Translations under genes and position numbers: made by a program | Assembly: GCA_965228895.1 (NCBI GenBank) | Contig: OZ245842.1 | Coordinates: 3,040,001-3,104,000 of the forward strand | Length of the DNA stretch: 64,000 bases | Reading direction: 5' to 3' | From: Alphaproteobacteria bacterium | GTDB taxonomy: Bacteria > Pseudomonadota > Alphaproteobacteria > SP197 | Part shown: one piece after another, positions 1 through 64,000 of the stretch | How positions within the stretch are numbered: the first letter of the stretch is position 1 | Layout: each line of letters opens with the position of its first letter | The notes under the pieces: model-generated | What the model was told of the DNA's origin: nothing | Database searches by the model: none | Seen by the model: only the letters and a program-made list of their open reading frames with translations

Positions 1-525
1 GAGGCCTACGCGCGCGGCCATGTCGGCCTGGCCAACGCGATCGGCACCGGCGTCGCCGACGACAAGGCGGTCTACGCCTATATGCCGCGCATCATCCAAT
101 ACTACCTGGATGAGGAACCGATCATCGTCAACGTGCCGACCCATATCTGCCGCGAGAAGGAGGGTTTGGCGTACACGCTGGATCATCTCGACGAACTGGT
201 GGTGAAGCCGGTTGGCGAATCCGGTGGCTACGGCATTACGGTCGGTCCCCATGCCAGCAAACGCCAGCTCGCGCAGTGCCGCGCGGCGGTCAAGAAAGAT
301 CCCGCCAACTACATCAGCCAGCCGATGGTGCACCTGTCCGTCTGCCCGACCTTGATCGGCGACGGGCTGGAGCCGCGCCATGTCGACCTGCGCCCGTTCG
401 CCGTCACCGGCAAGGACACCTGGGTTCTGCCCGGCGGCCTGTCGCGCGTCGCCCTGCCGCGCGGGTCCCTGGTCGTCAACTCGTCCCAGGGCGGCGGTTC
501 GAAGGATACCTGGGTCCTTGCGTAA
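1..525 (+). CDS. Circularly permuted type 2 ATP-grasp protein (DUF404/DUF407), 5'-truncated by window edge
   Basis: Frame open from base 1 (EAYARGHVGLANAIGTGVADDKAVYAYMP); motifs LVVKP..GGYG, HVDLRPF, PGGLSRVAL, VVNSSQGGGSKDTWV. Confidence 0.9.
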   Translation, partial: EAYARGHVGLANAIGTGVADDKAVYAYMPRIIQYYLDEEPIIVNVPTHICREKEGLAYTLDHLDELVVKPVGESGGYGITVGPHASKRQLAQCRAAVKKDPANYISQPMVHLSVCPTLIGDGLEPRHVDLRPFAVTGKDTWVLPGGLSRVALPRGSLVVNSSQGGGSKDTWVLA

Positions 526-1459
526 TCTGCTGGCACGTTTCGCGGCGAACGCTTTCTGGACCGGACGCTACATGGAGCGCGCGGAGAACCTGGCGCGCAT
601 CCTGGACGTCAACGAAACCTTCGCGCGCGGCGGCAGCGAAGAGGAAAGCTGGCTACCGATCGTCAGGCTGCACGCCGAAGAGGATCTCTTCTTCAACAGC
701 CACAAAAGGGCCGCCGCCGACAGGGTCGTGCATTTCTATACGATCGACCGCGACAACCCGAGCTCGATCGTTTCCAGCATCATTCACGCGCGCGAGAACG
801 CGCGCACCATGCGCCATGTCATCAGCACGGAGATGTGGACGCAGCTCAACGTCTTTCACGGTTGGATCACGACGCTTAATCGACGCGACATCCGGCTTAA
901 CAATCTGTCGCGGGTTTGCGCGGAGATCAAAGAGCGCTGCCAGACCCATGCGGGCATCGTGCAGGGCACGCTCTACCGCGATCAGGTCTGGTACTTCTAT
1001 CTGCTCGGCAAGCACATCGAACGCGCCGGTCAGACCTCGCGTCTGGTCGATATCAAGTCCCATCTGTTGGAGAACCCGATCGGCGAGGCCGAAATGGCCG
1101 CCGACATCTCACAGTGGAACGCGCTGCTCAGATCGGCAGCCGGCTATCATGCGTTTCGCCGCGTCTACCCGCGCGGCATCGAACCGGATCGCGTCATCGA
1201 GTTTTTCTTTTTCAACGCTGGTTTCCCCCGCTCGGTCGTCTCATGCCTTGATCGGGTCGACACCCTGTTGGCCGGGCTCGCCAAAGGCAAGCTGACCGCA
1301 GCCAACGAACTACGCGAGAACCTGGCGCCACTTCAGGACATCATCCACGCTGGCAATGTGCAGGAGGTCCGCCGTCAGGGTCTGAATGCCTTTATCGATG
1401 ACCTGCAACGCGAGCTCGACAGTTTTTCCAGCGAGCTGGGCGAGCGCTTCTTTAAGTAG
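518..1459 (+). CDS. Alpha-E domain protein (DUF403)
   Basis: LLARFAANAFWTGRYMERAENLAR, ARENAR, G(K)HIERA and FPRSV motifs; start at TTG 518 inferred (AAGGA upstream, overlaps previous stop). Confidence 0.88.
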   Translation: MRNLLARFAANAFWTGRYMERAENLARILDVNETFARGGSEEESWLPIVRLHAEEDLFFNSHKRAAADRVVHFYTIDRDNPSSIVSSIIHARENARTMRHVISTEMWTQLNVFHGWITTLNRRDIRLNNLSRVCAEIKERCQTHAGIVQGTLYRDQVWYFYLLGKHIERAGQTSRLVDIKSHLLENPIGEAEMAADISQWNALLRSAAGYHAFRRVYPRGIEPDRVIEFFFFNAGFPRSVVSCLDRVDTLLAGLAKGKLTAANELRENLAPLQDIIHAGNVQEVRRQGLNAFIDDLQRELDSFSSELGERFFK

Positions 1460-1576
1460 CTAGTTCAAATGGTTAGCCGGGTCCTTTGCATTGCCGGCGG
1501 GCGCCGCCTATGATCCGCGCGGCCGTGGCTGGAGAGGCCCCGGGTGTTCTAGAGAGTTGCCGACGATTGGGCCCTG

Positions 1577-2485
1577 ATGCGCCGTTTGACCATTCATCAC
1601 GTGACGACCTATCGCTACGCCAGGCCGGTAACCTTTGGCGAGCACCGGCTGATGTTCCGGCCGCGCGACAGTCACGACCTGCGTCTGATCCACACCGAGC
1701 TTTCGATCTCGCCGGCCGCCAGGATCCGCTGGTACCACGACGTCTTCGGCAACTCGATCACCATCGCCAACTTCGACGACATGGCCGACGAGTTGCGGTT
1801 CGAAAGCACGATCGAGCTGGAGCACTACGGCGTCGAAACAACCGAATTTCCAATCGAGCCATTTGCCAGCTTTCTGCCCTTCACCTATCCACCGGAAGAA
1901 CTGCCGGACCTCACGCGCACGACAGAGCGCTACTACTTCGACCCAGAGCGCCTGATCGATGCCTGGGCGCAACGCTTCCTGAATCCGGGCGGCCGAAGCT
2001 CGACCCAGGAAGTGCTGGTCGCGATGACCAGCGCGATCAAGGACGAGTTCACCTATCAGGTGCGCGAACTGCATGGGGTGCAGACGCCGATCGAGACACT
2101 GAACCTGGGCAGCGGCAGTTGTCGCGATTACGCGGTGTTCTTGATGGAGGCTGCCCGAAGCCTGGGGCTCGCGGCGCGCTTCGTCACCGGCTATGTCTAC
2201 GACCCCGCGCTTGATGGCGGGATGAACCAGGGCCTGCGCGGCGCGGGCTCGACCCACGCGTGGGCGCAGATCTATCTGCCCGGCGCCGGCTGGGTCGAGT
2301 TCGATCCGACCAACGGCATGGTCGGCGGCGCCAACCTGTTTCGCGTCGGCGTCGCGCGCACGCCCGAACAGGCTGTGCCCCTGCAGGGAACCTTCATCGG
2401 TGACAGCGGCGATCTCCTGGAGATGAAGATCGACGTCAAGGTGACGTCAAGCGACAACGACAACGCCCTGCCCCGCGCCGTCTGA
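1577..2485 (+). CDS. Transglutaminase-like protein with N-terminal bacterial transglutaminase domain
   Basis: IHHVTTYRY N-terminus; catalytic GSCRDYA, HAWAQIY, GWVEFDPTN. Confidence 0.92.
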   Translation: MRRLTIHHVTTYRYARPVTFGEHRLMFRPRDSHDLRLIHTELSISPAARIRWYHDVFGNSITIANFDDMADELRFESTIELEHYGVETTEFPIEPFASFLPFTYPPEELPDLTRTTERYYFDPERLIDAWAQRFLNPGGRSSTQEVLVAMTSAIKDEFTYQVRELHGVQTPIETLNLGSGSCRDYAVFLMEAARSLGLAARFVTGYVYDPALDGGMNQGLRGAGSTHAWAQIYLPGAGWVEFDPTNGMVGGANLFRVGVARTPEQAVPLQGTFIGDSGDLLEMKIDVKVTSSDNDNALPRAV

Positions 2486-2659
2486 CGATCATTCCTGGCG
2501 CCTCGGCCTCGGTTTGTTGCGGAAGCGTGACCGTTCGATGAAGTTTTCGTCTTGAACGCCCCTGCGTTGTGCCGGTTTCGCAAATCTTACACCAAGTCTT
2601 GTTAGACCCCGGTCAAGCAACGAGTCGACCTGTGCAACTTGACGCGGCGGATACGACGA

Positions 2660-3472
2660 ATGCATGGCCATCGCTCAGTGAGCCGGTACCGTTCGATCTG
2701 GATTTCGGACATTCATCTGGGAACGCGCGGCTGTCAGGCAGAGTTGCTGCTCGACTTCCTGCGCCATACCGACTCTGAGTATCTCTATCTGGTCGGTGAC
2801 ATTGTCGACGGCTGGCGCCTGAAGAAATCCTGGTTCTGGGCGCAAAGCCATAACGACGTGGTGCAGAAGCTGCTGCGCAAGGCGCGCAAGGGCACCAAGG
2901 TCATCTATATTCCCGGCAACCACGATGAGGCGCTGAGAGACTACACCGGCCACCAGTTCGGCGGCGTCCATGTCGCCGGTGAGATCGTGCACACGACCGC
3001 CGACGGCCGGCGGCTTCTGGTCCTGCATGGCGATGAGTTCGACGGGATTGTCAAACACGCGAAGTGGCTCGCATTGCTGGGCGACTGGGCCTACAACGCC
3101 ATGCTGACCGTCAACATCTGGTTCAATGCGGCGCGCCGCCGCCTGGGCTTCGGTTACTGGTCGCTTTCGGCCTATCTGAAGAACCGGGTCAAGAACGCCG
3201 TCCAGTATGTCGACCGGTTCGAACAGGTTGTCGCCGAGGAAGCGCGCCGGCGCGATGTCGACGGCGTCGTATGCGGCCACATCCACAAGGCGGAAATCCG
3301 CGAGATCGACGGCATCCTCTACTGCAACGACGGCGACTGGGTTGAGAGCTGCTCGGCGCTTGTCGAGCACAGTGACGGCCGGCTGGAAATCGTTCAGTGG
3401 GCGACGCCGCAGAATGTCTCGGCCAGGCCGCCGCGCATGCGCCGAACACGCAACGTGCCTGTTGCCGGTTGA
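2660..3472 (+). CDS. plcP: Calcineurin-like metallophosphoesterase, PlcP-type phospholipase C (often annotated UDP-2,3-diacylglucosamine diphosphatase)
   Basis: SDIHLG, LVGDIVDGW, PGNHD, HGD, CGHIH, NDGDWVES; NDVVQKLLRKARKG block typical of PlcP; coupled to a GT4 gene. Confidence 0.75.
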   Translation: MHGHRSVSRYRSIWISDIHLGTRGCQAELLLDFLRHTDSEYLYLVGDIVDGWRLKKSWFWAQSHNDVVQKLLRKARKGTKVIYIPGNHDEALRDYTGHQFGGVHVAGEIVHTTADGRRLLVLHGDEFDGIVKHAKWLALLGDWAYNAMLTVNIWFNAARRRLGFGYWSLSAYLKNRVKNAVQYVDRFEQVVAEEARRRDVDGVVCGHIHKAEIREIDGILYCNDGDWVESCSALVEHSDGRLEIVQWATPQNVSARPPRMRRTRNVPVAG

Positions 3473-4497
3473 TGCACGTCGCCATCGTGTCGGACGCCTG
3501 GTTCCCCCAGGTCAACGGGGTGGTCAGGACCCTGTCGCGCGTCAAACAAGAAGTCGAGACCATGGGGCACGACGTCACCGTGATCTCGCCCGACCTCTTC
3601 ACCAATCTGCCCTGCCCGACCTATCCGGAGATTCGCCTGGCCGTGCTGCCCGGGCGCGGCGTGCGCGAACGGCTCGACCGCGCCCGGCCGGACGCGATCC
3701 ACATCGCCACCGAAGGGCCGCTGGGTTGGGCCGCGCGCCGATACTGCCGGCGCCGGGGTCTGCCCTTTACAACGTCGTTTCACACTCGCTTCCCCGAATA
3801 CGTTCATGCCCGCAGCGGTATTCCGCCAAGCTGGCTCTATAGCCTGCTGCGTCACTTTCATGGCGCCGGCGAAGGCATCATGGTGGCGACCCAAACGATC
3901 CGGCGCGATCTGGAGACGCGCGGCTTCGACAACATCAAAAACTGGACACGTGGCGTCGATACGGAGCTGTTCAGGCCGCCCGAGCTGATCGGCGGAGCAA
4001 CGCCGCTGGCGTCCCTGCCGCAACCCATTCACCTCTATGTCGGTCGCGTGGCGGTGGAAAAGAACATCGGCGCATTCCTCGCTCTCGACCTGCCGGGCAG
4101 CAAGGTGGTGGTCGGCGGTGGACCGCAACTGAAGCAGTTATCAAACGATCATCCGGAGGTCCTGTTCACCGGGGCCAAACACGGTGAGGAACTGGCCCGC
4201 TACTATGCGGGTGCGGATGTCTTCGTTTTCCCAAGCCGCACCGACACGTTCGGCCTGGTGCTGCTGGAGGCCCTTGCCGCCGGCGTGCCCGTCGCGGCCT
4301 ATCCGGTGCCCGGGCCGCTCGACGTCGTCGACGGTTCCGGCGCAGGCGTTCTGGACGAAGATCTGAAGGCAGCCGCCGCCGAGGCGCTCACCATTTCGCG
4401 CGACACATGCCGCAATCATGCGCTGACCTATTCTTGGCGGCGCTGCGCACAACAGTTTCTCGACAATCTCGCACCGTACGGCGCGGCGTCGACTTAA
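3472..4497 (+). CDS. GT4 glycosyltransferase, Agt-like glycolipid synthase
   Basis: DAWFPQVNGVVRTL, HIATEGPLG, YVGRVAVEKN, FPSRTDTFGLVLLEALA; ATG overlaps upstream TGA. Confidence 0.88.
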   Translation: MHVAIVSDAWFPQVNGVVRTLSRVKQEVETMGHDVTVISPDLFTNLPCPTYPEIRLAVLPGRGVRERLDRARPDAIHIATEGPLGWAARRYCRRRGLPFTTSFHTRFPEYVHARSGIPPSWLYSLLRHFHGAGEGIMVATQTIRRDLETRGFDNIKNWTRGVDTELFRPPELIGGATPLASLPQPIHLYVGRVAVEKNIGAFLALDLPGSKVVVGGGPQLKQLSNDHPEVLFTGAKHGEELARYYAGADVFVFPSRTDTFGLVLLEALAAGVPVAAYPVPGPLDVVDGSGAGVLDEDLKAAAAEALTISRDTCRNHALTYSWRRCAQQFLDNLAPYGAAST

Positions 4498-5069
4498 CCG
4501 GCGGGCACGCGCTCCAGCAGACCGCGCTCCTCGCCGCACACGCTGCAACGGCAGTCCTGGATGCGCCGGCGCGGTTTGCGGACGAAATGATAGAGCTCGC
4601 CACAGGCAACGCAGCGCCAGATGACGGCGGCCTGACTTTCGCGCGACAGATAGGGGATGTCGTGATGGAGGACCGGTAGCTCGCCGATCATAACCATGGT
4701 GGCGCGCCACAACGGCCCATGCTTGCACGACTTGCCGTAGTGCAGGTCCGCCAGGATGTGGGCGCATTCGTGCAGAAAAGTCGCGTCGCGATCGCTTTCG
4801 CGGCCCGCCGGCAGCAGTTCGCGATGCAGGACGATGCGCTGTTCGGAGGTGTACGCCTTGCCGGCATAGAGTTTGCCGCGCGCGGAGACCTCGACCCGCG
4901 ACGCCAGGCAGGCGTCATAGGCATCGCCATAGCGGCTGGCCCGCGCCAACTGCTCGAGAACACCCCAACGGGCTGCGACTTCTTCAACGCGGCCCAGGAC
5001 CGAGCCGCCACGGACACGCTGCGTCATCGCCTGCGAAGGTGCGTGTCCGGCGCGCTCTTGTCCAGTCAA
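4494..5069 (-). CDS. SprT-like zinc metalloprotease with C-terminal Zn ribbon
   Basis: FLHECAH (HExxH), HGPLW, CVAC...CSVC; start uncertain. Confidence 0.8.
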   Translation of the reverse strand: MTGQERAGHAPSQAMTQRVRGGSVLGRVEEVAARWGVLEQLARASRYGDAYDACLASRVEVSARGKLYAGKAYTSEQRIVLHRELLPAGRESDRDATFLHECAHILADLHYGKSCKHGPLWRATMVMIGELPVLHHDIPYLSRESQAAVIWRCVACGELYHFVRKPRRRIQDCRCSVCGEERGLLERVPAG

Positions 5070-5088
5070 CTATCCCCAGGTGCCGTGT

Positions 5089-5586
5089 TCACGCCTCAGA
5101 TTTCTCGGTGACCCTGGTCAGGCAGCAACCCTTTTTGCCTGGTGACCACAGTTCGATCTCGTAATCAAAGCCTGCGGTGTCCCACGTCGCCTCATCAAGG
5201 GCCGATGCGCAATGAAGGAGCGTGCAGATTTCCTCATCGCTGCATCCGGCATCGACCCACGCATCCTTGATCGGACAGGTCATCATCTGAACTTCCAGGC
5301 AGGTGTCATCAAGCCGCCTGATATTCGGTGAAAACATCGCGCCGTCGTCGGGAGCTCTGGCGTAACCTTCGACCAGGCCCGCAAAATCGCGCGGCGCGAA
5401 GCACGCCAGCGCTTCACCCATCGGCTTGCCGTACGCATAGCTGGCGCTGCGCATCACGCTTATGGCTTCTGCTTCGCCATAGCGCTTGGAGAGTTCTCGA
5501 AACACCGTGAGAAACATCCTGCCACGATCTTTGATGGCGTCGTAGACTTGGGGATTGGCTTGAGGGTTAGCTTGTTTATGGGCCAT
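5089..5586 (-). CDS. L-2-amino-thiazoline-4-carboxylic acid hydrolase family protein
   Basis: MMTCPIKDAW...LLHCASALDE...GCCL Cys pattern and size of the family; start MAHKQ inferred. Confidence 0.7.
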   Translation of the reverse strand: MAHKQANPQANPQVYDAIKDRGRMFLTVFRELSKRYGEAEAISVMRSASYAYGKPMGEALACFAPRDFAGLVEGYARAPDDGAMFSPNIRRLDDTCLEVQMMTCPIKDAWVDAGCSDEEICTLLHCASALDEATWDTAGFDYEIELWSPGKKGCCLTRVTEKSEA

Positions 5587-5673
5587 TTGAACCGCTCCGT
5601 TTTGCACCGAACCACGGGTCCGACAATGGGAGCGGCGCAGGCAACCGGGCAAACCAGAAAATCTCCCGTCGAG

Positions 5674-5690
5674 ACTTAGAAAAACTGAGT
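5674..5690. promoter_or_regulatory. Putative LysR operator (inverted repeat ACTTAG-N5-CTGAGT)
   Basis: Imperfect palindrome in the divergent gap upstream of the LysR gene. Confidence 0.45.
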
Positions 5691-5734
5691 CGTGAGCGGC
5701 CTCAAAGCGTGCTGTTTTCGCCCCCGAGGGAAAT

Positions 5735-6328
5735 ATGACGTACCGACTTCCGACATTGAATGGGTTGCGCGCCTTCGAAGCGGCAGCGCGACACCTGAGC
5801 TTCAAAGTGGCCGCCAGCGAACTTGGCGTCACCGCAGGCGCCGTGAGCCAACAGGTCAAAAAGCTCGAGATGTCTCTTGGCATCTCGCTGTTTCGCCGGT
5901 TGCCGCACGGCCTTTTGTTAACAGGAGAAGGCGAGGCCTATTACCCCAGGATCTCGCGCGCCCTTGAAGACCTGACAGAAGCGACCGAGGCGATTGCGCC
6001 GGATCTGAACGCCAGAAAGTTCACGCTGGGACTGTGCCCGACGGCAGCACACCTCTTGCCCAAGAAGTGGCCCCGTCATTCGACAGCCTTGGACAACTAT
6101 GTCAGCAACACCTGCAGCACAGGCGATGTGGCATTGATCTTCGACAACAAACTCGATTGCATCATTCGACCAGGCAGCGGCCCGACCGGCGGTCTGAGCG
6201 CGATCACAGTCGGTCACGGGACTTGCTCTGAAGGGGAAGAGCCTTTGCAGTTCATCTGCCGCAACGGGTTGATCGAATGCAGGCAATCGAAAGCGATCAT
6301 TTACGACCTGAAGACTTGGCTCGGTTAG
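5735..6328 (+). CDS. LysR family regulator (GcvA/AmpR-like HTH) with shortened effector domain
   Basis: LPTLNGLRAFEAAARHLSFKVAASELGVTAGAVSQQVKKLE; only 197 aa. Confidence 0.85.
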   Translation: MTYRLPTLNGLRAFEAAARHLSFKVAASELGVTAGAVSQQVKKLEMSLGISLFRRLPHGLLLTGEGEAYYPRISRALEDLTEATEAIAPDLNARKFTLGLCPTAAHLLPKKWPRHSTALDNYVSNTCSTGDVALIFDNKLDCIIRPGSGPTGGLSAITVGHGTCSEGEEPLQFICRNGLIECRQSKAIIYDLKTWLG

Positions 6329-6337
6329 AGATGCCAA

Positions 6338-7561
6338 TCAGTTTGCGCGCCTGAGTTCGCGCACGCGGTAGCCGAACAGGCCCGGCAAGCCGACCGCCGC
6401 CGCCGATATGGCGATCACCGCGGTCATACCGACGACCGGCAAAACAAAACCTGCGGCCAAGCCGCCCAACGGGTTCGTGCTTTGCATCAGCATGCGCAGC
6501 AGGGCGAAGGTGCGTCCGCGTTGATGTTCGGGGATGATCTTCATGCGCAGCGTCTGCGCCCACACGGTCAGCGGCGCCGAAAACACGCCATAGAGCATGA
6601 GGCACAGGATGGTTACGGCGATGTGGCTGTCGAGCAGCATGGCTGCGAGCGCCAGACCGGCCAGAAACTGCGCGAGGCAAATGAGCGTGCCGAGCGGCAG
6701 ACGCATGCGATCAACACCGGCGACAAGCGAGCCGGCGATCTCGCCCACCGCGATGACGCCAAGCAGCATGCCATAGAGCTCCGCGCCGCCGCCCAGCGTG
6801 GTGCTGGCATAGATTGGCAACCAGACCAGCAACGCGCCGACCGCGATGTTGCCGCACATGTACATGATGGTCGTCGAGAGCAGGATGCGGTTGCCGAACA
6901 GCAGGCGGAACGCCGGCCCGATGCCGCGGTCGGCTGTCTCCTTCGTTGCCGGTCGCTCGCCGCCGCGCGCCGCCGCGGGACGTGTCGCAAGAAGCGCGGC
7001 AGCGAAGAGCAGGTATGTCGCCGCATCGAGATAGAGCACGTCGGGCGCGCTCCACAGGGCGACCAGCAATCCGGCAATCGGCGGCCCGATGACGCCGCAA
7101 AGGGTATAGGCCAGCATCTCGAGCGCGTTGGCCGTGGTCAGCCGGCCGGGCGTGACGAGTTCCGGCAACAACGCGGGCGCGCCGGCCAGGGGCACCATCA
7201 ATAGCAGGCCGTAGACCGCGGCGACGGCATAGACGTGCCAGGTTTCAAGCGCGCCAGCAGCGTCAAGCAAAGGCACAGTGATCACGACAACGGCTTTGAT
7301 GATCGAATCCACGACCATCACCATCCGCCGGTCGAAGCGGTCGAGCAGCCAGCCGGCGACCAGGCCGCCGACAACGATGGGTGCGGTATAGAAGAAGGTC
7401 AGCCAGCCGACCGCGACCGACGAGCCCGTCGACTCATAGATGTACCAGGTGAGCGCGACACGGGTCATCGCATCGCCGGTCATGGAAAGGCTGAAGCCGA
7501 CCCAGAAGACAGCGAACGGCCGGTGCCCGAGCACCTCGCGATAGGCGCCGAGCGCCGCCAC
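6338..7561 (-). CDS. MFS transporter (DHA3/MFS_3-like)
   Basis: About 12 hydrophobic segments, GWLLDRFDRR motif A, PEHQRGR; GTG start inferred just after the ArsR stop. Confidence 0.88.
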   Translation of the reverse strand: MAALGAYREVLGHRPFAVFWVGFSLSMTGDAMTRVALTWYIYESTGSSVAVGWLTFFYTAPIVVGGLVAGWLLDRFDRRMVMVVDSIIKAVVVITVPLLDAAGALETWHVYAVAAVYGLLLMVPLAGAPALLPELVTPGRLTTANALEMLAYTLCGVIGPPIAGLLVALWSAPDVLYLDAATYLLFAAALLATRPAAARGGERPATKETADRGIGPAFRLLFGNRILLSTTIMYMCGNIAVGALLVWLPIYASTTLGGGAELYGMLLGVIAVGEIAGSLVAGVDRMRLPLGTLICLAQFLAGLALAAMLLDSHIAVTILCLMLYGVFSAPLTVWAQTLRMKIIPEHQRGRTFALLRMLMQSTNPLGGLAAGFVLPVVGMTAVIAISAAAVGLPGLFGYRVRELRRAN

Positions 7562-7565
7562 GGAC

Positions 7566-8690
7566 TTAAGTCCCGTCGCGCGAGAAGAACCGGCGCATGG
7601 CGGCGTCGGGCAGCGCGAAGAAGGCACCGCGCTCAAGCCGCAGGATGATCGAGCGCGACGGCGTCAGTTCTTCGTTGATCAGGCCGGCCTCGCGCATCAG
7701 GAAAAGATGGTGCGAGACCGTCGACTTGGAGAGACCGAGTGTCTCGGCGACCTCGGTCGCCGAGCGCGGTCGTTCGGCAAGCAGATCGGCGATGGCGACG
7801 CGGCTGCTGTTGCCGAGCGCCCGGCAGACAAGCGCCAGGTCGACATCGCGCGGACTTGGGCCCTCATCCAGACTTGCCAGCAAAGACGGCTGGTGGGCGG
7901 GAAAGTGGGCGACCTTCCCGCCCTTGCCTTCGAGCATGGTCCAGAAGCGCCCGGTGTTGAATGCCGAGGGCATCAGCCGGACTTCGACGATGCTGTCGAT
8001 GTCGGCGCGATACCCGCCGCGCAGCGCGCACAGTTCGTTGGTTGTCTCGTCGATCTCGACCGGCAGGCGGTTGATGGCAATCACGGTCGCCAGATCATCG
8101 GATCGCAAGTCCTGGTCCATGGCCCGCGCCGCCGCCCGGTAGGCGCCTTCCTGGTCACGCCAGAAGTCTGCGAAACCCTCATCCCAGAAGGCCTGGACCG
8201 CGTTGATGATGCTGTCGCGCACGCCCTCGGGGTCGTCGAGCAGCCGGGTAACAAACCGTCCGGAGGGTTTGTCCGCGTCGTACGGGAAGAGGCCGACATG
8301 GGCAAGCCACTGGGATTTGCTCGCCGGCAGCTTCTTGATCGCCGCCTTGGGCGTCAGACGGCCGTCCGCCACCGCATCGACGATCGCGTCATCATGCAGC
8401 ATGCCGATCAGCAACGTGCGGACGACGTCGCGCGCCGGCACCTCTTCCAGGCGTTCGACGATCAGACCGAAGCTTGCATCCGTCGGCACGTCGCCCAGCA
8501 GGTCGCCGATGCCGAGCCAGATTTCCGGCCAGGCGCCGAGATCGCGGTGGATCGCCAGAAGCGTCTCGGACGGCTGCCAAGGACGCCCGTCGTTCAGGAC
8601 GGCGTGGAGCGCATAGAACAGTTCGAACCGCAGACCGGCCGCCACGTCGATCGTGGGTTGGGGCCTTTCCTGCACAGCACCGATAAGCAT
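7566..8690 (-). CDS. ArsR family regulator with large N-terminal domain (DUF5937-like)
   Basis: C-terminal wHTH RALGNSSRVAIADLL...SATEVAETLGLSKSTVSHHLFLMREAGLI; LMPSAF motif. Confidence 0.8.
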   Translation of the reverse strand: MLIGAVQERPQPTIDVAAGLRFELFYALHAVLNDGRPWQPSETLLAIHRDLGAWPEIWLGIGDLLGDVPTDASFGLIVERLEEVPARDVVRTLLIGMLHDDAIVDAVADGRLTPKAAIKKLPASKSQWLAHVGLFPYDADKPSGRFVTRLLDDPEGVRDSIINAVQAFWDEGFADFWRDQEGAYRAAARAMDQDLRSDDLATVIAINRLPVEIDETTNELCALRGGYRADIDSIVEVRLMPSAFNTGRFWTMLEGKGGKVAHFPAHQPSLLASLDEGPSPRDVDLALVCRALGNSSRVAIADLLAERPRSATEVAETLGLSKSTVSHHLFLMREAGLINEELTPSRSIILRLERGAFFALPDAAMRRFFSRDGT

Positions 8691-8715
8691 GGAAATTCTA
8701 CTATCATAGAATCAG

Positions 8716-8731
8716 TTCGATAAAAATCGAA
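8716..8731. promoter_or_regulatory. Palindrome TTCGAT-N4-ATCGAA, probable ArsR autoregulatory operator
   Basis: Perfect 6-bp arms in an AT-rich gap about 25 nt upstream of the ArsR start; degenerate second copy at 8782-8797. Confidence 0.55.
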
Positions 8732-8860
8732 TCTTACAGAATCGATCGATCAACAACTAATTTTTATAATAATCAAATAGTTACGATAATTTTCGAACGT
8801 TTCACTGCCACCAAATTGCGGGTGATGGTGCCCCTCGCAGTCTTGTGGCTGCCTGCGCGC

Positions 8861-10006
8861 CTAGTCCCGCAGGAGGTCGCGGGCGATGACCAGGTTCTGG
8901 ATCTCGTTGGCGCCGTCGAGCCATTCGGCCATCTTGGCGGTGGCCAGATGGCGGGCCAGCGGGTGGCCGGCGTCGTGGCGGAAACCGACCGCGCCCATGA
9001 CCTGCATGAGTTGGGCGATGTTGCGCACCGCCGCCCGGCTGCCGAACTTCTTGGCGTGGGCAGCGGCAACGGTCGCGTTCTCGCCGGCGTCGAACAGGTC
9101 CGCCGCATGGCCGGTCAAGAGCCGCGTCGCCTCCAGATCCGTCGCCGCGTCGGCGAGTTGCCATTGCACGCCCTGGAAATCCGCGACTGTCTGACCGAAC
9201 GCCGCACGGTCGCGGGTATAGGCCAGGGCCGCGTCCAGGCTGGTCGCCATCATGCCGGCCGCCATCGCGCCGACGCCGATGCGCGCGATATCGATGCCGC
9301 GCATGGCGCCCTTGAAGGCGACCTCGGGCTCCAGCAGCAGCGCGTCGGGACCCAGTTTCACCCCGTCGAACCGCACGCCACAGGTGCCGAGCGCGTGACC
9401 GCTTAAGACATGATAGGCGGGTTGGCGGACAACGCCGGGCAAGTCCGCATCGACCAGGAAACCGGCGATGCCGCGCCAGCCCCGCGCCGGATCGGTCTGG
9501 GCGAACACCAGCATGACACCGGCAACCGCGCCGTTGGAGACCCAGGCTTTTTCGCCGTCGATCACCCAGCCGTCGCCATAAGCCCGGGCGCTGGTGGTGA
9601 TTGCGGTGGCATCGCTGCCACCCGCCGGTTCGGTCAGCAGGAAGGCGCCGATCACCTGGCCCGCCAGCATGGCGTCCAGATAACGCTCAACCTGGGCCGG
9701 AGAACCGTTGCGAGCCAGGTTTCCTGCGAGATTGCCGTGGACCTTGAACGCGAAGGCCAACGCCATGTCAGCGCCGGCCAAGACCTCATCGATCGCCGCG
9801 GTTTGTTTGAGGCCGAGGCCGTGGCCGCCGGCCTCCTGCGGCACCATCAGGCCCAGCAGGCCGGCCTTGGCGGCGGTCTTGAACAACTCGACCGGCATGC
9901 GCCGCTCCTGCTCCCACCCCGCGGCCGCTTCGACCACGTGGTCGGCCACGAAACGGCGCGCCGCGTTAACCAATTCGCGGTCTCGGTCACCTGATTGAAC
10001 GGCCAT
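8861..10006 (-). CDS. Acyl-CoA dehydrogenase
   Basis: FLLTEPAGGSD, GEKAWVSNG, RAAFGQTVADFQGVQ, QVMGAVG, DGANEIQ. Confidence 0.93.
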   Translation of the reverse strand: MAVQSGDRDRELVNAARRFVADHVVEAAAGWEQERRMPVELFKTAAKAGLLGLMVPQEAGGHGLGLKQTAAIDEVLAGADMALAFAFKVHGNLAGNLARNGSPAQVERYLDAMLAGQVIGAFLLTEPAGGSDATAITTSARAYGDGWVIDGEKAWVSNGAVAGVMLVFAQTDPARGWRGIAGFLVDADLPGVVRQPAYHVLSGHALGTCGVRFDGVKLGPDALLLEPEVAFKGAMRGIDIARIGVGAMAAGMMATSLDAALAYTRDRAAFGQTVADFQGVQWQLADAATDLEATRLLTGHAADLFDAGENATVAAAHAKKFGSRAAVRNIAQLMQVMGAVGFRHDAGHPLARHLATAKMAEWLDGANEIQNLVIARDLLRD

Positions 10007-10194
10007 GAACTCCTCTTAGAGGTGCAATTTTATCCACAAGATGTGCGCGCCATCACGACAAGCATACCCTATCTCGATAGATCCATTGACATCAGGGCCT
10101 TAGAAGACGACAACCGTTGCCGATGAAGTTGCTCGCCGACATCGCTGACCGTCACCTGATGAACCAGCGACAAGCAAAGGCCGACATATCAGAC

Positions 10195-11877
10195 ATGACG
10201 TTCCCGAACGACCCATCGAGCCGCGCCCCTAGCCAGATTGGCCAGACCTGCGGAAGGCTCGCCGGGGCATGTCTGCTGGCTGTCGGCCTGGCCTTCGCGG
10301 CCACAGGCCCCTCGCATGCCATCATCAACGGTGCCGACCAAGGCCAGACCCAGACCGACGGGCTGGTGCGCGACATCCAAGACGAGCTGCGCCGGCTGGG
10401 GTTCTACGCCGGTCCCGTCGATGGCATCCTCGGGCCCATGACCAACCAGGCGATCAGCGAGGTGCAGTTGGCCAGCGGCTGGCCGGTCGACGGCCTGCCG
10501 AGCCGTGAACTGCTGGATCACCTTTATAGTCAGCAGGACAAGGCCCAGGCCCTGCTGGATCACCTGGAAAGCAACCGGGTCGAGCAGATCGACGACGCTC
10601 GCGAGATGCTGGCGGCCAGCGAAGCGACCCAGGATCTGCTGTCGCCGGTGCTGGGCGGACCGTTCCTGGATAGCGTCGCCGAAGAAAACTGCGCCAACGA
10701 GCCGACGACCGCCTGCCTGCTGGATCACGCCATCGCCGCGGCGCGCGCGATGAACGATGTGGAGCGCCGCAGCTTCGCATTCCTGCAGATCGCCGAAGTT
10801 CAGGTCGCCATGGGCCAGGTCGAGGCGGCGCGCCAGACGCTCCGACGCATCCGCGATCCCCGTTACATCATTAGCGCGCTTGACGTGCTCGCCCTGGGTC
10901 TGAGTCATCAGGGCCGCTACGACGAAGCGCTTGAGCTGATCGACGTTGTGCCAATCGTGCGCATCAAGCTTGCCGGGCTGGACGCCGTTGCCCGCGCCGC
11001 GCACGAAGCCGGAGCCAATGCGATCGTCAGCCGAGCTGTTGCCGAAGCCGAGCAGACGATCGAAAGCGACGAAGGTGCCGCGATCAATCCGTGGCGTCTG
11101 ATCGAGTTTGCCCAGATGCTGCAGGCCGTCGACCGGATCGACGACGCCCAGGCGATGTTGGACCGCGCATCCGCCGCGACCCTCGCGGTTACCGAAGTCG
11201 AAGCGCGCGACCGCATCACGCCGCAGATCGTCACGACACTCCTGATGGTCGACCGCTTGGAAACGGCGCAACAGTTGACGGCGGCCATCCGCACCCCCGA
11301 TCACCGCGCCTTGGCCGAACTGGCCTTGGTGCGCTACCTGGTCGATCACGGCGACTACGCGGGCGCCCATCAGGTCTCCGCGACGATCGTGCCGGCCGAG
11401 TACCGCAGCCTGGCGCTTGCCGCCAGCGCCAGCGGACAGGACAACATGGCCGCCCAGACCATCTTGACCGAGGCCCTGGAAGCCGCGCGCGAGATCCCAT
11501 TCAAGCGCCGCCGCGACGAGGCCTATGCGGTCATCGCCCAAGGCCAGGCCGCACTCGGCAACAACGATGCCGCGCTGGAAACTGCCGAACTGATCGAAGA
11601 TGACGCTCTGAAGGCCGGCATCCTGTTCGCCATGGCCGACGACAACGCGCCGCTCGCTCTTGCCGCGCGCCGCGCTCTCGACGACGTCAACCAAGCGTAC
11701 CGCCGCTCCTTGTTGCAGCTTCACCTGGCTGTCGAGCTGGCCGACGCAGGCGACCAGACCGCCGCCGATGACAGCCTGGACGATGCCGTCGCCAGCGCCT
11801 TTGCAGTGGCATCCGATGCCGAACGCGCCCTGGCGCTGGCCCATTCCGCCGAGACGCTGGCCGCACTCCACCGCTAG
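10195..11877 (+). CDS. Exported peptidoglycan-binding-domain protein with TPR-like helical repeats
   Basis: Signal-like segment ending SHA; VRDIQDELRRLGFYAGPVDGILGPMTNQAI...VDG (PG_binding_1); repeated Ala-rich helices; start uncertain (10117-10195). Confidence 0.75.
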   Translation: MTFPNDPSSRAPSQIGQTCGRLAGACLLAVGLAFAATGPSHAIINGADQGQTQTDGLVRDIQDELRRLGFYAGPVDGILGPMTNQAISEVQLASGWPVDGLPSRELLDHLYSQQDKAQALLDHLESNRVEQIDDAREMLAASEATQDLLSPVLGGPFLDSVAEENCANEPTTACLLDHAIAAARAMNDVERRSFAFLQIAEVQVAMGQVEAARQTLRRIRDPRYIISALDVLALGLSHQGRYDEALELIDVVPIVRIKLAGLDAVARAAHEAGANAIVSRAVAEAEQTIESDEGAAINPWRLIEFAQMLQAVDRIDDAQAMLDRASAATLAVTEVEARDRITPQIVTTLLMVDRLETAQQLTAAIRTPDHRALAELALVRYLVDHGDYAGAHQVSATIVPAEYRSLALAASASGQDNMAAQTILTEALEAAREIPFKRRRDEAYAVIAQGQAALGNNDAALETAELIEDDALKAGILFAMADDNAPLALAARRALDDVNQAYRRSLLQLHLAVELADAGDQTAADDSLDDAVASAFAVASDAERALALAHSAETLAALHR

Positions 11878-11970
11878 ACCGCGGTCTCTCACCTCTAAAC
11901 TAAACGTCGCGCCTTAACGCTCCCCGTTATCTGCACGGCCTCGCAATCGTTAGGGATTTTTGCTTTAATC

Positions 11971-12000
11971 GAACGATGAACTGAACTCAATTCATCGTTC
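11971..12000. promoter_or_regulatory. Inverted repeat GAACGATGAA-N10-TTCATCGTTC directly upstream of the LysR gene
   Basis: Perfect 10-bp arms ending 3 nt before ATG 12004. Confidence 0.55.
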
Positions 12001-12003
12001 GCC

Positions 12004-12930
12004 ATGGCACCCAGGCTTGGAATCAACCATCTACAGATGCTGACGGCCATCGTCGAGACCGGCACGGTCGCGGAAGCCGCACAGCTCTTGGGCGTGACAC
12101 CGTCCGCGCTGAGCCACAGGATCCGCGAAGCCGAGCGGCGCCTGGATCTCGCCCTCTTCACGCGGCTCGGCCGTCGCCTGCGCCTGACCCCGGCGGGCGA
12201 ACTGCTGCATCAAGCGTCCGTGCGCCTGCTCGACGAGCTGGAACAGGTCGAGACCGCCGCCCAGAAGATGGGGCACGGCATCGAGGCCGTGGTGCGCCTG
12301 GGCATTGCGACCTACAGCAGCTACCACTGGCTGCCGGATTTCCTGAACCGGCTGCACGAGGCCGCACCCGCGATCGAGGTCGAGGTGATGGCGAACGCGG
12401 TCCAGCGGCCGCTCGCCGCGCTACAAGAAGGGGACATCGATCTGGCGGTCGTGCCCGACGTCCTGATCCCGGCCGGCATGACGGGCTTGCCGCTGTTCGA
12501 CGACGAACTGGTCGCCATCATGTCGCCAGAGCACCGCCTGGCGACACGCGAAAGCGTCGAGGCCGCGGACTTCCGCGAGCACGACGTCCTGACCTATAGC
12601 TTCACCAACCTGCCCGGCCACGAACTGGATCTGTTCTGGCGCCCGGCCAACGTGTCGCCACGCCGCATCATTCGTGTTGAGCTGATCGACGCGATCGTCG
12701 ACCTGGTCAAAGCCAATCTGGGCATCGCCATCGTGCAGCGTTGGGCGATCGCACCGCACCTTGAGACCGGTGCCCTTGCCGCCTGCCGCCTGACCGAAAC
12801 AGGCCTCAGCATTCCCTGGAGTGTCGCGCGACGCAGCACGGGTGAGCACGACGACGCCGTCACGACCGTTGCTGAATGTTTGGCCGATTGGAGCCGGGCC
12901 CGCGATGGCGGGTTCGCGGCGAGCAGTTAG
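12004..12930 (+). CDS. LysR family regulator (MetR-like)
   Basis: HTH TVAEAAQLLGVTPSALSHRIREAE; LRLTPAG; YHWLP; full-length effector domain. Confidence 0.92.
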   Translation: MAPRLGINHLQMLTAIVETGTVAEAAQLLGVTPSALSHRIREAERRLDLALFTRLGRRLRLTPAGELLHQASVRLLDELEQVETAAQKMGHGIEAVVRLGIATYSSYHWLPDFLNRLHEAAPAIEVEVMANAVQRPLAALQEGDIDLAVVPDVLIPAGMTGLPLFDDELVAIMSPEHRLATRESVEAADFREHDVLTYSFTNLPGHELDLFWRPANVSPRRIIRVELIDAIVDLVKANLGIAIVQRWAIAPHLETGALAACRLTETGLSIPWSVARRSTGEHDDAVTTVAECLADWSRARDGGFAASS

Positions 12931-13002
12931 ACGTCATCCGGCCTTCTGCGTTCATGGCCTTCGCTGCTGCCGTCTATAGAATGGGCAGGTAACGCAACGG
13001 AG

Positions 13003-14415
13003 ATGGGCGCCATGGCCGAGAACAGAACCGACGACGTTCGCCGCTATGCAGAAGAGCAGTTCCAGCAGACGCTGAAGCGGTTGAGCGGTTACATCGCCTT
13101 TCCCGCCATTTCGTCCGACCCCGATCACGCCAAGGATGTCGTGGCGCTGGCGCACAAGATCCGCGACGACCTGGAAGCCTTGGGTTTCGATAAGGCGCGT
13201 GTGTTGGAGTTGGACGGCGCGCTGCCCTCGGTCGCCGCCGAGCGCATGGATGGCGGCCCCGGCAAACCGACGGTTCTGATTTACGGTCACATGGATTTGC
13301 AGCCGGTCAAAGGCGAGCCGTGGAACACACCGCCCCATGAGACGGTCGAAATTGACGGCCGGCTGTACGCCCGCGGCTCCGGCGACGATATGGGCGGTTG
13401 GGTCAGCCACCTCGCCGCCATCGAAGCGTGGCTTGCTGTCGTCGGCACGCTGCCAGTCAACGTCAAGCTGATCATCGAGGGTGAAGAGGAGATCGGCTCG
13501 CCCAACCTGGTGGGTTACATGGACGCCTATCCCGACGTGTTCGACGCCGACGTCATGGTGCTGACCGATTGCGACAACCCGTCAACGGAAATTCCCGGGC
13601 TGACGACATCGCTGCGCGGTCTGTTGGAGATGGACGTGACGTGCGAGGCGTTGGAGTCCGATGTGCATTCCGGCATTTGGGGCAACGTCGCACCGGATGT
13701 GTCGACAACTTTGGTCAAGGCATTGGCGCGCCTCGTCGACGATGACGGTCGGTTTGCGCTGGGCCGTGTCGATGTGCCGAAAGCCTGGCGCGACACCGCG
13801 CGCGAGCTGCCGTTCGATGCGGCCACTGTCGAGAAAGGCGCACACATCATCGACGGTGTCACGGCCTTGCCCGAGCGTGGCCGCACGCTCGCCGAATGGG
13901 CGTGGCGGCAATCGGCACTCACCATCCTTTCGACGACCTTGCCTCGGCCAGGACGCGAGAAGAACGCGTTGCGTCATGCGGCGACGGCGTCATTGTCGAT
14001 CCGCGTCGCGCCAGGCCAGGATCCCGACGCGCTCGCGGCGGCAGTCATCGAAACACTGACCGACGACCCGCCCGGCGGCGTCAAGCTCACGGTCAGCGAA
14101 CGTCCGGGCCACGGCGATGCCTGGCTCTATGAACCCAAAGGCCCCGCTTTCGAGGCAGCCGGGCGCGCCTACCGCAAAGCCTGGGGGCACGACCTCATGC
14201 AGATCGGCATCGGCGGGTCGATACCGTTCGTCGCGCTGTTCGCCGAACGCTTCTCTCACCTGCCACTGATCTTGAACGGCGTGCTGGATCCCGCCAGCTC
14301 GATTCACGGCCCCAACGAATCCATGGACCTCGGCGTGTTCAAAAAGGCAATCGCGACGAACGTCTACCTGTTGGCCGAACTTAGCGCGCTGAACGACCTG
14401 ACAGCCGCACCCTGA
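13003..14415 (+). CDS. M20 family dipeptidase/metallopeptidase
   Basis: YGHMDLQP, ARGSGDDMG, EGEEEIGS, HSG, GGSIP, HGPNES. Confidence 0.92.
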   Translation: MGAMAENRTDDVRRYAEEQFQQTLKRLSGYIAFPAISSDPDHAKDVVALAHKIRDDLEALGFDKARVLELDGALPSVAAERMDGGPGKPTVLIYGHMDLQPVKGEPWNTPPHETVEIDGRLYARGSGDDMGGWVSHLAAIEAWLAVVGTLPVNVKLIIEGEEEIGSPNLVGYMDAYPDVFDADVMVLTDCDNPSTEIPGLTTSLRGLLEMDVTCEALESDVHSGIWGNVAPDVSTTLVKALARLVDDDGRFALGRVDVPKAWRDTARELPFDAATVEKGAHIIDGVTALPERGRTLAEWAWRQSALTILSTTLPRPGREKNALRHAATASLSIRVAPGQDPDALAAAVIETLTDDPPGGVKLTVSERPGHGDAWLYEPKGPAFEAAGRAYRKAWGHDLMQIGIGGSIPFVALFAERFSHLPLILNGVLDPASSIHGPNESMDLGVFKKAIATNVYLLAELSALNDLTAAP

Positions 14416-14563
14416 CAGCGGTTTTGCGCTGTTTGCCGTTATCACCGTGCGTACACCGCTTATCAAGCCACGGTGAAGTCGCCGTGCATGCCGTTGATGT
14501 CGTGATCTCGCCGCTTACGTAGAGGTAGGGACCGGGAATGCTTTAACTGCATGGACCGGCACG

Positions 14564-14683
14564 ATGAACGACAAACACACCACCTCCTCCTTATCCGGAT
14601 GGCGCGAACTGATCGTCTATTGCGGTTTCGCCACCGTGGTTTCCGTCGCCAATGTGGGCGTCGCGATGCTGGTGCTGTTCTAG
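14564..14683 (+). CDS. 39-aa membrane micropeptide, WREL family copy 1 (MNDKHTTSSLSGWRELIVYCGFATVVSVANVGVAMLVLF)
   Basis: Hand-translated; homologous to ORFs at 15936 and 17594; GGAC upstream; below the ORF-track cutoff. Confidence 0.75.
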   Translation: MNDKHTTSSLSGWRELIVYCGFATVVSVANVGVAMLVLF

Positions 14684-14728
14684 CAGCGAGCCAGCGTTCT
14701 GCCCCGACCGGCACAAGGAGGCGTACCC

Positions 14729-15766
14729 ATGCCCCGACGAACGATCGTTCTTTTACTGAGATGGTTGCCCGCCGTGTTGGCGACGGGCTGGCTGGCCAGC
14801 TTTATCTGGGACACCGACAGCGGCGGCGCGGTCGAGACCATACCAATCGACCAAGGCGTGGTGCGTGTCTTCGTGACCGGGCCGCGTGGTGACGTTACGG
14901 GCACCGGTCTGGTGGTCGACGGCAACGGCCACGTCGCGACGAACTTCCACGTCATCCAATCGCATCTGGAGAACGGCTGGCCGCTGGGCGTCGGTGAACC
15001 CGGCCGCGGCAGCGACGAGCGGTTGGCCGCGACCGTTGTCGCCGCTTATCAGGGCGAGGACCTCGCCATTCTGCATGTCGAGAATCTCGACACTCTACCT
15101 GTCACTTTTGCCGCACCAACCGATGATGCCTTGGGTAAGGGCGCGGATGTCTTTGCGATTGGCTATCCAGGCGCGGCCGACCGGTTGGGTCCCGCCGATG
15201 ACGCCAGTCTGGCGCCGGGCATTGTCAGCCGCATCTTTGCCGGCCCGTGGTCCGACGGCGGTCCGATGATCGGTATCATCCAGCACACCGCGCCGACCAA
15301 CCCGGGCAACAGCGGCGGTCCGCTGGTTGATGCCTGTGGCCATGTCGTCGGCATCAACTCGCAGCGCGAAGTCAGAATGATTTTAGGTCCAGGCGGTGTA
15401 CCGCTGGTTACCGACCCAATCCAGGGTGTGTTCTACGCATCCGCAGCAGCAACGCTGGTCGAGAAGCTTCGCGATCTCGGCGTGAGCTATGTATCGGCGC
15501 CAGGCATGTGCGGCCCGGTCGGGTCGTCGACCACGCGGGAACCTGCGTTCGGATCGTGGATGGCGGTGTTGTTGATCGCGGCAGCGTCGGGCGCGGTTGC
15601 AATCATGAGACCGAAACCCGGCGTTCGCGTGATGGTCGATTGTGGCGCCTTTGTTGGCGACTGCGCCAAAGCCGTCGCCCGCACCGCCAAACACCTTAAC
15701 GCCGACGACCGCGGCCGCGATGTCGAGATCGTCATGATCCCCGACAGGCGCTCTCCTGACAGATGA
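14729..15766 (+). CDS. Trypsin-like (S1) serine protease with N- and C-terminal hydrophobic segments
   Basis: Catalytic TNFHV, DLA, GNSGGP; AGGAGG RBS. Confidence 0.9.
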   Translation: MPRRTIVLLLRWLPAVLATGWLASFIWDTDSGGAVETIPIDQGVVRVFVTGPRGDVTGTGLVVDGNGHVATNFHVIQSHLENGWPLGVGEPGRGSDERLAATVVAAYQGEDLAILHVENLDTLPVTFAAPTDDALGKGADVFAIGYPGAADRLGPADDASLAPGIVSRIFAGPWSDGGPMIGIIQHTAPTNPGNSGGPLVDACGHVVGINSQREVRMILGPGGVPLVTDPIQGVFYASAAATLVEKLRDLGVSYVSAPGMCGPVGSSTTREPAFGSWMAVLLIAAASGAVAIMRPKPGVRVMVDCGAFVGDCAKAVARTAKHLNADDRGRDVEIVMIPDRRSPDR

Positions 15767-15792
15767 CGAAGAGCGGGCCGCTGTTCGCAATC

Positions 15793-15867
15793 GTTGATGG
15801 CGGTCACAAAATGTGGCGAGAACGTGCCGCCAATCCTCGCAGTGACATCAATGTGATGCCGGTCAAT
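15793..15867. promoter_or_regulatory. Two CRP/FNR-like boxes (GTTGA-N6-TCACA 15793-15808; TGTGA-N6-TCAAT 15852-15867)
   Basis: Half-sites match CRP (TGTGA) and FNR (TTGA) consensus with N6 spacing; same box recurs at 17508. Confidence 0.5.
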
Positions 15868-15935
15868 TGCATCGGAATGGCGCGAATCCTACGTATCACC
15901 CATAGAGCGCGGTGACGGTTAGACGGACAAAATCG

Positions 15936-16055
15936 ATGAACAAGAAAAGCAACAACAAGGGTTCAGGCAACTGGCGGGAGCTGGTGCTTTACACCGGCCT
16001 CGGCACCATGGTTTGTGTCGTCAATGTGGCGCTGTCGTCGCTGCTGCTGTTCTAG
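15936..16055 (+). CDS. 39-aa membrane micropeptide, WREL family copy 2 (MNKKSNNKGSGNWRELVLYTGLGTMVCVVNVALSSLLLF)
   Basis: Hand-translated; ungapped 27-residue alignment with copies 1 and 3; stop overlaps the stop of the convergent gene. Confidence 0.78.
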   Translation: MNKKSNNKGSGNWRELVLYTGLGTMVCVVNVALSSLLLF

Positions 16056-17215
16056 GCATTCGACGGCCATGGCGCGGTGAGCCATGCCGCGTCCATATCC
16101 GCAGCGCGCGGACAGCCGAGTTCCCCCAGCACGTGCAAGAGTTCCTGACGTAGGATCTCGATCACATGGTCGCCGCCGGCCTCACCCAGCGCCGCGATCG
16201 CGAACATGAAGCTGCGTCCGCTGAACGTGAACTGGGCGCCGCGCGCCAGCCCGCGCACCACATCGAGACCAGTTCTAATCCCGCTATCCAGCATTACCGT
16301 TGTCTTGTCGCCGACCGCCTCGACGATCTCGGGCAGGATGTCGATGGTCGCACGTTCGCCATCGAGCTGCCGGCCACCGTGGTTCGAGACGATGATGCCG
16401 TCGGCGCCCAGGTCGACGACCAGTCGCGCATCGTCGGGATGCTGGATGCCCTTCACGATCAGCGGCCCCTGCCACTGGCGCCTGATGTCGCCGAAGTGCT
16501 CGCGCGACATCGGACCCGTGAACTGACGCCCCAGGAAGGTCACGCTTTCCTTCATGTCCATCTTGTTGTCGACATAGGGCTCGACCGTGCGGAAATACGG
16601 CAAGCCGTGGCGCAGGGTCGCGATCGACCAAGCCGGCGCCAAAGCCGCTTGTACGAAGTTTCGCCAGGTGATGCGCGGCGGGACCGAGAAACCGTTGCGG
16701 ATGTCGCGTGTACGGCGCGCCTGCACCGGCACGTCGATGGTGACGATCATGGCGCCGAAACCGGACGCCTGGGCGCGGCTGATCAGATCCTTTTCGATGG
16801 TTCGGTCGGCCGGCGGATAAAGCTGGAACCACGCGTGATCGCCGCCGATGGCGCCGATTTCCTCCATGACGGCCGTCGAAACCGTGCTGAGCAAATACGG
16901 AATGCCGGCGCGTTTGGCCGCGCGGGCCAGCATCGCTTCGACCCCCGGCCACACCAGACCGGCCTGGCCGATCGGCGCCACGCCAATCGGCAGGGCATAT
17001 CTTGTACCGAAGACGTCCATGGAAAGGTCTGTGTCGCAGACGTCGACGAAAAATCGCGGCGTCATCAAGACCCGATCGAAGGCCTCCCGATTGCGCGCCA
17101 CCAAACGCTCCTGCCCCGAACCGCCGGCCAGATAATCCCAGGCAAACCGCGGGATACGCCGGCAAGCCCGACGCTCCAGGTCGGCGACGGAGGGGTAGCG
17201 CTGCATCAACGTCAT
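16052..17215 (-). CDS. FMN-dependent alpha-hydroxy acid dehydrogenase (L-lactate dehydrogenase-like)
   Basis: WFQLY, VTIDVP, IVKGI, VSNHGGRQLD, DSGIRTGLD. Confidence 0.93.
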   Translation of the reverse strand: MTLMQRYPSVADLERRACRRIPRFAWDYLAGGSGQERLVARNREAFDRVLMTPRFFVDVCDTDLSMDVFGTRYALPIGVAPIGQAGLVWPGVEAMLARAAKRAGIPYLLSTVSTAVMEEIGAIGGDHAWFQLYPPADRTIEKDLISRAQASGFGAMIVTIDVPVQARRTRDIRNGFSVPPRITWRNFVQAALAPAWSIATLRHGLPYFRTVEPYVDNKMDMKESVTFLGRQFTGPMSREHFGDIRRQWQGPLIVKGIQHPDDARLVVDLGADGIIVSNHGGRQLDGERATIDILPEIVEAVGDKTTVMLDSGIRTGLDVVRGLARGAQFTFSGRSFMFAIAALGEAGGDHVIEILRQELLHVLGELGCPRAADMDAAWLTAPWPSNA

Positions 17216-17235
17216 GGGCGATGTCCCTGAACAAC

Positions 17236-17374
17236 GAGAGCGGATCATGGTTAGGTGGAACCGTTTGACGGTTCCACCTAACCATGTGAATCCACTCTCT
17301 ATCTATGAATAGAGCAGATTCACCCGTCTTGATGCCATCGCGGAGCGATTCCATCAAAACAGGATCTGCTCTAG
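17236..17374 (-). repeat. Double-hairpin intergenic repeat element, copy A
   Basis: TAGAGCAGAT...ATCTGCTCTA stem plus an 18-bp perfect stem ATGGTTAGGTGGAACCGT/ACGGTTCCACCTAACCAT; homologous to 24247-24383. Confidence 0.8.
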
Positions 17375-17507
17375 AGGCCGAGAGGTTAGCCGGGATCGCC
17401 GCTACGAACAGCGGGTCGAACGAATCAAACCGGCCGGACGGCCGCCGACTACTCCGTTAGTAGTATATTAAGGAATTTGGGTTAAGCGTTGATTCGCCAG
17501 CAGAAAG

Positions 17508-17543
17508 TGTGATGGCCATCAATTGTCTGGCATGTGACTTGCA
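17508..17543 (+). promoter_or_regulatory. TGTGA-N6-TCAAT box followed by sigma54 -24/-12 promoter TGGCATGTGACTTGCA
   Basis: GG(17529-30)-N10-GC(17541-42) with TTGCA, about 50 nt upstream of micropeptide copy 3. Confidence 0.65.
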
Positions 17544-17593
17544 CTAAGGATAGCGGTGACGAAAACTCTTACCGGGCAGGACGGCCCACGGTC

Positions 17594-17707
17594 ATGAAAC
17601 AAAAGAAACAGGGATCGCCGAACTGGCGGGAACTCGCCGTCTACAGCCTGATCGCCACCGGGATCACCGTCGTCAACATCACCATCTCCTCGCTGCTTTT
17701 CTTCTAG
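17594..17707 (+). CDS. 37-aa membrane micropeptide, WREL family copy 3 (MKQKKQGSPNWRELAVYSLIATGITVVNITISSLLFF)
   Basis: Hand-translated; AGGA upstream; GC-rich third positions in the membrane segment; homologous to copies 1 and 2. Confidence 0.8.
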   Translation: MKQKKQGSPNWRELAVYSLIATGITVVNITISSLLFF

Positions 17708-17778
17708 ACCCCGTCCCTATCTTGTACACGGGCCGGCCGGTCTTGAACCGGCGTGGCACATGACGCGCATCTGATCAT

Positions 17779-18774
17779 CTAGTCGCGGCAATCGAACGCG
17801 GCCCACAGGGGGTAGTGATCGGACAGCCGGTGCTGCACAACGGACTTCGAGAAACCTTTGTCCTGATAGAGAAACGGCACGAAGTCGACCATGCCGGCGC
17901 TGTCGAACGTCATGTTCAGACGCCGTTTCCTGCCCGACGTGAACCACGCGATCTGGTCATAGTACTTTTCGAGCTGGGCATCGTTGTCATCAGCAAAAAT
18001 CGAGCGCTTAACCTTGTGCAACGCATCGGGCACCTCAAGGCCCGTGCTGGTAAACGCCTTCCATAGCGGGTCGCCATGCCGGTCGATGTTGAAATCGCCG
18101 AGCGCAATGAAGTTCTGGCCATAGGCATTGGCTTGTTTGGCCCAGCGATCGAGCCATTCGGCGATTGCCTTGAGCTCGGGCACCCGCCCGGACGAAGACT
18201 TGCCGAAGTCGACATGAAGCGTCACCAGGGTGAACGTCTCCGAACCCGCCTGAAAACTCACCGCATAGGGCGTACGCGCGAACTGGCGCTGCAGGGCGTC
18301 AGAACCAACCGCGCCCAGTTCCTCTTCCGGCACCACGAGTTCACCGGCGAGACCCGATAGATTGGCCCGCGTCGTATCGAAGATGAAACCCATACGCTCG
18401 CTGTTACCGGCGTTGCCACGGGTGACGTCGGTCATCAAAAACCGCCACGACGGTCCCAGCGTCTTCATCATGGTGCGAAGCGCGCGCAGATCGCCTTTGA
18501 TCTCCTGGATCGCAATGACGTCGAAACGCGAGACGATCTCGGTGATCGCCCACAAACCGCGAAAATCCCGCTTGGGGCTGTCGCTGCCCGATGCCGTCCA
18601 TTTGCGGGTCAACGACGAGAACGCCTTGATGTTCCATGTCGCGATCAGAAGGTTACGGTCGGCCTGGCGCTTCGGCGGGACCGTTGCGTCCAGCTCGGCG
18701 CGCAGCGCCGTCATTTCGTCTTTCACCGCAGCCGGCGAAGCAGCGGCTTGCCATGATGGCAAGGGATCGGACAT
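17779..18774 (-). CDS. Endonuclease/exonuclease/phosphatase (EEP) family protein
   Basis: IATWNI, DVIAIQE, RTPY, LGDFN, YDQI, SDHYP. Confidence 0.9.
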   Translation of the reverse strand: MSDPLPSWQAAASPAAVKDEMTALRAELDATVPPKRQADRNLLIATWNIKAFSSLTRKWTASGSDSPKRDFRGLWAITEIVSRFDVIAIQEIKGDLRALRTMMKTLGPSWRFLMTDVTRGNAGNSERMGFIFDTTRANLSGLAGELVVPEEELGAVGSDALQRQFARTPYAVSFQAGSETFTLVTLHVDFGKSSSGRVPELKAIAEWLDRWAKQANAYGQNFIALGDFNIDRHGDPLWKAFTSTGLEVPDALHKVKRSIFADDNDAQLEKYYDQIAWFTSGRKRRLNMTFDSAGMVDFVPFLYQDKGFSKSVVQHRLSDHYPLWAAFDCRD

Positions 18775-18881
18775 CGGCGGAGCCCCCGGCGGTTCGTATT
18801 GGACCGGGCGTTATGATCGCACGAAATGCCACCGTGACCACCATGACGGCATCCGATACCCGAAACGCAGGTTCGTGCGAG

Positions 18882-19853
18882 TTAGAGGCTCTCGCCGCCG
18901 GCGGCCGGGATCTCCTCGGTGTCGCCATCACCTGTGGCCGCGGAGGCATCGGTGTCATCGGCGCCAAGGCCGTCGGCCTCGCTCGCACCACCGGCCGCTT
19001 GGCTGGGCAGCGGCACCGTCCACTCGCCGTCGACGACGCGGCCCATCTCGAGGATCAGATCGCGCGGCACATCGCCGATCAGGCTGTAGGAGCGTCCGGC
19101 GGTGCGCCAAAAGAGTGCGCTGACCAACCCCTCCTCCATCACCGTCAGGCTCGTCTCGCTGCTTTCCGCATCCGGACTATAGAAGAGTTCGACCCGCCGG
19201 CCGGCTTCGGACTCGTAGACCAGCTGCATCGCGCTCTCGTCGCTTTCCGAGAGCAGCCGGGCGCCAACGAGATTGAAGCCGAACACGCTGAAGTCCGGCG
19301 CGCCGTGCCCAGGCGCCGCTGGTTCGGCCGTACCGTCTTCCAGCACGGTTGTTGTCGCATCCGCAGCCGAACCGTCGTCGGAAACCTGTTGTACCGTGGC
19401 AGCGTCATCACCCTGCCCCGTCGAGAACAGGGCGAAGAGATCCTGATCGGCTGGACCGCCGATCACCGCGCGCAAGCCAACGGCGATCGCGCCCAACATC
19501 ACGACGGCAAAAACGGCGGCAGCGGCAAGCTGCAGGGGCAGCCGCAGCCAGTCGGCGCGATAACCCTGCCGGATCTCGTTGCCCTGGCTGGCCCGTTCGA
19601 TCGCCAAGCCCAGCTCGACATGCTGGGGCGGCAACGGCGCCTCCAGCCGCTTGTCGAACAGGCGATGCAGGTCCTGGCGGATCAGCCGCCCGCTGCGCAC
19701 ATAGGCCGCAGCCTCCGCATCCGCCAGCAGATAGCGTTCGACCGCCTCGCGTTCGGTGTCGTCCAGTTCGCCATCCAGATAGGCATCAAGCACGCCGTCG
19801 CCCCACGGCACCTGTTTGCCGCCCTGGTTCGCGTCCCTGTCGCTTGTGTCCAT
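18882..19853 (-). CDS. Transmembrane anti-sigma factor
   Basis: LDAYLDGEL N-terminal anti-sigma domain, one TM helix, APDFS..GFNLVGARLL...QLVYE...FW periplasmic domain, acidic tail; immediately after the ECF sigma. Confidence 0.87.
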   Translation of the reverse strand: MDTSDRDANQGGKQVPWGDGVLDAYLDGELDDTEREAVERYLLADAEAAAYVRSGRLIRQDLHRLFDKRLEAPLPPQHVELGLAIERASQGNEIRQGYRADWLRLPLQLAAAAVFAVVMLGAIAVGLRAVIGGPADQDLFALFSTGQGDDAATVQQVSDDGSAADATTTVLEDGTAEPAAPGHGAPDFSVFGFNLVGARLLSESDESAMQLVYESEAGRRVELFYSPDAESSETSLTVMEEGLVSALFWRTAGRSYSLIGDVPRDLILEMGRVVDGEWTVPLPSQAAGGASEADGLGADDTDASAATGDGDTEEIPAAGGESL

Positions 19854-19854
19854 A

Positions 19855-20412
19855 TCAGTTGATCTCCGCCAGCTTCGGCCGTTCAGCCTTGTCCATGCCG
19901 TTCATCAGTGCGCGGCGTGCCCGCGACAGCCGCGACATCACCGTACCGATCGGGATATCCAGGATGTCAGCAGTCTGCCGGTAACTGAACCCTTCCAGAC
20001 ATACGAGTAGAATCACGGCTCTTTGTTCCATGGGCAGCCGCGATATGGCCAAAAAAAGTTCGTTGAGCTGCACCGCGTGTTCCTGGTTGGCGGCGACCGG
20101 CAGTTCCATGGTCAGGTCTTCCATGGCGATGTGGTCGCCGTCACGGCCGTAGCGCAGTTGCGACACCCTGACATTGTGCAGGATGGTGAAGAGATAGCCG
20201 CGCATGTTGCGAATCTTGCGGCCATCGCGCATCGCGGCCAGCCCACGCTGCAAGGTTTCCTGCACCAGATCATCGGCATCGGCGCTGTTGCCGACCAGCG
20301 ATAGCGCGTAACGGCGAAGCCCTGCGATGCTGCTGCGTAGTTCGTCGGACAAGGATTGCAAGAAGCTGCCCCCGTTCCCCAGCGTTGGCGAACGGGTAGC
20401 TTGGTCTGGCAT
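19855..20412 (-). CDS. ECF RNA polymerase sigma factor (ECF26/PrtI-like)
   Basis: LRRYALSL..ADADDLVQET; LFTILHN; LP.EQR...EGFSY..ADILDIPIGTVMSRLSRAR; start uncertain. Confidence 0.92.
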   Translation of the reverse strand: MPDQATRSPTLGNGGSFLQSLSDELRSSIAGLRRYALSLVGNSADADDLVQETLQRGLAAMRDGRKIRNMRGYLFTILHNVRVSQLRYGRDGDHIAMEDLTMELPVAANQEHAVQLNELFLAISRLPMEQRAVILLVCLEGFSYRQTADILDIPIGTVMSRLSRARRALMNGMDKAERPKLAEIN

Positions 20413-20469
20413 TGGGTAGAGAATGTGGCAAGGCGTGCCGAGGTCGCACTTTTTTTGCCGCGGCACGAT

Positions 20470-20494
20470 GACGCAACACCATCGACTCTATTCC
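20470..20494 (-). promoter_or_regulatory. Putative ECF promoter for the sigma gene (GGAATAGA-N10-TTGCGTC)
   Basis: GGAA-type -35 and CGTC-type -10; twin motif on the opposite strand at 20656. Confidence 0.55.
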
Positions 20495-20655
20495 CGAAAA
20501 ATAAAGTTCGCGGCGCGCGTGCCTCTCGACAAGACATCGCATCGTTTTTCGATGCTGCGTCAACGTCAACCGATCCGCGGCTGAGCGCATCGCCGGCTGC
20601 CTTTTGCTCGGCTGGTTGATGGAGGTGGCTGCAGAACTTCTTTTCGCGCGGTTCA

Positions 20656-20681
20656 GGAATAGACGGCGAAGACTTGCACTC
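20656..20681 (+). promoter_or_regulatory. Putative ECF promoter for the repeat-protein operon (GGAATAGA-N10-TTGCACTC)
   Basis: Same 8-mer, spacing and TTGC as the divergent motif. Confidence 0.55.
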
Positions 20682-20811
20682 CATGGGGTGACAGGTCGCA
20701 TCAACGCGATCGGCCACGTCGCCCAGCGAGCCAACCCATCGCCAGGTGAACGAATCGAAAGGATGCGGCCTGTCGTCTTTCATAGCGAACCGCAGCGAAG
20801 GAATGGATTTC

Positions 20812-22671
20812 ATGCGCCTCAAAGACCTACTTCTGACGGCCAGTGTCAGCGCCGCCGCACTCGGACTGGGAACCGCCCATGCTGGTCAGCTTCTGATCGG
20901 CGGCATGGACGCGATCGACGTCCCCCAACAAAACGCCCTTTTCCTCGCCCAAGCGGATGCCGACGGCGGCGACGCTGGCGGTGATGGCGGCGGCGACGGT
21001 GGCGACGCCGGGGGCGGCGATGCCGGAGGCGACTCTGGCGGCAGCGATGGCGGCGGCGACGCTGACGGCGGTGGCGATAGCGGTGGTGGTGACGCCGATG
21101 GTGGCGGCGATGCAGACGGCGGCGCCGGCGACTCAGGCGGTGAGAGCGGCGGCGACGCCGGTGCCAGTACCGGCGGCAATGCTTCGGCCAGCGGCAACAG
21201 CTCAGCGAGCGGCGGCAATGCCTCCGCGTCGGCCAGCGCATCCGCCAGTGCCGGCGGCGGTTCGGCCGGCGCCGAAGCCGAGGGCTCGGCATCCGGCGAC
21301 AACGCGTCAGCCGGCGCCAATGCCAGCGCGGGCGTATCCGGCGATGGCGATGGTGCCTCCGCGGACGCCGGTGCTTCGGCCTCGGCCGATGGCGACGGGG
21401 CATCGGCCGGCACATCGGCCAGTGCGGATGCCGGAACCGACGGTGACGGTGCGTCGGCCAGCGCCGATACCGGTGCATCCGCATCGGTCGACGGTGCCGG
21501 CACGGCCAGCGCATCGAGTGATGCCAGCGCCAGCGCGTCTGTCGGGGATAGCGGCGGCAGTGCCGAGGCCTCGGGCGATGCCACCGGCGACGTTGCCGGC
21601 AACGGCTCGACCGAAACCGGCACCGAGCTCAGCGCGTCGACCGGCGGCAGTTCGGCAAGCGTCGACACAACATCGAGCGCCAGCGGCGGCACATCAGCCA
21701 ATGCCTCGAGCAGCGGTGATGCGTTCTCATCGTCCAATGGCGATGTCGCGATTAGCGGCGCATTGGGTAGCGCGGATGCGGATGCCGAAGGCGATGGCGC
21801 AACCGCTTCGGTCGGCGTCGATACGTCCGCTGGTGCCAGTGCAAGCGACACGTCGATCGACACCGGAAGCTGGAGCGGCGCCGATGCTTCAGCTGACGGC
21901 GACGGAGTAGCATCCGCTTCGGCGTCAGGCGCATCGGTCGCCGCAGCCATCGACGGCGAAGCTGTTGGCGGTTCGATCGGCACAGCGACCAGCAGCGCGG
22001 AAGGGGAAGATCCGTCAGCGTCGTCGGACGTCAAGACGGGTGTCGAGATCTCCGTCGATGACAGCACGGTGGCCGAGGCCAATGCCATGGCCGCCGCGAG
22101 TGCCGCGGTCGAAGGCGAAGGTGCGGTCGAAACGTCGGCAGCCGGCAGCAGCGAGGCGTCCTATCAGGACGGTGAGGCCAGTGCCGATGCTGAGGCCGAA
22201 GCCGAGGCGAGCGCCCAGGCGCAAGCCGACGACGCCGATGACGGCGTGCCGACGGCATCAGCCCAGGCGACCGCAACCGCAGTCGCCTCCGTCACCAACG
22301 ATGACGGGACGACCGTGACCGCGACAGCCATGGCGACCGCCATGGCCGAAGCAGTCGGCAATGCCAGTGCGGCAGCCCAAGCAGCGGCCAGTGCAGCGGC
22401 CCATGCCGAGGGGGCCTCGTCTGCCACGGCGGCAGCGGAGGCCGCGGCCCAGGCCGGCGCCGCAGCCAGTGCGGCCGCCCAAGCGGCAGCACAAGCCCGG
22501 TCGCTCGCCGACACGATGGGCACGGCCGAAGCCCACGCCCAGGCACAGGCGGCAGCCAAGGCGGCGCTGAGCGCCGAGGCCAATGCCGAAGCGGCGGCGG
22601 ACGCAGCAACCGTCGTTGTCGGCAGCCTCGCCGGCGCATCCGCAAGCGTCGATGGGGTGGCTGCTCCGTGA
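20812..22671 (+). CDS. Secreted Ala/Ser/Gly/Asp-rich low-complexity repeat protein, unknown function
   Basis: AAGGA RBS; signal peptide MRLKDLLLTASVSAAALGLGTAHA; GGD repeats, (AS)n strands with DG turns, Ala-rich C-terminus; GC-rich third positions. Confidence 0.8.
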   Translation: MRLKDLLLTASVSAAALGLGTAHAGQLLIGGMDAIDVPQQNALFLAQADADGGDAGGDGGGDGGDAGGGDAGGDSGGSDGGGDADGGGDSGGGDADGGGDADGGAGDSGGESGGDAGASTGGNASASGNSSASGGNASASASASASAGGGSAGAEAEGSASGDNASAGANASAGVSGDGDGASADAGASASADGDGASAGTSASADAGTDGDGASASADTGASASVDGAGTASASSDASASASVGDSGGSAEASGDATGDVAGNGSTETGTELSASTGGSSASVDTTSSASGGTSANASSSGDAFSSSNGDVAISGALGSADADAEGDGATASVGVDTSAGASASDTSIDTGSWSGADASADGDGVASASASGASVAAAIDGEAVGGSIGTATSSAEGEDPSASSDVKTGVEISVDDSTVAEANAMAAASAAVEGEGAVETSAAGSSEASYQDGEASADAEAEAEASAQAQADDADDGVPTASAQATATAVASVTNDDGTTVTATAMATAMAEAVGNASAAAQAAASAAAHAEGASSATAAAEAAAQAGAAASAAAQAAAQARSLADTMGTAEAHAQAQAAAKAALSAEANAEAAADAATVVVGSLAGASASVDGVAAP

Positions 22672-22737
22672 CGGCCCGCGTGGCCGTGAGCCCGGACGAT
22701 GGTGAACCCTGAGTCGCCTTGTCCGGCTCCCCGTAGA

Positions 22738-22768
22738 GGTGGCCGGCGGGTTCGCCCCGCCGGCCACC
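22738..22768 (+). terminator. 13-bp GC stem-loop between the repeat-protein gene and the next gene (stabiliser or leaky terminator)
   Basis: GGTGGCCGGCGGG-TTCGC-CCCGCCGGCCACC, no U-tract. Confidence 0.55.
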
Positions 22769-22809
22769 GATGCGGCACCACCCGACAACCAAAAAGCCGG
22801 AGAGAACCC

Positions 22810-23196
22810 ATGAAGACCCATCACACCACCCGCCTGGTCGCCACGACCCGTGGTCTGACGATTGCCGCGATGCTGCTGATCGGCAGCGCGGCCGCCCTGT
22901 TCGCCGCGTCGAGCTGGGCCGACGACGCAATCACGGTCGATAGCCTGGAGGACGTCACCACCATGACCGCAGACGAAACGGACACATCGACCAGCGCCTC
23001 GGCTTCCGCCAGCGCCGGCACCACCATCACGTCGGATAAAAAGGCGGATTGCGCCGCCCATGCGACCGCCACTGCGAGCGCCACGGCAGACGGCGAAACC
23101 AGTTATCAGCACGACGAGGATCATGCCGCCAGCCAAGACGGCGGCTGTAACGCCGAGGCCAACGCGTCGGCGACGGCAACCAGCCAATCCGACTGA
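22810..23196 (+). CDS. Small secreted protein with (AS/AT)n strands and two Cys
   Basis: GGAG RBS; signal ending SWA; SASASASA, AHATATASATA, AEANASATAT. Confidence 0.72.
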   Translation: MKTHHTTRLVATTRGLTIAAMLLIGSAAALFAASSWADDAITVDSLEDVTTMTADETDTSTSASASASAGTTITSDKKADCAAHATATASATADGETSYQHDEDHAASQDGGCNAEANASATATSQSD

Positions 23197-23314
23197 CGCG
23201 GATGACGCCCGCGGCGCGGTGATCGTCGCGTGATCCCCTGGTCATGCCACCGCGCACTGGGCGTCTCCGCTAACGGGGAGCCGGATCGGCTAAACATGCT
23301 CAGGAGCACGAACC

Positions 23315-24250
23315 ATGTTTCATCACGCTGTTGGAACACGCGGTCTTATCGCCGTGTGCCTTATCACCCTTCTCCAGGCTTGCAGTTCGGCACCGCCGGA
23401 CGCGCACCTTGTCCCTGACAATCCCGGCCTTTACGCCATCCGCGCCGATGAGTCCGTCCGCCTTGACGGCGATGCGGCCTGGGAGAATCAGAGCTGGGGA
23501 TGGCGCTCGACCATGCCCGAACAAACACAATTCGTCGTCTACGCGCCCGGCGAGAACCTCGCCAGCCAGCCGTCTGAGAAGATCTTCTTGCGCAAGGTCG
23601 CGTGGGTGCGCAGTCAGGTTTCCGCCGGCGGCGACATCATGCCGACCACCGGCAGCCAGTGGGACGTGCCGATCAGCGACGACTATCTGGTGCCGGTCAC
23701 CTACAGCATCATCGCGGGCCGCGCCGACACCATTCGCGTCGCGCCGCAGCAGCCTCTCGCACCCGGTCTTTATGCGCTTCAACTACGCGGCGGTGAGGTG
23801 CGCAACGCGCGCCTCGGTGTCAACTGGCCGAACATCGATCAAGACACCTACGCGGCCGCCCACTGTGTCGATCACTATCAGGACGGCACCGGCACCTATC
23901 GTCTGGAACCGTGCAACGACCAGCAACCGCAGTTGGCGGCGGCGAACGACCTGGCCGGCAACGGATTGGAGATCCAACTGGCCAACCCGACGACCGAAGT
24001 GGTCGGCGGTGTGACGACGCTTGTCATCCAGGGTGTCGTCACCAGCAGCAGCGACCGCGTCCAGCCGATCCCACTGTTGAATGCCGAGTTGCTGGATGGC
24101 GCCGGGCAGATGCTGACCAAGTGGCGCATCGTGCCGCCGGCAATCGAGATCGCGCCGGGCCAGACCGTCGCCTTCGAAACCCGCGCGCCGAGCCTGCCCG
24201 AAGGCACCGAGACGGTGAATGTAACCTTTAACGGAGCCCCGGCGAGTTAG
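23315..24250 (+). CDS. Lipoprotein with C-terminal DUF3426-like Ig-fold domain
   Basis: AGGAG RBS; lipobox LQAC; LVIQGVV...P.L...L.D..G..L..W....IAPGQ...F. Confidence 0.72.
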   Translation: MFHHAVGTRGLIAVCLITLLQACSSAPPDAHLVPDNPGLYAIRADESVRLDGDAAWENQSWGWRSTMPEQTQFVVYAPGENLASQPSEKIFLRKVAWVRSQVSAGGDIMPTTGSQWDVPISDDYLVPVTYSIIAGRADTIRVAPQQPLAPGLYALQLRGGEVRNARLGVNWPNIDQDTYAAAHCVDHYQDGTGTYRLEPCNDQQPQLAAANDLAGNGLEIQLANPTTEVVGGVTTLVIQGVVTSSSDRVQPIPLLNAELLDGAGQMLTKWRIVPPAIEIAPGQTVAFETRAPSLPEGTETVNVTFNGAPAS

Positions 24251-24383
24251 AGCAGATCCCAATTGATTGGATCGCTACGCGATGAAATCAACTTGGGTGA
24301 GTCTGCTCTACATCTGAATAGCGATCGGATTCACACGACTTGATTGAACAGCAATGCGGTTCAATCAAGTCGTGATCCGATCG
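24247..24383 (+). repeat. Double-hairpin intergenic repeat element, copy B
   Basis: TAGAGCAGAT...GTCTGCTCTA plus stem ACGACTTGATTGAAC/GTTCAATCAAGTCGT; begins at the TAG stop of the lipoprotein gene. Confidence 0.8.
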
Positions 24384-24409
24384 GGCCGCGCCCACTGACT
24401 CGCTGATGC

Positions 24410-24443
24410 TGGCGGGCCGCGGACTAGGAACTGCGGCCCGCCA
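24410..24443. terminator. GC-rich stem-loop, probable terminator
   Basis: TGGCGGGCCGCGG-N8-CTGCGGCCCGCCA followed by a pyrimidine tract. Confidence 0.55.
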
Positions 24444-24650
24444 CCTCTCTTTCCCAGCGTTACTTCTCGATGATGAAGGAGACGCCGAAGCAGCGTCGCT
24501 TGCCGTCGAGCTCGTCGATGAACTTGCAGGTGCATGGCTCTCCAGCGTTGCCGCCTGCCGTCACAAAGCCGTCACGACCACTTGCTCTCGCGACAAACCA
24601 GGCACGACAGACCCTTTACATCTGTATAAGGCTGGGCGATCATCTCATAT

Positions 24651-25220
24651 ATGAGAAATCCTCCCGGCCATGAGTCTCACCTCGACGACCGCATCGCCAA
24701 CCGGCTGAAGGCGCTGCGGGTCGAACGCGGCTGGTCGCTGGATGAGCTGGCGGCGCGCTGCGGCGTCAGCCGGGCGACCCTGTCACGCCTGGAAAACGGC
24801 GAGGTCAGCCCGACCGCCTCGGTGCTGGGCAAGCTGTGCGCCAGCTACGGGCTCGCCATGTCGCGGCTGATGGCCGAGGTCGAGACCGACTTCGCGCCAT
24901 TGGTACGCCACGACGACCAGACCGTCTGGCAGGATCCGGAAACCGGTTTCGTGCGGCGCTCCGTCTCGCCGCCGGCACAGACACTGGGCGCCGAGGTCCT
25001 GCATTGCCACCTGCCGGCCGGCACGCAGATCGCCTACCGCGATCCGCCCCGGCCCGGGCTGGAACATCATCTGGTCATGCTGACCGGGACGCTGACCCTG
25101 ACCGTCGGCGGCACCGCCTATGCGCTTACCAAAGGCGACTGCCTGCGCTACCAGCTTCACGGGCCCGGCATCTTCGAAACCGGCAAGAAACCAGCGACCT
25201 ACATACTGGTCGTGTTGTGA
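24651..25220 (+). CDS. XRE-family HTH regulator with cupin domain
   Basis: LKALRVERGWSLDELAARCGVSRATLSRLENGEVSPT; C-terminal cupin G.L.L...L..GDCLRY. Confidence 0.92.
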   Translation: MRNPPGHESHLDDRIANRLKALRVERGWSLDELAARCGVSRATLSRLENGEVSPTASVLGKLCASYGLAMSRLMAEVETDFAPLVRHDDQTVWQDPETGFVRRSVSPPAQTLGAEVLHCHLPAGTQIAYRDPPRPGLEHHLVMLTGTLTLTVGGTAYALTKGDCLRYQLHGPGIFETGKKPATYILVVL

Positions 25221-25226
25221 GGCGCC

Positions 25227-25757
25227 GTGGCTGATCCGGACATCAACATCGCGACGCTGACACCCGATGATTACGCCGACCACGAGACAGTCTTGGCCGA
25301 ACTGCTGCGCGACTGCGTCGCCACCGGCGCCAGCGTCAACTTCGTCATGCCGTTCGGCCTCGATGACAGCCTCGCCTACTGGCGTGACAAGGTGTCGCCT
25401 GCGGTGCAGGCCGGTCATCGCGACGTGTTCACCGCCCATGTTGCCGGCCGCCTTGCCGGCACCGTACAGTTGGATTTCGGCACGCCGCCCAACCAGCCAC
25501 ATCGCGCGGATGTGTCGAAGCTCTTGGTACATCCGGACTACCGCCGCCAGGGGATCGCCCGCGCGCTGATGATGGCGTTGGAGGAAAACGCCAGCCAACG
25601 AGGGCGGCGCCTCCTGACCCTGGATACCGCGACCGACGACGCGGAAGCGCTTTATCGTTCCCTCGGCTATCAGCGCTCCGGCGTCATTCCGGGCTACGCC
25701 CTGGACGCCGCCGGTGAACACTTCCTCGACACGATCATCATGTACAAGACGCTCTAA
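25227..25757 (+). CDS. GNAT N-acetyltransferase
   Basis: GASVNF, NQPHRADVSKLLVHPDYRRQGIAR, LLTLDT, LYRSLGY. Confidence 0.92.
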   Translation: MADPDINIATLTPDDYADHETVLAELLRDCVATGASVNFVMPFGLDDSLAYWRDKVSPAVQAGHRDVFTAHVAGRLAGTVQLDFGTPPNQPHRADVSKLLVHPDYRRQGIARALMMALEENASQRGRRLLTLDTATDDAEALYRSLGYQRSGVIPGYALDAAGEHFLDTIIMYKTL

Positions 25758-25763
25758 CAGCCG

Positions 25764-26219
25764 ATGTCGCCCTATGCGCCCCTGGTGATAATCGTGGCGG
25801 CAGCCATCGGCGGCGGTCTGCTGGCCGCGCAAGGGCCGATCTTCGCGCGCATGGCCATTCATGCCGGCGGCGCGCTACAGGCCGGTATGATCGCGTTCGG
25901 TCTGGGCTTCCTGGCGCTGATGGTCCTTTACGTCGTGACCGGAGGCACGCTTCCCAGGCTCGACGATCTCAGAACCGCGCCGGGATGGGTCTGGTTCGGT
26001 GGCGTGATCGGCGCGGCCATGGTGTTGCTGTCGATCGTTGCCGTACCGCGCATCGGTGTCGGCACCTTCATGGCTGCTGTGCTGTGCGGTCAGCTGTTCG
26101 CCGCCATCTTCTATGACCATGTGGGGGCATTCGGCCTGCCGACGAACGCCATCGATACCTCGAAGATTATCGGTGCCGGCCTGCTGCTTGCAGGCGCCTA
26201 TCTGATCATCCACGACTAA
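25764..26219 (+). CDS. DMT family transporter (YdcZ/DUF606)
   Basis: Q...A.., P.W.W.GG..GA, PRIG, GQL..A...DH.G.FG. Confidence 0.88.
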   Translation: MSPYAPLVIIVAAAIGGGLLAAQGPIFARMAIHAGGALQAGMIAFGLGFLALMVLYVVTGGTLPRLDDLRTAPGWVWFGGVIGAAMVLLSIVAVPRIGVGTFMAAVLCGQLFAAIFYDHVGAFGLPTNAIDTSKIIGAGLLLAGAYLIIHD

Positions 26220-26339
26220 GCTACGACCTCGTACCTCGGGGCGGAGACGGATTTATGTCTCGCAGCGGCGCCATGACACTGGACGAAACGGCCGGGATGC
26301 GGCTTCATGGCGCCAACAACCGGGGAGCGCGCGCCAAGC

Positions 26340-26954
26340 ATGGATCTTCACGTCTACGCAGCCTTTGTCGTCGCAACGGCCATCATGATCTTTCTGCCCG
26401 GGCCCAGCGTCATCCTGACCGTCGCTCACGGCATCTCTTTCGGTTGGCAGCGCGCACTTGTGACCGTGGCGGGCGCGACCGCAGGTGTCGGCGTGCAGCT
26501 CATGATCGCCACCATCGGCCTCGTCTCACTGTTGCATGTCGTTGCCGAAGCCTTCGAATGGCTGCGCTGGGCGGGCGCGCTCTACCTCGTCTATCTGGGC
26601 ATCAAGCAATGGCGTAGCGCCGCGGTGCCACGCGACGATACCGCGCCGCCGGCATCGCGCAAGAGCCTCTTCGTGCAGGGCCTCGTCATCACCATTCCCA
26701 ATCCCAAGAGCCTGATCTTCATCGCGGCGTTCCTGCCCCAGTTCCTTGATGCCGCACGTCCGTTGGAAACCCAGTTCGCGATCATCGTGCCGACATTTCT
26801 GGTCATCACCTTTGTCGTCACCGGCGTCTGGGCTGTCGCCGCCGGCAAGGCCCGGCAGTTCCTGAGGAGCCCCAAGGCGCAGCGCGTCGTGGCGCGCGTC
26901 TCCGGCAGCCTGATGATCGCCGCCGGCGCCGGCCTTGCGCTGGCGCGGCGTTGA
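26340..26954 (+). CDS. LysE/RhtB family translocator
   Basis: PGP motif, GALYLVYLG, NPK, FLPQF. Confidence 0.92.
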   Translation: MDLHVYAAFVVATAIMIFLPGPSVILTVAHGISFGWQRALVTVAGATAGVGVQLMIATIGLVSLLHVVAEAFEWLRWAGALYLVYLGIKQWRSAAVPRDDTAPPASRKSLFVQGLVITIPNPKSLIFIAAFLPQFLDAARPLETQFAIIVPTFLVITFVVTGVWAVAAGKARQFLRSPKAQRVVARVSGSLMIAAGAGLALARR

Positions 26955-26968
26955 CCCGAGACACGCCC

Positions 26969-27595
26969 ATGGAAAGCGCGTGGTTGACATGGGCCAAGAG
27001 ACTTCAGGCTATCGCTGCGACCGGCCTGCATTACTGCGAGGACGCCTTTGATCGGGAGCGCTACGAAGAAATCGACCAGATCGCGCAATCGATGATCGCC
27101 GAACTCGGCGCGCTACCAATCGAACAGGTTAAAGGCCTGCTGGCCGATCCCGCCATGGGTGGTTACGCGACACCCAAGATTGACGTACGGGCCGCGGTGA
27201 TCAGCGACGGCAAGGTCCTGCTTGTGCGCGAGCGCGGTGACGGCCGATGGTCCCTGCCCGGTGGCATGGCCGATGTCGGTCGCTCGGCAACGGAAAATGT
27301 GGTCAAGGAAGTCTGGGAGGAAGCCGGCCTGCGGGTCGACGTGACGGACCTCTATAGTGTGCGCCACCGTGCCAAGTACGCCTATGATCCCGATATCCGT
27401 GACTTCTACAAACTTCATTTTCTTTGCCGGCAAACCGATGGTGCATCGCCCAAACCCGGCCTGGAGACAAGCGCTGTGGCATTCTTTTCGCCCGATGATC
27501 TGCCGGAATTGTCGACCGAACGTATTCTGGCAAGCGACATCGATGCAGCCTTTGCCTTTCATGCCGGCGCGTCGCGCCAGACTCATTTCGACTAA
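26969..27595 (+). CDS. NUDIX hydrolase with N-terminal domain (YjhB-like)
   Basis: WAKRLQAIAATGL..FDRERY, GYATPKIDVR, WSLPGG..D...KEVWEEAG. Confidence 0.92.
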   Translation: MESAWLTWAKRLQAIAATGLHYCEDAFDRERYEEIDQIAQSMIAELGALPIEQVKGLLADPAMGGYATPKIDVRAAVISDGKVLLVRERGDGRWSLPGGMADVGRSATENVVKEVWEEAGLRVDVTDLYSVRHRAKYAYDPDIRDFYKLHFLCRQTDGASPKPGLETSAVAFFSPDDLPELSTERILASDIDAAFAFHAGASRQTHFD

Positions 27596-27667
27596 GGGGA
27601 ACGCAGCAACCGTGTGTCTCGACAACCATGTGGTCGCCGCACCGTGCGGGCCTCCCAAGAGCCGGCA

Positions 27668-27820
27668 ATGAGCGGCGTCACCTTCACCGTTTATCCGCTG
27701 GATCCGGACTTGCCGAGCAATCGGTACGGCGGACGCACCACGCTTTTCGAACGTGCAGGTTTTCTAGAAGTTGGCCGGGCGGGCACGCGCCGTTTCGATT
27801 TGCGCATTGCCTTCCGTTGA
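27668..27820 (+). pseudogene. C-terminal remnant of a GNAT-type acetyltransferase gene
   Basis: YPLDPDLPSNRYGG...FERAGFLEVGRAGTRR resembles GNAT C-termini; no N-terminal part present. Confidence 0.5.
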
Positions 27821-27848
27821 CATGGTACCAAGAACAAAAGGCCCCTTG

Positions 27849-28469
27849 ATGACCGATGTATCACTGACACTCGCCCTAGAGCACCGCCGGACCTGCCGGG
27901 AGTTCGACAGCCGCGCCCTGCCGCTACCGGTGGTGCATCGCCTGCTGTGGGCGGCCCAAGGCATCACCGGCGCCATGGGCGAGCGTACGGCGCCGTCGGC
28001 CCATGCGCTGCATCCCCTGCGCCTGGTGCTGGTGGTCGGCGCGGTCGAGGGGCTGGAGTCCGGCGTCTATGCCGCCGACCCGCAGACCGGGCGGCTGACC
28101 ATGACCGTGCACCGGGATGTCCGTGGCGAATTGCAGGCCGCCGCGCTCGACGACCAGCCATGGATCGGTCTTGCGCCTTTCATGCTGACCTTGTGCGCGG
28201 ACTTCGTGACGCCGGCGAAAGACTTTGCCGATCAGCCGCCCTATGGCCAGCGCGGCGAACGCTACGTCTATATCGAAGCCGGCGCGGCCGCCCAGAACGT
28301 GCAGCTTCAGGCGGTGTCGGAAGGGCTCGGCTGCGTCCTCGTCGCCGGTTTCAAGGACGAGGCGACGGCGGGCCTGCTCGACCTCAAACCCCCGCTCGCC
28401 CCGGTGCTGCATCTGTGCCTGGGCTGGCCGCAAATCCCCGACGGCACCGTCGACCTGTTCTCCGCATAG
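27849..28469 (+). CDS. SagB/ThcOx-type nitroreductase
   Basis: RRTCREF, LLWAAQG, RTAPSA.ALHP, YIEAGAAAQN. Confidence 0.88.
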   Translation: MTDVSLTLALEHRRTCREFDSRALPLPVVHRLLWAAQGITGAMGERTAPSAHALHPLRLVLVVGAVEGLESGVYAADPQTGRLTMTVHRDVRGELQAAALDDQPWIGLAPFMLTLCADFVTPAKDFADQPPYGQRGERYVYIEAGAAAQNVQLQAVSEGLGCVLVAGFKDEATAGLLDLKPPLAPVLHLCLGWPQIPDGTVDLFSA

Positions 28470-28523
28470 GACAAAAAGCCGATAATGCGTCCCTCGCCAT
28501 GACGTCAAAGGGGGACCCATCCG

Positions 28524-29084
28524 ATGGCATCGAAAGCGCGCAAGGCGCCATCACAAGCCGATATCAAGATCTTCATGCTGTCGACCGTCTCGCTTTCGGT
28601 CGCGGCTTGGGACATCGCGTTCAATCTGGGCGTCTTCAACACGATCTTCTTCGACAAGGTTTTCACGGTCTGGGCCGCCTCGACGGCGGCGCTGATCGCC
28701 AGTTTCTTCGTGCCGCCACCCGACGACCGCAAACGCCTGGTCAGCTGGCGTGGCCGGTTTGTGTTGCTGATCCCGACACTGTGGATGTTGGTCGATCTTG
28801 AGTCGGGCGTCAGCCTGACGGGCACCGAGATCGACACCCATCTCTCCTGGCTGTCGCTTGTCGTCGCGCTGGTCACCCTGCCCTACACGCTCTACGTGCT
28901 CGTCATCATGGTGACGCCCGACCTGATCAACCTGAAACAGCCCCGCTACTTCGCCGCCATGTTCGTCATCGTCGCCTTCATCGCCGCCGTCGGCCTTGCG
29001 GTCGGTCATTACAACGAGGATTTCCTGACCTGCCAGGACTTCATCATCTCCGGCAACGACACGCCGGCGCGCTGCAAGGGGTGA
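28524..29084 (+). CDS. Hypothetical membrane protein (about 5 TM, C-terminal Cys pair)
   Basis: Hydrophobic segments; FLTCQDF..SGN..P..C tail; coding-like codon usage. Confidence 0.7.
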   Translation: MASKARKAPSQADIKIFMLSTVSLSVAAWDIAFNLGVFNTIFFDKVFTVWAASTAALIASFFVPPPDDRKRLVSWRGRFVLLIPTLWMLVDLESGVSLTGTEIDTHLSWLSLVVALVTLPYTLYVLVIMVTPDLINLKQPRYFAAMFVIVAFIAAVGLAVGHYNEDFLTCQDFIISGNDTPARCKG

Positions 29085-29121
29085 GGTAGGCGAACGATCA
29101 GTTCTTGAGTCTGGAAGGTGA

Positions 29122-30603
29122 CTAAGTCTTTGCCAGCGGCCCAAGTGCCTTGATGAGCGGCTGCAGTTCGGCCTCATACATCTTCCAGCGGCCTACCGAG
29201 GAGCTGTAGAGCGGCTGGCGGACCTGCCAGGTGCTTGCCGTTACGACGGTGCGTTTGTTTTCGAAGAACCTCTCGCACCGTGGGTGCCAATCCAGTCCGC
29301 AGAAAGCAAGAAGGTCGCGCGACACCGCCTCCTGGTTCTCGATCATGTCCTCATAGGAAAGATCGTAAATCGGGAGTGGCAGCACCTCCCGCCAGTGGGT
29401 CATGAGGTCATGGTAAAGGCGGTAGTAGTGGGCGAGATCGTCGAGATCGAACGTGTGTTCCATGCCCGTGGCGAACTTCTTGAAGTAGCACGACAGGCAG
29501 ACATCGAGTGGCGAACGCATGCAATGAATGATACGCGCGTTCGGAAACATAATGGCGATCAAGCCGAGATGCCGAAAGTTTGCCGGGTTCTTGTCGACGG
29601 TCCGTGCGGCACCCGATGCCAAGGTCGCCGTGCGGTGCAGGTACGCATCGGCAAACTGGCGGTGCGCAGTGACATCCATGTCGCGGAGACAACCGGGATA
29701 GATGGCGCCGGGTTTTGATTGGGCAGGAAGCGCGTTCGCGATGTCGGTGAGATCGCCCAGTTCGCCGAGCCCGGCTACCTTTGGGTGACTGGAGAGGATC
29801 TGCTCCACCAATGTCGTTCCCGAACGCGCCATGCCGACGATGAAGATCGGCGCGTCGCTTTCAACGCCATGGCCGGCATAACGATCGAACAGCGTCTTGT
29901 CGAAGACCAACTTCTGGTCGGCAGTGAAGGTCTCCTCCCACGTTCTGTCGTAGCTGCCCGCCATGAGGCGGTTGGCGTCGCGAAAGTGCGCGAAAGCAGG
30001 AGATGGTTTGCCCATGTCATCGTGCATTTTGCCTGCGGCAAAGTGCAAAAAGCAGCGCTCGGATTTTGAGAGATTCGATGTCTTGCAAAGTGCCTCGACC
30101 CTGTCGACCGTGCCGTCGCCCCGCTTGAACTTGTGCGACAAGGAAAGGCTGAAGTAGGCCTCGGCGAAGTCAGGCTTCAGGCTGATTGCCCGGTTCAGAT
30201 GCCGGCGCGCGGCCGCCATGTCACCCAGGCGCTGATCGATCACCCCGAGATTGTAGTAGGGCAACGGATCGGAAGAGTCGATCTTGATGGCCGTCTTAAG
30301 GTAGCGCTGCGCGGCCTTCAGATCGTCCATGGCGAACGCGGCGATACCCAGTTGGGTCCAGGTCTTGGCGTGTTTTTTGTTCTTCTTGAGGATGTGTCGA
30401 AACACCTCGCCAGCCTCTAGATGTCGACCAGCCTTCTGCAGCGCCATGCCCTGGTTGAATCTGACAAGGATTTCCGGAACCAGAGGTTGCTCGGTGTTAC
30501 GTGTTGTCGCCGGCATAGGCTTGTGCCGCGCAACTCTTTCGCCAGAAGTCGCCATGCGCATCGACCTTGAGTCCAAAGAGTTATTTGATCTAATCTTTGG
30601 CAT
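29122..30603 (-). CDS. TPR-containing sulfotransferase
   Basis: N-terminal TPRs; PIFIVGMARSGTTLVEQIL, DKNP.NF, R.PLDVCLSCY, TAS..QVRQP. Confidence 0.92.
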   Translation of the reverse strand: MPKIRSNNSLDSRSMRMATSGERVARHKPMPATTRNTEQPLVPEILVRFNQGMALQKAGRHLEAGEVFRHILKKNKKHAKTWTQLGIAAFAMDDLKAAQRYLKTAIKIDSSDPLPYYNLGVIDQRLGDMAAARRHLNRAISLKPDFAEAYFSLSLSHKFKRGDGTVDRVEALCKTSNLSKSERCFLHFAAGKMHDDMGKPSPAFAHFRDANRLMAGSYDRTWEETFTADQKLVFDKTLFDRYAGHGVESDAPIFIVGMARSGTTLVEQILSSHPKVAGLGELGDLTDIANALPAQSKPGAIYPGCLRDMDVTAHRQFADAYLHRTATLASGAARTVDKNPANFRHLGLIAIMFPNARIIHCMRSPLDVCLSCYFKKFATGMEHTFDLDDLAHYYRLYHDLMTHWREVLPLPIYDLSYEDMIENQEAVSRDLLAFCGLDWHPRCERFFENKRTVVTASTWQVRQPLYSSSVGRWKMYEAELQPLIKALGPLAKT

Positions 30604-30911
30604 ATAACTCTTTCGATAAATAAATCTCTCACCAATATTACCTGACTATTGTTAACGATCTGTGTCGAATACGCAAATCTTCAACAATCGGCGCGATCTT
30701 GATCGCGTTGATGTTGCGAGTTTTGAACGGGATATTGTCTGGTCGTGTTTTTGCGCGGCACGCCGGCTTAAGCCGTGTCGGGCCAGCGCCAAAGCAGCCT
30801 TGCGTCATGGCGCGCTCGTGCCCGGGCGATACCACGCCGAACGATCGGCGCACCGACGGAGCGCCGCGCCAACACAAGGCGCGTCAACAGCAATGAAAGG
30901 ATGAAGTGAAG

Positions 30912-30929
30912 TGGCGTCCCCAGGGGGAC
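30912..30929 (-). repeat. att site: duplicated tRNA-Glu 3' end including CCA
   Basis: Minus strand reads GTCCCCCTGGGGACGCCA. Confidence 0.85.
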
Positions 30930-31085
30930 GCACGCGCCATCACCCATCGGCGCGACCGGTCGTCAGGCTTTAGATCTCAGTCAGACTAGGTCCGCTCTTG
31001 AGGGCTTAGCGGTCGGCCAGAGCAACATGCTCCAACACCTGTTGATAGCCATAGGTGGACGTTTCTGGTGTCCCCTGATTACCTT

Positions 31086-31850
31086 CTAAAAACGCGGGGT
31101 CCTTCGGGGACGCTTTGACATCCACTGAGATGCGTAGTGTCCGACCGACGCCCGCGCTCTTCGTTGATTGTATGATTTTATCTTGTCAAAAATTGGTTGA
31201 GAGTTGAAACCGCCTTTGCGGCAGCAGTCGACAAAATCCTCTTTTCCGATCAAGGCAATGTACGCTTGAGAATCTGAATTCGTTGGAATGAGTAACCAAA
31301 GGTCGTGCCGTCCAATGTCTTCACCAAAATCAACAAAGACGGGCACACTACTGGTGAACCATTCCATAAAGAGTCTACTGAACATTGGAAAAATGCTCAT
31401 TATCAACGGCTGTTGAGAAACACTTAGTCCATGATCTCTGACCGTTTCGTTGAATTGTTTGAGATCCCTCTTTCGGCGACGGCCGTCAACAACCCACACC
31501 ATACTCCCGTAAAATGCTTCACGTGACCGTCGCTCCACTGGATTGATGTGCGAGTGCTGAAACTCGATTACCAAGTCCTGATCTGTCTTCACATCGGCTA
31601 CATGTTTCTCGCCATCATCTGCCCAACACACACCTTCCTGCCACTTAACAGGAAAGTGGTTCTTCCATTTGCGGTGCCACTCGGTTTCGCTTTCCCACCA
31701 GGAGTCGCATTTCCGTTTAGCCTTGTGTGCCCAGTGCCAGATGTTCTTTTCACCACATTTGGCGATGGTCGCTCCCCCACACACTAAACACTCACCCCGC
31801 AGGTGCGGTTGGGCTTCCTGGCGTTGTCCGTCAACATTGGCGAATTTCAT
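31086..31850 (-). CDS. CoiA-like nuclease family protein
   Basis: CLVC..KCG...HWAH..CD.W.E.ETEWH, HVADV, VIEFQHS, RE.FY..MVWV. Confidence 0.85.
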   Translation of the reverse strand: MKFANVDGQRQEAQPHLRGECLVCGGATIAKCGEKNIWHWAHKAKRKCDSWWESETEWHRKWKNHFPVKWQEGVCWADDGEKHVADVKTDQDLVIEFQHSHINPVERRSREAFYGSMVWVVDGRRRKRDLKQFNETVRDHGLSVSQQPLIMSIFPMFSRLFMEWFTSSVPVFVDFGEDIGRHDLWLLIPTNSDSQAYIALIGKEDFVDCCRKGGFNSQPIFDKIKSYNQRRARASVGHYASQWMSKRPRRTPRF

Positions 31851-31894
31851 TGTGCACCTCTTAGTGCAACCCTCTACCCGCGCAGGCAGGCCAA

Positions 31895-32980
31895 CTACCG
31901 TGCCAACGCGTTCAGAAGCAGCCCGATAAACACAGCCCACAGCGCCAGCGTCACATGCCACAGCCGGATCGGTTTCTGCAATTGGCTGATGGGTTCGACC
32001 AGTTGGTTTGCCTCAGGACCGGTAACAGGCGCTTGCTCGATGTCCCTCGGCTGATCGTGGGTCTCATCCACCTTGTCGAGTTCATCAGAATCAAATCCTA
32101 TCGCGTGATCTCGATAGCCCTGAATTGGCTCTGATCCGATTGGCTTGGGCGTTGTTACTTGAATGCTTTCCAAAATGGCCTGGCCCATCGTGTAGTGCTT
32201 CTTCTTCTCCAGAAAAAACGTTTGATGTTGATATGGTTCAGCTAAGTTTCGCTCGACCTCTCCTTGAAACACCAAAACCCTAATCGTAGCGATGCAAACG
32301 GCGTTTGGGCCTACCTCCTGGACGCGCTGCACGATGCCGTTGAAAGTTTCTTCCGGCACGTAAAACTCAAACCACAAGTCACCGGCTTGGCACTGATCGG
32401 CCCAGCTCCATTTGAGAACATCGTCATCAACAAAGCCGACAACACCCACTCGGTGGCCATCAATTGCGTGGATGCTAATTGTACCTTTTCCCGACCGAGA
32501 AAAACCTGTTGGGGGCTCCCCTCCATCCACAAGCAGGCTCAGCCCTCTATCGTCTTCCAGCGAGCATTTGCCGCGAATGAAGCGCACTCGGCCGCGATCA
32601 GGAACGCGGAATCGCTTGTTGAATACATTAACGCGTTGCTCGCGCTCCTTGGCATCCTCCTCAGTTTCTTCTACACCCTCAAAGATCGGTCTCTCACTTA
32701 TGAGATCAACAAACTTTTCCCGCTCGTCCTCCGATTTGTTCTCGTCCGCACCGGGTGGTTTTGAGCGGGTGAGGTCGGCCTTTAGATCAGAGCTAGATTC
32801 ATTCTCCAAGACCTTAAAGGAATCTGCGATTTGGACGTCATACATACAAACGAATAGAAGTCGCCATTCGGCATACCAATCGAAAGGGCGCTTTCCTTCC
32901 TCCCAGTATTCGATGAAATGAAAGTCGTTTTTCTTTTCGAGCCGCTTCCTAAAGTCTGACTTTTGAGTCTCAGCCGCCAT
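31895..32980 (-). CDS. Hypothetical protein with C-terminal transmembrane anchor
   Basis: 361-aa ORF with GGAGG RBS, low-GC codon usage, terminal LWHVTLALWAVFIGLLLNAL. Confidence 0.7.
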   Translation of the reverse strand: MAAETQKSDFRKRLEKKNDFHFIEYWEEGKRPFDWYAEWRLLFVCMYDVQIADSFKVLENESSSDLKADLTRSKPPGADENKSEDEREKFVDLISERPIFEGVEETEEDAKEREQRVNVFNKRFRVPDRGRVRFIRGKCSLEDDRGLSLLVDGGEPPTGFSRSGKGTISIHAIDGHRVGVVGFVDDDVLKWSWADQCQAGDLWFEFYVPEETFNGIVQRVQEVGPNAVCIATIRVLVFQGEVERNLAEPYQHQTFFLEKKKHYTMGQAILESIQVTTPKPIGSEPIQGYRDHAIGFDSDELDKVDETHDQPRDIEQAPVTGPEANQLVEPISQLQKPIRLWHVTLALWAVFIGLLLNALAR

Positions 32981-33855
32981 CGCGAATCGCCTCCACGCGT
33001 AGTGCCTGGCCCTAGTTTAGAGTTCAAGCGGCTTGGCGAAAGCATCGATCTAACTGCAGGCCATCCGGAGCGCTCGACAGAGCCGGTCTTGGTGTCCGCC
33101 TTGGGTCATAAGCAGACTTCGATTGAGCTGAAGCATCATGTCTGCTCTTTGGTTGTTTCCCGACGTGTTCGCAGGATGAGTTTTTTGTCTTCGAACGACC
33201 GCCGCTCCGAGGTGTCGGCTTGGCGGGTGCGACCCTACTCCATGGATCGACTTTGTTAGTATGAGTTCGTGTCCTTGCCGGCGATTAACCGATAACGTCG
33301 ATCAGCAACCGAATCTGTTTTGTCGTGCGCGTCAGTTTCGATGACGAAGCACGGGGTCTGATATCTTGCCTCAGCACGTCAAGATGTCTGAAAGGAGTTC
33401 TGGGTCGAACTTTGACGCATGCCGAGTTCAAACCGTGTCACGACAGCCATACATGTTGCCGGATTTCTTTCCAGACGATACTAAATCTACTAATCGTCAG
33501 CGACTTTGCGTCAGTGACTTGACACGGTCGGCGGTACTGAACAACGTCATTGCGTGCTGGTGGGGCTAGGTCGGCCACCGAACGGCGCGACGCTCATCCC
33601 GCGCCTGCTCTGCCAGCTTTCGTTTGAATGAGCACATGATCGAGCAACAACATGACCATGATGACGGACCTGATCGTAGATTCGGGCGGCGCTCCGCATG
33701 TTCTATTGCTAGCTCTGGAGGAAGAGCGCTCAGCAATTGGCCGACCGGACATCTCCGCGCCCGGGGTGGCAATGACATATGGGTGGCTGCCTCGGGCGAC
33801 CGTGACAGCGTTCGACGGCGTCTTCATCGATGCCGGAACCGTCTTGTTCCTTGAC

Positions 33856-34320
33856 CGCGAGCTCGAGGACAAAATCGCGCGCGTCGTGGCGGCGATAGCC
33901 GACGGCACCGATACGCCCGCCCTTCGCGCCCACTTGGTCGCGCTCGAGGCGCAGAAGGCCGAGCTGGCGAGCTCGGTCGGGCCCGACGAGCCGGACGCCG
34001 GCGACGTCGCCCTAATGCCCGACCTTGCCAAGCGCTACCGCGCCAAGGTCGCTATGCTCGAGCAGGCCTTGACCGAGGACCCACGCACGCGCGCCGGCGC
34101 GGCCGAGGAGATCCGCGAGCTCGTCGACTCCATAACGGCAATGCCACGCAACGAGCCCGCGCAATGGGATCTCAAGCTGACCGGCCGTCTCGAAGCGATT
34201 CTGGCGCTCGCTGCTGGAACGCTCGGCGAACGCCGGCACGGTACACAGCGCGAACATGATCGAAAAGGTGTGATAGCGAGTGCGTCCCCAGGGGGACTCG
34301 AACCCCCGTTTTCGGCGTGA
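33856..34320 (+). pseudogene. C-terminal remnant of a large serine recombinase reading into the tRNA
   Basis: KIARVVAAIADG...L..LE..K..L, P.LA.RYR.KV..L..AL, IRELVD.I, L.G.L..ILALA; no catalytic N-terminal domain; ends SPGGLEPP across the tRNA T-arm. Confidence 0.7.
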
Positions 34321-34355
34321 GAGGCCGATGTCCTAGGCCACTAGACGATGGGGAC
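34283..34355 (-). tRNA. tRNA-Glu (CTC)
   Basis: Acceptor GTCCCCA/TGGGGAC, anticodon stem TCGGC/GCCGA with loop CT-CTC-AC, T-arm GGGGG-TTCGAGT-CCCCC; CCA not encoded. Confidence 0.96.
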
Positions 34356-34581
34356 GCAAGACGCCATCGGGCGTGGAATACCTGACATAGTGGCTTCCCT
34401 TGATCCGGTCAACAGGTGCGTGACACGCGGCGTTGGGGTGCCGACACCTGGACGGCGTTGCGGTCGACGGGTTTACGCCCATCGCCTGAACGTGAGCGTT
34501 GGGCGCTTGTCCGATGTCTTCGGCCGTGCGACTATTTTTTCCTGTCATGGCAGGTGGTTGACTGGACTGGAAAGGGAGAGC

Positions 34582-35244
34582 ATGGGCGGTTTGATTGAGT
34601 TTTCGCGTCCCGATGGCGGCAGCACAAAGGGTTATCAGGCGCATGCCGGCGACGGCCGGCCTGGCGTCGTCGTGATTCAGGAATGGTGGGGTCTGAACGA
34701 CCAGATCTGCGGCGTCGCCGACCGCTTCGCACGCGCCGGCTATAACGCCATCGCGCCGGACCTTTATCAGGGCCGGGTCACCACCGTGCCGGACGAAGCC
34801 AACCATATGATGGAAGGCCTCGACTTTCCCGGGGCGACCAACGAAGACCTGCGCGGCGCGGTCCAGCACCTGAAGCAGACCAGCGGCAAGGTCGCGGTGA
34901 TGGGTTTTTGCATGGGCGGCGCGCTGACCATTGCCGCCGCGGTTCATGTGCCGGAGACCGATGCGGCCGTCTGCTTCTACGGCATTCCACCCGCGTCTTT
35001 CGCCGATCCCGCCACCATCAAGGTGCCGTTCCAGGGCCACTTCGCCAATATCGACGACTGGTGCACGCCAGCGGCGGTCGACGAGCTGGAGGCGTCGATG
35101 AAATCCGGTGGCGTCGACTATGAACTCTTTCGTTATGAGGCCCAGCATGCGTTTTTCAACGAGCGGGCCGAGGGCATCTACGACACCGCTTGCGCCAACC
35201 AGGCTTGGGAGCGTATGAGCGCGTTTCTTAGCGGACATCTGTGA
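34582..35244 (+). CDS. Dienelactone hydrolase family protein
   Basis: VVIQEWWGL, APDLY, GFCMGG nucleophile, FYG, HAFFN. Confidence 0.93.
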   Translation: MGGLIEFSRPDGGSTKGYQAHAGDGRPGVVVIQEWWGLNDQICGVADRFARAGYNAIAPDLYQGRVTTVPDEANHMMEGLDFPGATNEDLRGAVQHLKQTSGKVAVMGFCMGGALTIAAAVHVPETDAAVCFYGIPPASFADPATIKVPFQGHFANIDDWCTPAAVDELEASMKSGGVDYELFRYEAQHAFFNERAEGIYDTACANQAWERMSAFLSGHL

Positions 35245-35268
35245 GTGGGCGGAACGGCTGACAACGAC

Positions 35269-36057
35269 ATGACCAATCTGAACGAGACACCGCGGCGTCG
35301 GCGGTCTTGCGCGCCGCTTGCCGTCTTGTGCGGCGCGGCCATGGTGCTGCTCGCCGCGTGTCAGTCACCCAAGACGTCGGCCCAGCTCAGTGACAGCGAC
35401 TATGTCGATAACTTCGAGACGATCGCGTTCTATCGCGAGTTCGACCCCGACAAACGCGCGCGCCGGCTGACGCGCTGGGAAGAGCCCTTGAACGTCGCCC
35501 TGGTCGGCGATGTTACCGATCGTTATCTCGAGTACACCCTGGTGCATCTGGACGAGATATCCGACATGAGCGGGTTGCCCATCAACATCGTCGGGCCTGA
35601 AAACAAGGCGAACGTGGTGGTAATTTTCTCGCCCGACCCCTTCAGACAAGCGGTCACGACCTATCGCGACGTTTACCGGCCCTTCTTTTCCAGCGAACGG
35701 CTGATGGAGAAGCTGACCGCCGAGATGGAGGACCAGGCGACGTGCTACGGCCGCATCGTCACCGCCGACGACCGGCCCAATGAGATCGTGGCGGCCGTCA
35801 TCTTGATCCCGACCGATCTCGGCCGCTTTATCGTGCGCGCCTGCATCATCGAGGAATTGACCCAGGCGATGGGCCTGTTCAACGATTCCGACGATGTCGA
35901 ACCGTCGATTTTCAACGACTCCAGCCCCAACATGGCGCTGACCGACCACGACCGCATCCTGTTCCGCCTGCTTTATGACCGGCGCCTGTCGCCCGGCATG
36001 TCATGGCCGGAGGCCGAGCCGATCGTGCGTCAGGCGGTGACGGAAATCCGCACCTAG
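35269..36057 (+). CDS. DUF2927 family lipoprotein
   Basis: Lipobox LAAC; L.RW..P; CIIEELTQAMGLFNDS, SIFND, D..L..LLYD.RL.PGM. Confidence 0.87.
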   Translation: MTNLNETPRRRRSCAPLAVLCGAAMVLLAACQSPKTSAQLSDSDYVDNFETIAFYREFDPDKRARRLTRWEEPLNVALVGDVTDRYLEYTLVHLDEISDMSGLPINIVGPENKANVVVIFSPDPFRQAVTTYRDVYRPFFSSERLMEKLTAEMEDQATCYGRIVTADDRPNEIVAAVILIPTDLGRFIVRACIIEELTQAMGLFNDSDDVEPSIFNDSSPNMALTDHDRILFRLLYDRRLSPGMSWPEAEPIVRQAVTEIRT

Positions 36058-36142
36058 TTCACAAACCCTCGGATTGTCGAGAGCTGCGCGGCGGCGGAAT
36101 CGTGCGGCCGCGTTCACGGGCATACCGATCAGCGGTTTTGTT

Positions 36143-36161
36143 ATTGCAAGTCATTCGCATT
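36143..36161. promoter_or_regulatory. Alphaproteobacterial Fur/Mur-type box ATTGCAAGTCATTCGCATT
   Basis: 19-bp imperfect palindrome TGC(A/G)A-N-TT(C/T)GCA about 45 nt upstream of an imelysin gene. Confidence 0.6.
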
Positions 36162-36204
36162 TGCGTTTAAGACTCCCCGTCAACGACCACCTGTGGGGAC
36201 AACC

Positions 36205-37470
36205 ATGCGAAAGACCAGTCTTGCCGTCGCCGCGGCGGCTGCCCTGTGGACGGCGCCTGCCCTGGCCGATGTCGATACCAACGCCGTTCTGACGACCTAT
36301 GCCGATATCGCCGAAGCGACCTATGCCGACTCGCTGCTGCGCGCCGAACAGTTGCACAACGCCGTCGAGACGCTGGCCGCCTTGCCCGACGAGCGTCATC
36401 TGAACGAGGCCCGCGAGGCCTGGCGTCAGGCCCGCGTGCCCTATCAGCAGTCCGAGGCCTATCGTTTCGGCAACCCCCTGGTCGACGATTGGGAAGGCCG
36501 CGTCAACGCTTGGCCGCTGGATGAAGGTTTGATCGATTACGTCGAGACGATCAGCTACGGCGAAGAATCCGACGAGAACCCCTATTACACCGCCAACGTG
36601 GTCGCCAACGCACAGCTGCGCATCGGTGGCGTCGAGATCGACGCGACGACCATCGACATGGCGCTCTTGCAGGAACTGCACGAAATCGACGGCGTCGAAG
36701 CCAATGTCTCGACCGGTTATCACGCCATCGAGTTCATGCTGTGGGGCCAGGATCTCTACGGCACCGGCCCCGGCGCCGGCGATCGTCCGGCGACCGACTT
36801 CGATTCCGCCAACTGCACCGGCGGCAACTGCGACCGGCGCGCGGCCTACCTGCTGGCCGCGAGCGAGCTCTTAATCGAAGACCTCAAGGAGATGGTTGCG
36901 CAGTGGGGCGCCGATGGCGCCGCCCGCGCCGCGGTGATGGAAGGCGGCCCCGAACAGGGTCTTTCCATGATGCTGACCGGCTTGGGCAGCCTGAGCTATG
37001 GCGAGCTGGCCGGCGAGCGCATGAAGCTTGGCCTGATGCTGCACGATCCCGAAGAGGAGCATGACTGCTTTTCCGACAACACCCACTGGTCCCACTTCTA
37101 TGACCAGCAAGGCATGGTGAACGTCTATAACGGCCACTACACCCGCGTCGACGGCTCGGTCGTCTCCGGCCCGAGCCTGGCAGACCTGGTGAGCGCCACC
37201 GACCCGGAGGCCAACGCGGCCATGCAGGCGGCGCTGAGCGCGACCAACGCGGCGATGCTGGAAATGGTCAAGACGGCGGAAGCCGGCAAGGCCTATGACC
37301 AGATGCTGGCCGAAGGCGATGACGCCGGCAACATGCTGGTCGAGAACGTCGTGAGCGCGTTGAGCACGCAGACACGCGCGATCGAAAACGTGGTTGCGTC
37401 CTTGGATCTCGGTTCGATCGAGATCGAAGGCTCTGACAGCCTTGGCGATCCTGACGCCGTCTTCCAGTAA
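36205..37470 (+). CDS. Imelysin (peptidase M75) family iron-regulated protein, IrpA-like
   Basis: Signal peptide; NAWPLDEGLIDYV, TGYHAIEF.LWGQD (HxxE), GELAGERM, EEHDCFSDNTH. Confidence 0.93.
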   Translation: MRKTSLAVAAAAALWTAPALADVDTNAVLTTYADIAEATYADSLLRAEQLHNAVETLAALPDERHLNEAREAWRQARVPYQQSEAYRFGNPLVDDWEGRVNAWPLDEGLIDYVETISYGEESDENPYYTANVVANAQLRIGGVEIDATTIDMALLQELHEIDGVEANVSTGYHAIEFMLWGQDLYGTGPGAGDRPATDFDSANCTGGNCDRRAAYLLAASELLIEDLKEMVAQWGADGAARAAVMEGGPEQGLSMMLTGLGSLSYGELAGERMKLGLMLHDPEEEHDCFSDNTHWSHFYDQQGMVNVYNGHYTRVDGSVVSGPSLADLVSATDPEANAAMQAALSATNAAMLEMVKTAEAGKAYDQMLAEGDDAGNMLVENVVSALSTQTRAIENVVASLDLGSIEIEGSDSLGDPDAVFQ

Positions 37471-37487
37471 GGAGGCGGCGATCGACG

Positions 37488-37530
37488 AGGGCCGGACACA
37501 CTTATGCCCCTTTGCGTGTCCGGCCCTTTT
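37488..37530 (+). terminator. Stem-loop with T-tract between imelysin and di-heme protein genes
   Basis: AGGGCCGGACAC...GTGTCCGGCCCT-TTT. Confidence 0.6.
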
Positions 37531-37546
37531 CGCCTAACGAAACACC

Positions 37547-39031
37547 ATGCGCGCCTTCATCCTTGTCACGCTTCTGGCTCTCGTCGGTCTCTATGCGGCG
37601 GCTATCGCCAGTACGCCGGGCGAGGAGAACGCCGCCATCGTCGCACCGACGACGGACTTCACGGCCGCCGAGCGCTACGAGACCAATCAGGGCGGCGCCG
37701 GTACGTTTCGCGGCACCATCAACGCCAACGTCTTTTCCCAGCCGTCGAGCAACATCACGTCCGAACAGCGCCTGTTGTTTTCGGTCGGCAACGGTTTCTT
37801 CAAGCGTGTCTGGGTGACCGCACCGGCATCGACCCGATCGGCGGACGGTCTGGGCCCGCTCTATAACGCGCGCGCCTGTCAGCGGTGCCACCTGAAAGAC
37901 GGCCGCGGTCATCCGCCGTCGGCCAACTGGCCTGAAGACAACGCGATCTCCATGTTCCTGCGCCTCAGCATTCCACCGCAAACCGACGAGCATATCGCGT
38001 TGCTGGAGAGCGGCCAGGCCAACGTGATCCCCGAGCCGACCTATGGCGGCCAACTGCAGGACTTCGCCATCGGCGGTCTGGCGGGTGAAGGGCGCATGGT
38101 CGTGACCTATGAGGAGTTCCCGGTCGAGTTGGCCGGCGGCGAAATCGTCATGCTGCGCGCGCCGACCTATGAGATCAGCGACCTCGGCTATGGCGCAATG
38201 CATCCCGACGTCATGATGTCGCCGCGCGTCGCACCGCAGATGATTGGCCTTGGTCTCCTGGAAGCCATCGACCCCGACGACATCCTGGCGCAGGCTGACC
38301 CAAACGACACCAACGGCGATGGCATTTCCGGGCGCCCCAACATGGTGTGGAGCAAGGAATTGGGCGACGTCACCCTGGGCCGGTTCGGCTGGAAAGCAGG
38401 CGAGCCCTTCTTGAACCAGCAGAACAGTCACGCCTTTACCGGCGATGTCGGCCTGTCGACACCGCTTTCGCCCTATGCCTGGGGCGATTGCACCGAGAGC
38501 CAGAGCGCGTGTCTTTCCGCACCCCATGGCAACGACGACGATGGGCACGAAGCGACCGCCGAGATGATGGAGCTGATGCTGTTCTATACCCGCAACCTCG
38601 CGGTGCCTGCGCGCCGCGATGTCGACGATCCCGCCGTCCTGGCTGGCAAGCAACTGTTCTACGAGACCGGCTGCGTCGCCTGCCACACGCCGAAATACGT
38701 CACCATGACGTTGGACGATCGCCCGGAGCTGTCGCACCAGTTGATCTGGCCCTATACGGACCTTCTGCTGCACGACATGGGCGAAGGTCTGGCCGACGGC
38801 AGGCCGGAAGGCCGCGCCTCCGGCAGTGAATGGCGGACGCCGCCGCTGTGGGGCATCGGCCTGACCGAGACGGTCAGCGGCCACACCTTCTTTCTGCACG
38901 ATGGGCGCGCCCGCAACCTGACCGAAGCGATCCTGTGGCATGGCGGCGAAGCACAGGAGGCGCGTGACAGTTTCGCCGCAATGGACCAGGAAGACCGCAC
39001 CGCCCTGCTGCGCTTCTTGGATTCGCTCTAG
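37547..39031 (+). CDS. Di-heme oxidoreductase family protein (DHOR/DUF1111)
   Basis: DGLGPLYNARACQRCH, GRFGWKA, GCVACH, YTDLLLHDMG, EWRTPPLWG, LHDGRAR, WHGGEA. Confidence 0.93.
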   Translation: MRAFILVTLLALVGLYAAAIASTPGEENAAIVAPTTDFTAAERYETNQGGAGTFRGTINANVFSQPSSNITSEQRLLFSVGNGFFKRVWVTAPASTRSADGLGPLYNARACQRCHLKDGRGHPPSANWPEDNAISMFLRLSIPPQTDEHIALLESGQANVIPEPTYGGQLQDFAIGGLAGEGRMVVTYEEFPVELAGGEIVMLRAPTYEISDLGYGAMHPDVMMSPRVAPQMIGLGLLEAIDPDDILAQADPNDTNGDGISGRPNMVWSKELGDVTLGRFGWKAGEPFLNQQNSHAFTGDVGLSTPLSPYAWGDCTESQSACLSAPHGNDDDGHEATAEMMELMLFYTRNLAVPARRDVDDPAVLAGKQLFYETGCVACHTPKYVTMTLDDRPELSHQLIWPYTDLLLHDMGEGLADGRPEGRASGSEWRTPPLWGIGLTETVSGHTFFLHDGRARNLTEAILWHGGEAQEARDSFAAMDQEDRTALLRFLDSL

Positions 39032-39189
39032 AGGCCATCATCGCCGGCGCGTTCGATCTGATCCTGCGACTCAATAGCCTCGAGGGCGACACGTCACGGC
39101 GACGCGGTTGACGGGGCTCGCGCGGTCCTGTCACCTTCCTGGGCGACATGCCCGTAGCGCTAGAGGGCGTATTCAGGGGGGCGTCACCC

Positions 39190-40752
39190 ATGCCGTTTGC
39201 CGGACCGGCCTTGCCGGGACCTGCTGATCTGACCGATCTGCTGGCGACCGCATTGGCAGACAAACCGGACGAGACCGCCCTGGCCTCGCCGACGAGGGTC
39301 TGGACGTGGCGAGAGCTGGAGCGCGAGATCGACACGCTCGCGGCGCATCTCGTCGCAATGGGGTTGCGTCGTGGCGACCGGGTCGCTTCGCTGATGCCCA
39401 ACCGCGGCGAACTTCTGCTGCACTACCTCGCCTGCCTCAGGGCCGGCCTGATCGTGACGCCGTTGAACTACCGCTATACGGCGCCCGAGATCGATTACGC
39501 CCTGGACATGAGCGGCGCCGCGATCCTGCTCACGCACGCCGACCGCGCCGACGATGTCCGGGCAAGCGCCCTGGCCGGTGAATTGCCGTTGGGCATCATC
39601 GCCTTTGGCGGCCCGCTGGAGGGCGCGGGACAATTGGAGGACTTGATCGCAGGCCGAAGGCCGTCTGTCGACCTCCCTGATCCCGATATCCACGCGCCCG
39701 CCCTCGTGTTCTTCACATCCGGCAGCACCGGCAAGCCAAAGGGCGTGACCCACAGCCTCGCGTCGTTCGGCTCGGTCGTCGCGGGTTGGTCTCGCGCCAT
39801 GGCGGTGACAGGTGAGGACGTGGTGTTTCCCGGCGGTTCGATCGCGCATGTCGGATCGCTGGTTACGGCCTTTGCCGCGTTTGCGGCGGGCTCCGGCGTG
39901 GTCGTTGCCCACAGCGTCGATGGCGATGAGATCCTGTCACTGCTGCGCGACAACCGGCCGAGCGTTCTTGTCAGCTTGCCGTCGGCGCTGATCGACCTGG
40001 AACGCGATCACGGCGCGACACGAGAGGATTTTGCTTCCCTGCGCCTTTGCATCAGCGGCGGCGACAAGTTTCCTGCCAGTGTCGAGAAGGAGTTCACCGA
40101 TCGCACGGGATTGGTCATCAATGAGACCTATGGCCTGACCGAAGCGACCGGCTGTCTGTTCAATCTCTCTCAACCGGTCGCCAAGGCCGGGTCTACAGGT
40201 ACGGTTACCCCCGGATTTACGCTCAGCATCCGCGACGACAGCGGTCAGGAGGTGCCAGCGGATGTCGACGGCAAACTCGGGGTCAGCGGCGCGCCGGTGA
40301 TGATCGGTTACTGGAACAATCCCCAAGCGACCGAGGCGGCGCTTGTCGACGGTTGGTTCGACACGGGCGACGTCATGCGTGTCGATGGCGACGGCTACTT
40401 CTGGTTTCGCGGCCGCAAGAAGCAGATCATTGTTCACGACGGTTCCAACATCGCGCCGCAGGACATCGAGGAAGTCGTCATGGGCCATCCGGCGGTAGAT
40501 CTCGCCGGCGTCGTCGGCGTCCATGACGAGGTGCACGGTGAGAACGTCTGGGCCTATGTGACATTGATTGACGGAGTCGATAGGCCCCGCAACCAGGACA
40601 TCATCCGCTTCGCAAGAGATAGGGTTGGCTACAAGGCGCCGGAGGTGATCCTTGTGCTGGATACCATGCCCGTTAACCCGGCCGGCAAGGTCGACCGGTT
40701 GGCTTTGAAGAAAATGGCCGCAGAGAGGGTGTCCGCGGAACATCTGCACTGA
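39190..40752 (+). CDS. Class I adenylate-forming enzyme (acyl-CoA synthetase-like)
   Basis: FTSGSTGKPKG, YGLTE, GWFDTGD, GRKK, GKVDR. Confidence 0.92.
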   Translation: MPFAGPALPGPADLTDLLATALADKPDETALASPTRVWTWRELEREIDTLAAHLVAMGLRRGDRVASLMPNRGELLLHYLACLRAGLIVTPLNYRYTAPEIDYALDMSGAAILLTHADRADDVRASALAGELPLGIIAFGGPLEGAGQLEDLIAGRRPSVDLPDPDIHAPALVFFTSGSTGKPKGVTHSLASFGSVVAGWSRAMAVTGEDVVFPGGSIAHVGSLVTAFAAFAAGSGVVVAHSVDGDEILSLLRDNRPSVLVSLPSALIDLERDHGATREDFASLRLCISGGDKFPASVEKEFTDRTGLVINETYGLTEATGCLFNLSQPVAKAGSTGTVTPGFTLSIRDDSGQEVPADVDGKLGVSGAPVMIGYWNNPQATEAALVDGWFDTGDVMRVDGDGYFWFRGRKKQIIVHDGSNIAPQDIEEVVMGHPAVDLAGVVGVHDEVHGENVWAYVTLIDGVDRPRNQDIIRFARDRVGYKAPEVILVLDTMPVNPAGKVDRLALKKMAAERVSAEHLH

Positions 40753-40894
40753 TGTCACGTACGCCGGGTCGGACTTGCCGTAACGCCAGCTACTGAAGAG
40801 ACCGACAGTCCAGAGCCTTGACTCGCTCGGGCTGACCATGCCTAGTCGAACAACGATCTATCGGGCGGAACGGATCACCTCGGGGGGCGATGTC

Positions 40895-42151
40895 ATGTCA
40901 GCGATGGCCAAGATTACACTGATGTTCGTCGTCTTCGTCGACCTGATCGGACAAGGATTGGTCTTTCCGATCATCAACACGCTGATCATGGACCCGTCTA
41001 CCGGTTTTTTACCGGAGGACACCTCCATGGGCATGCGCCACTTCGATTATGGGCTGGTCATCGGCATCTTCTTCCTGTCTTGGTTTCTGGGCGTCGTCTA
41101 CGTTGCCAAGGTCTCCGATTCGATCGGACGCAAGAACGCTTTGCTCATCTGCCTCGGCGGCGCGCTGACCGGCTACGCCGTAACGCTGGTCGCGCTCTAC
41201 GTGAGCAGTCTTTGGCTGTTGATCCTGGGGCGGGCGATTACCGGCTTCACGGCGGGCAACCAACCGATCGCCCAGGCCGCGATGATCGACGGCAGCACGG
41301 ACGATGCCGACCGCGACCGCAACATGGGTTTCATCGTCACCGGCATCAGCTTCGGTCTGGTCGGCGGCCCGATCATCGGCGGCCTGCTGTCCGATCCCGT
41401 CGTGTTGGGTAGCTGGGCAAGCCTCAAGCTGCCGTTCTACGCAGCATTCGCGATGGTGTTGCTCGCCATCGTGATGGTGATCGTCTTCTTCCGCGATATC
41501 CGCACCGAACGCCTTCCCTTCGTTTTCCGTCCGCTCGATATCTTCGACAGCTTGTGGCAGGTGACCCGGCATCCCATCGTCATGCGGATCATGCCGGTCT
41601 ATGCACTGTTCATGATCGCGAACGTCACCTTCTACATCTTCGTCGACAATTACCTGACCAGTGCGTTCGGCTATGGCGTTCTGGGCGGCAGCATCGCGAT
41701 GCTGGTGATCGGCGTCGCGCTCGCGACAAGCAGCACCTTCTTGGTCAAGCCGGTGCAGTCGCGCTTCGCGAAGCAGTACATCGTGGGCAGCGCTTCGGCG
41801 GTCATGGTGATCTGCTCGTTGGCGTTCGTGCTGATCCCCGTGGGGTGGCTGACCTATATTCCCATATTCCTCTTCTACTTCCTGTTCGGCGTTGCCTATC
41901 CGACCCTGCTCGGCATGTTCTCAGGCGCTGTGAGCAACGACGATCAGGGGTGGGTCATGGGTGTCACGACCGCCGTCTTTTGCCTCGCCGGCGGCGTTAT
42001 GTCGCTGATCGGTGGCGAATTGATGGGCTTCAACATCCGCTCGCCCTACTACATCGCCACCGCGGCGGCAGCCCTAGGTTTGCTGTTCCTGGTCACCACG
42101 TGGGGCGCGCCGGCGATACGAAAGCTGACGGCGCGGCCCACCGAACAGTGA
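40895..42151 (+). CDS. MFS transporter (TetA/DHA1-like)
   Basis: SDSIGRK, GRAITGFTAGNQPIAQA, GPIIGG, QGWVMG. Confidence 0.9.
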   Translation: MSAMAKITLMFVVFVDLIGQGLVFPIINTLIMDPSTGFLPEDTSMGMRHFDYGLVIGIFFLSWFLGVVYVAKVSDSIGRKNALLICLGGALTGYAVTLVALYVSSLWLLILGRAITGFTAGNQPIAQAAMIDGSTDDADRDRNMGFIVTGISFGLVGGPIIGGLLSDPVVLGSWASLKLPFYAAFAMVLLAIVMVIVFFRDIRTERLPFVFRPLDIFDSLWQVTRHPIVMRIMPVYALFMIANVTFYIFVDNYLTSAFGYGVLGGSIAMLVIGVALATSSTFLVKPVQSRFAKQYIVGSASAVMVICSLAFVLIPVGWLTYIPIFLFYFLFGVAYPTLLGMFSGAVSNDDQGWVMGVTTAVFCLAGGVMSLIGGELMGFNIRSPYYIATAAAALGLLFLVTTWGAPAIRKLTARPTEQ

Positions 42152-42176
42152 GAAACCGTCGGCTGAAGCTGCCGTT

Positions 42177-42306
42177 CTAGCGCGCTTTCCGATCAATTTG
42201 CATCACCGGCCCGCTCCCCCACCCGGCCACCCATGGCAGTATCCTTGGGGCGGTCGGGTGGGGGAGAGGGTCGGTGCCGATTCCGTTCGAACGGAAAATG
42301 CCCTAG
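42177..42306. repeat. CTAG-bounded palindromic element (MITE/REP-like)
   Basis: Imperfect terminal inverted repeats CTAGCGCGCTTTCCGATC / GAACGGAAAATGCCCTAG and inner stem CTCCCCCACCCGGCC/GGTCGGGTGGGGGAG. Confidence 0.7.
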
Positions 42307-42641
42307 CGCTCGACCTCGACGCGTCGAATGCGCCCGTCGGGGTGGAAGTAGACACGCTCAACGCCGCTGCTCGCTTGGCCGTCCATCGTGATGACGAAGT
42401 CGAAGGCGACGCCGTCTTCGCCGACGGCACGAAAGCTCTCCGGCTGCCAGTGAACATCCGGATTGGCGTCAAAGAAGGTTGTGTTCATCGCCAGGATCGC
42501 TGGGGCACCGTTGTGCTCGCCAACGCCCGATGACGAATAGGTCGCGTCATCGGCCAGCATGCCGGCGATCCGTTCGACGTCGTGATCGTTCGACGCGTCG
42601 ACATAAGCCTGGGTGCGCGCAATGAGGTCGGCAGGGCTCAC
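42303..42641 (-). CDS. SnoaL/NTF2-like protein
   Basis: YVDASN.HD......LADDA.Y...G..AI..FF...PD; terminal DGRI. Confidence 0.8.
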   Translation of the reverse strand: MSPADLIARTQAYVDASNDHDVERIAGMLADDATYSSSGVGEHNGAPAILAMNTTFFDANPDVHWQPESFRAVGEDGVAFDFVITMDGQASSGVERVYFHPDGRIRRVEVER

Positions 42642-43705
42642 GATGCGCCCTCGCGCGCCGCGGTGATCAGTTTGTCGACATCCTCCGCCTGCGTGTTGAA
42701 CGAACAGACGAAGCGTACCGAGCCGGTTCCGTCACCATTGTCCGACAGCGGATAGGTGCCGATGCCGGCGGCGACAATGGCGTCGAACGAAGCTTGCGGC
42801 AGACGGCAAAAGACCTCGTTGGCCTCGACAGGGCTGTCCAGTGAAACGCCCGAGATATCAGCCAAACCGGCCGCCAGGCGCGCCGCCTGGGTGTTGGCGT
42901 GCCCGGCCCAGGTCAGCCAGTTGTCGTTGCTGATATAGGCCTCCAACTGCGCGGAGAAGAACCGCATCTTGCTGTAGAGCTGACCGGCACGCTTGTGCAG
43001 CCGGGCAAGCCGGCCGGCGCGCTCCGGCGACGGGTTGAACAGCACAATGCCCTCGACCGCCATGCAGCCGTTCTTGGTCGCGCCGAACGACAAGAGCTCG
43101 ACGCCGGCGCGCCAGGTGAGATCACCAGGCGCGCAGCCAAGGGCGGCGACGGCGTTGGCGAAACGTGCGCCGTCCATGTGAAAGGTAAGCCCCTCCGCCT
43201 TGGCCAAGTCGCCGATCGCGCCGACCTGATCGACGCTATAGAGCGTGCCCGCCTCCGTCGCCTGGGTAATCGACACCGCGGATGCGAGCGGATGATGGAC
43301 GTCGTCGCGCGGATAACGGGTCGCCGCGGCGCGCAGGGTATCCGGCGAAACTCGGCCCTGATCGCCCGCCAGCAGGTGCAGCTTGGCGCCGCCGGTGTAA
43401 AACTCCGGACCGTTGGCCTCGTCGATCGTGATGTGGGCTTCTTCGTGACAGAAGATCTCGCCCCAGGGCGGCGTCACCGTAGCGAGCGCCAGACCGTTGG
43501 CGATCGAGCCGGTGCCGACCGGCATGACCCGGCACGTGGTTTCGAAAAGATCGGAGAAACGCGCGTCCAACCCTTCGGTCATCGCGTCCTCGCCATAACT
43601 CGCGACGCCACCGTTGTTGGCGGCTTCCAGGGCAGCCATGATCTCCGGCGCGATGCCGGTGACGTTGTCACTGCCGAAATGGGCCTTGGACGGGAGATTG
43701 CTCAT
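42638..43705 (-). CDS. ltaE: Low-specificity L-threonine aldolase
   Basis: FGSDN, YGED, HITIDE, TQATEAGT.Y, HMDGARFANA, SFGATKNG, SKMRF. Confidence 0.9.
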   Translation of the reverse strand: MSNLPSKAHFGSDNVTGIAPEIMAALEAANNGGVASYGEDAMTEGLDARFSDLFETTCRVMPVGTGSIANGLALATVTPPWGEIFCHEEAHITIDEANGPEFYTGGAKLHLLAGDQGRVSPDTLRAAATRYPRDDVHHPLASAVSITQATEAGTLYSVDQVGAIGDLAKAEGLTFHMDGARFANAVAALGCAPGDLTWRAGVELLSFGATKNGCMAVEGIVLFNPSPERAGRLARLHKRAGQLYSKMRFFSAQLEAYISNDNWLTWAGHANTQAARLAAGLADISGVSLDSPVEANEVFCRLPQASFDAIVAAGIGTYPLSDNGDGTGSVRFVCSFNTQAEDVDKLITAAREGAS

Positions 43706-44031
43706 CAGGGATTCCGGGGCAAAAGTTCGAGGGTACCGAGCACCTCGCCGGTGCGCCGGTCTATGGTGATGATCTGCTGGCTGCCGTCGCCGAGGCGCGT
43801 CAGCAGGCTTATCGCATCCCCATCACCGGTCATGGTCATGACTTCCGCGCCCGCCGGCAGCGCGACCGCAACATCAACGTAGGTGCCGGCACCTTGGCTT
43901 GTCGTTTCGTTCTCGGCAATGCTGTCGCCGGCCTTGTCGATAACGACCATGACGATCAGGATTGTCAGGCCGACAATGCCGATCCCCAATCCAATGACGA
44001 CAGCCTTGATTGTGTTAAGACCAAGGTTCAT
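43705..44031 (-). CDS. Small membrane-anchored hypothetical protein
   Basis: N-terminal TM; LPAGAEV...D..TG..LG beta domain; divergent from rluD. Confidence 0.7.
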   Translation of the reverse strand: MNLGLNTIKAVVIGLGIGIVGLTILIVMVVIDKAGDSIAENETTSQGAGTYVDVAVALPAGAEVMTMTGDGDAISLLTRLGDGSQQIITIDRRTGEVLGTLELLPRNP

Positions 44032-44079
44032 GCAGAACGTTCCCAACCATGACATGCCCTACCTGACGATGAACCGCCG

Positions 44080-45063
44080 ATGACCGAACGACGGACGCTT
44101 GAGCATATCGTCGCGGCCGACGAAGCGGGCGATAGGCTCGATCGCGTGCTGGCGCGCGCCCATAGCGATTTGTCACGTGCGCGCATCCAGTCGTTGATCG
44201 AGGGCGGCCGGCTGATCGCCGGCGGCGTGACGATAACGGACGCCAATTACCGGGTCAAACCGGCGGAGCGCCTGACATTGCGGATCCCGCCGGCGAGCCC
44301 CGCGCGACCCGAAGGCGAAGCGATTCCTCTCACGATAGCCTTTGAAGACGAGCATCTTCTGGTTGTGGACAAGCCCGCTGGCTTGGTCGTTCATCCGGCC
44401 GCCGGGAACCCCAAGGGCACCCTGGTCAACGCGCTGATTGCCCATTGCGGCGACAGCCTGTCGGGAATCGGCGGCGAAAAGCGCCCGGGCATCGTCCACC
44501 GGCTGGACAAGGATACCAGCGGGCTGATGGTTGTCGCCAAGACCGACCGGGCCCATATACACCTTTCTAACCAACTTTCCGCACGCACCCTATCCCGCGA
44601 ATACGCCGCCCTCGTCTGGGGCGTTCCCACGCCTCTGGAAGGCCGAATCGAGGGAAACATCGGGCGCAGCCGTAGGAACAGGAAGAAGATGGACGTGTTA
44701 CAGGAAGGCGGTAAGCCGGCCCTGACGCACTATCGCGTCGAGCGTGCCTATGGCCAGTTGGCCAGTCTGGTGACCTGCCGCCTGGCAACGGGGAGGACCC
44801 ACCAAATTCGTGTGCATATTGCCCATATCCGCCATCCCGTCCTGGGCGACCCCACCTATGGCGGACGCCACCAGAACCGCACAAACGCTGCACCTTTGGA
44901 CGTCCAGACGGTTCTGGCGGGGTTCAAACGGCAGGCGCTGCATGCCCGGCGTCTGGCCTTTCACCATCCCGCCACAAATGAGATGGTAGAGTTAGAAAGC
45001 CCGCTGCCAGCCGACATGGCAGCCCTCGAAAACGCCTTGGAGGGCGCGTTTCCGGTGACGTGA
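44080..45063 (+). CDS. rluD: 23S rRNA pseudouridine synthase RluD
   Basis: S4 domain RLD..L, VDKPAGLVVHP, GIVHRLDKDTSG, TGRTHQIRVH, RQALHA; upstream of rpoH. Confidence 0.92.
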   Translation: MTERRTLEHIVAADEAGDRLDRVLARAHSDLSRARIQSLIEGGRLIAGGVTITDANYRVKPAERLTLRIPPASPARPEGEAIPLTIAFEDEHLLVVDKPAGLVVHPAAGNPKGTLVNALIAHCGDSLSGIGGEKRPGIVHRLDKDTSGLMVVAKTDRAHIHLSNQLSARTLSREYAALVWGVPTPLEGRIEGNIGRSRRNRKKMDVLQEGGKPALTHYRVERAYGQLASLVTCRLATGRTHQIRVHIAHIRHPVLGDPTYGGRHQNRTNAAPLDVQTVLAGFKRQALHARRLAFHHPATNEMVELESPLPADMAALENALEGAFPVT

Positions 45064-45179
45064 CATAAAGTTGACTCCTGTAGTCGGATATATTGAACTA
45101 AGCATGACGCCGCCGCGTAGGAATGGACGATGCCCCAGGCGTCGCGGGTGGCGGTGTCCTACAGCCCGAGGTTGAACAT

Positions 45180-46067
45180 ATGGCCCAGTTACGGCTGCCG
45201 GCGCTGACGCCGGAAAGCAGTTTGAGCAACTATCTGCGCGAGATCCGGAAGTTTCCGATGCTCGAGCAGCAGCAGGAATTCCAGCTCGCCAAGCGCTGGC
45301 GCGAAGATGGTGACGTCGACGCCGCCCACGAACTGGTGACGAGCCATCTGAGGCTGGTTGCCAAGATCGCCATGGGTTACCGCGGCTATGGCCTGCCCCT
45401 GGCCGAGCTGATCTCCGAAGGCAATGTCGGCCTGATGCAGGCCGTCAAGCGCTTCGATCCCGATAAGGGCTTCCGCCTGGCGACCTATGCCATGTGGTGG
45501 ATCCGCGCGGCGATCCAGGAATACATCCTGCACTCGTGGTCGCTGGTGAAGATGGGCACGACGGCAGCCCAGAAGAAACTGTTCTTCAATCTGCGCAAGC
45601 TGAAAGGCCAGTTGCAGGCGATCGACGACGGCGACCTGCCGCCGGAAACGGTGACGGAGATCGCGACGCGCCTGGACGTGCCGGAACAAGACGTCGTCTC
45701 CATGAACCGGCGCCTGTCGAGCCCCGACCATTCGCTGAACGCGCCGCTGCAACAGGACGGCGACGGCGAATGGCAGGACTGGCTAGTCGACGAAAGCGAC
45801 AACCAGGAAGAGACGCTCGGCGACCGCGAGGAGTTGGAGTCGCGCCGCGCGCTCTTGGCCACCGCCATGGAGGCCTTGAACGAGCGCGAGCGCTATATTC
45901 TGGTCGAGCGCCGTCTGTCGGAAGAGCCGAAGACCCTGGAAGAGCTTTCCCAGGAGTACGGCATCAGCCGCGAGCGGGTGCGCCAGATCGAGGTGCGCGC
46001 GTTCGAAAAGCTGCAAAAGGCGGTGAAGAACGCGGCAGCCGAGCGCCGGCCGGTGCCCGCCGCCTGA
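45180..46067 (+). CDS. rpoH: RNA polymerase sigma-32 factor
   Basis: RpoH box TTAAQKKLFFNLR; SHLRLVAKIA.GYRGYGLP; ISRERVRQIE. Confidence 0.97.
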   Translation: MAQLRLPALTPESSLSNYLREIRKFPMLEQQQEFQLAKRWREDGDVDAAHELVTSHLRLVAKIAMGYRGYGLPLAELISEGNVGLMQAVKRFDPDKGFRLATYAMWWIRAAIQEYILHSWSLVKMGTTAAQKKLFFNLRKLKGQLQAIDDGDLPPETVTEIATRLDVPEQDVVSMNRRLSSPDHSLNAPLQQDGDGEWQDWLVDESDNQEETLGDREELESRRALLATAMEALNERERYILVERRLSEEPKTLEELSQEYGISRERVRQIEVRAFEKLQKAVKNAAAERRPVPAA

Positions 46068-46091
46068 GCGCTCTGTTCGAACAAGGAAATG

Positions 46092-46126
46092 CGGTCGGCC
46101 CGCGCCAGCTTGGTGCGGGCCGATCG
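46092..46126. terminator. Stem-loop between convergent rpoH and cytochrome b561 genes
   Basis: CGGTCGGCCCGCGCCA-GCT-TGGTGCGGGCCGATCG. Confidence 0.6.
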
Positions 46127-46130
46127 TCTT

Positions 46131-46676
46131 CTAGGATGTCCGACCGACCATGCGCTTGAGTGTCGCGTCTTTGTCGATGACATGGTGTTTTAGCGCCGCC
46201 AGCACATGGACGACGATGAGGATGATCAGGATATCGGCGAGCCACTCGTGGATCTCGCCCGCGATGTCGTTGACCGATTTGCTTTCAGGCAGCGCCGGCA
46301 GGCTGAAAATACCGAAGAACGACACCGGGTGACCGCCTGTCGATGACAAGATGTAGCCGGAAATCGGCATGCCGAGAATGGCCAGCAACAAGGCCAAGTG
46401 AACAGCCTTGGCGGCGAGTTCCTGCCAGCGTGGTATGGTGGCGACATCATCAGGGAAGCGCCAGACGACACGCCACAAGAAACGCCAAAGGCCGTAGACC
46501 AGCACAAAGACGCCAATCGATTTGTGCAAATTGATCCACCAGGTGAGCTCTGGACCGCGCGGCAGATCATCCATGTAAAGACCGATCGCCAACATCGCGA
46601 TGATCGCGACCGCTATCACCCAGTGATTGACGATCGATACGCTGCCAAAGCGTTTTCCGACGTCTTTCATGGCCAC
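46131..46676 (-). CDS. Cytochrome b561 (CybB/YceJ family)
   Basis: HW, HKSIG, VH..L...MPISGY, HE, HVLAALKHH...D.TL.RM. Confidence 0.92.
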   Translation of the reverse strand: MAMKDVGKRFGSVSIVNHWVIAVAIIAMLAIGLYMDDLPRGPELTWWINLHKSIGVFVLVYGLWRFLWRVVWRFPDDVATIPRWQELAAKAVHLALLLAILGMPISGYILSSTGGHPVSFFGIFSLPALPESKSVNDIAGEIHEWLADILIILIVVHVLAALKHHVIDKDATLKRMVGRTS

Positions 46677-46742
46677 GGCAAATACCCCCCGGACGCTACA
46701 ATGGTCTTTAGAAACTAAGAAAAGCGCTCGGGGCCTGACCAG

Positions 46743-47360
46743 CTAAAACGAGACGACCATGCCCAACGACACGAAGTTCGAGGCATCGTCCACGCCGTTG
46801 ATCGTGCCAAAAATTCCGGAACGGTGCTGCAAACGACCAAGCAACGCGTAGTTCGGATAGTCGGGCAAGGCCAGCGTCAGTTCCAGGTTGAGCTGATTAA
46901 GGGTCTTCTGGCGGATGCCTGTCTTCTGGAACTCGAGCTGGGACTGACGGGTTGTGATGCTGGGACCGAGACCGACCGCCATCGTCGTGACGACGAAATG
47001 ATCCCACGGGAAATCGTGCACACGGCCATTCAGGGCGATGCCGAACTCGCCATACCGCTGCGAGCCGTAGTGCTGGCCATACATCGCCTCCAGCTCAAAC
47101 CAAAGATGATTGCCGAAACCGCCAATCCGACGCCGCAGCGCCGCGGCCAGGACGCGCTCTGAATTGCCATCGACATTGAAGAGTTGGCCAACAATGTCGC
47201 TGAAGCTGTCATTGGTGCCCTCGCCGCCAAACACCGCAACGGACCACTTGGGATCTTCGGCGTGACGCCAATCCCACAGATCGGCGCCGAGGCTGCTACC
47301 AGGCGCGGACATCCCGATCATGGCCGCAAGCACCGTAACGCGCAGACATGAACACACCAT
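46743..47360 (-). CDS. Putative outer-membrane beta-barrel protein (PagL-like HxS motif)
   Basis: Signal peptide, amphipathic strands, HRSGIFG...SNF, terminal Phe. Confidence 0.65.
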   Translation of the reverse strand: MVCSCLRVTVLAAMIGMSAPGSSLGADLWDWRHAEDPKWSVAVFGGEGTNDSFSDIVGQLFNVDGNSERVLAAALRRRIGGFGNHLWFELEAMYGQHYGSQRYGEFGIALNGRVHDFPWDHFVVTTMAVGLGPSITTRQSQLEFQKTGIRQKTLNQLNLELTLALPDYPNYALLGRLQHRSGIFGTINGVDDASNFVSLGMVVSF

Positions 47361-47463
47361 AAGGCGACTCCGCCAATGGATGACGCAGTCAGACCTACAC
47401 CGAAACGCGAGCGAAAAACAACGTCCTACGCGCGACGATAGATGTTAAGCAGGTGGCTCCGGC

Positions 47464-47751
47464 TCAGGGAGCCTCCGGACATGTGACGTTGAGGCAAGCC
47501 TCGCTGGCCGCCCGTTCTTCCTCAGGAAGCTGGCAGCAGATACCGTCTTCGCCGTCCTCGACCTCGATCTCCTCGACGATCTTTTCTTCCTTGAACTCGA
47601 TGACGACCTGATTGGTCGTTCGATCGACCGTTGACGGCGACACGCCGAACAGGCTCTGGGTCTCATCGGCGAATTGTGCATGGGCCAGGCTGGGCACCGC
47701 AAAGGCGAAAGCCGATATCAGCAACACTTGCCGTAACTTACGGAAACTCAT
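47464..47751 (-). CDS. Small secreted acidic protein with four C-terminal Cys
   Basis: GGAG RBS; signal ending AHA; CC-x12-C-x4-C. Confidence 0.6.
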   Translation of the reverse strand: MSFRKLRQVLLISAFAFAVPSLAHAQFADETQSLFGVSPSTVDRTTNQVVIEFKEEKIVEEIEVEDGEDGICCQLPEEERAASEACLNVTCPEAP

Positions 47752-47862
47752 GGCAAAACTCCGGCGCCCGACATGTTGGTCATGTCCTCTATATGGGTAT
47801 TATAGACACTAATGGCGACCACGCCGAAACGCGATCCGTTAACGTGTGCGTGCGGTCACACC

Positions 47863-48510
47863 TCAAGCGGCAGGCCCGGCAAACAACAGCAAATTTCCGT
47901 CAGGATCGACCACAACAAAGCCGCGGGCGCCCCAGGGCTCCTGTCTCAATGTCTGATGAAACGTGACCCCGGCTTGCTGATAGTCCAGGTAGAGCCGCTT
48001 GATCTGCGCCGCCGTCTCCACGGTCACCGTCGCCGACAACAAAGTCTCGCGCTGCCTGATATCGCCCATGAAGACCGGCTCTTTCACAAGCCGCAGGTTG
48101 AGCAGCGCAGCGTCGCGCCCGACTTGGCCGTAGAACGGCGGATCGCCATGGAGAAACGCGACCGAGAAGCCGAGTTTGTCGGTGTAAAATTCACACGCCG
48201 CCGCCATGTCGGAAACATAGAGCTGCGCCTCGATTGCACTGAGTACGGGATGCGAAACTGTCTTCGTGTCACGTTCTTTCATGTCTGACATTCCTGCCTT
48301 TAGCGCCTGCCAGGACTCGAAACCGCACTTATGCGCGACAAGCTCCTGCGCGTCGGCAAGCCTGAACGGTGCCTCGAGCACCTGCTTGTCACTCATGTGT
48401 CCGAAACGCGGTAGAGCAATCCTGATCTCTGCGGCGACGGGATAATAACGCTCGCGGTGCCAGCGCAGGACTTGTTTGGCTTGTTTACGAAGGTTCTCGA
48501 GATTCGGCAT
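47863..48510 (-). CDS. VOC/glyoxalase protein fused to an N-terminal 'LENLRKQAK' helical domain
   Basis: LYVSD...FY.DKLGF, EPWGARGF.V.DPDGNLL.F; N-terminal NLENLRKQAK...LADAQ...GFESW..LK. Confidence 0.85.
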   Translation of the reverse strand: MPNLENLRKQAKQVLRWHRERYYPVAAEIRIALPRFGHMSDKQVLEAPFRLADAQELVAHKCGFESWQALKAGMSDMKERDTKTVSHPVLSAIEAQLYVSDMAAACEFYTDKLGFSVAFLHGDPPFYGQVGRDAALLNLRLVKEPVFMGDIRQRETLLSATVTVETAAQIKRLYLDYQQAGVTFHQTLRQEPWGARGFVVVDPDGNLLLFAGPAA

Positions 48511-48640
48511 GGGCGCGTGATGTATTGATGACACGTAGGCGGGCATAGCCCCTTCAGCCAAAAGCCGACGCGCCCTACGAGAGCGCACCGAGATTGGCCG
48601 CGACACCCATAGCTTGTCAATCGCGCCTGGCGATTTTTGG

Positions 48641-49819
48641 TCAGCCGATCGTCCAGAAATCGCGCGGCGCGCGGGTCGTCAGCAGCTCAGCGCCGTCTTT
48701 GGTGATCACGGCGTTTTCCTCGTGCACGATCATCTTGCCTGGCGCGTACTCCATGCCCGGCTCGATGGTCAACACCATGCCGGCCTCGATGACCGTTGTG
48801 TCACCCGGCATGTTGGACGGCGGCTCAGTCAACTGCATGCCGAGGCCATGGCCCATGCGCCCGACATTGTTCCCGATCGACCCGGCGTCCTCCAAGAGCT
48901 CGCCCATCACGCGCCAGACATCTTCGACGGTAGCGCCCGGGCGCGCGGCGGCGAGGCCGGCCTCGGTCGCATCCCATACCGCGGCATTGGCGCGGCGCGC
49001 GGCATCGCTGACATTGCCAACCGCGTAGTTGCGGTCGAAGTCGCAGAAATAGCCGTCGTAGAACGAGCCGGTATCGATGAACAGGATATCGCCCTCTTCC
49101 ATGACCCGGTCGTTGGGGCCGCAAACGATCTGATCGACGCCGCCGGGACCGGCGATGCCCGGCATGAAGGGCACGGAATCGGCGCCGCGCGCCAGAACAT
49201 CCATGGTCAGCCTGCGGCATGCTTCGCGTGGCGTATCGCCGACATGCACGTAGGATGGCAGCTCTTCGTAAGCATCGCTCGCGATCTGGCAAATGAAACG
49301 GATGTGCTCGATCTCTGCCGGGGTTTTGACGCCGCGGATGCGCCAGATCGCCGGCGATCCGTTCATGATCTCGAGGCCCGGCAACGCGTCGCGCAGATCG
49401 TCGAGCTGGGCGACCGGCATCCTGAGCGCCATCTCGCGCCCCAGTTCCGCGCCGACGCGACCGAATGTACGCGGCAGTTGCGCGAGCGCTTCGGCCAGCA
49501 GCGACGTGCCGTCGTCGTCGGGCTGAGGGGCCGGCCAGGAGCGCACATCGTCGAGCCAGGTCGCTATCATTTCCGCCGCACCGATTTCCGGGACCACGGC
49601 AACCGGCTTGCCTTCGGCGGGCACGACAACGAACCACGGCCGGGTCGGACTTTCCCAGAATTGGCTGGCAAAACCGGTGACGTAGCGGATGTTGGGCGGC
49701 GTCGTCAGGAGCAACGCATCGAGCTCATACTCGCGCATAATGGCTTGTGCCCGCGCCGTGCGCTGCTCGAACTCAGCGGGCGTAAACCCGCGTGGCGGTG
49801 GCGTGCGTTGTTGCCCCAT
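48641..49819 (-). CDS. M24 (Xaa-Pro peptidase/creatinase) family protein
   Basis: R.VKT..EI, IDTG...GY.CD..R, GHGLG, TIEPG, HEEN. Confidence 0.9.
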   Translation of the reverse strand: MGQQRTPPPRGFTPAEFEQRTARAQAIMREYELDALLLTTPPNIRYVTGFASQFWESPTRPWFVVVPAEGKPVAVVPEIGAAEMIATWLDDVRSWPAPQPDDDGTSLLAEALAQLPRTFGRVGAELGREMALRMPVAQLDDLRDALPGLEIMNGSPAIWRIRGVKTPAEIEHIRFICQIASDAYEELPSYVHVGDTPREACRRLTMDVLARGADSVPFMPGIAGPGGVDQIVCGPNDRVMEEGDILFIDTGSFYDGYFCDFDRNYAVGNVSDAARRANAAVWDATEAGLAAARPGATVEDVWRVMGELLEDAGSIGNNVGRMGHGLGMQLTEPPSNMPGDTTVIEAGMVLTIEPGMEYAPGKMIVHEENAVITKDGAELLTTRAPRDFWTIG

Positions 49820-49845
49820 GCTGCCCCCTACTCCCAAGTAAACCC

Positions 49846-51138
49846 TCAGTCGGCAAACGGATCGGTCACCAGGATCGTATCCTCGCGCTCCGGGCTGGTC
49901 GACAGCAGCGCCACCGGTGCCTCGATCAGTTCCTCGATGCGGCGCACATACTTGATGCAGGTCGCCGGCAGGTCGGCCCAGCTGCGCGCACCCTGGGTGC
50001 TCTCGTCCCAGCCTTCCAGGTTCTCATAGATCGGCTCGACGCCCGCCTGGATCTGCTGCGCGGCCGGCAGGTGATCCAGGATGACGCCGTTATAGCGATA
50101 CCCCACGCAGACCTTGAGCGGCATGATGCCGTCCAAGACGTCCAGCTTGGTCAACGCGATACCGTTGATGCCACCGATCTTGATTGCCTGGCGCACCATG
50201 ACCGCGTCGAACCAGCCACAGCGGCGCGGTCGCCCGGTCACGGTACCGAACTCATGCCCGCGCTCGCCCAGCTTCTTGCCGGTCTCGTTGTCCTGCTCGG
50301 TCGGGAACGGGCCCGCGCCGACGCGTGTGGTGTAGGCCTTGGTGATACCGAGAACGTACTCCACCGCGCCCGGGCCAATGCCGGAACCAACCGCCGCCTG
50401 ACCGCCAACCGTGTTCGACGATGTGACAAAGGGATAGGTACCGTGATCGACATCCAGGAAGTGCGCTTGCGCACCCTCAAACAAAATCCGACGCCCGCGC
50501 CGTCTGAGGTCGGCAAGCCGACGCCACACCGGTTCGGCGTGGGCCATCAGGCGCGGCGCGACCTCCTTCAACGACTGCAGCAACGCGTCGCGATCGACCG
50601 GCGGCATCTCCATGCCCTTGCGCAAGGCGTCATGGTGCTGCAACAGCATGTCCAGCTTGTGGGCCAGCGTTGCTTCGTCGCCGAGGTCGCAGACCCGGAT
50701 CGCGCGCCGCGCGACCTTGTCCTCGTAAGCCGGGCCGATACCGCGTCCGGTGGTGCCGATCTTGTCCTTACCGCGCAGCTTTTCGCGCGCCTGATCGAGC
50801 TCTGTGTGAAGCGGCAGGATAAGCGTCGCGTTTTCGGCGACCAGCAGGTTGTCAGGTCCAACGATAAGCCCCTGCTGTTCGACCCGCTCGATCTCTTCGA
50901 ACAGCGCCCAGGGATCGATGACGACCCCATTGCCGATAATCGAGAGTTTGTCCTGGCGCACGACGCCGGAGGGCAGCAGCGACAGCTTGAAGGTCTGGTT
51001 GTCGATCTGCAGGGTATGGCCGGCGTTATGGCCGCCCTGAAAGCGCACGACGACGTCGGCGCGTTCCGATAACCAGTCGACAATCTTTCCCTTGCCCTCG
51101 TCGCCCCATTGGACGCCGACGACCGCCACGTTCGCCAT
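49846..51138 (-). CDS. purA: Adenylosuccinate synthetase
   Basis: [59 protein letters not shown]. Confidence 0.98.
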
Positions 51139-51272
51139 GTCAGAAGCCTCTTAAATCGTGCGGGCGCGGGACTATACACCCTCCCGCGCGCGAAAAAAGA
51201 CCTGCCTGGGGACCAGTCTAAGAAGTCCTGCAAACCCGCAGAATACGGCGGTTCCAGCGATCGGAGACAAGC

Positions 51273-52667
51273 CTATTCGTGCACGGTCTGGAGTTCCTTT
51301 TCGTCAATCACCAAAACAACGAGCAGACCCAGCACGGCCGAACCCAGCCCAATCCAATAGGCATCGCTCAGGGCGCTGGAAAACACGCTTGTCAGGTTGG
51401 CCGTGCCGACGCCGGCCGTCTCGGAGAACATGATCGCCGTGGCCCCGGCGATGCCAACGGCGGCCAGCATCAAATGCACCATGAACGACAGACCGCCGGC
51501 GAGGCCAGCCCGGGACGCCCGCACCGCACTGACCGCCGCGGTTCCGGCTGTCCCCACACACAGGATGGCGCCGGCGGCGATGACGATCATGGCCGGGAGA
51601 AGCGCGTAGTACCCCCATGACGGGTCCAGGAAAAAGACCGGCCAGGCCGACCCGATGGCGGAGAGCGCGTAGCCGGTCAGCAACAGCCGCTTGGGCCCAA
51701 TCGGCTCATAGAGTCTGCCGGCCAGGATCGAACCGACGGCCAGGATGATCATCATCGGCATCATGCCGAACGACGAGTCCAGTACCGACCAACCCAACGT
51801 CTTCTGCATGTACTGGGGGAAATAGAGAAAGGCGATAAAGACAGGCGGAATGACAAGACCATTGGCCCACAAGGCGGCCATGAACTCGCGGTTTTTCATC
51901 AGGCCGACCGGCATCATCGGATCCTTGACCTTCGCCTCGACAAACGGGAACACGATGAACATCAGCACGCTCAGAGCGATCAGGCCGAGGAGTTCGGGCG
52001 ACGACCAACCCCAATCGGCGCCAACGTCGAGCGCATAGAGCAGCGCAAGGACGCCTATGCCTAAGACGGCCATACCGGCAATATCGACCTGTTCCTCGAC
52101 TTTCTCCGGCGCGTCCTTCTTCAGGAATCGCGAGACCATCAGCACAGCGATGACGGCCAGGGCGGCATTGATGATAAAGAAGATGCGCCAGTCGCCGAGC
52201 GAGGTGACGACACCGCCGATGAGCGGTCCCACCACGTTGCCGGACGTGACGCCGGCCATCAGCAAGCCGATGCTCAGGCCGCGCTTGTCCTCAGCGACGC
52301 TGAGTGCGGCGAGGGCAAAGATACTGGGCCAAAGCAAGGACGCGCCAGCGCCCTGAAAGGCGCGCGCGACAATCAGCGACGTCGACGACGGAGCAAGCGC
52401 GCAAGCCGCGGAAGCAAGGAAGAAAAGGACCAACCCCAACTGCATCAGGCGGCGGCGGCCGTACAAATCGCCAAGCCTTCCGGCCGCGACCATCAACACC
52501 GCGAACGTCAGCGCGTACACGTTCATCACCCACTGCGTGGTCGTGATGTCGGTGTCGAACTCCTTCTCGATCGCCGTCACCAAAAGTGCCGCACCGATGA
52601 AATCGGTACCGATCATGAAGGCGACGACCATCAGCGTCGCGATGATGAACCTGCTCTGCTTGTCCAC
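51273..52667 (-). CDS. MFS transporter, DHA2 (14-TM) family
   Basis: QWVMNVYAL, GRLGDLYGRRR, RAFQGAG, GPLIGG, WRIFFIN; GTG start inferred. Confidence 0.9.
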   Translation of the reverse strand: MDKQSRFIIATLMVVAFMIGTDFIGAALLVTAIEKEFDTDITTTQWVMNVYALTFAVLMVAAGRLGDLYGRRRLMQLGLVLFFLASAACALAPSSTSLIVARAFQGAGASLLWPSIFALAALSVAEDKRGLSIGLLMAGVTSGNVVGPLIGGVVTSLGDWRIFFIINAALAVIAVLMVSRFLKKDAPEKVEEQVDIAGMAVLGIGVLALLYALDVGADWGWSSPELLGLIALSVLMFIVFPFVEAKVKDPMMPVGLMKNREFMAALWANGLVIPPVFIAFLYFPQYMQKTLGWSVLDSSFGMMPMMIILAVGSILAGRLYEPIGPKRLLLTGYALSAIGSAWPVFFLDPSWGYYALLPAMIVIAAGAILCVGTAGTAAVSAVRASRAGLAGGLSFMVHLMLAAVGIAGATAIMFSETAGVGTANLTSVFSSALSDAYWIGLGSAVLGLLVVLVIDEKELQTVHE

Positions 52668-52759
52668 GAGCCCCCCAGCGGCTGACCGCGCAACATGCGC
52701 CGTCAGCATATGGTGCCTGAGCAGCCGCACAGGTCAAATCGGTTGTGCAGCCTGGCGGT

Positions 52760-54337
52760 CTAAAACCTTAGCGATACCGCCTGCTGGATGCCCTCGTGGC
52801 CGCGCAGTTTCGCCAGGACAGGCTGCGGGATCTGCTGGTCGACGCTGATTAGCGCGATGGCGTCACCGCCTTCTTCCGCGCGTCCCAGGTTGAAGGTCGC
52901 GATGTTGAGACCGGCGTCTCCCAGGGTCTGACCCAGGAAACCAATGATACCGGGCACATCGCGGTTGGTGACGTAGAGCATGTGCGGCGTCACCTCGGCC
53001 TCGATACTGATGCCCTTGACACGCACCAGTCGGGGATGGCCGTTGGCGAACAGCGTACCGGCGACGTCGCGTTCACGGTTCTCCGTCGTGACCGACACGC
53101 GCATCAGGGTCTGATAGTCGCCCGGCCGGTCATGGCGCACCTCCGCCACGTCGATGTCGCGGTCTTGGGCAACCACCGGCGCGTTCACCATGTTGACGGA
53201 TTCGACGATCGGCTCCAGCAGACCGGCAAGCACGATGGCGGTCAGCGGCCGCGTGTTGAGTGTCGCGACATGGCCTTCGTATTCGATGGTTACCGCGCGC
53301 AGACCGCTTCGCGTCAACTGGCCGGCGAAGCTGCCAAGCTGGCGGGCGAGCAGCATGTAGGGCTCAAGAAGCGGTGCCTCCTCCGGTGTGATCGACGGCA
53401 TGTTGAGGGCGTTGGAGACCGCACCATGGATCAGGTAATCGCCCATCTGCTCGGCGATCTGACGCGCGACCTTTTCCTGCGCCTCCGCCGTCGAGGCGCC
53501 CAGATGCGGCGTTGTCACCACGTTCTCGAGCTCGAGCAGCGGACTGCCCTCAGGCGGCTCGGTTGCGAAAACATCGAGTGCCGCGCCGGCGACATGGCCG
53601 GACTGCAGGGCGTCATAAAGCGCATCTTCGTTGACGATGCCGCCGCGCGCGCAATTGACAACACGCACGCCATAGCGCGCCATGGTCAGCTCCGTTTCGC
53701 CGATCAGATTGCGTGTCGCATCGTTCAGTGGCGCGTGGACGGAGATAACATCGGCGCGCGACATCAGATCGTCCAACGCCACGCGCTCGATGCCGAGTTC
53801 GCGGGCGCGTTCGGGCGCGAGAAAGGGATCGTAAGCGATGACGCGCATACGCAATCCCTGCGCCCGGCTGGCGACGATCGAGCCGATGTTGCCGCAGCCG
53901 ACCAGGCCCAGCACCTTGCCGGCCAATTCGACGCCGACAAACTTGGACTTTTCCCACTTGCCCTGCCGCATGGAGCGGTCGGCGGCGGGAATCTGGCGGG
54001 CCAGCGCCATCATCATGGCGATCGCGTGTTCGGCCGTCGTGATGGCGTTGCCGAACGGCGTGTTCATGACGACGACGCCGCGCTGGGTCGCCGCCGCGAC
54101 ATCGATGTTGTCGACGCCGATACCGGCACGGCCGATGACCTTCAGGCTCTCCGCCGCGGCGATCACTTCGGCGGTCGCCTTCGTAGCAGACCGTACGGCA
54201 AGGCCCTCATAGGCCGGGATGCGCGCGATCAGGTCTTCGGGCGAAAGGCCGGTTTCGATGTCAACCTCGACGCCGCGCTCGCGCAGGATGTCGGCGGCAT
54301 CGTCGCTCAGCTTGTCGGCAATCAGGACTTTCGGCAT
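52760..54337 (-). CDS. serA: D-3-phosphoglycerate dehydrogenase
   Basis: GRAGIGVDN, NTPFGN, GCGNIG, NCARGG, TPHLGAST.EAQ, C-terminal ACT. Confidence 0.97.
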   Translation of the reverse strand: MPKVLIADKLSDDAADILRERGVEVDIETGLSPEDLIARIPAYEGLAVRSATKATAEVIAAAESLKVIGRAGIGVDNIDVAAATQRGVVVMNTPFGNAITTAEHAIAMMMALARQIPAADRSMRQGKWEKSKFVGVELAGKVLGLVGCGNIGSIVASRAQGLRMRVIAYDPFLAPERARELGIERVALDDLMSRADVISVHAPLNDATRNLIGETELTMARYGVRVVNCARGGIVNEDALYDALQSGHVAGAALDVFATEPPEGSPLLELENVVTTPHLGASTAEAQEKVARQIAEQMGDYLIHGAVSNALNMPSITPEEAPLLEPYMLLARQLGSFAGQLTRSGLRAVTIEYEGHVATLNTRPLTAIVLAGLLEPIVESVNMVNAPVVAQDRDIDVAEVRHDRPGDYQTLMRVSVTTENRERDVAGTLFANGHPRLVRVKGISIEAEVTPHMLYVTNRDVPGIIGFLGQTLGDAGLNIATFNLGRAEEGGDAIALISVDQQIPQPVLAKLRGHEGIQQAVSLRF

Positions 54338-54340
54338 CGC

Positions 54341-55468
54341 TCAAGCCTCCGCCAGCACGCAATCATGAGCCCAATCCAGCCACGGTGTCAGCGCTTCCAT
54401 GTCGGAGGTCTCGACCGTGGCGCCGCCCCAGATCCGCAAGCCCGGCGGCGCGGCGCGATGGGTGTTGATGTCATAGGCGATGCCTTCGTCCTCCAACAGT
54501 GACGCGATGGCCTTGGGCTCGGCCGGCGTGTCGACGAGTTTGAGGCAGATGGACGACGTTGACCGTGTCTGCGGGTCGCGCGCCAGAAAGTCGATCCACG
54601 GTGTCTTCTCGACCCACGGCGCGAGCGCGTCAAAGTTGGCTTGACTGCGCGCAAGCAACGCCTTGAGGCCACCGACCTCTTCGGCCCACATCAGGCCGTC
54701 GATCGCATCTTCGACCGCCAGCATGGACGGTGTGTTGATGGTCTCGCCAGCGAAGATGCCCTCGATCAGCTTGCCCTTTTTGGTCAGGCGAAAGATTTTC
54801 GGCAGCGGCCGGGGCGAGCTCGCTTCCAGGCGCGCGACGGCGCGCGGGCTCAAGACCAGCATGCCGTGACCGCCCTCGCCGCCCAGAACCTTCTGCCAGG
54901 ACCACGTGACGACATCCAGCCGGTCCCACGGCAGCGCCATGGCGAAAACCGCCGACGTCGCGTCACAGATGGCGAGGCCCTCGCGGTCGGGCGCGATCCA
55001 GTCGCCGTCGGGTACGCGCACGCCGGACGTCGTGCCGTTCCAGGTAAAGACGACATCGCGCGACCAGTCGACTTGAGACAGATCCGGCAGCTCGCCATAG
55101 GGCGCGTCCAAGACACGCAAATCTTCAATGCCCAACTCGTCGCGGGCGTCGGTCACCCATTGCTGGCCGAAGTTCTCCCAGGACAGCATATCGACGCCGC
55201 GGCTGCCGACGAGCGACCACAGCGCCAGCTCGATAGCGCCGGTGTCCGATGCCGGCACGATGGCGAGACGATAGTCATCCGGCAGCTCCAAGACCCGCCG
55301 GCTGCGCTCGATGACCTCGGCCAGCTTCGCCTTGCCGCCTTTGGCCCGGTGCGATCGACCGACATAGGCATCCTCAAGAGCCGATAACGACCAGCCCAGA
55401 CGCTTGGCACAAGGTCCGGACGAAAAGAACGGCCGTGCGGGACGCACGTCGGGTCGTGGCGCTGTCAT
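54341..55468 (-). CDS. serC: Phosphoserine aminotransferase (alphaproteobacterial/Methanosarcina type)
   Basis: [45 protein letters not shown]; directly upstream of serA. Confidence 0.95.
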
Positions 55469-55577
55469 CTTGATGTTCCTTAGAACCGTCGCTGGCGGGC
55501 GGCGGGCGGAGACTAGGAAATACAACCTGTCCCGTCAATCGGTACAGAATTGGTCTAGCGACTTTTTTCTTATGCGC

Positions 55578-56819
55578 TCACCGCGGATCAAGTTTGGCCA
55601 TGACGTCGCGGCTCCACAACAGCGTGATTAGAGCAATGGCAACGATGCCCGCGGCGATCGCGACGACGAAGATGAGGTGTATGTTGACCGCCATCAGGCT
55701 GCCGCCGACCACCGAGATGGTGCCGGTGCCCAGCGTGAAGAGCGCGATCGACACACCCATGACCCAGCCCTGCTCGCTGGCGCCGACCGATGTGGAGAAC
55801 AGGGTCAGCATGGTCGCGTAATTGATCGCGAAGGCGGCGAACAGCGGGATGATCAGGACATAGGCGAGCCAGGGGGAGTCGTTGAACAACAGCCCAACCT
55901 CCGCCAGGATCATGACGACCAAGGCGCCGATCACGACGGTTTTTCTGCCGTATCGCGCACTGATCGGCCCCATCAGGAAGGCGCCCGCCAGACCCAGGCT
56001 GGCGCCCAGGATCACCATGGCGATGCTGTTTTCGAGCGTGCCGAAGTTGAAGAGGTCGAAGAAGTAGCTGTCCATGAAGACATAGACCGCGTTCAGGCAA
56101 AGCTGCGAGAAGAAGAAGACGAGCCCGACCTTGACGACCAACGGACGCGAACACGCCTGCCACAGGATCAGGAACGCATCGATAGGGTTGAAGCGCAGCG
56201 GCTGGCGCTCGACATCGGTGTCGCGGAAGAAGAAGAGAATCAGAATGGCATTCGCCAGCACCAGAACGGCGGCGACATAGAATGGTAGTTTCAACGATGC
56301 GATGTCGCCGATAAGCGAACTGTCGGAGAGCACACCACCCAGGATCGGGCCGATCACCAGGCCAATGCTGAGCGCCATGATGACGAGGCCCATGTACCGC
56401 GTTTTTTCCTCTTCACTGCGGCTCATGTCGACGAGCGCCGCCTGCGCGATCGGCTGGTTGCCGGCGGTGAAACCCGAAATGGCGCGGCCAATCACCAGCA
56501 ACAGGAAGCTGTTGGCATAAAGCGCGACGATGGTCAGCGCATAACCACCGAACCCACCGGCCAGGCAAATCAAGATGCCGTTCTTGCGGCCGATCGAATC
56601 CGACAGTTTCGAGATATAGGCAGCGCCCAGGAACCAGGCGAAATAGAAGACGCCGATCGCAATGCCGAAGTCCAGCTCACGCGCGGCGTGCGACGTTCCG
56701 GCCGGCAAAATGCTCTGATCGGGGCTCAAGATCAGCGTCGTAACCAAGGGAAGCACGAGGCCCTGGCCCATCGTGTCGAGCACAACCACCAACAGCAACG
56801 CAAACTGTGCGATTTTCAT
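55578..56819 (-). CDS. MFS transporter (TetA/DHA1-like), paralog of 40895..42151
   Basis: SDSIGRKN, GRAISGFTAGNQPIAQAA, ASLKLPFY, QGWVMG. Confidence 0.9.
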   Translation of the reverse strand: MKIAQFALLLVVVLDTMGQGLVLPLVTTLILSPDQSILPAGTSHAARELDFGIAIGVFYFAWFLGAAYISKLSDSIGRKNGILICLAGGFGGYALTIVALYANSFLLLVIGRAISGFTAGNQPIAQAALVDMSRSEEEKTRYMGLVIMALSIGLVIGPILGGVLSDSSLIGDIASLKLPFYVAAVLVLANAILILFFFRDTDVERQPLRFNPIDAFLILWQACSRPLVVKVGLVFFFSQLCLNAVYVFMDSYFFDLFNFGTLENSIAMVILGASLGLAGAFLMGPISARYGRKTVVIGALVVMILAEVGLLFNDSPWLAYVLIIPLFAAFAINYATMLTLFSTSVGASEQGWVMGVSIALFTLGTGTISVVGGSLMAVNIHLIFVVAIAAGIVAIALITLLWSRDVMAKLDPR

Positions 56820-57052
56820 CGGAGCCCCCTCCCCGCGACCTTTGTACGGCCGCCACGTCGACGATGGTGCATGAATAGCCGAGCCGAGGCAAACCGGCAC
56901 AAGAAGCACACGGCCGACGACACGACGCCGCGTTTCATTCGGCCGGCGGTCCCGGGCTCCGACGTCGAGCGGCGAGACTTGCCGGAGCATCGTCGACACC
57001 GATAGTCTGAAACCAATCAATCGGCGCGTGTTCCTTCACATCAAGGACAGTC

Positions 57053-59317
57053 ATGCTGGGTCGGCAGTTTCAGCGTCTATTTCACATTCTGCTTCTCGCC
57101 CGCGACACTTGGATCACGGCCGCGATCATTGCCGTAGCGATGATCATGATTCCTCAGGGCCGGCAAATTCTGGCCAAGGTAGCCGTCGAGTCATTCGACC
57201 TGGGCAGCTTTGTCGGTACGACGTTCTGGAGTCTCGCGGCCTACTACTTCACGCGGATGCGGTACCGGCACGTTTTGGAAGAGCGTTACCGCGATGCGAT
57301 ATCGCCAGGACAGGCGCAGACCATGGCGGTCATTGCCGGCCTGCTCCCGATCGCGATCACCATGATCGGCATTCATGCCGTGCTGCCCACCGGCTCGACG
57401 GGGCTGAGCGAGATTACCGTTCCCCTACTTTCCTTGATCGCCTCCGTTGTTATCGTGGCGCTGTCGCGCGCCATCGCGACACAGGGCGCGGCTCGCTTCA
57501 CCAGCGAACGTTTCGCCAAGCTGTCAACGCCCGTGCTGTTTGCGCTGTTCCTTCTGCCCGGGCTGATCCTGTTCGTTCTGGGGTTCTTTGCGCCGGTGCC
57601 CACCGCGCATCTGCTCCACACCTATACCCTGATCACGCTGTGGGCTGGCGGCGCGGTCGCCCTTCTGGGTTGCCTTCAAATTCTGTCGGGGCGCGTCGGC
57701 TTGCCGCTGACCGGGATCTTGATTGCTGCCGCCCTGGTTTTCAGCGCGGTCATGCCGAGTTGGCACCAAGGTCATGAGCTCCGTGTCATCGACTCATCTT
57801 TGGCCCCTGACCAGCGCGTCACGCTGCGCGATGCTCTTGCCGCGTGGCAGGAAGGGCAATCAGGTGACGGACCCGTCACGCTGACCTTGGTCGCCGCCCC
57901 GGGCGGCGGCATCGTATCGGCGGTATGGACGAGCGTGTCGCTCAGCAAGCTGCATGAGCTTCATGGCAACGACTTTGCGCGCAGCCTGTTTGCCATCAGT
58001 TCGGTCTCCGGCGGTTCGCTGGGTGCGGCGCTTTTTGCCGAATCCTCAAGGCCAGACCTGAATGGATGTCTGTTTTCGCCGTCCGGCCAACTCGATGCGA
58101 ACGGCTTACCCTTAAGCAAGATGCAGCAGGCCGTTACCGAGTTCTCCGGTATCGATCACACCGCCGCTGTCGCACTGCGGTTGTTGTATATGAACGATAC
58201 ACTGTCGCCCTATGTCGGCATCGGCCCCTATACAGACCGCTCCGAAGTCATGGAAACATCGTGGGAGATGGCCTGGCATAAGGCGGTTGCGGCCCAAGAC
58301 TGCCTGTCAGCCGAGATCCCAGCCCTTGCGGAATCATTCCTGGATCGCTGGTACGATGTCGGCGACAAAGGAACGATGGTGTTGACGCGGCCGTGGGCAA
58401 ACGTCCCATTCCTGTTGTTCAACGGCACCTCGATGGCAAGCGGCCGACGCCTGGTGACGAGCCCCTTCGTCTTTCCTCTTCAACCCGACCTCGCCGAAGT
58501 CGACCAGTCGGACGAAGGCGCCGGCGATGCCGACTCTCTGGCACTCGATCTCATGAGGCTCTCCGCCAACGACCACCGCTTGAGCACGGCGATCAACAGC
58601 TCGGCGCGGTTTCCTTGGTTAGAACCTGCAGGACGTTTGCCGGTCGCGGAAAATCTCGACGAGCGCTACACCTATGACTTGATTGTTGACGGCGGCTACT
58701 ATGATCCGTCGGGTGCGACAACCCTTGACGACTTGGCGGCCGACATCATCGATGCGTGCCGCGCATCGCCTTGCCGCCCGCTGCGCCTGCTGGTCATCCA
58801 GATCAACAGCCATCCTGCCTCCGCACCCGCGACTTATGCGCCCATCGTTCCGCCGCGCAACGATCCGCCCCATTTATGGCACGAGCTGCTGACGCCGTTT
58901 TATGCCGGTTTCGTCACCCATCTCTCCCGCGGCGACGAGGCGGCACAGCAACTGCGCGGCGACACGGAAATGCTGCCTTTGTTGCGGGATTCGCCGGTCA
59001 CAGAGAGCCTGTTTGTCGAACTGCCGGTCACCACTCATAGCGCGCCGGAAGCCTGGGTTCTGAGCAGCGAAACGATCGACGCAATGATGCGCGATGCCAA
59101 CCTGAGCATGCATTGCGCTGCGACGCCGGAAGACGACATCTGTCAAACCGAGTTGGCGACCATCGCCGAGGCATCGAACCTGATCGGCCCTGTGCCCGGT
59201 CATGTCCAGGATCTGCGCCGCAAAGTCCTGCACGATGCTATTCGGTGCATCGGTGTCTTTCTAGCCAGCGACGATCAGCCGGATTGCCCGATCACAAAGA
59301 GCCCGACTGACGGCTGA
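57053..59317 (+). CDS. Multi-TM membrane protein with patatin-like lipase domain
   Basis: About 7 N-terminal TM segments; GGGI, SVSGGS, NGT, SARFP, VDGGYYD. Confidence 0.72.
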   Translation: MLGRQFQRLFHILLLARDTWITAAIIAVAMIMIPQGRQILAKVAVESFDLGSFVGTTFWSLAAYYFTRMRYRHVLEERYRDAISPGQAQTMAVIAGLLPIAITMIGIHAVLPTGSTGLSEITVPLLSLIASVVIVALSRAIATQGAARFTSERFAKLSTPVLFALFLLPGLILFVLGFFAPVPTAHLLHTYTLITLWAGGAVALLGCLQILSGRVGLPLTGILIAAALVFSAVMPSWHQGHELRVIDSSLAPDQRVTLRDALAAWQEGQSGDGPVTLTLVAAPGGGIVSAVWTSVSLSKLHELHGNDFARSLFAISSVSGGSLGAALFAESSRPDLNGCLFSPSGQLDANGLPLSKMQQAVTEFSGIDHTAAVALRLLYMNDTLSPYVGIGPYTDRSEVMETSWEMAWHKAVAAQDCLSAEIPALAESFLDRWYDVGDKGTMVLTRPWANVPFLLFNGTSMASGRRLVTSPFVFPLQPDLAEVDQSDEGAGDADSLALDLMRLSANDHRLSTAINSSARFPWLEPAGRLPVAENLDERYTYDLIVDGGYYDPSGATTLDDLAADIIDACRASPCRPLRLLVIQINSHPASAPATYAPIVPPRNDPPHLWHELLTPFYAGFVTHLSRGDEAAQQLRGDTEMLPLLRDSPVTESLFVELPVTTHSAPEAWVLSSETIDAMMRDANLSMHCAATPEDDICQTELATIAEASNLIGPVPGHVQDLRRKVLHDAIRCIGVFLASDDQPDCPITKSPTDG

Positions 59318-59329
59318 ACGTCGACGGCG

Positions 59330-60139
59330 CTAGAGCCGATCGGGGATGTAGGCGATGGCGTCCATGTATTTCGCCGCGCGCCCCGCGACCTCGACGCGCT
59401 CGCCCTTCAGCGTGCAGAAGAGTTCACCGACACGTTCGGAGATCTGGAAGCCGTGGACGCTTGAGACGTCCAGCCGCTGGGCCCAATAGGGCGTCAGCAT
59501 GCAATGGGCGGAACCGGTGACCGGGTCTTCGGGGATGCCATGGACGGGCGCGAAGTAGCGCGACACGAAGTCGCCCTCGCCGTCCCGGGGCGCGGTGCAG
59601 ATGAGACCGCAATCGGCCGGATCGAGCGCCGTCTTCAAGGCTGCCATGTCGGGCGCGAGCGCCGCGACATCGGCCTCGCTCTCAAAGACGAAGAGATAGT
59701 TCTGGCCGGCAAACGCTTCAGTGGGCTCGGCACCGACCGCCGCAACGATGTCGGCCGGTGCCTCACGCGGGCGCAGCTCATGGGTCGGCAGGTCGAGAAC
59801 GAAGAGATCGCGATCACGGGTGACGTGAAGACGCCCGCTGCGCGTGTCGAACGACACCATGTCGAGGTCGGGGTTCAGGTCGTTCATGATGATGAAGGCC
59901 GAGGCCAAGGTTGCGTGACCGCATAGCGGCACCTCGACCGTCGGGGTGAACCATCTGAGCTCGAAGACGCCCTCACCATCGCCCTGACGAAAGAACGCGG
60001 TCTCGGCCAGATTGTTCTCGGCGGCGACCGCCTGCATGAGGTCGTCGGTCAGCCACTCTTCCAACGGCACGACGCCGGCGGGGTTGCCGTGAAACACGGA
60101 ACTGGTGAAGGCATCGACTTGGTAAAGCGGAAGGCGCAA
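59330..60139 (-). CDS. PhzF family isomerase/epimerase
   Basis: QVDAF...GNPA, NLAETAF, LRWFTP..EV.LCGHATLA, EDPVTGSAH. Confidence 0.93.
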   Translation of the reverse strand: MRLPLYQVDAFTSSVFHGNPAGVVPLEEWLTDDLMQAVAAENNLAETAFFRQGDGEGVFELRWFTPTVEVPLCGHATLASAFIIMNDLNPDLDMVSFDTRSGRLHVTRDRDLFVLDLPTHELRPREAPADIVAAVGAEPTEAFAGQNYLFVFESEADVAALAPDMAALKTALDPADCGLICTAPRDGEGDFVSRYFAPVHGIPEDPVTGSAHCMLTPYWAQRLDVSSVHGFQISERVGELFCTLKGERVEVAGRAAKYMDAIAYIPDRL

Positions 60140-60198
60140 CGTCTAATCCTTTCAAGGGTGAGCCGCTCACGCGGCCATAGCGCCAGTCCGCGTCAACA

Positions 60199-61071
60199 TC
60201 AAGCGGCCGTGGCGATACTCTCGTCACCGTAACGCGCCTGCTCCCACCCGATAATCGCCTGTTTGCGCGGCACGCCCCAGGCGTAGCTGTGGAACGGTCC
60301 GGTCTTGCGGATGACGCGGTGACATGGCACGACGAAGGCGATCGGGTTCTTGGCGACGGCGCCGGCCGCCGCACGGGCCGCGGTCGGCTCGCCAATGCGG
60401 CGCGCGATGTCTTCGTAGCTGATAACGGTGCCGGGTGGCACGCGCAGCAGCGCCTCCCACACGCGGATCTGGAAATTCGTGCCGCGCAGGTGGAGTTTGA
60501 GCGGTTCATCGCCATCGCCGTTTTCACACGCACCGAAGATACGGGTGGCAAAAGGCGCCGTCGCGGCGACATCCTCGATCAGCGTCGCGTTGGGCCAGCG
60601 CCGGGCCAGATGATCTTGCGTCCAATCGTCGCCGTCATCATCGGCCGGCCCAAAACTGAGCCAGCACAGACCGCGCGCCGTGATACCGATCAAGCAATCG
60701 CCGAACGGCGAGTCGTGAACGCCCCAGCGGATCTCCAGATCGGCACCCTTGCGGCGCACTTCGCCGGGCGTCACTGCCTCTGTCGCGACGAACAGATCGT
60801 GCAGACGCGACGGCCCGGAGAGACCGGCCTCGTACGCCGTGTCAAGCACCGGCATGGAACGTTCCAAAAGACCGCGCGCATAGTCGACGGTCAGGAACTG
60901 CAGGAAACGTTTGGGGCTAACACCAGCCCAGCGCTGGAACACGCGCTGGAAGTGGTACGGGCTCAGGCCGGCAACCTCGGCCAATTCGTTCAATCCCGGT
61001 TGCTCCTGGAAATGGTCGTCCAGGTAGCGGATCGCCGATTCGATGCGGGCGTAATCCTGTGACTGTTCCAT
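60199..61071 (-). CDS. AraC-HTH / methylated-DNA-protein-cysteine methyltransferase fusion
   Basis: HFQRVFQRWAGVSPKRF, SGPSRLHD.F, GTNFQ..VW.AL, VPCHRV. Confidence 0.93.
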   Translation of the reverse strand: MEQSQDYARIESAIRYLDDHFQEQPGLNELAEVAGLSPYHFQRVFQRWAGVSPKRFLQFLTVDYARGLLERSMPVLDTAYEAGLSGPSRLHDLFVATEAVTPGEVRRKGADLEIRWGVHDSPFGDCLIGITARGLCWLSFGPADDDGDDWTQDHLARRWPNATLIEDVAATAPFATRIFGACENGDGDEPLKLHLRGTNFQIRVWEALLRVPPGTVISYEDIARRIGEPTAARAAAGAVAKNPIAFVVPCHRVIRKTGPFHSYAWGVPRKQAIIGWEQARYGDESIATAA

Positions 61072-61162
61072 GGGGACAATGGCTCCTTGGGCCCGATGAT
61101 GCTGTACCCTAGATTTAGTCAGGCACAGCACCACCTACGACCCGGTTCTTGCGATATCCCGC

Positions 61163-61396
61163 CTATTCCTTCCAGAACGGCTTGGATCCCTCGCGCAGCG
61201 CATCATAGCGCGAGATGCCCATGTCCTTCAGCAGGCGTTCGTCCATGGTCATCAGGAAGTGACGCTGCCTGGCGCGCGCCTGCCAGCTGTACATGGTATC
61301 GGGAAGGCGGGTAATGGCGGTGAGAAGACGCACGGTCGTACCGGCCATGGCCGAAAGACCGTGGTGAAGCGGGGTGGGTGTCAGCGTCGTTTTCAT
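61163..61396 (-). CDS. DUF1127 (YjiS-like) small protein
   Basis: W..RARQR..L..MDERLLKDMGISR.D..RE..KPFWK; AAGGAG RBS. Confidence 0.92.
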   Translation of the reverse strand: MKTTLTPTPLHHGLSAMAGTTVRLLTAITRLPDTMYSWQARARQRHFLMTMDERLLKDMGISRYDALREGSKPFWKE

Positions 61397-61482
61397 CGCC
61401 CTTCTCCTTCGTCAGGGACGACCCGGTCACCATGACCGGGTCTGATTAAAGGGTGGGAAGGCAAGCCCCGCATACCCACCCG

Positions 61483-61608
61483 ATTGTTGCGATCCCTTCG
61501 TTCGCAAAATTGTATCGATTTAATCGGATCTTCTTGACCTCAACGAGACATTTGCTAACATTGTCTGCATCAGCGATAGGATCAATCGAAACATTGTCAC
61601 CATGACAA
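61483..61608. promoter_or_regulatory. Four ATTGT-N4-AT repeats, probable MocR-family operator array
   Basis: Copies begin at 61483, 61509, 61560, 61593; the last forms TTGTCA-CCA-TGACAA over the MocR start codon. Confidence 0.55.
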
Positions 61609-63014
61609 AATCTTCCTGGCAGCCCGACCTCACCGTCTTCAAAGGCCCGCGCTATCTGGCTTTGGCCAGCGCCGTCGAGAGCGACATCACCGCCGGGCGG
61701 CTGAAACCGGGCGAGCGCCTGCCGACCCACCGCGACCTCGCGTGGCATCTGGGCGTGACCGTCGGAACTGTCAGCCGGGGTTATGCCGAGGCGCTGCGCC
61801 GAGGGCTGCTGACCGGCGAGGTCGGACGGGGCACCTTCGTGCGCGGCGACGTGGTGCCCAGCTTCAATTCGGTCACGCTGAACCCGCTGCCGATCCGCGG
61901 CGGCAACGAAGCCGGACTGATCAACATGGGCGCGAACGTGCCGCCGATCACCGAGCAGACAAAAATGTTTCGCGACATGCTGCGCGAGCTTGCCGACGAT
62001 GAAGAGCTCGACAGACAACTGATCTATCCGCCCTATGTCGGGACCGGACCGGCGCGGCTGGCGGCGGCGCAGTGGCTCAGCGACACGGCGTTCCCCGTAT
62101 CGCCGGAAGAAATCTTTATCACCAGCGGCTGTCAGCACGCCTTGATGGTGGCGTTTCATTTGATGGCGCGGCCAGGCGACACGGTTCTGGTCGAACGCCT
62201 CACCTATCCGGGCCTGAAATCTCTAGCGCACATGATGCAGGTGCGCCTGGTCGGCGTCGACATGGATGACGACGGCATCATGCCGGATGCGTTGGATGCC
62301 GCGTGCCGCGGTCACGCACCGAAGCTGCTGTGCATCGTGCCGACCATGCAAAACCCGCGCAACATCGTGATGTCCGACGAACGTCGGCGCGCGATCGCCG
62401 CCGTCGCCGACCGCCACGATGTGCCGATCCTGGAAGACGGCATCTACAATTTCCTTGAAGAACACAAGCCGGTGCCGATCCAGACCTATACGACCGTGCC
62501 AGGATTCTTTGTCACAAGTTTCTCGAAGAACGTCGCGGCGGCGCTTCGCACCGGCCTGCTGATCGCCGATAGCAGCCACAAGGAAACGATCATCCGTCTG
62601 ATGGGCGCGAGTTGCCTGCACGCTCCCAACCTGATGGTCGACGCGTGCCGCCGCTGGATCGAGAGCGGTCAAATCGCACACTCCGAAGCCGCGGTGCGCA
62701 AAGACATCGCCGAGCGCCAGACAATCGCGCGCGAGCACCTCTCCGACCTGGAGATGGAGACCCATCCCAACGGCTATCACGTCTGGGCCTACCTGCCGGA
62801 ACCCTGGCGACCGCTGGAGTTCACCCGCGCAGCCGAAGAACGCGGCGTCGCCATCGCACCGGCCGAGACCTTCACCATCGGGCGCGAACCCGCCCCCTTC
62901 GCCGTGCGCCTGTCGCTGACAGCACCACGCGATCACGACGAACTGCGCCATGGGCTCGGCGTCGTGCGCAGCCTGCTCGATGCCGGCCACGCCCGTGCGG
63001 TCGCGGTGGTTTAG
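61602..63014 (+). CDS. GntR/MocR family regulator (wHTH + PLP aminotransferase-like domain)
   Basis: L.PGERLPTHRDLA..LGVTVGTVSRGY, GRGTFV, TSG.QHAL, P..QNP, ILED, SFSK...LRTG. Confidence 0.93.
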   Translation: MTKSSWQPDLTVFKGPRYLALASAVESDITAGRLKPGERLPTHRDLAWHLGVTVGTVSRGYAEALRRGLLTGEVGRGTFVRGDVVPSFNSVTLNPLPIRGGNEAGLINMGANVPPITEQTKMFRDMLRELADDEELDRQLIYPPYVGTGPARLAAAQWLSDTAFPVSPEEIFITSGCQHALMVAFHLMARPGDTVLVERLTYPGLKSLAHMMQVRLVGVDMDDDGIMPDALDAACRGHAPKLLCIVPTMQNPRNIVMSDERRRAIAAVADRHDVPILEDGIYNFLEEHKPVPIQTYTTVPGFFVTSFSKNVAAALRTGLLIADSSHKETIIRLMGASCLHAPNLMVDACRRWIESGQIAHSEAAVRKDIAERQTIAREHLSDLEMETHPNGYHVWAYLPEPWRPLEFTRAAEERGVAIAPAETFTIGREPAPFAVRLSLTAPRDHDELRHGLGVVRSLLDAGHARAVAVV

Positions 63015-63045
63015 CGCCGCGTCACCTGGTCCCGCGTTTGGCCAA

Positions 63046-63999
63046 TCAAGGATTTGACAGGGCGTACGCCTTTCCAGCCATGAACTCGCAGAGCAATGTC
63101 GCAAGCATGTTTCCGGTGTTCTTGGTGTGGTCGATCAACGGCGCGTACTCCGTGACGTCCATGGCACCCGCACCCGCCATCCCCAGACGACGAATGAAGC
63201 GCATCACTTCAAAAGGTTGAAATCCGCCCGGGCCCGGATACTGGGTCGCCGGCGCGAAAGTGTGATCCATGGCATCGATGTCGAACGTCACATAAAAGGC
63301 CGACGTGTTACGGGTGGCGATCTCGATGGCCTCTTCGATGCACGCCTCCAGGCCCCGCTCGTAAAACTCTTCCATCGTATAGAAACTGATGCCCATGTTC
63401 CGGCCTTCACGGATTTCCCGTCCGGAGTTGGCAAAGCCGCGAAGTCCAAAAAAGGCGACGTTTTCCGGTCGGACATGCCCACCTTCAACCAGGCGCCTCA
63501 GCGGACACCCGCAGTAGTGAATGTCGCCCTTGTAGGACTGCATGAAGTCGGGGTGTCCATCGAACCAGACGACGCCGACATTCTTGTCATGGTGTTCGGA
63601 GAACGCGCGAAGTGTCGCCTCGGTTATGCTGTGGCTGCCGCCCGCTATGACGGGAATGCCGCGATCACCGAGTATCCGCGCTACGGCGGCTTCGGTTCTC
63701 TCAAACGTCACGTCGTAGCTCATGTACTCGACCTCGACATCGCCGACATCGACAAACCCGTTGGTCTCCGTGAAATCGAGATCGAGATCGATGCTGTACG
63801 GTCGCAGTTTTGACAGCGCGGCGCGCAGCCCGTCCGGCCCGCCCTTGCCACCGACATCGTTGATCAAGAGGCCTTCGAACGGCACGCCGAAAAAGCAGAA
63901 TGTATCCGGCTCGATTGTACCCTCGGTTCTCACCAAACCGCCAAGTTTGGCAAAGGCGGGATCAACCACGCTCTGCACCGACCATCCCGGTCGCTTCAT
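63046..63999 (-). CDS. Agmatinase/arginase (ureohydrolase) family protein, start possibly beyond window edge
   Basis: GVPFE, GP..LR, GGSHS, FDGHPD, GLRG, TFDIDAMD..FAPAT..P.PGG, DVTEYAP..D. Confidence 0.88.
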   Translation of the reverse strand: MKRPGWSVQSVVDPAFAKLGGLVRTEGTIEPDTFCFFGVPFEGLLINDVGGKGGPDGLRAALSKLRPYSIDLDLDFTETNGFVDVGDVEVEYMSYDVTFERTEAAVARILGDRGIPVIAGGSHSITEATLRAFSEHHDKNVGVVWFDGHPDFMQSYKGDIHYCGCPLRRLVEGGHVRPENVAFFGLRGFANSGREIREGRNMGISFYTMEEFYERGLEACIEEAIEIATRNTSAFYVTFDIDAMDHTFAPATQYPGPGGFQPFEVMRFIRRLGMAGAGAMDVTEYAPLIDHTKNTGNMLATLLCEFMAGKAYALSNP

Positions 64000-64000
64000 C

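What the first reader, a model, noticed from the sequence alone, without database searches (positions are those of the whole stretch)
14564..17707. Family of three unannotated paralogous 'WREL' membrane micropeptides
Seen: three + strand ORFs of 39, 39 and 37 aa (14564-14683, 15936-16055, 17594-17707), each in a separate intergenic gap and all below the ORF-track cutoff. After a polar, often Lys-rich N-tail they align without gaps over 27 residues: WRELIVYCGFATVVSVANVGVAMLVLF / WRELVLYTGLGTMVCVVNVALSSLLLF / WRELAVYSLIATGITVVNITISSLLFF. Invariant positions are W1 R2 E3 L4 Y7 T12 V16 N18 L24 F27, and all end TTC-TAG. Codons vary synonymously (CGC/CGG, GAA/GAG, CTG/CTC, TAT/TAC, AAT/AAC), which points to selection on the peptide. 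Inference: a single-pass membrane peptide family with a conserved intramembrane Asn/Thr, suggesting oligomerisation or binding to a membrane complex (regulatory subunit, signalling peptide or type I toxin-like). I do not recognise the family.
Basis: partly seen in the sequence, partly recalled or inferred. Interest (0 to 1): 0.9.

Follow-up and report, generated by a model that had tools for sequence, protein, structure and literature searches.

The report
New family of tiny membrane peptides
Three neighbouring genes of 37 to 39 codons encode a real, conserved but rare family of single-helix membrane peptides, and their job is still unknown.

Summary
Three + strand ORFs (14564-14683, 15936-16055, 17594-17707) encode paralogous 39/39/37-aa peptides. 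Each has a polar, Lys-rich tail followed by a 27-residue hydrophobic stretch, WRELxxY...T...N...F-stop.

They are almost certainly genes:
- Their frames are intact in both other genomes of the genus.
- Orthologous dN/dS is 0.07-0.37.
- A profile built without any p1-type sequence finds p1 at E=9e-9 among 116,799 genome frames.
- An exhaustive search of 1.84 billion proteins finds 13 clusters, all short and all ending at the same C-terminal Phe.
- A degenerate DNA pattern pulled 4 metagenome contigs, and 4 of 4 are true members.

No Pfam, NCBIfam, PHROG, PADLOC or PDB match was found. AlphaFold gives one helix (residues 11-36).

Four of six independent lineages carry a CRP/FNR-type box 84-86 nt upstream of the ATG. 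The p3 type also keeps a sigma-54 -24/-12 element.

A modest profile-profile signal links the peptides to helices 1 and 3 of the GtrA/DPMS transmembrane domain.

Best reading: regulated, N-in/C-out small inner-membrane proteins that act through helix-helix contacts with an unidentified partner. Function, partner and translation are unproven. This is a new small-protein family of a known kind, of moderate interest.

The parts
14564..14683 (+). p1: 39-aa peptide gene including its stop (MNDK...WRELIVYCGFATVVSVANVGVAMLVLF)
   Evidence: Orthologues are intact in G001 and G002. dN/dS is 0.20-0.37. A profile lacking the p1 group finds it at E=9e-9.
15936..16055 (+). p2: 39-aa peptide gene including its stop. 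Its stop overlaps the stop of the convergent FMN-dehydrogenase gene (16052-17248, -).
   Evidence: The G002 orthologue has dN/dS 0.07. It was not found at the syntenic site of G001.
17594..17707 (+). p3: 37-aa peptide gene including its stop. It is the member closest to the family consensus.
   Evidence: Orthologues in G001 and G002 have dN/dS 0.17-0.34. The L018 relative lies in the same convergent arrangement with the EEP-family gene. AlphaFold gives a helix at residues 11-36, pLDDT 83.
15852..15867 (+). CRP/FNR-type box TGTGATGCCGGTCAAT, 84 nt upstream of the p2 ATG (inferred operator)
   Evidence: It is identical in G002 and in the same register as the boxes of p3, L015 and L017. The consensus used is recalled, not taken from a tool.
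17508..17523 (+). CRP/FNR-type box TGTGATGGCCATCAAT, 86 nt upstream of the p3 ATG (inferred operator)
   Evidence: It is kept in G001 and G002 as TGTGACGGCCATCAAT. It is not kept in L018.
17528..17543 (+). Sigma-54-type -24/-12 element TGGCATGTGACTTGCA, 66 nt upstream of the p3 ATG (inferred promoter)
   Evidence: G001 and G002 read TGGCACGTGACTTGCA. L018 keeps TGGCA-N6-CTTGC 65 nt upstream of its ATG, although its upstream region is only 45% identical overall. rpoN and six strong enhancer-binding-protein genes are present.
17440..17507 (+). Conserved A+T-rich block upstream of the p3 promoter elements. The whole 17440-17593 region is 91-92% identical within the genus, against 83-85% for the flanking genes. 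It is a candidate activator site.
   Evidence: A sub-motif TTAG-N4-TAT-N-TTAAG is shared with L018. Its function is not tested.

Best explanation
p1, p2 and p3 are translated genes for a previously undescribed family of 36-39-residue bitopic inner-membrane proteins.

Proposed topology: a short, disordered, positively charged N-tail stays in the cytoplasm. The W-R-E-L motif sits at the cytoplasmic interface. One 24-26-residue helix spans the membrane and ends flush with an invariant C-terminal Phe at the periplasmic face (inferred from the positive-inside rule).

Proposed mode of action: like the characterised bacterial small membrane proteins, the peptides bind within the bilayer to a larger membrane protein, or to each other. 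The contact would use the conserved small and polar positions Y7, A11/T12, T15 and N18, and would modulate the partner. The partner is unknown.

Proposed expression: each gene is its own regulated transcription unit. A CRP/FNR-family regulator site lies about 85 nt upstream of the ATG in most lineages, and the p3 lineage also has a sigma-54 promoter. The peptides would therefore be made only under particular conditions.

Shown: the family, its conservation, purifying selection, the predicted single helix and the conserved upstream elements.
Inferred: translation, topology, regulators, partner binding.
For: Real coding genes:
- Frames are intact in 3 of 3 genomes of the genus.
- dN/dS is 0.07-0.37 in 7 orthologous pairs. 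pN/pS is 0.36 for p3/L018 and 0.19 for L016/L017.
- 13 cluster representatives at E<=1e-3 turn up among 1.84e9 proteins, each with the match reaching its own C-terminus.
- 4 of 4 metagenome DNA-pattern hits are open frames ending ...F-stop at the same place.
- 34 sequences, 30 unique cores and 15 clusters at 80% identity have L4, Y7 and F27 invariant and R2, E3, T12 and N18 at 87% or more.

Membrane helix: AlphaFold2 with a 25-row alignment gives a helix at 11-36 with block pLDDT 88-96 and a disordered tail. The tail carries the Lys and Arg residues.

Not a leader peptide: p2 and p3 are followed by convergent genes, and in G002 p1 is followed by p2.

Stand-alone units with their own control:
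- Boxes matching 9 or more of 10 positions of TGTGA-N6-TCA(CA/AT) start 84-86 nt before the ATG in p2 (2 species), p3 (3 species), L015 and L017. That is 4 of 6 independent lineages. The genome-wide rate is 2.5e-5 per position.
- TGTGA-N6-TCAAT occurs 11 times in the genome against 2.8 expected, and two of those sites are these.
- The sigma-54 -24/-12 element is kept in L018 at the same distance, although the upstream region is otherwise 45% identical. rpoN is present.

Neighbours differ between distant members, as expected for an autonomous small gene.
Against: - There is no translation or expression evidence of any kind.
- No partner is identified, and no gene is a conserved neighbour across the distant members.
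- The helical periodicity of conservation peaks at 90-110 degrees but is not significant (703 of 5000 shuffles).
- Shine-Dalgarno sequences are weak in this genus (GGA only), although L015, L017 and L018 have GGAG or AGGA.
- The strict sigma-54 pattern occurs 2 times in the genome against 2.4 expected, so its count alone means nothing.
- The CRP-type box was defined after it was seen, and the lineages share ancestry, so the small probability overstates the case. p1 and L018 lack the box.
- The other 9 genomic TGTGA-N6-TCAAT sites showed no coherent regulon.
- The family is very rare. It was found in 0 of 30 genomes of the other four genera of the order. In the class sample, the one hit outside G000 among 400 other genomes was a GtrA protein, not a member. 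It was found in 0 of 400 genomes of the phylum sample. So it is dispensable for most relatives.
Confidence: 0.55

Rival explanations
1. Type I toxin-like or holin-like membrane-damaging peptides. The small hydrophobic peptides would depolarise or permeabilise the inner membrane when expressed and would be kept in check by RNA-level or transcriptional control.
For: - They are small, hydrophobic and single-helix.
- Three copies lie within 3.2 kb.
- The distribution is patchy and genus-restricted.
- They are tightly regulated rather than constitutive, if the promoter inferences hold.
- Toxic small membrane proteins of similar size are known, for example TimP (PMC7667032, seen only as a search listing and abstract start).
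Against: - No repeated flanking DNA or antisense unit accompanies the copies. Only the coding parts are alike.
- The putative mRNAs fold no better than shuffles, z +1.24 and -0.26.
- No PADLOC or PHROG family matches. There is no plasmid hit, and the single viral pattern hit is a chance match inside a larger non-membrane frame.
- Specific polar positions (R2, E3, Y7, T12, N18) are conserved across 15 clusters. This fits a defined protein contact better than generic membrane damage.
- The orthologues are syntenic and under purifying selection.
Confidence: 0.15
2. A stand-alone relative, derivative or mimic of the odd-numbered helix (TM1/TM3) of GtrA/DPMS-type polyprenyl-phosphate-sugar handling proteins. 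It would act by pairing with a GtrA-like protein or its glycosyltransferase partner in envelope glycosylation.
For: - The only hit outside the genus in the class sample was the N-terminus of a PF04138 protein, NRWRILVLYTAFAAIATLANIV.
- hhalign of the 25-row peptide alignment against 30 GtrA rows scores 25.2, P=7.3e-5, and aligns peptide start to GtrA start. None of 200 helix-column shuffles reach this score, and the reversed alignment scores 14.3.
- Without the two most similar rows, the score is 18.5, P=0.0019, with 1 of 150 shuffles reaching it. The best match then falls on TM3.
- The two best alternative alignments are TM1 and TM3, and nothing aligns to TM2 or TM4.
- The shared pattern is aromatic-x3-small-x3-T-x-V-(N/D).
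Against: - Pfam PF04138 does not match any peptide, even at E<=10.
- The exhaustive profile search returned no protein longer than 85 aa.
- hhalign probability is only 14-62%. Transmembrane helices give spurious profile hits, and column shuffles destroy generic helical periodicity, so this control is lenient.
- The single GtrA gene of this genome lies about 680 kb away.
- There is no room for a decayed remainder of a GtrA gene downstream of p2 or p3.
Confidence: 0.1
3. Exported hydrophobic peptides: leaderless bacteriocin-like, RiPP precursor or signalling peptides.
For: There are several paralogous small peptides in one locus, and in this genome a trypsin-like peptidase gene follows p1 directly.
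Against: - The peptidase gene lies in a 1.1-kb segment that is absent from G002, where p1 and p2 are adjacent.
- No modification enzyme, ABC exporter or immunity gene was seen next to the members in the window, L015, L017 or L018.
- The conserved part is the whole hydrophobic helix, not a leader-plus-variable-core layout.
Confidence: 0.04
4. Not protein-coding: the ORFs are by-products of conserved non-coding DNA or RNA elements, or of a repeat.
For: The p3 upstream region is as conserved as the ORF within the genus, 91-92% against 92-95%. GC-rich genomes carry many spurious ORFs.
Against: - Substitutions are biased to synonymous sites.
- The distant members share the peptide, its length and its stop position, while the surrounding DNA is unalignable.
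- No Rfam family matches and there is no excess RNA structure.
- Only three copies exist in the genome, unlike the 79-copy repeat next door.
Confidence: 0.03

Closest known systems
Characterised bacterial small inner-membrane proteins (AcrZ, MgrB, MgtS, KdpF, CydX; names recalled from general knowledge). [quoted passage not shown]
   Same: Under 50 aa, one transmembrane helix, a stand-alone gene, narrow taxonomic range and condition-specific promoters (inferred).
   Different: There is no sequence relation to any of them. No partner is known. Three paralogues sit in one locus. The C-terminus is invariant and ends on Phe with no extramembrane tail.
Type I toxins and other toxic small membrane proteins (Hok, Ldr and TisB recalled; TimP from PMC7667032, listing only)
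   Same: Size, hydrophobicity and multi-copy occurrence in one chromosome region.
   Different: No antisense RNA locus or repeated flanks and no structured mRNA. The charge is at the N-terminus and not the C-terminus. Polar intramembrane positions are conserved.
GtrA/DPMS transmembrane domain (Pfam PF04138), helices 1 and 3
   Same: The motif aromatic-x3-(G/A)-x3-T-x-V-(N/D) is preceded by a basic stretch. The profile-profile score stands above shuffles, and only TM1 and TM3 align.
   Different: GtrA proteins have four helices in about 120 aa. The peptides have one helix, fail the Pfam model and stop where GtrA continues into its first loop.
Sarcolipin and phospholamban ('regulins' of P-type ATPases; resemblance recalled from memory only)
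   Same: About 30-50 aa, an N-in single helix, an R-E-L-like start of the helix and a functionally important intramembrane Asn (recalled).
   Different: A profile search of all PDB chains at E<=10 did not return them. The best hit was a TRPM2 helix at E=0.068. No P-type ATPase gene was seen beside any member in the ORFs scanned. This is an analogy only.

Membership tests
Any curated protein family (Pfam-A, NCBIfam, PHROGs, PADLOC) | Match to a family model | tested here: not met
   Pfam and NCBIfam gave 0 families for all three peptides at E<=10. PHROGs gave 1 of 13 members at E=0.11 (a tail fibre family, chance), and PADLOC gave 0 of 13.
Bacterial small single-pass membrane proteins (functional class) | 50 aa or fewer, with one hydrophobic transmembrane helix | tested here: met
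   The peptides are 37-39 aa. AlphaFold2 gives a helix at 11-36, pLDDT 83. The core is hydrophobic in 30 unique sequences.
Bacterial small single-pass membrane proteins (functional class) | The peptide is translated and located in the membrane | not testable with these tools
   No RNA run is listed for this DNA, and no proteomics is available. Coding is supported only indirectly, by dN/dS.
Bacterial small single-pass membrane proteins (functional class) | Binds and modulates a larger membrane protein | not tested
   No candidate partner emerged, because the neighbours differ between members. The only complex job (4 copies of p3) gave no verdict.
Type I toxin-antitoxin | An antisense or overlapping small RNA gene accompanies each toxin copy | tested here: inconclusive
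   There is no shared non-coding flank between the three copies and no Rfam hit. An unrecognised antisense RNA cannot be excluded without RNA-seq.
Type I toxin-antitoxin | A highly structured toxin mRNA that masks the start region | tested here: not met
   The putative p3 and p2 transcripts have z-scores of +1.24 and -0.26 against 200 shuffles. The transcript ends are assumed.
Type I toxin-antitoxin | Toxicity on overexpression | not testable with these tools
   This needs an expression experiment.
GtrA/DPMS transmembrane domain (PF04138) | A four-helix domain of about 117 positions that matches the Pfam model | tested here: not met
   The peptides have one helix and no PF04138 hit at E<=10.
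GtrA/DPMS transmembrane domain (PF04138) | Sequence signature of helix 1 or helix 3 | tested here: inconclusive
   hhalign gives P=7.3e-5 (probability 62%), or P=0.0019 (probability 14%) without the two closest rows. 0 of 200 and 1 of 150 shuffles reach these scores. Only TM1 and TM3 align.
Sigma-54-dependent gene (p3 lineage only) | A conserved GG-N10-GC element (TGGCAC-N5-TTGC; consensus recalled) at a fixed distance, with rpoN present | tested here: met
   The element is at window 17528-17543 and in G001, G002 and L018, 65-66 nt upstream of the ATG. rpoN is present. However, the genome-wide count equals chance.
Sigma-54-dependent gene (p3 lineage only) | A cognate enhancer-binding protein and its upstream site | not tested
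   Six strong bEBP genes exist, none within the window. A conserved block at 17440-17507 is a candidate site only.
RiPP or bacteriocin precursor | An adjacent modification, export or immunity gene that is conserved with the peptide | tested here: not met
   The neighbours in the window are M20 peptidase, FMN dehydrogenase and EEP-family genes. In L015, L017 and L018 they are DUF1638, HupE/UreJ, beta-lactamase-family and EEP genes. The trypsin-like gene is an insertion specific to this genome.

The most novel reading that the evidence does not exclude
The peptides are free-standing copies of the GtrA-type 'odd' helix. Under CRP/FNR- or sigma-54-controlled conditions they would insert next to a polyprenyl-phosphate-sugar flippase or glycosyltransferase, or a similar membrane machine, and switch it. 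This would be a bacterial counterpart of the regulin principle, in which a micropeptide that copies one helix of a membrane-protein fold acts as its regulator.

A still bolder variant that the data do not exclude: the invariant, periplasm-exposed aromatic C-terminus (...F-COOH, often F-x-F) is read by a PDZ-type or C-terminal-processing protease as an envelope signal. An ECF sigma gene lies 2 kb away, and a trypsin-like protease gene has landed directly behind p1.
Probability: 0.08. Interest if true: 0.8.

Novelty: new member of a known kind. Interest (0 to 1): 0.45.

Why it matters
Small membrane proteins are systematically missed, and only a few have known mechanisms. This one is a clean case with a sharply defined signature:
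- Invariant L4, Y7 and C-terminal Phe, and a near-invariant intramembrane Asn.
- Three retained paralogues.
- Recognisable promoter elements that say under which regulators to look for expression.
- A possible evolutionary link to one helix of the GtrA fold.

If a partner is found, it would add a new regulator-target pair. It could also show how micropeptides arise from single helices of larger membrane proteins. The family is very rare and its function is unproven, so its present value is as a well-characterised candidate and not as a discovery of mechanism.

Tried and rejected
- Homo-oligomer test (complex prediction, 4 copies of p3 with the 25-row alignment): no verdict, score 0.04 against a mark of 0.42, controls not run. 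I do not count this either way.
- Expression: the look-up of sequencing runs listed 10 runs from 6 studies that hold the DNA, and no RNA holder is listed. Read laying was not used. Several rows with small shares carried metagenome labels. I did not lay them and draw no habitat from them.
The contexts of members on long contigs (P0007 on 195 kb, P0014 on 14.9 kb) could therefore not be fetched.
- Word-index protein search with the 47-aa GTG-start form of p2: 2 proteins only, the window's own and P0004.
- ESM Atlas: best score 0.85, below the 0.9 lead threshold. DUF4027 and YniD-like clusters came at 0.82-0.83. Pfam does not support either.
- PDB sequence profile search: nothing below E=0.068. 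The sarcolipin/phospholamban resemblance that I recalled is therefore only an analogy.
- Helical periodicity of conservation: not significant (703 of 5000 shuffles).
- Sigma-54 reading of the p1 and p2 upstream regions: only partial matches by eye, so I dropped it. Reading the other nine TGTGA-N6-TCAAT sites as a regulon gave no coherent set of downstream genes.
- Phage or plasmid origin: the one viral pattern hit is a chance match (0 of 1 true), and there was no plasmid tblastn hit at E<=1.
- Literature, two searches. Peptide strings NWREL/WRELA/WRELV/WRELI, anywhere in the text, were found in 776 papers; none of the 15 listed is relevant. 'Small membrane proteins / single transmembrane / Alphaproteobacteria / sORF' gave 17 papers, 12 listed, none describing this family. 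I read only listings and abstract starts and opened no paper. Supplements are closed and could hold small-protein lists that I did not see. 'Not described' rests on these two searches plus the family libraries.
- Leader-peptide or uORF reading: rejected, because there is no downstream co-oriented gene for p2 and p3.
This call corrects it, and the content is unchanged.

Full report
**Observation.** The three ORFs exist exactly as described, at 14564-14683 (p1, 39 aa), 15936-16055 (p2, 39 aa) and 17594-17707 (p3, 37 aa), all on the + strand. Each lies in an intergenic gap. The stop of p2 overlaps the stop of the convergent FMN-dehydrogenase gene on a CTAG. All three end TTC-TAG here. Orthologues end TTT-TAG, TTC-TGA or TTC-TAA, so that detail has no meaning.

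**More than chance.**
- The 3-row profile finds only these three places in the 5.53-Mb single-contig genome, and the next best has E=3.
- p2 against p3 gives BLASTP E=1e-13.
- p1 against p3 gives no BLASTP alignment.
- A 22-row profile that contains no p1-type sequence recovers the p1 frame at E=9e-9 among 116,799 stop-to-stop frames, next best E=3.

**Conservation elsewhere.**
- The order holds 33 species genomes in one family. Matches occur in 3 of 33: G000, G001 and G002, all of one genus. None occur in the 30 genomes of the other four genera.
- G002 has all three. G001, a fragmented MAG, has p1 and p3, and its contig does not align with p2 at the syntenic place.
- A class sample gave 2 of 401, namely G000 plus one weak hit that turned out to be a GtrA protein. 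A phylum sample gave 1 of 401, G000 only.
- An exhaustive profile search of 1.84 billion cluster representatives gave 13 proteins at E<=1e-3, 5 of them at E<=1e-10. All are 36-85 aa, and in each the match ends at the protein's last residue. The longer ones carry an internal Met where the short ones start.
- All are from metagenomes or MAGs, named 'hypothetical protein' or unnamed.
- A degenerate DNA pattern for (N/D)WRELxxYxxxATx5N found 4 metagenome contigs. All 4 encode an open frame that ends ...F-stop in register.
- In total I collected 34 sequences, 30 unique cores and 15 clusters at 80% identity. L4, Y7 and F27 are invariant. R2 is at 0.95, E3 at 0.92, N18 at 0.89, and W1 and T12 at 0.87.

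**Coding.** Nei-Gojobori dN/dS for the seven orthologous pairs within the genus is 0.07-0.37. The counts are small, with 1-6.5 non-synonymous and 2-8.5 synonymous differences per pair. pN/pS is 0.36 for p3/L018, 0.19 for L016/L017 and 0.41 for L015/L017. Paralogue comparisons are near saturation. The surrounding DNA of distant members is unalignable, 45% identity upstream for L018, while the peptide, its length and its stop position are kept. There is no Rfam hit in 14300-17900 and no excess RNA structure. I take the genes as real, with probability about 0.9. All three exact peptides are already gene calls in the public protein collection, so 'unannotated' is doubtful.

**Anatomy.** AlphaFold2 with the 25-row alignment gives one helix, residues 11-36 of p3. 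Mean pLDDT is 83, the helix blocks score 88-96, and the first ten residues are disordered. The tail carries the basic residues, and the helix begins with W-R-E-L and ends on the C-terminal Phe with no tail. By the positive-inside rule (established knowledge) this predicts an N-in/C-out topology. Conserved positions (4, 7, 11/12, 15, 18, 24/25) suggest one helix face, but the periodicity test is not significant (703 of 5000 shuffles).

**Locus.** The neighbours by Pfam are a LysR regulator, an M20 peptidase (13003-14415), p1, a trypsin-like peptidase (14729-15766), p2, an FMN-dependent dehydrogenase (16052-17248, -), p3, an EEP-family protein (17779-18774, -), an ORF with no family, and an ECF sigma factor (19855-20466, -). 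Comparison with G002 shows colinearity at 83-85% identity, with two exceptions. Segment 14684-15792, which carries the peptidase gene, is absent from G002, where p1 and p2 are separated by about 220 bp. Segment 17232-17375 is a 138-bp repeat with 79 copies of at least 120 nt in this genome. The basic layout is therefore p1-p2 in tandem, a convergent dehydrogenase gene, then p3 convergent with the EEP gene.

L018 carries a p3-type peptide in the same convergent arrangement with an EEP orthologue (73% identity) but has a beta-lactamase-family gene upstream. L015 and L017 have other neighbours: DUF1638 and an IS200-like transposase, and HupE/UreJ. No neighbour is conserved across the family. p2 and p3 have no co-oriented downstream gene, which excludes a leader-peptide role.

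**Regulation (inferred).** I aligned the upstream regions on the ATG. A box matching 9 or more of 10 positions of TGTGA-N6-TCACA/TCAAT starts 84-86 nt upstream in p2 (G000, G002), p3 (G000, G001, G002), L015 and L017. The consensus is the CRP/FNR family consensus as I recall it. p1 and L018 lack the box. Such boxes occur at 2.5e-5 per position in the genome. TGTGA-N6-TCAAT occurs 11 times against 2.8 expected, and two of those sites are these. The motif was defined after I saw it and the lineages share ancestry, so the formal probability is too optimistic. Even so, its survival in otherwise diverged DNA argues for function.

Immediately downstream, p3 has TGGCATGTGACTTGCA (17528-17543), read as TGGCACGTGACTTGCA in G001 and G002. 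L018 keeps TGGCA-N6-CTTGC at the same distance (65-66 nt) with a different spacer. rpoN and six strong enhancer-binding-protein genes are present, and at least five strong CRP/FNR-family genes exist, none in the window. The genome-wide count of the strict sigma-54 pattern equals chance, 2 against 2.4. Both models put the transcription start about 37-41 nt before the ATG.

**Comparison with known families.** No match was found in Pfam, NCBIfam, PHROGs, PADLOC or PDB sequences (best E=0.068, a TRPM2 helix). The ESM Atlas scores stayed below the lead threshold.

The one weak hit outside the genus led to a lead. It is the N-terminus and first helix of a PF04138 (GtrA/DPMS) protein. I built a GtrA alignment from 29 loci of a 61-genome class sample plus that protein, leaving out the locus from the genome flagged unpublished.
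- hhalign against the peptide alignment scores 25.2 (P=7.3e-5, probability 62%), with peptide start aligned on GtrA start. None of 200 helix-column shuffles reach this, and the reversed alignment scores 14.3.
- Without the two most similar rows, the score is 18.5 (P=0.0019, probability 14%), 1 of 150 shuffles reach it, and the best match falls on helix 3.
- The only two alternative alignments of note are helices 1 and 3, the two equivalent helices of the internal repeat.

This is suggestive of common origin or convergence, but it is not proof. Column shuffles are a lenient control for transmembrane helices.

**Mechanism.** The most likely reading (0.55) is a condition-specific bitopic micropeptide that acts by helix-helix contact with a larger membrane protein or with its paralogues. 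The rivals are a type I toxin-like or holin-like membrane-active peptide (0.15), a GtrA-helix derivative acting on polyprenyl-phosphate glycosylation machinery (0.10, a special case of the main reading), an exported peptide (0.04) and non-coding DNA (0.03). The single complex prediction gave no verdict. No RNA runs were listed.

**Verdict.** This is a new, very rare small-protein family of a known general kind. Interest is moderate, 0.45. It would rise sharply if a partner or the GtrA link were demonstrated.

Noticed in passing
window 14684-15792: A 1.1-kb segment carrying a trypsin-like (Trypsin_2) peptidase gene with hydrophobic N- and C-terminal stretches begins directly after the p1 stop. 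It is absent from the syntenic site of G002. It is either an insertion in this genome or a deletion in G002, and no other copy exists in the genome.
   Followed up: partly
window 17232-17375: A 138-bp element with a perfect terminal hairpin (ggttaggtggaaccg...cggttccacctaacc) is absent from G002 at this site. It is present in 79 copies of at least 120 nt (83-95% identity among those listed) across the genome, so it is a MITE- or REP-like repeat family.
   Followed up: partly
window 16052-16055: The stop codons of p2 (+) and of the FMN-dependent dehydrogenase gene (-) overlap on the palindrome CTAG. The arrangement is kept in G002, and convergent transcription could couple the two genes.
   Followed up: no
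window 18882-20466 (-): An ECF-type sigma factor gene (19855-20466) is followed on the same strand by a 323-aa ORF with no Pfam family (18882-19853), possibly its anti-sigma factor. It lies about 1.2 kb beyond the p3/EEP pair.
   Followed up: no
whole genome (G000): The FNR/FixK-type palindrome TTGAT-N4-ATCAA occurs at 12 sites (24 strand hits) against 1.7 strand hits expected. This points to a sizeable FNR/FixK-type regulon in this organism.
   Followed up: no
L011/L006 (G001 contig), first 311 bases: In G001 the DNA beyond the 3' end of the FMN-dehydrogenase gene does not align with the window, and p2 was not found in that genome (95% complete, about 500 contigs). This is either loss or rearrangement of p2, or an assembly artefact.
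   Followed up: partly
L010 (G265) 555-1908: A GtrA-family gene whose N-terminus resembles the peptides lies divergent and overlapping with a UbiA-family prenyltransferase gene. That pairing is typical of polyprenyl-phosphate sugar pathways.
   Followed up: partly
L015 5111-5809 (-): An IS200-like (Y1_Tnp) transposase gene lies about 1.8 kb from the peptide gene on this metagenome contig.
   Followed up: no
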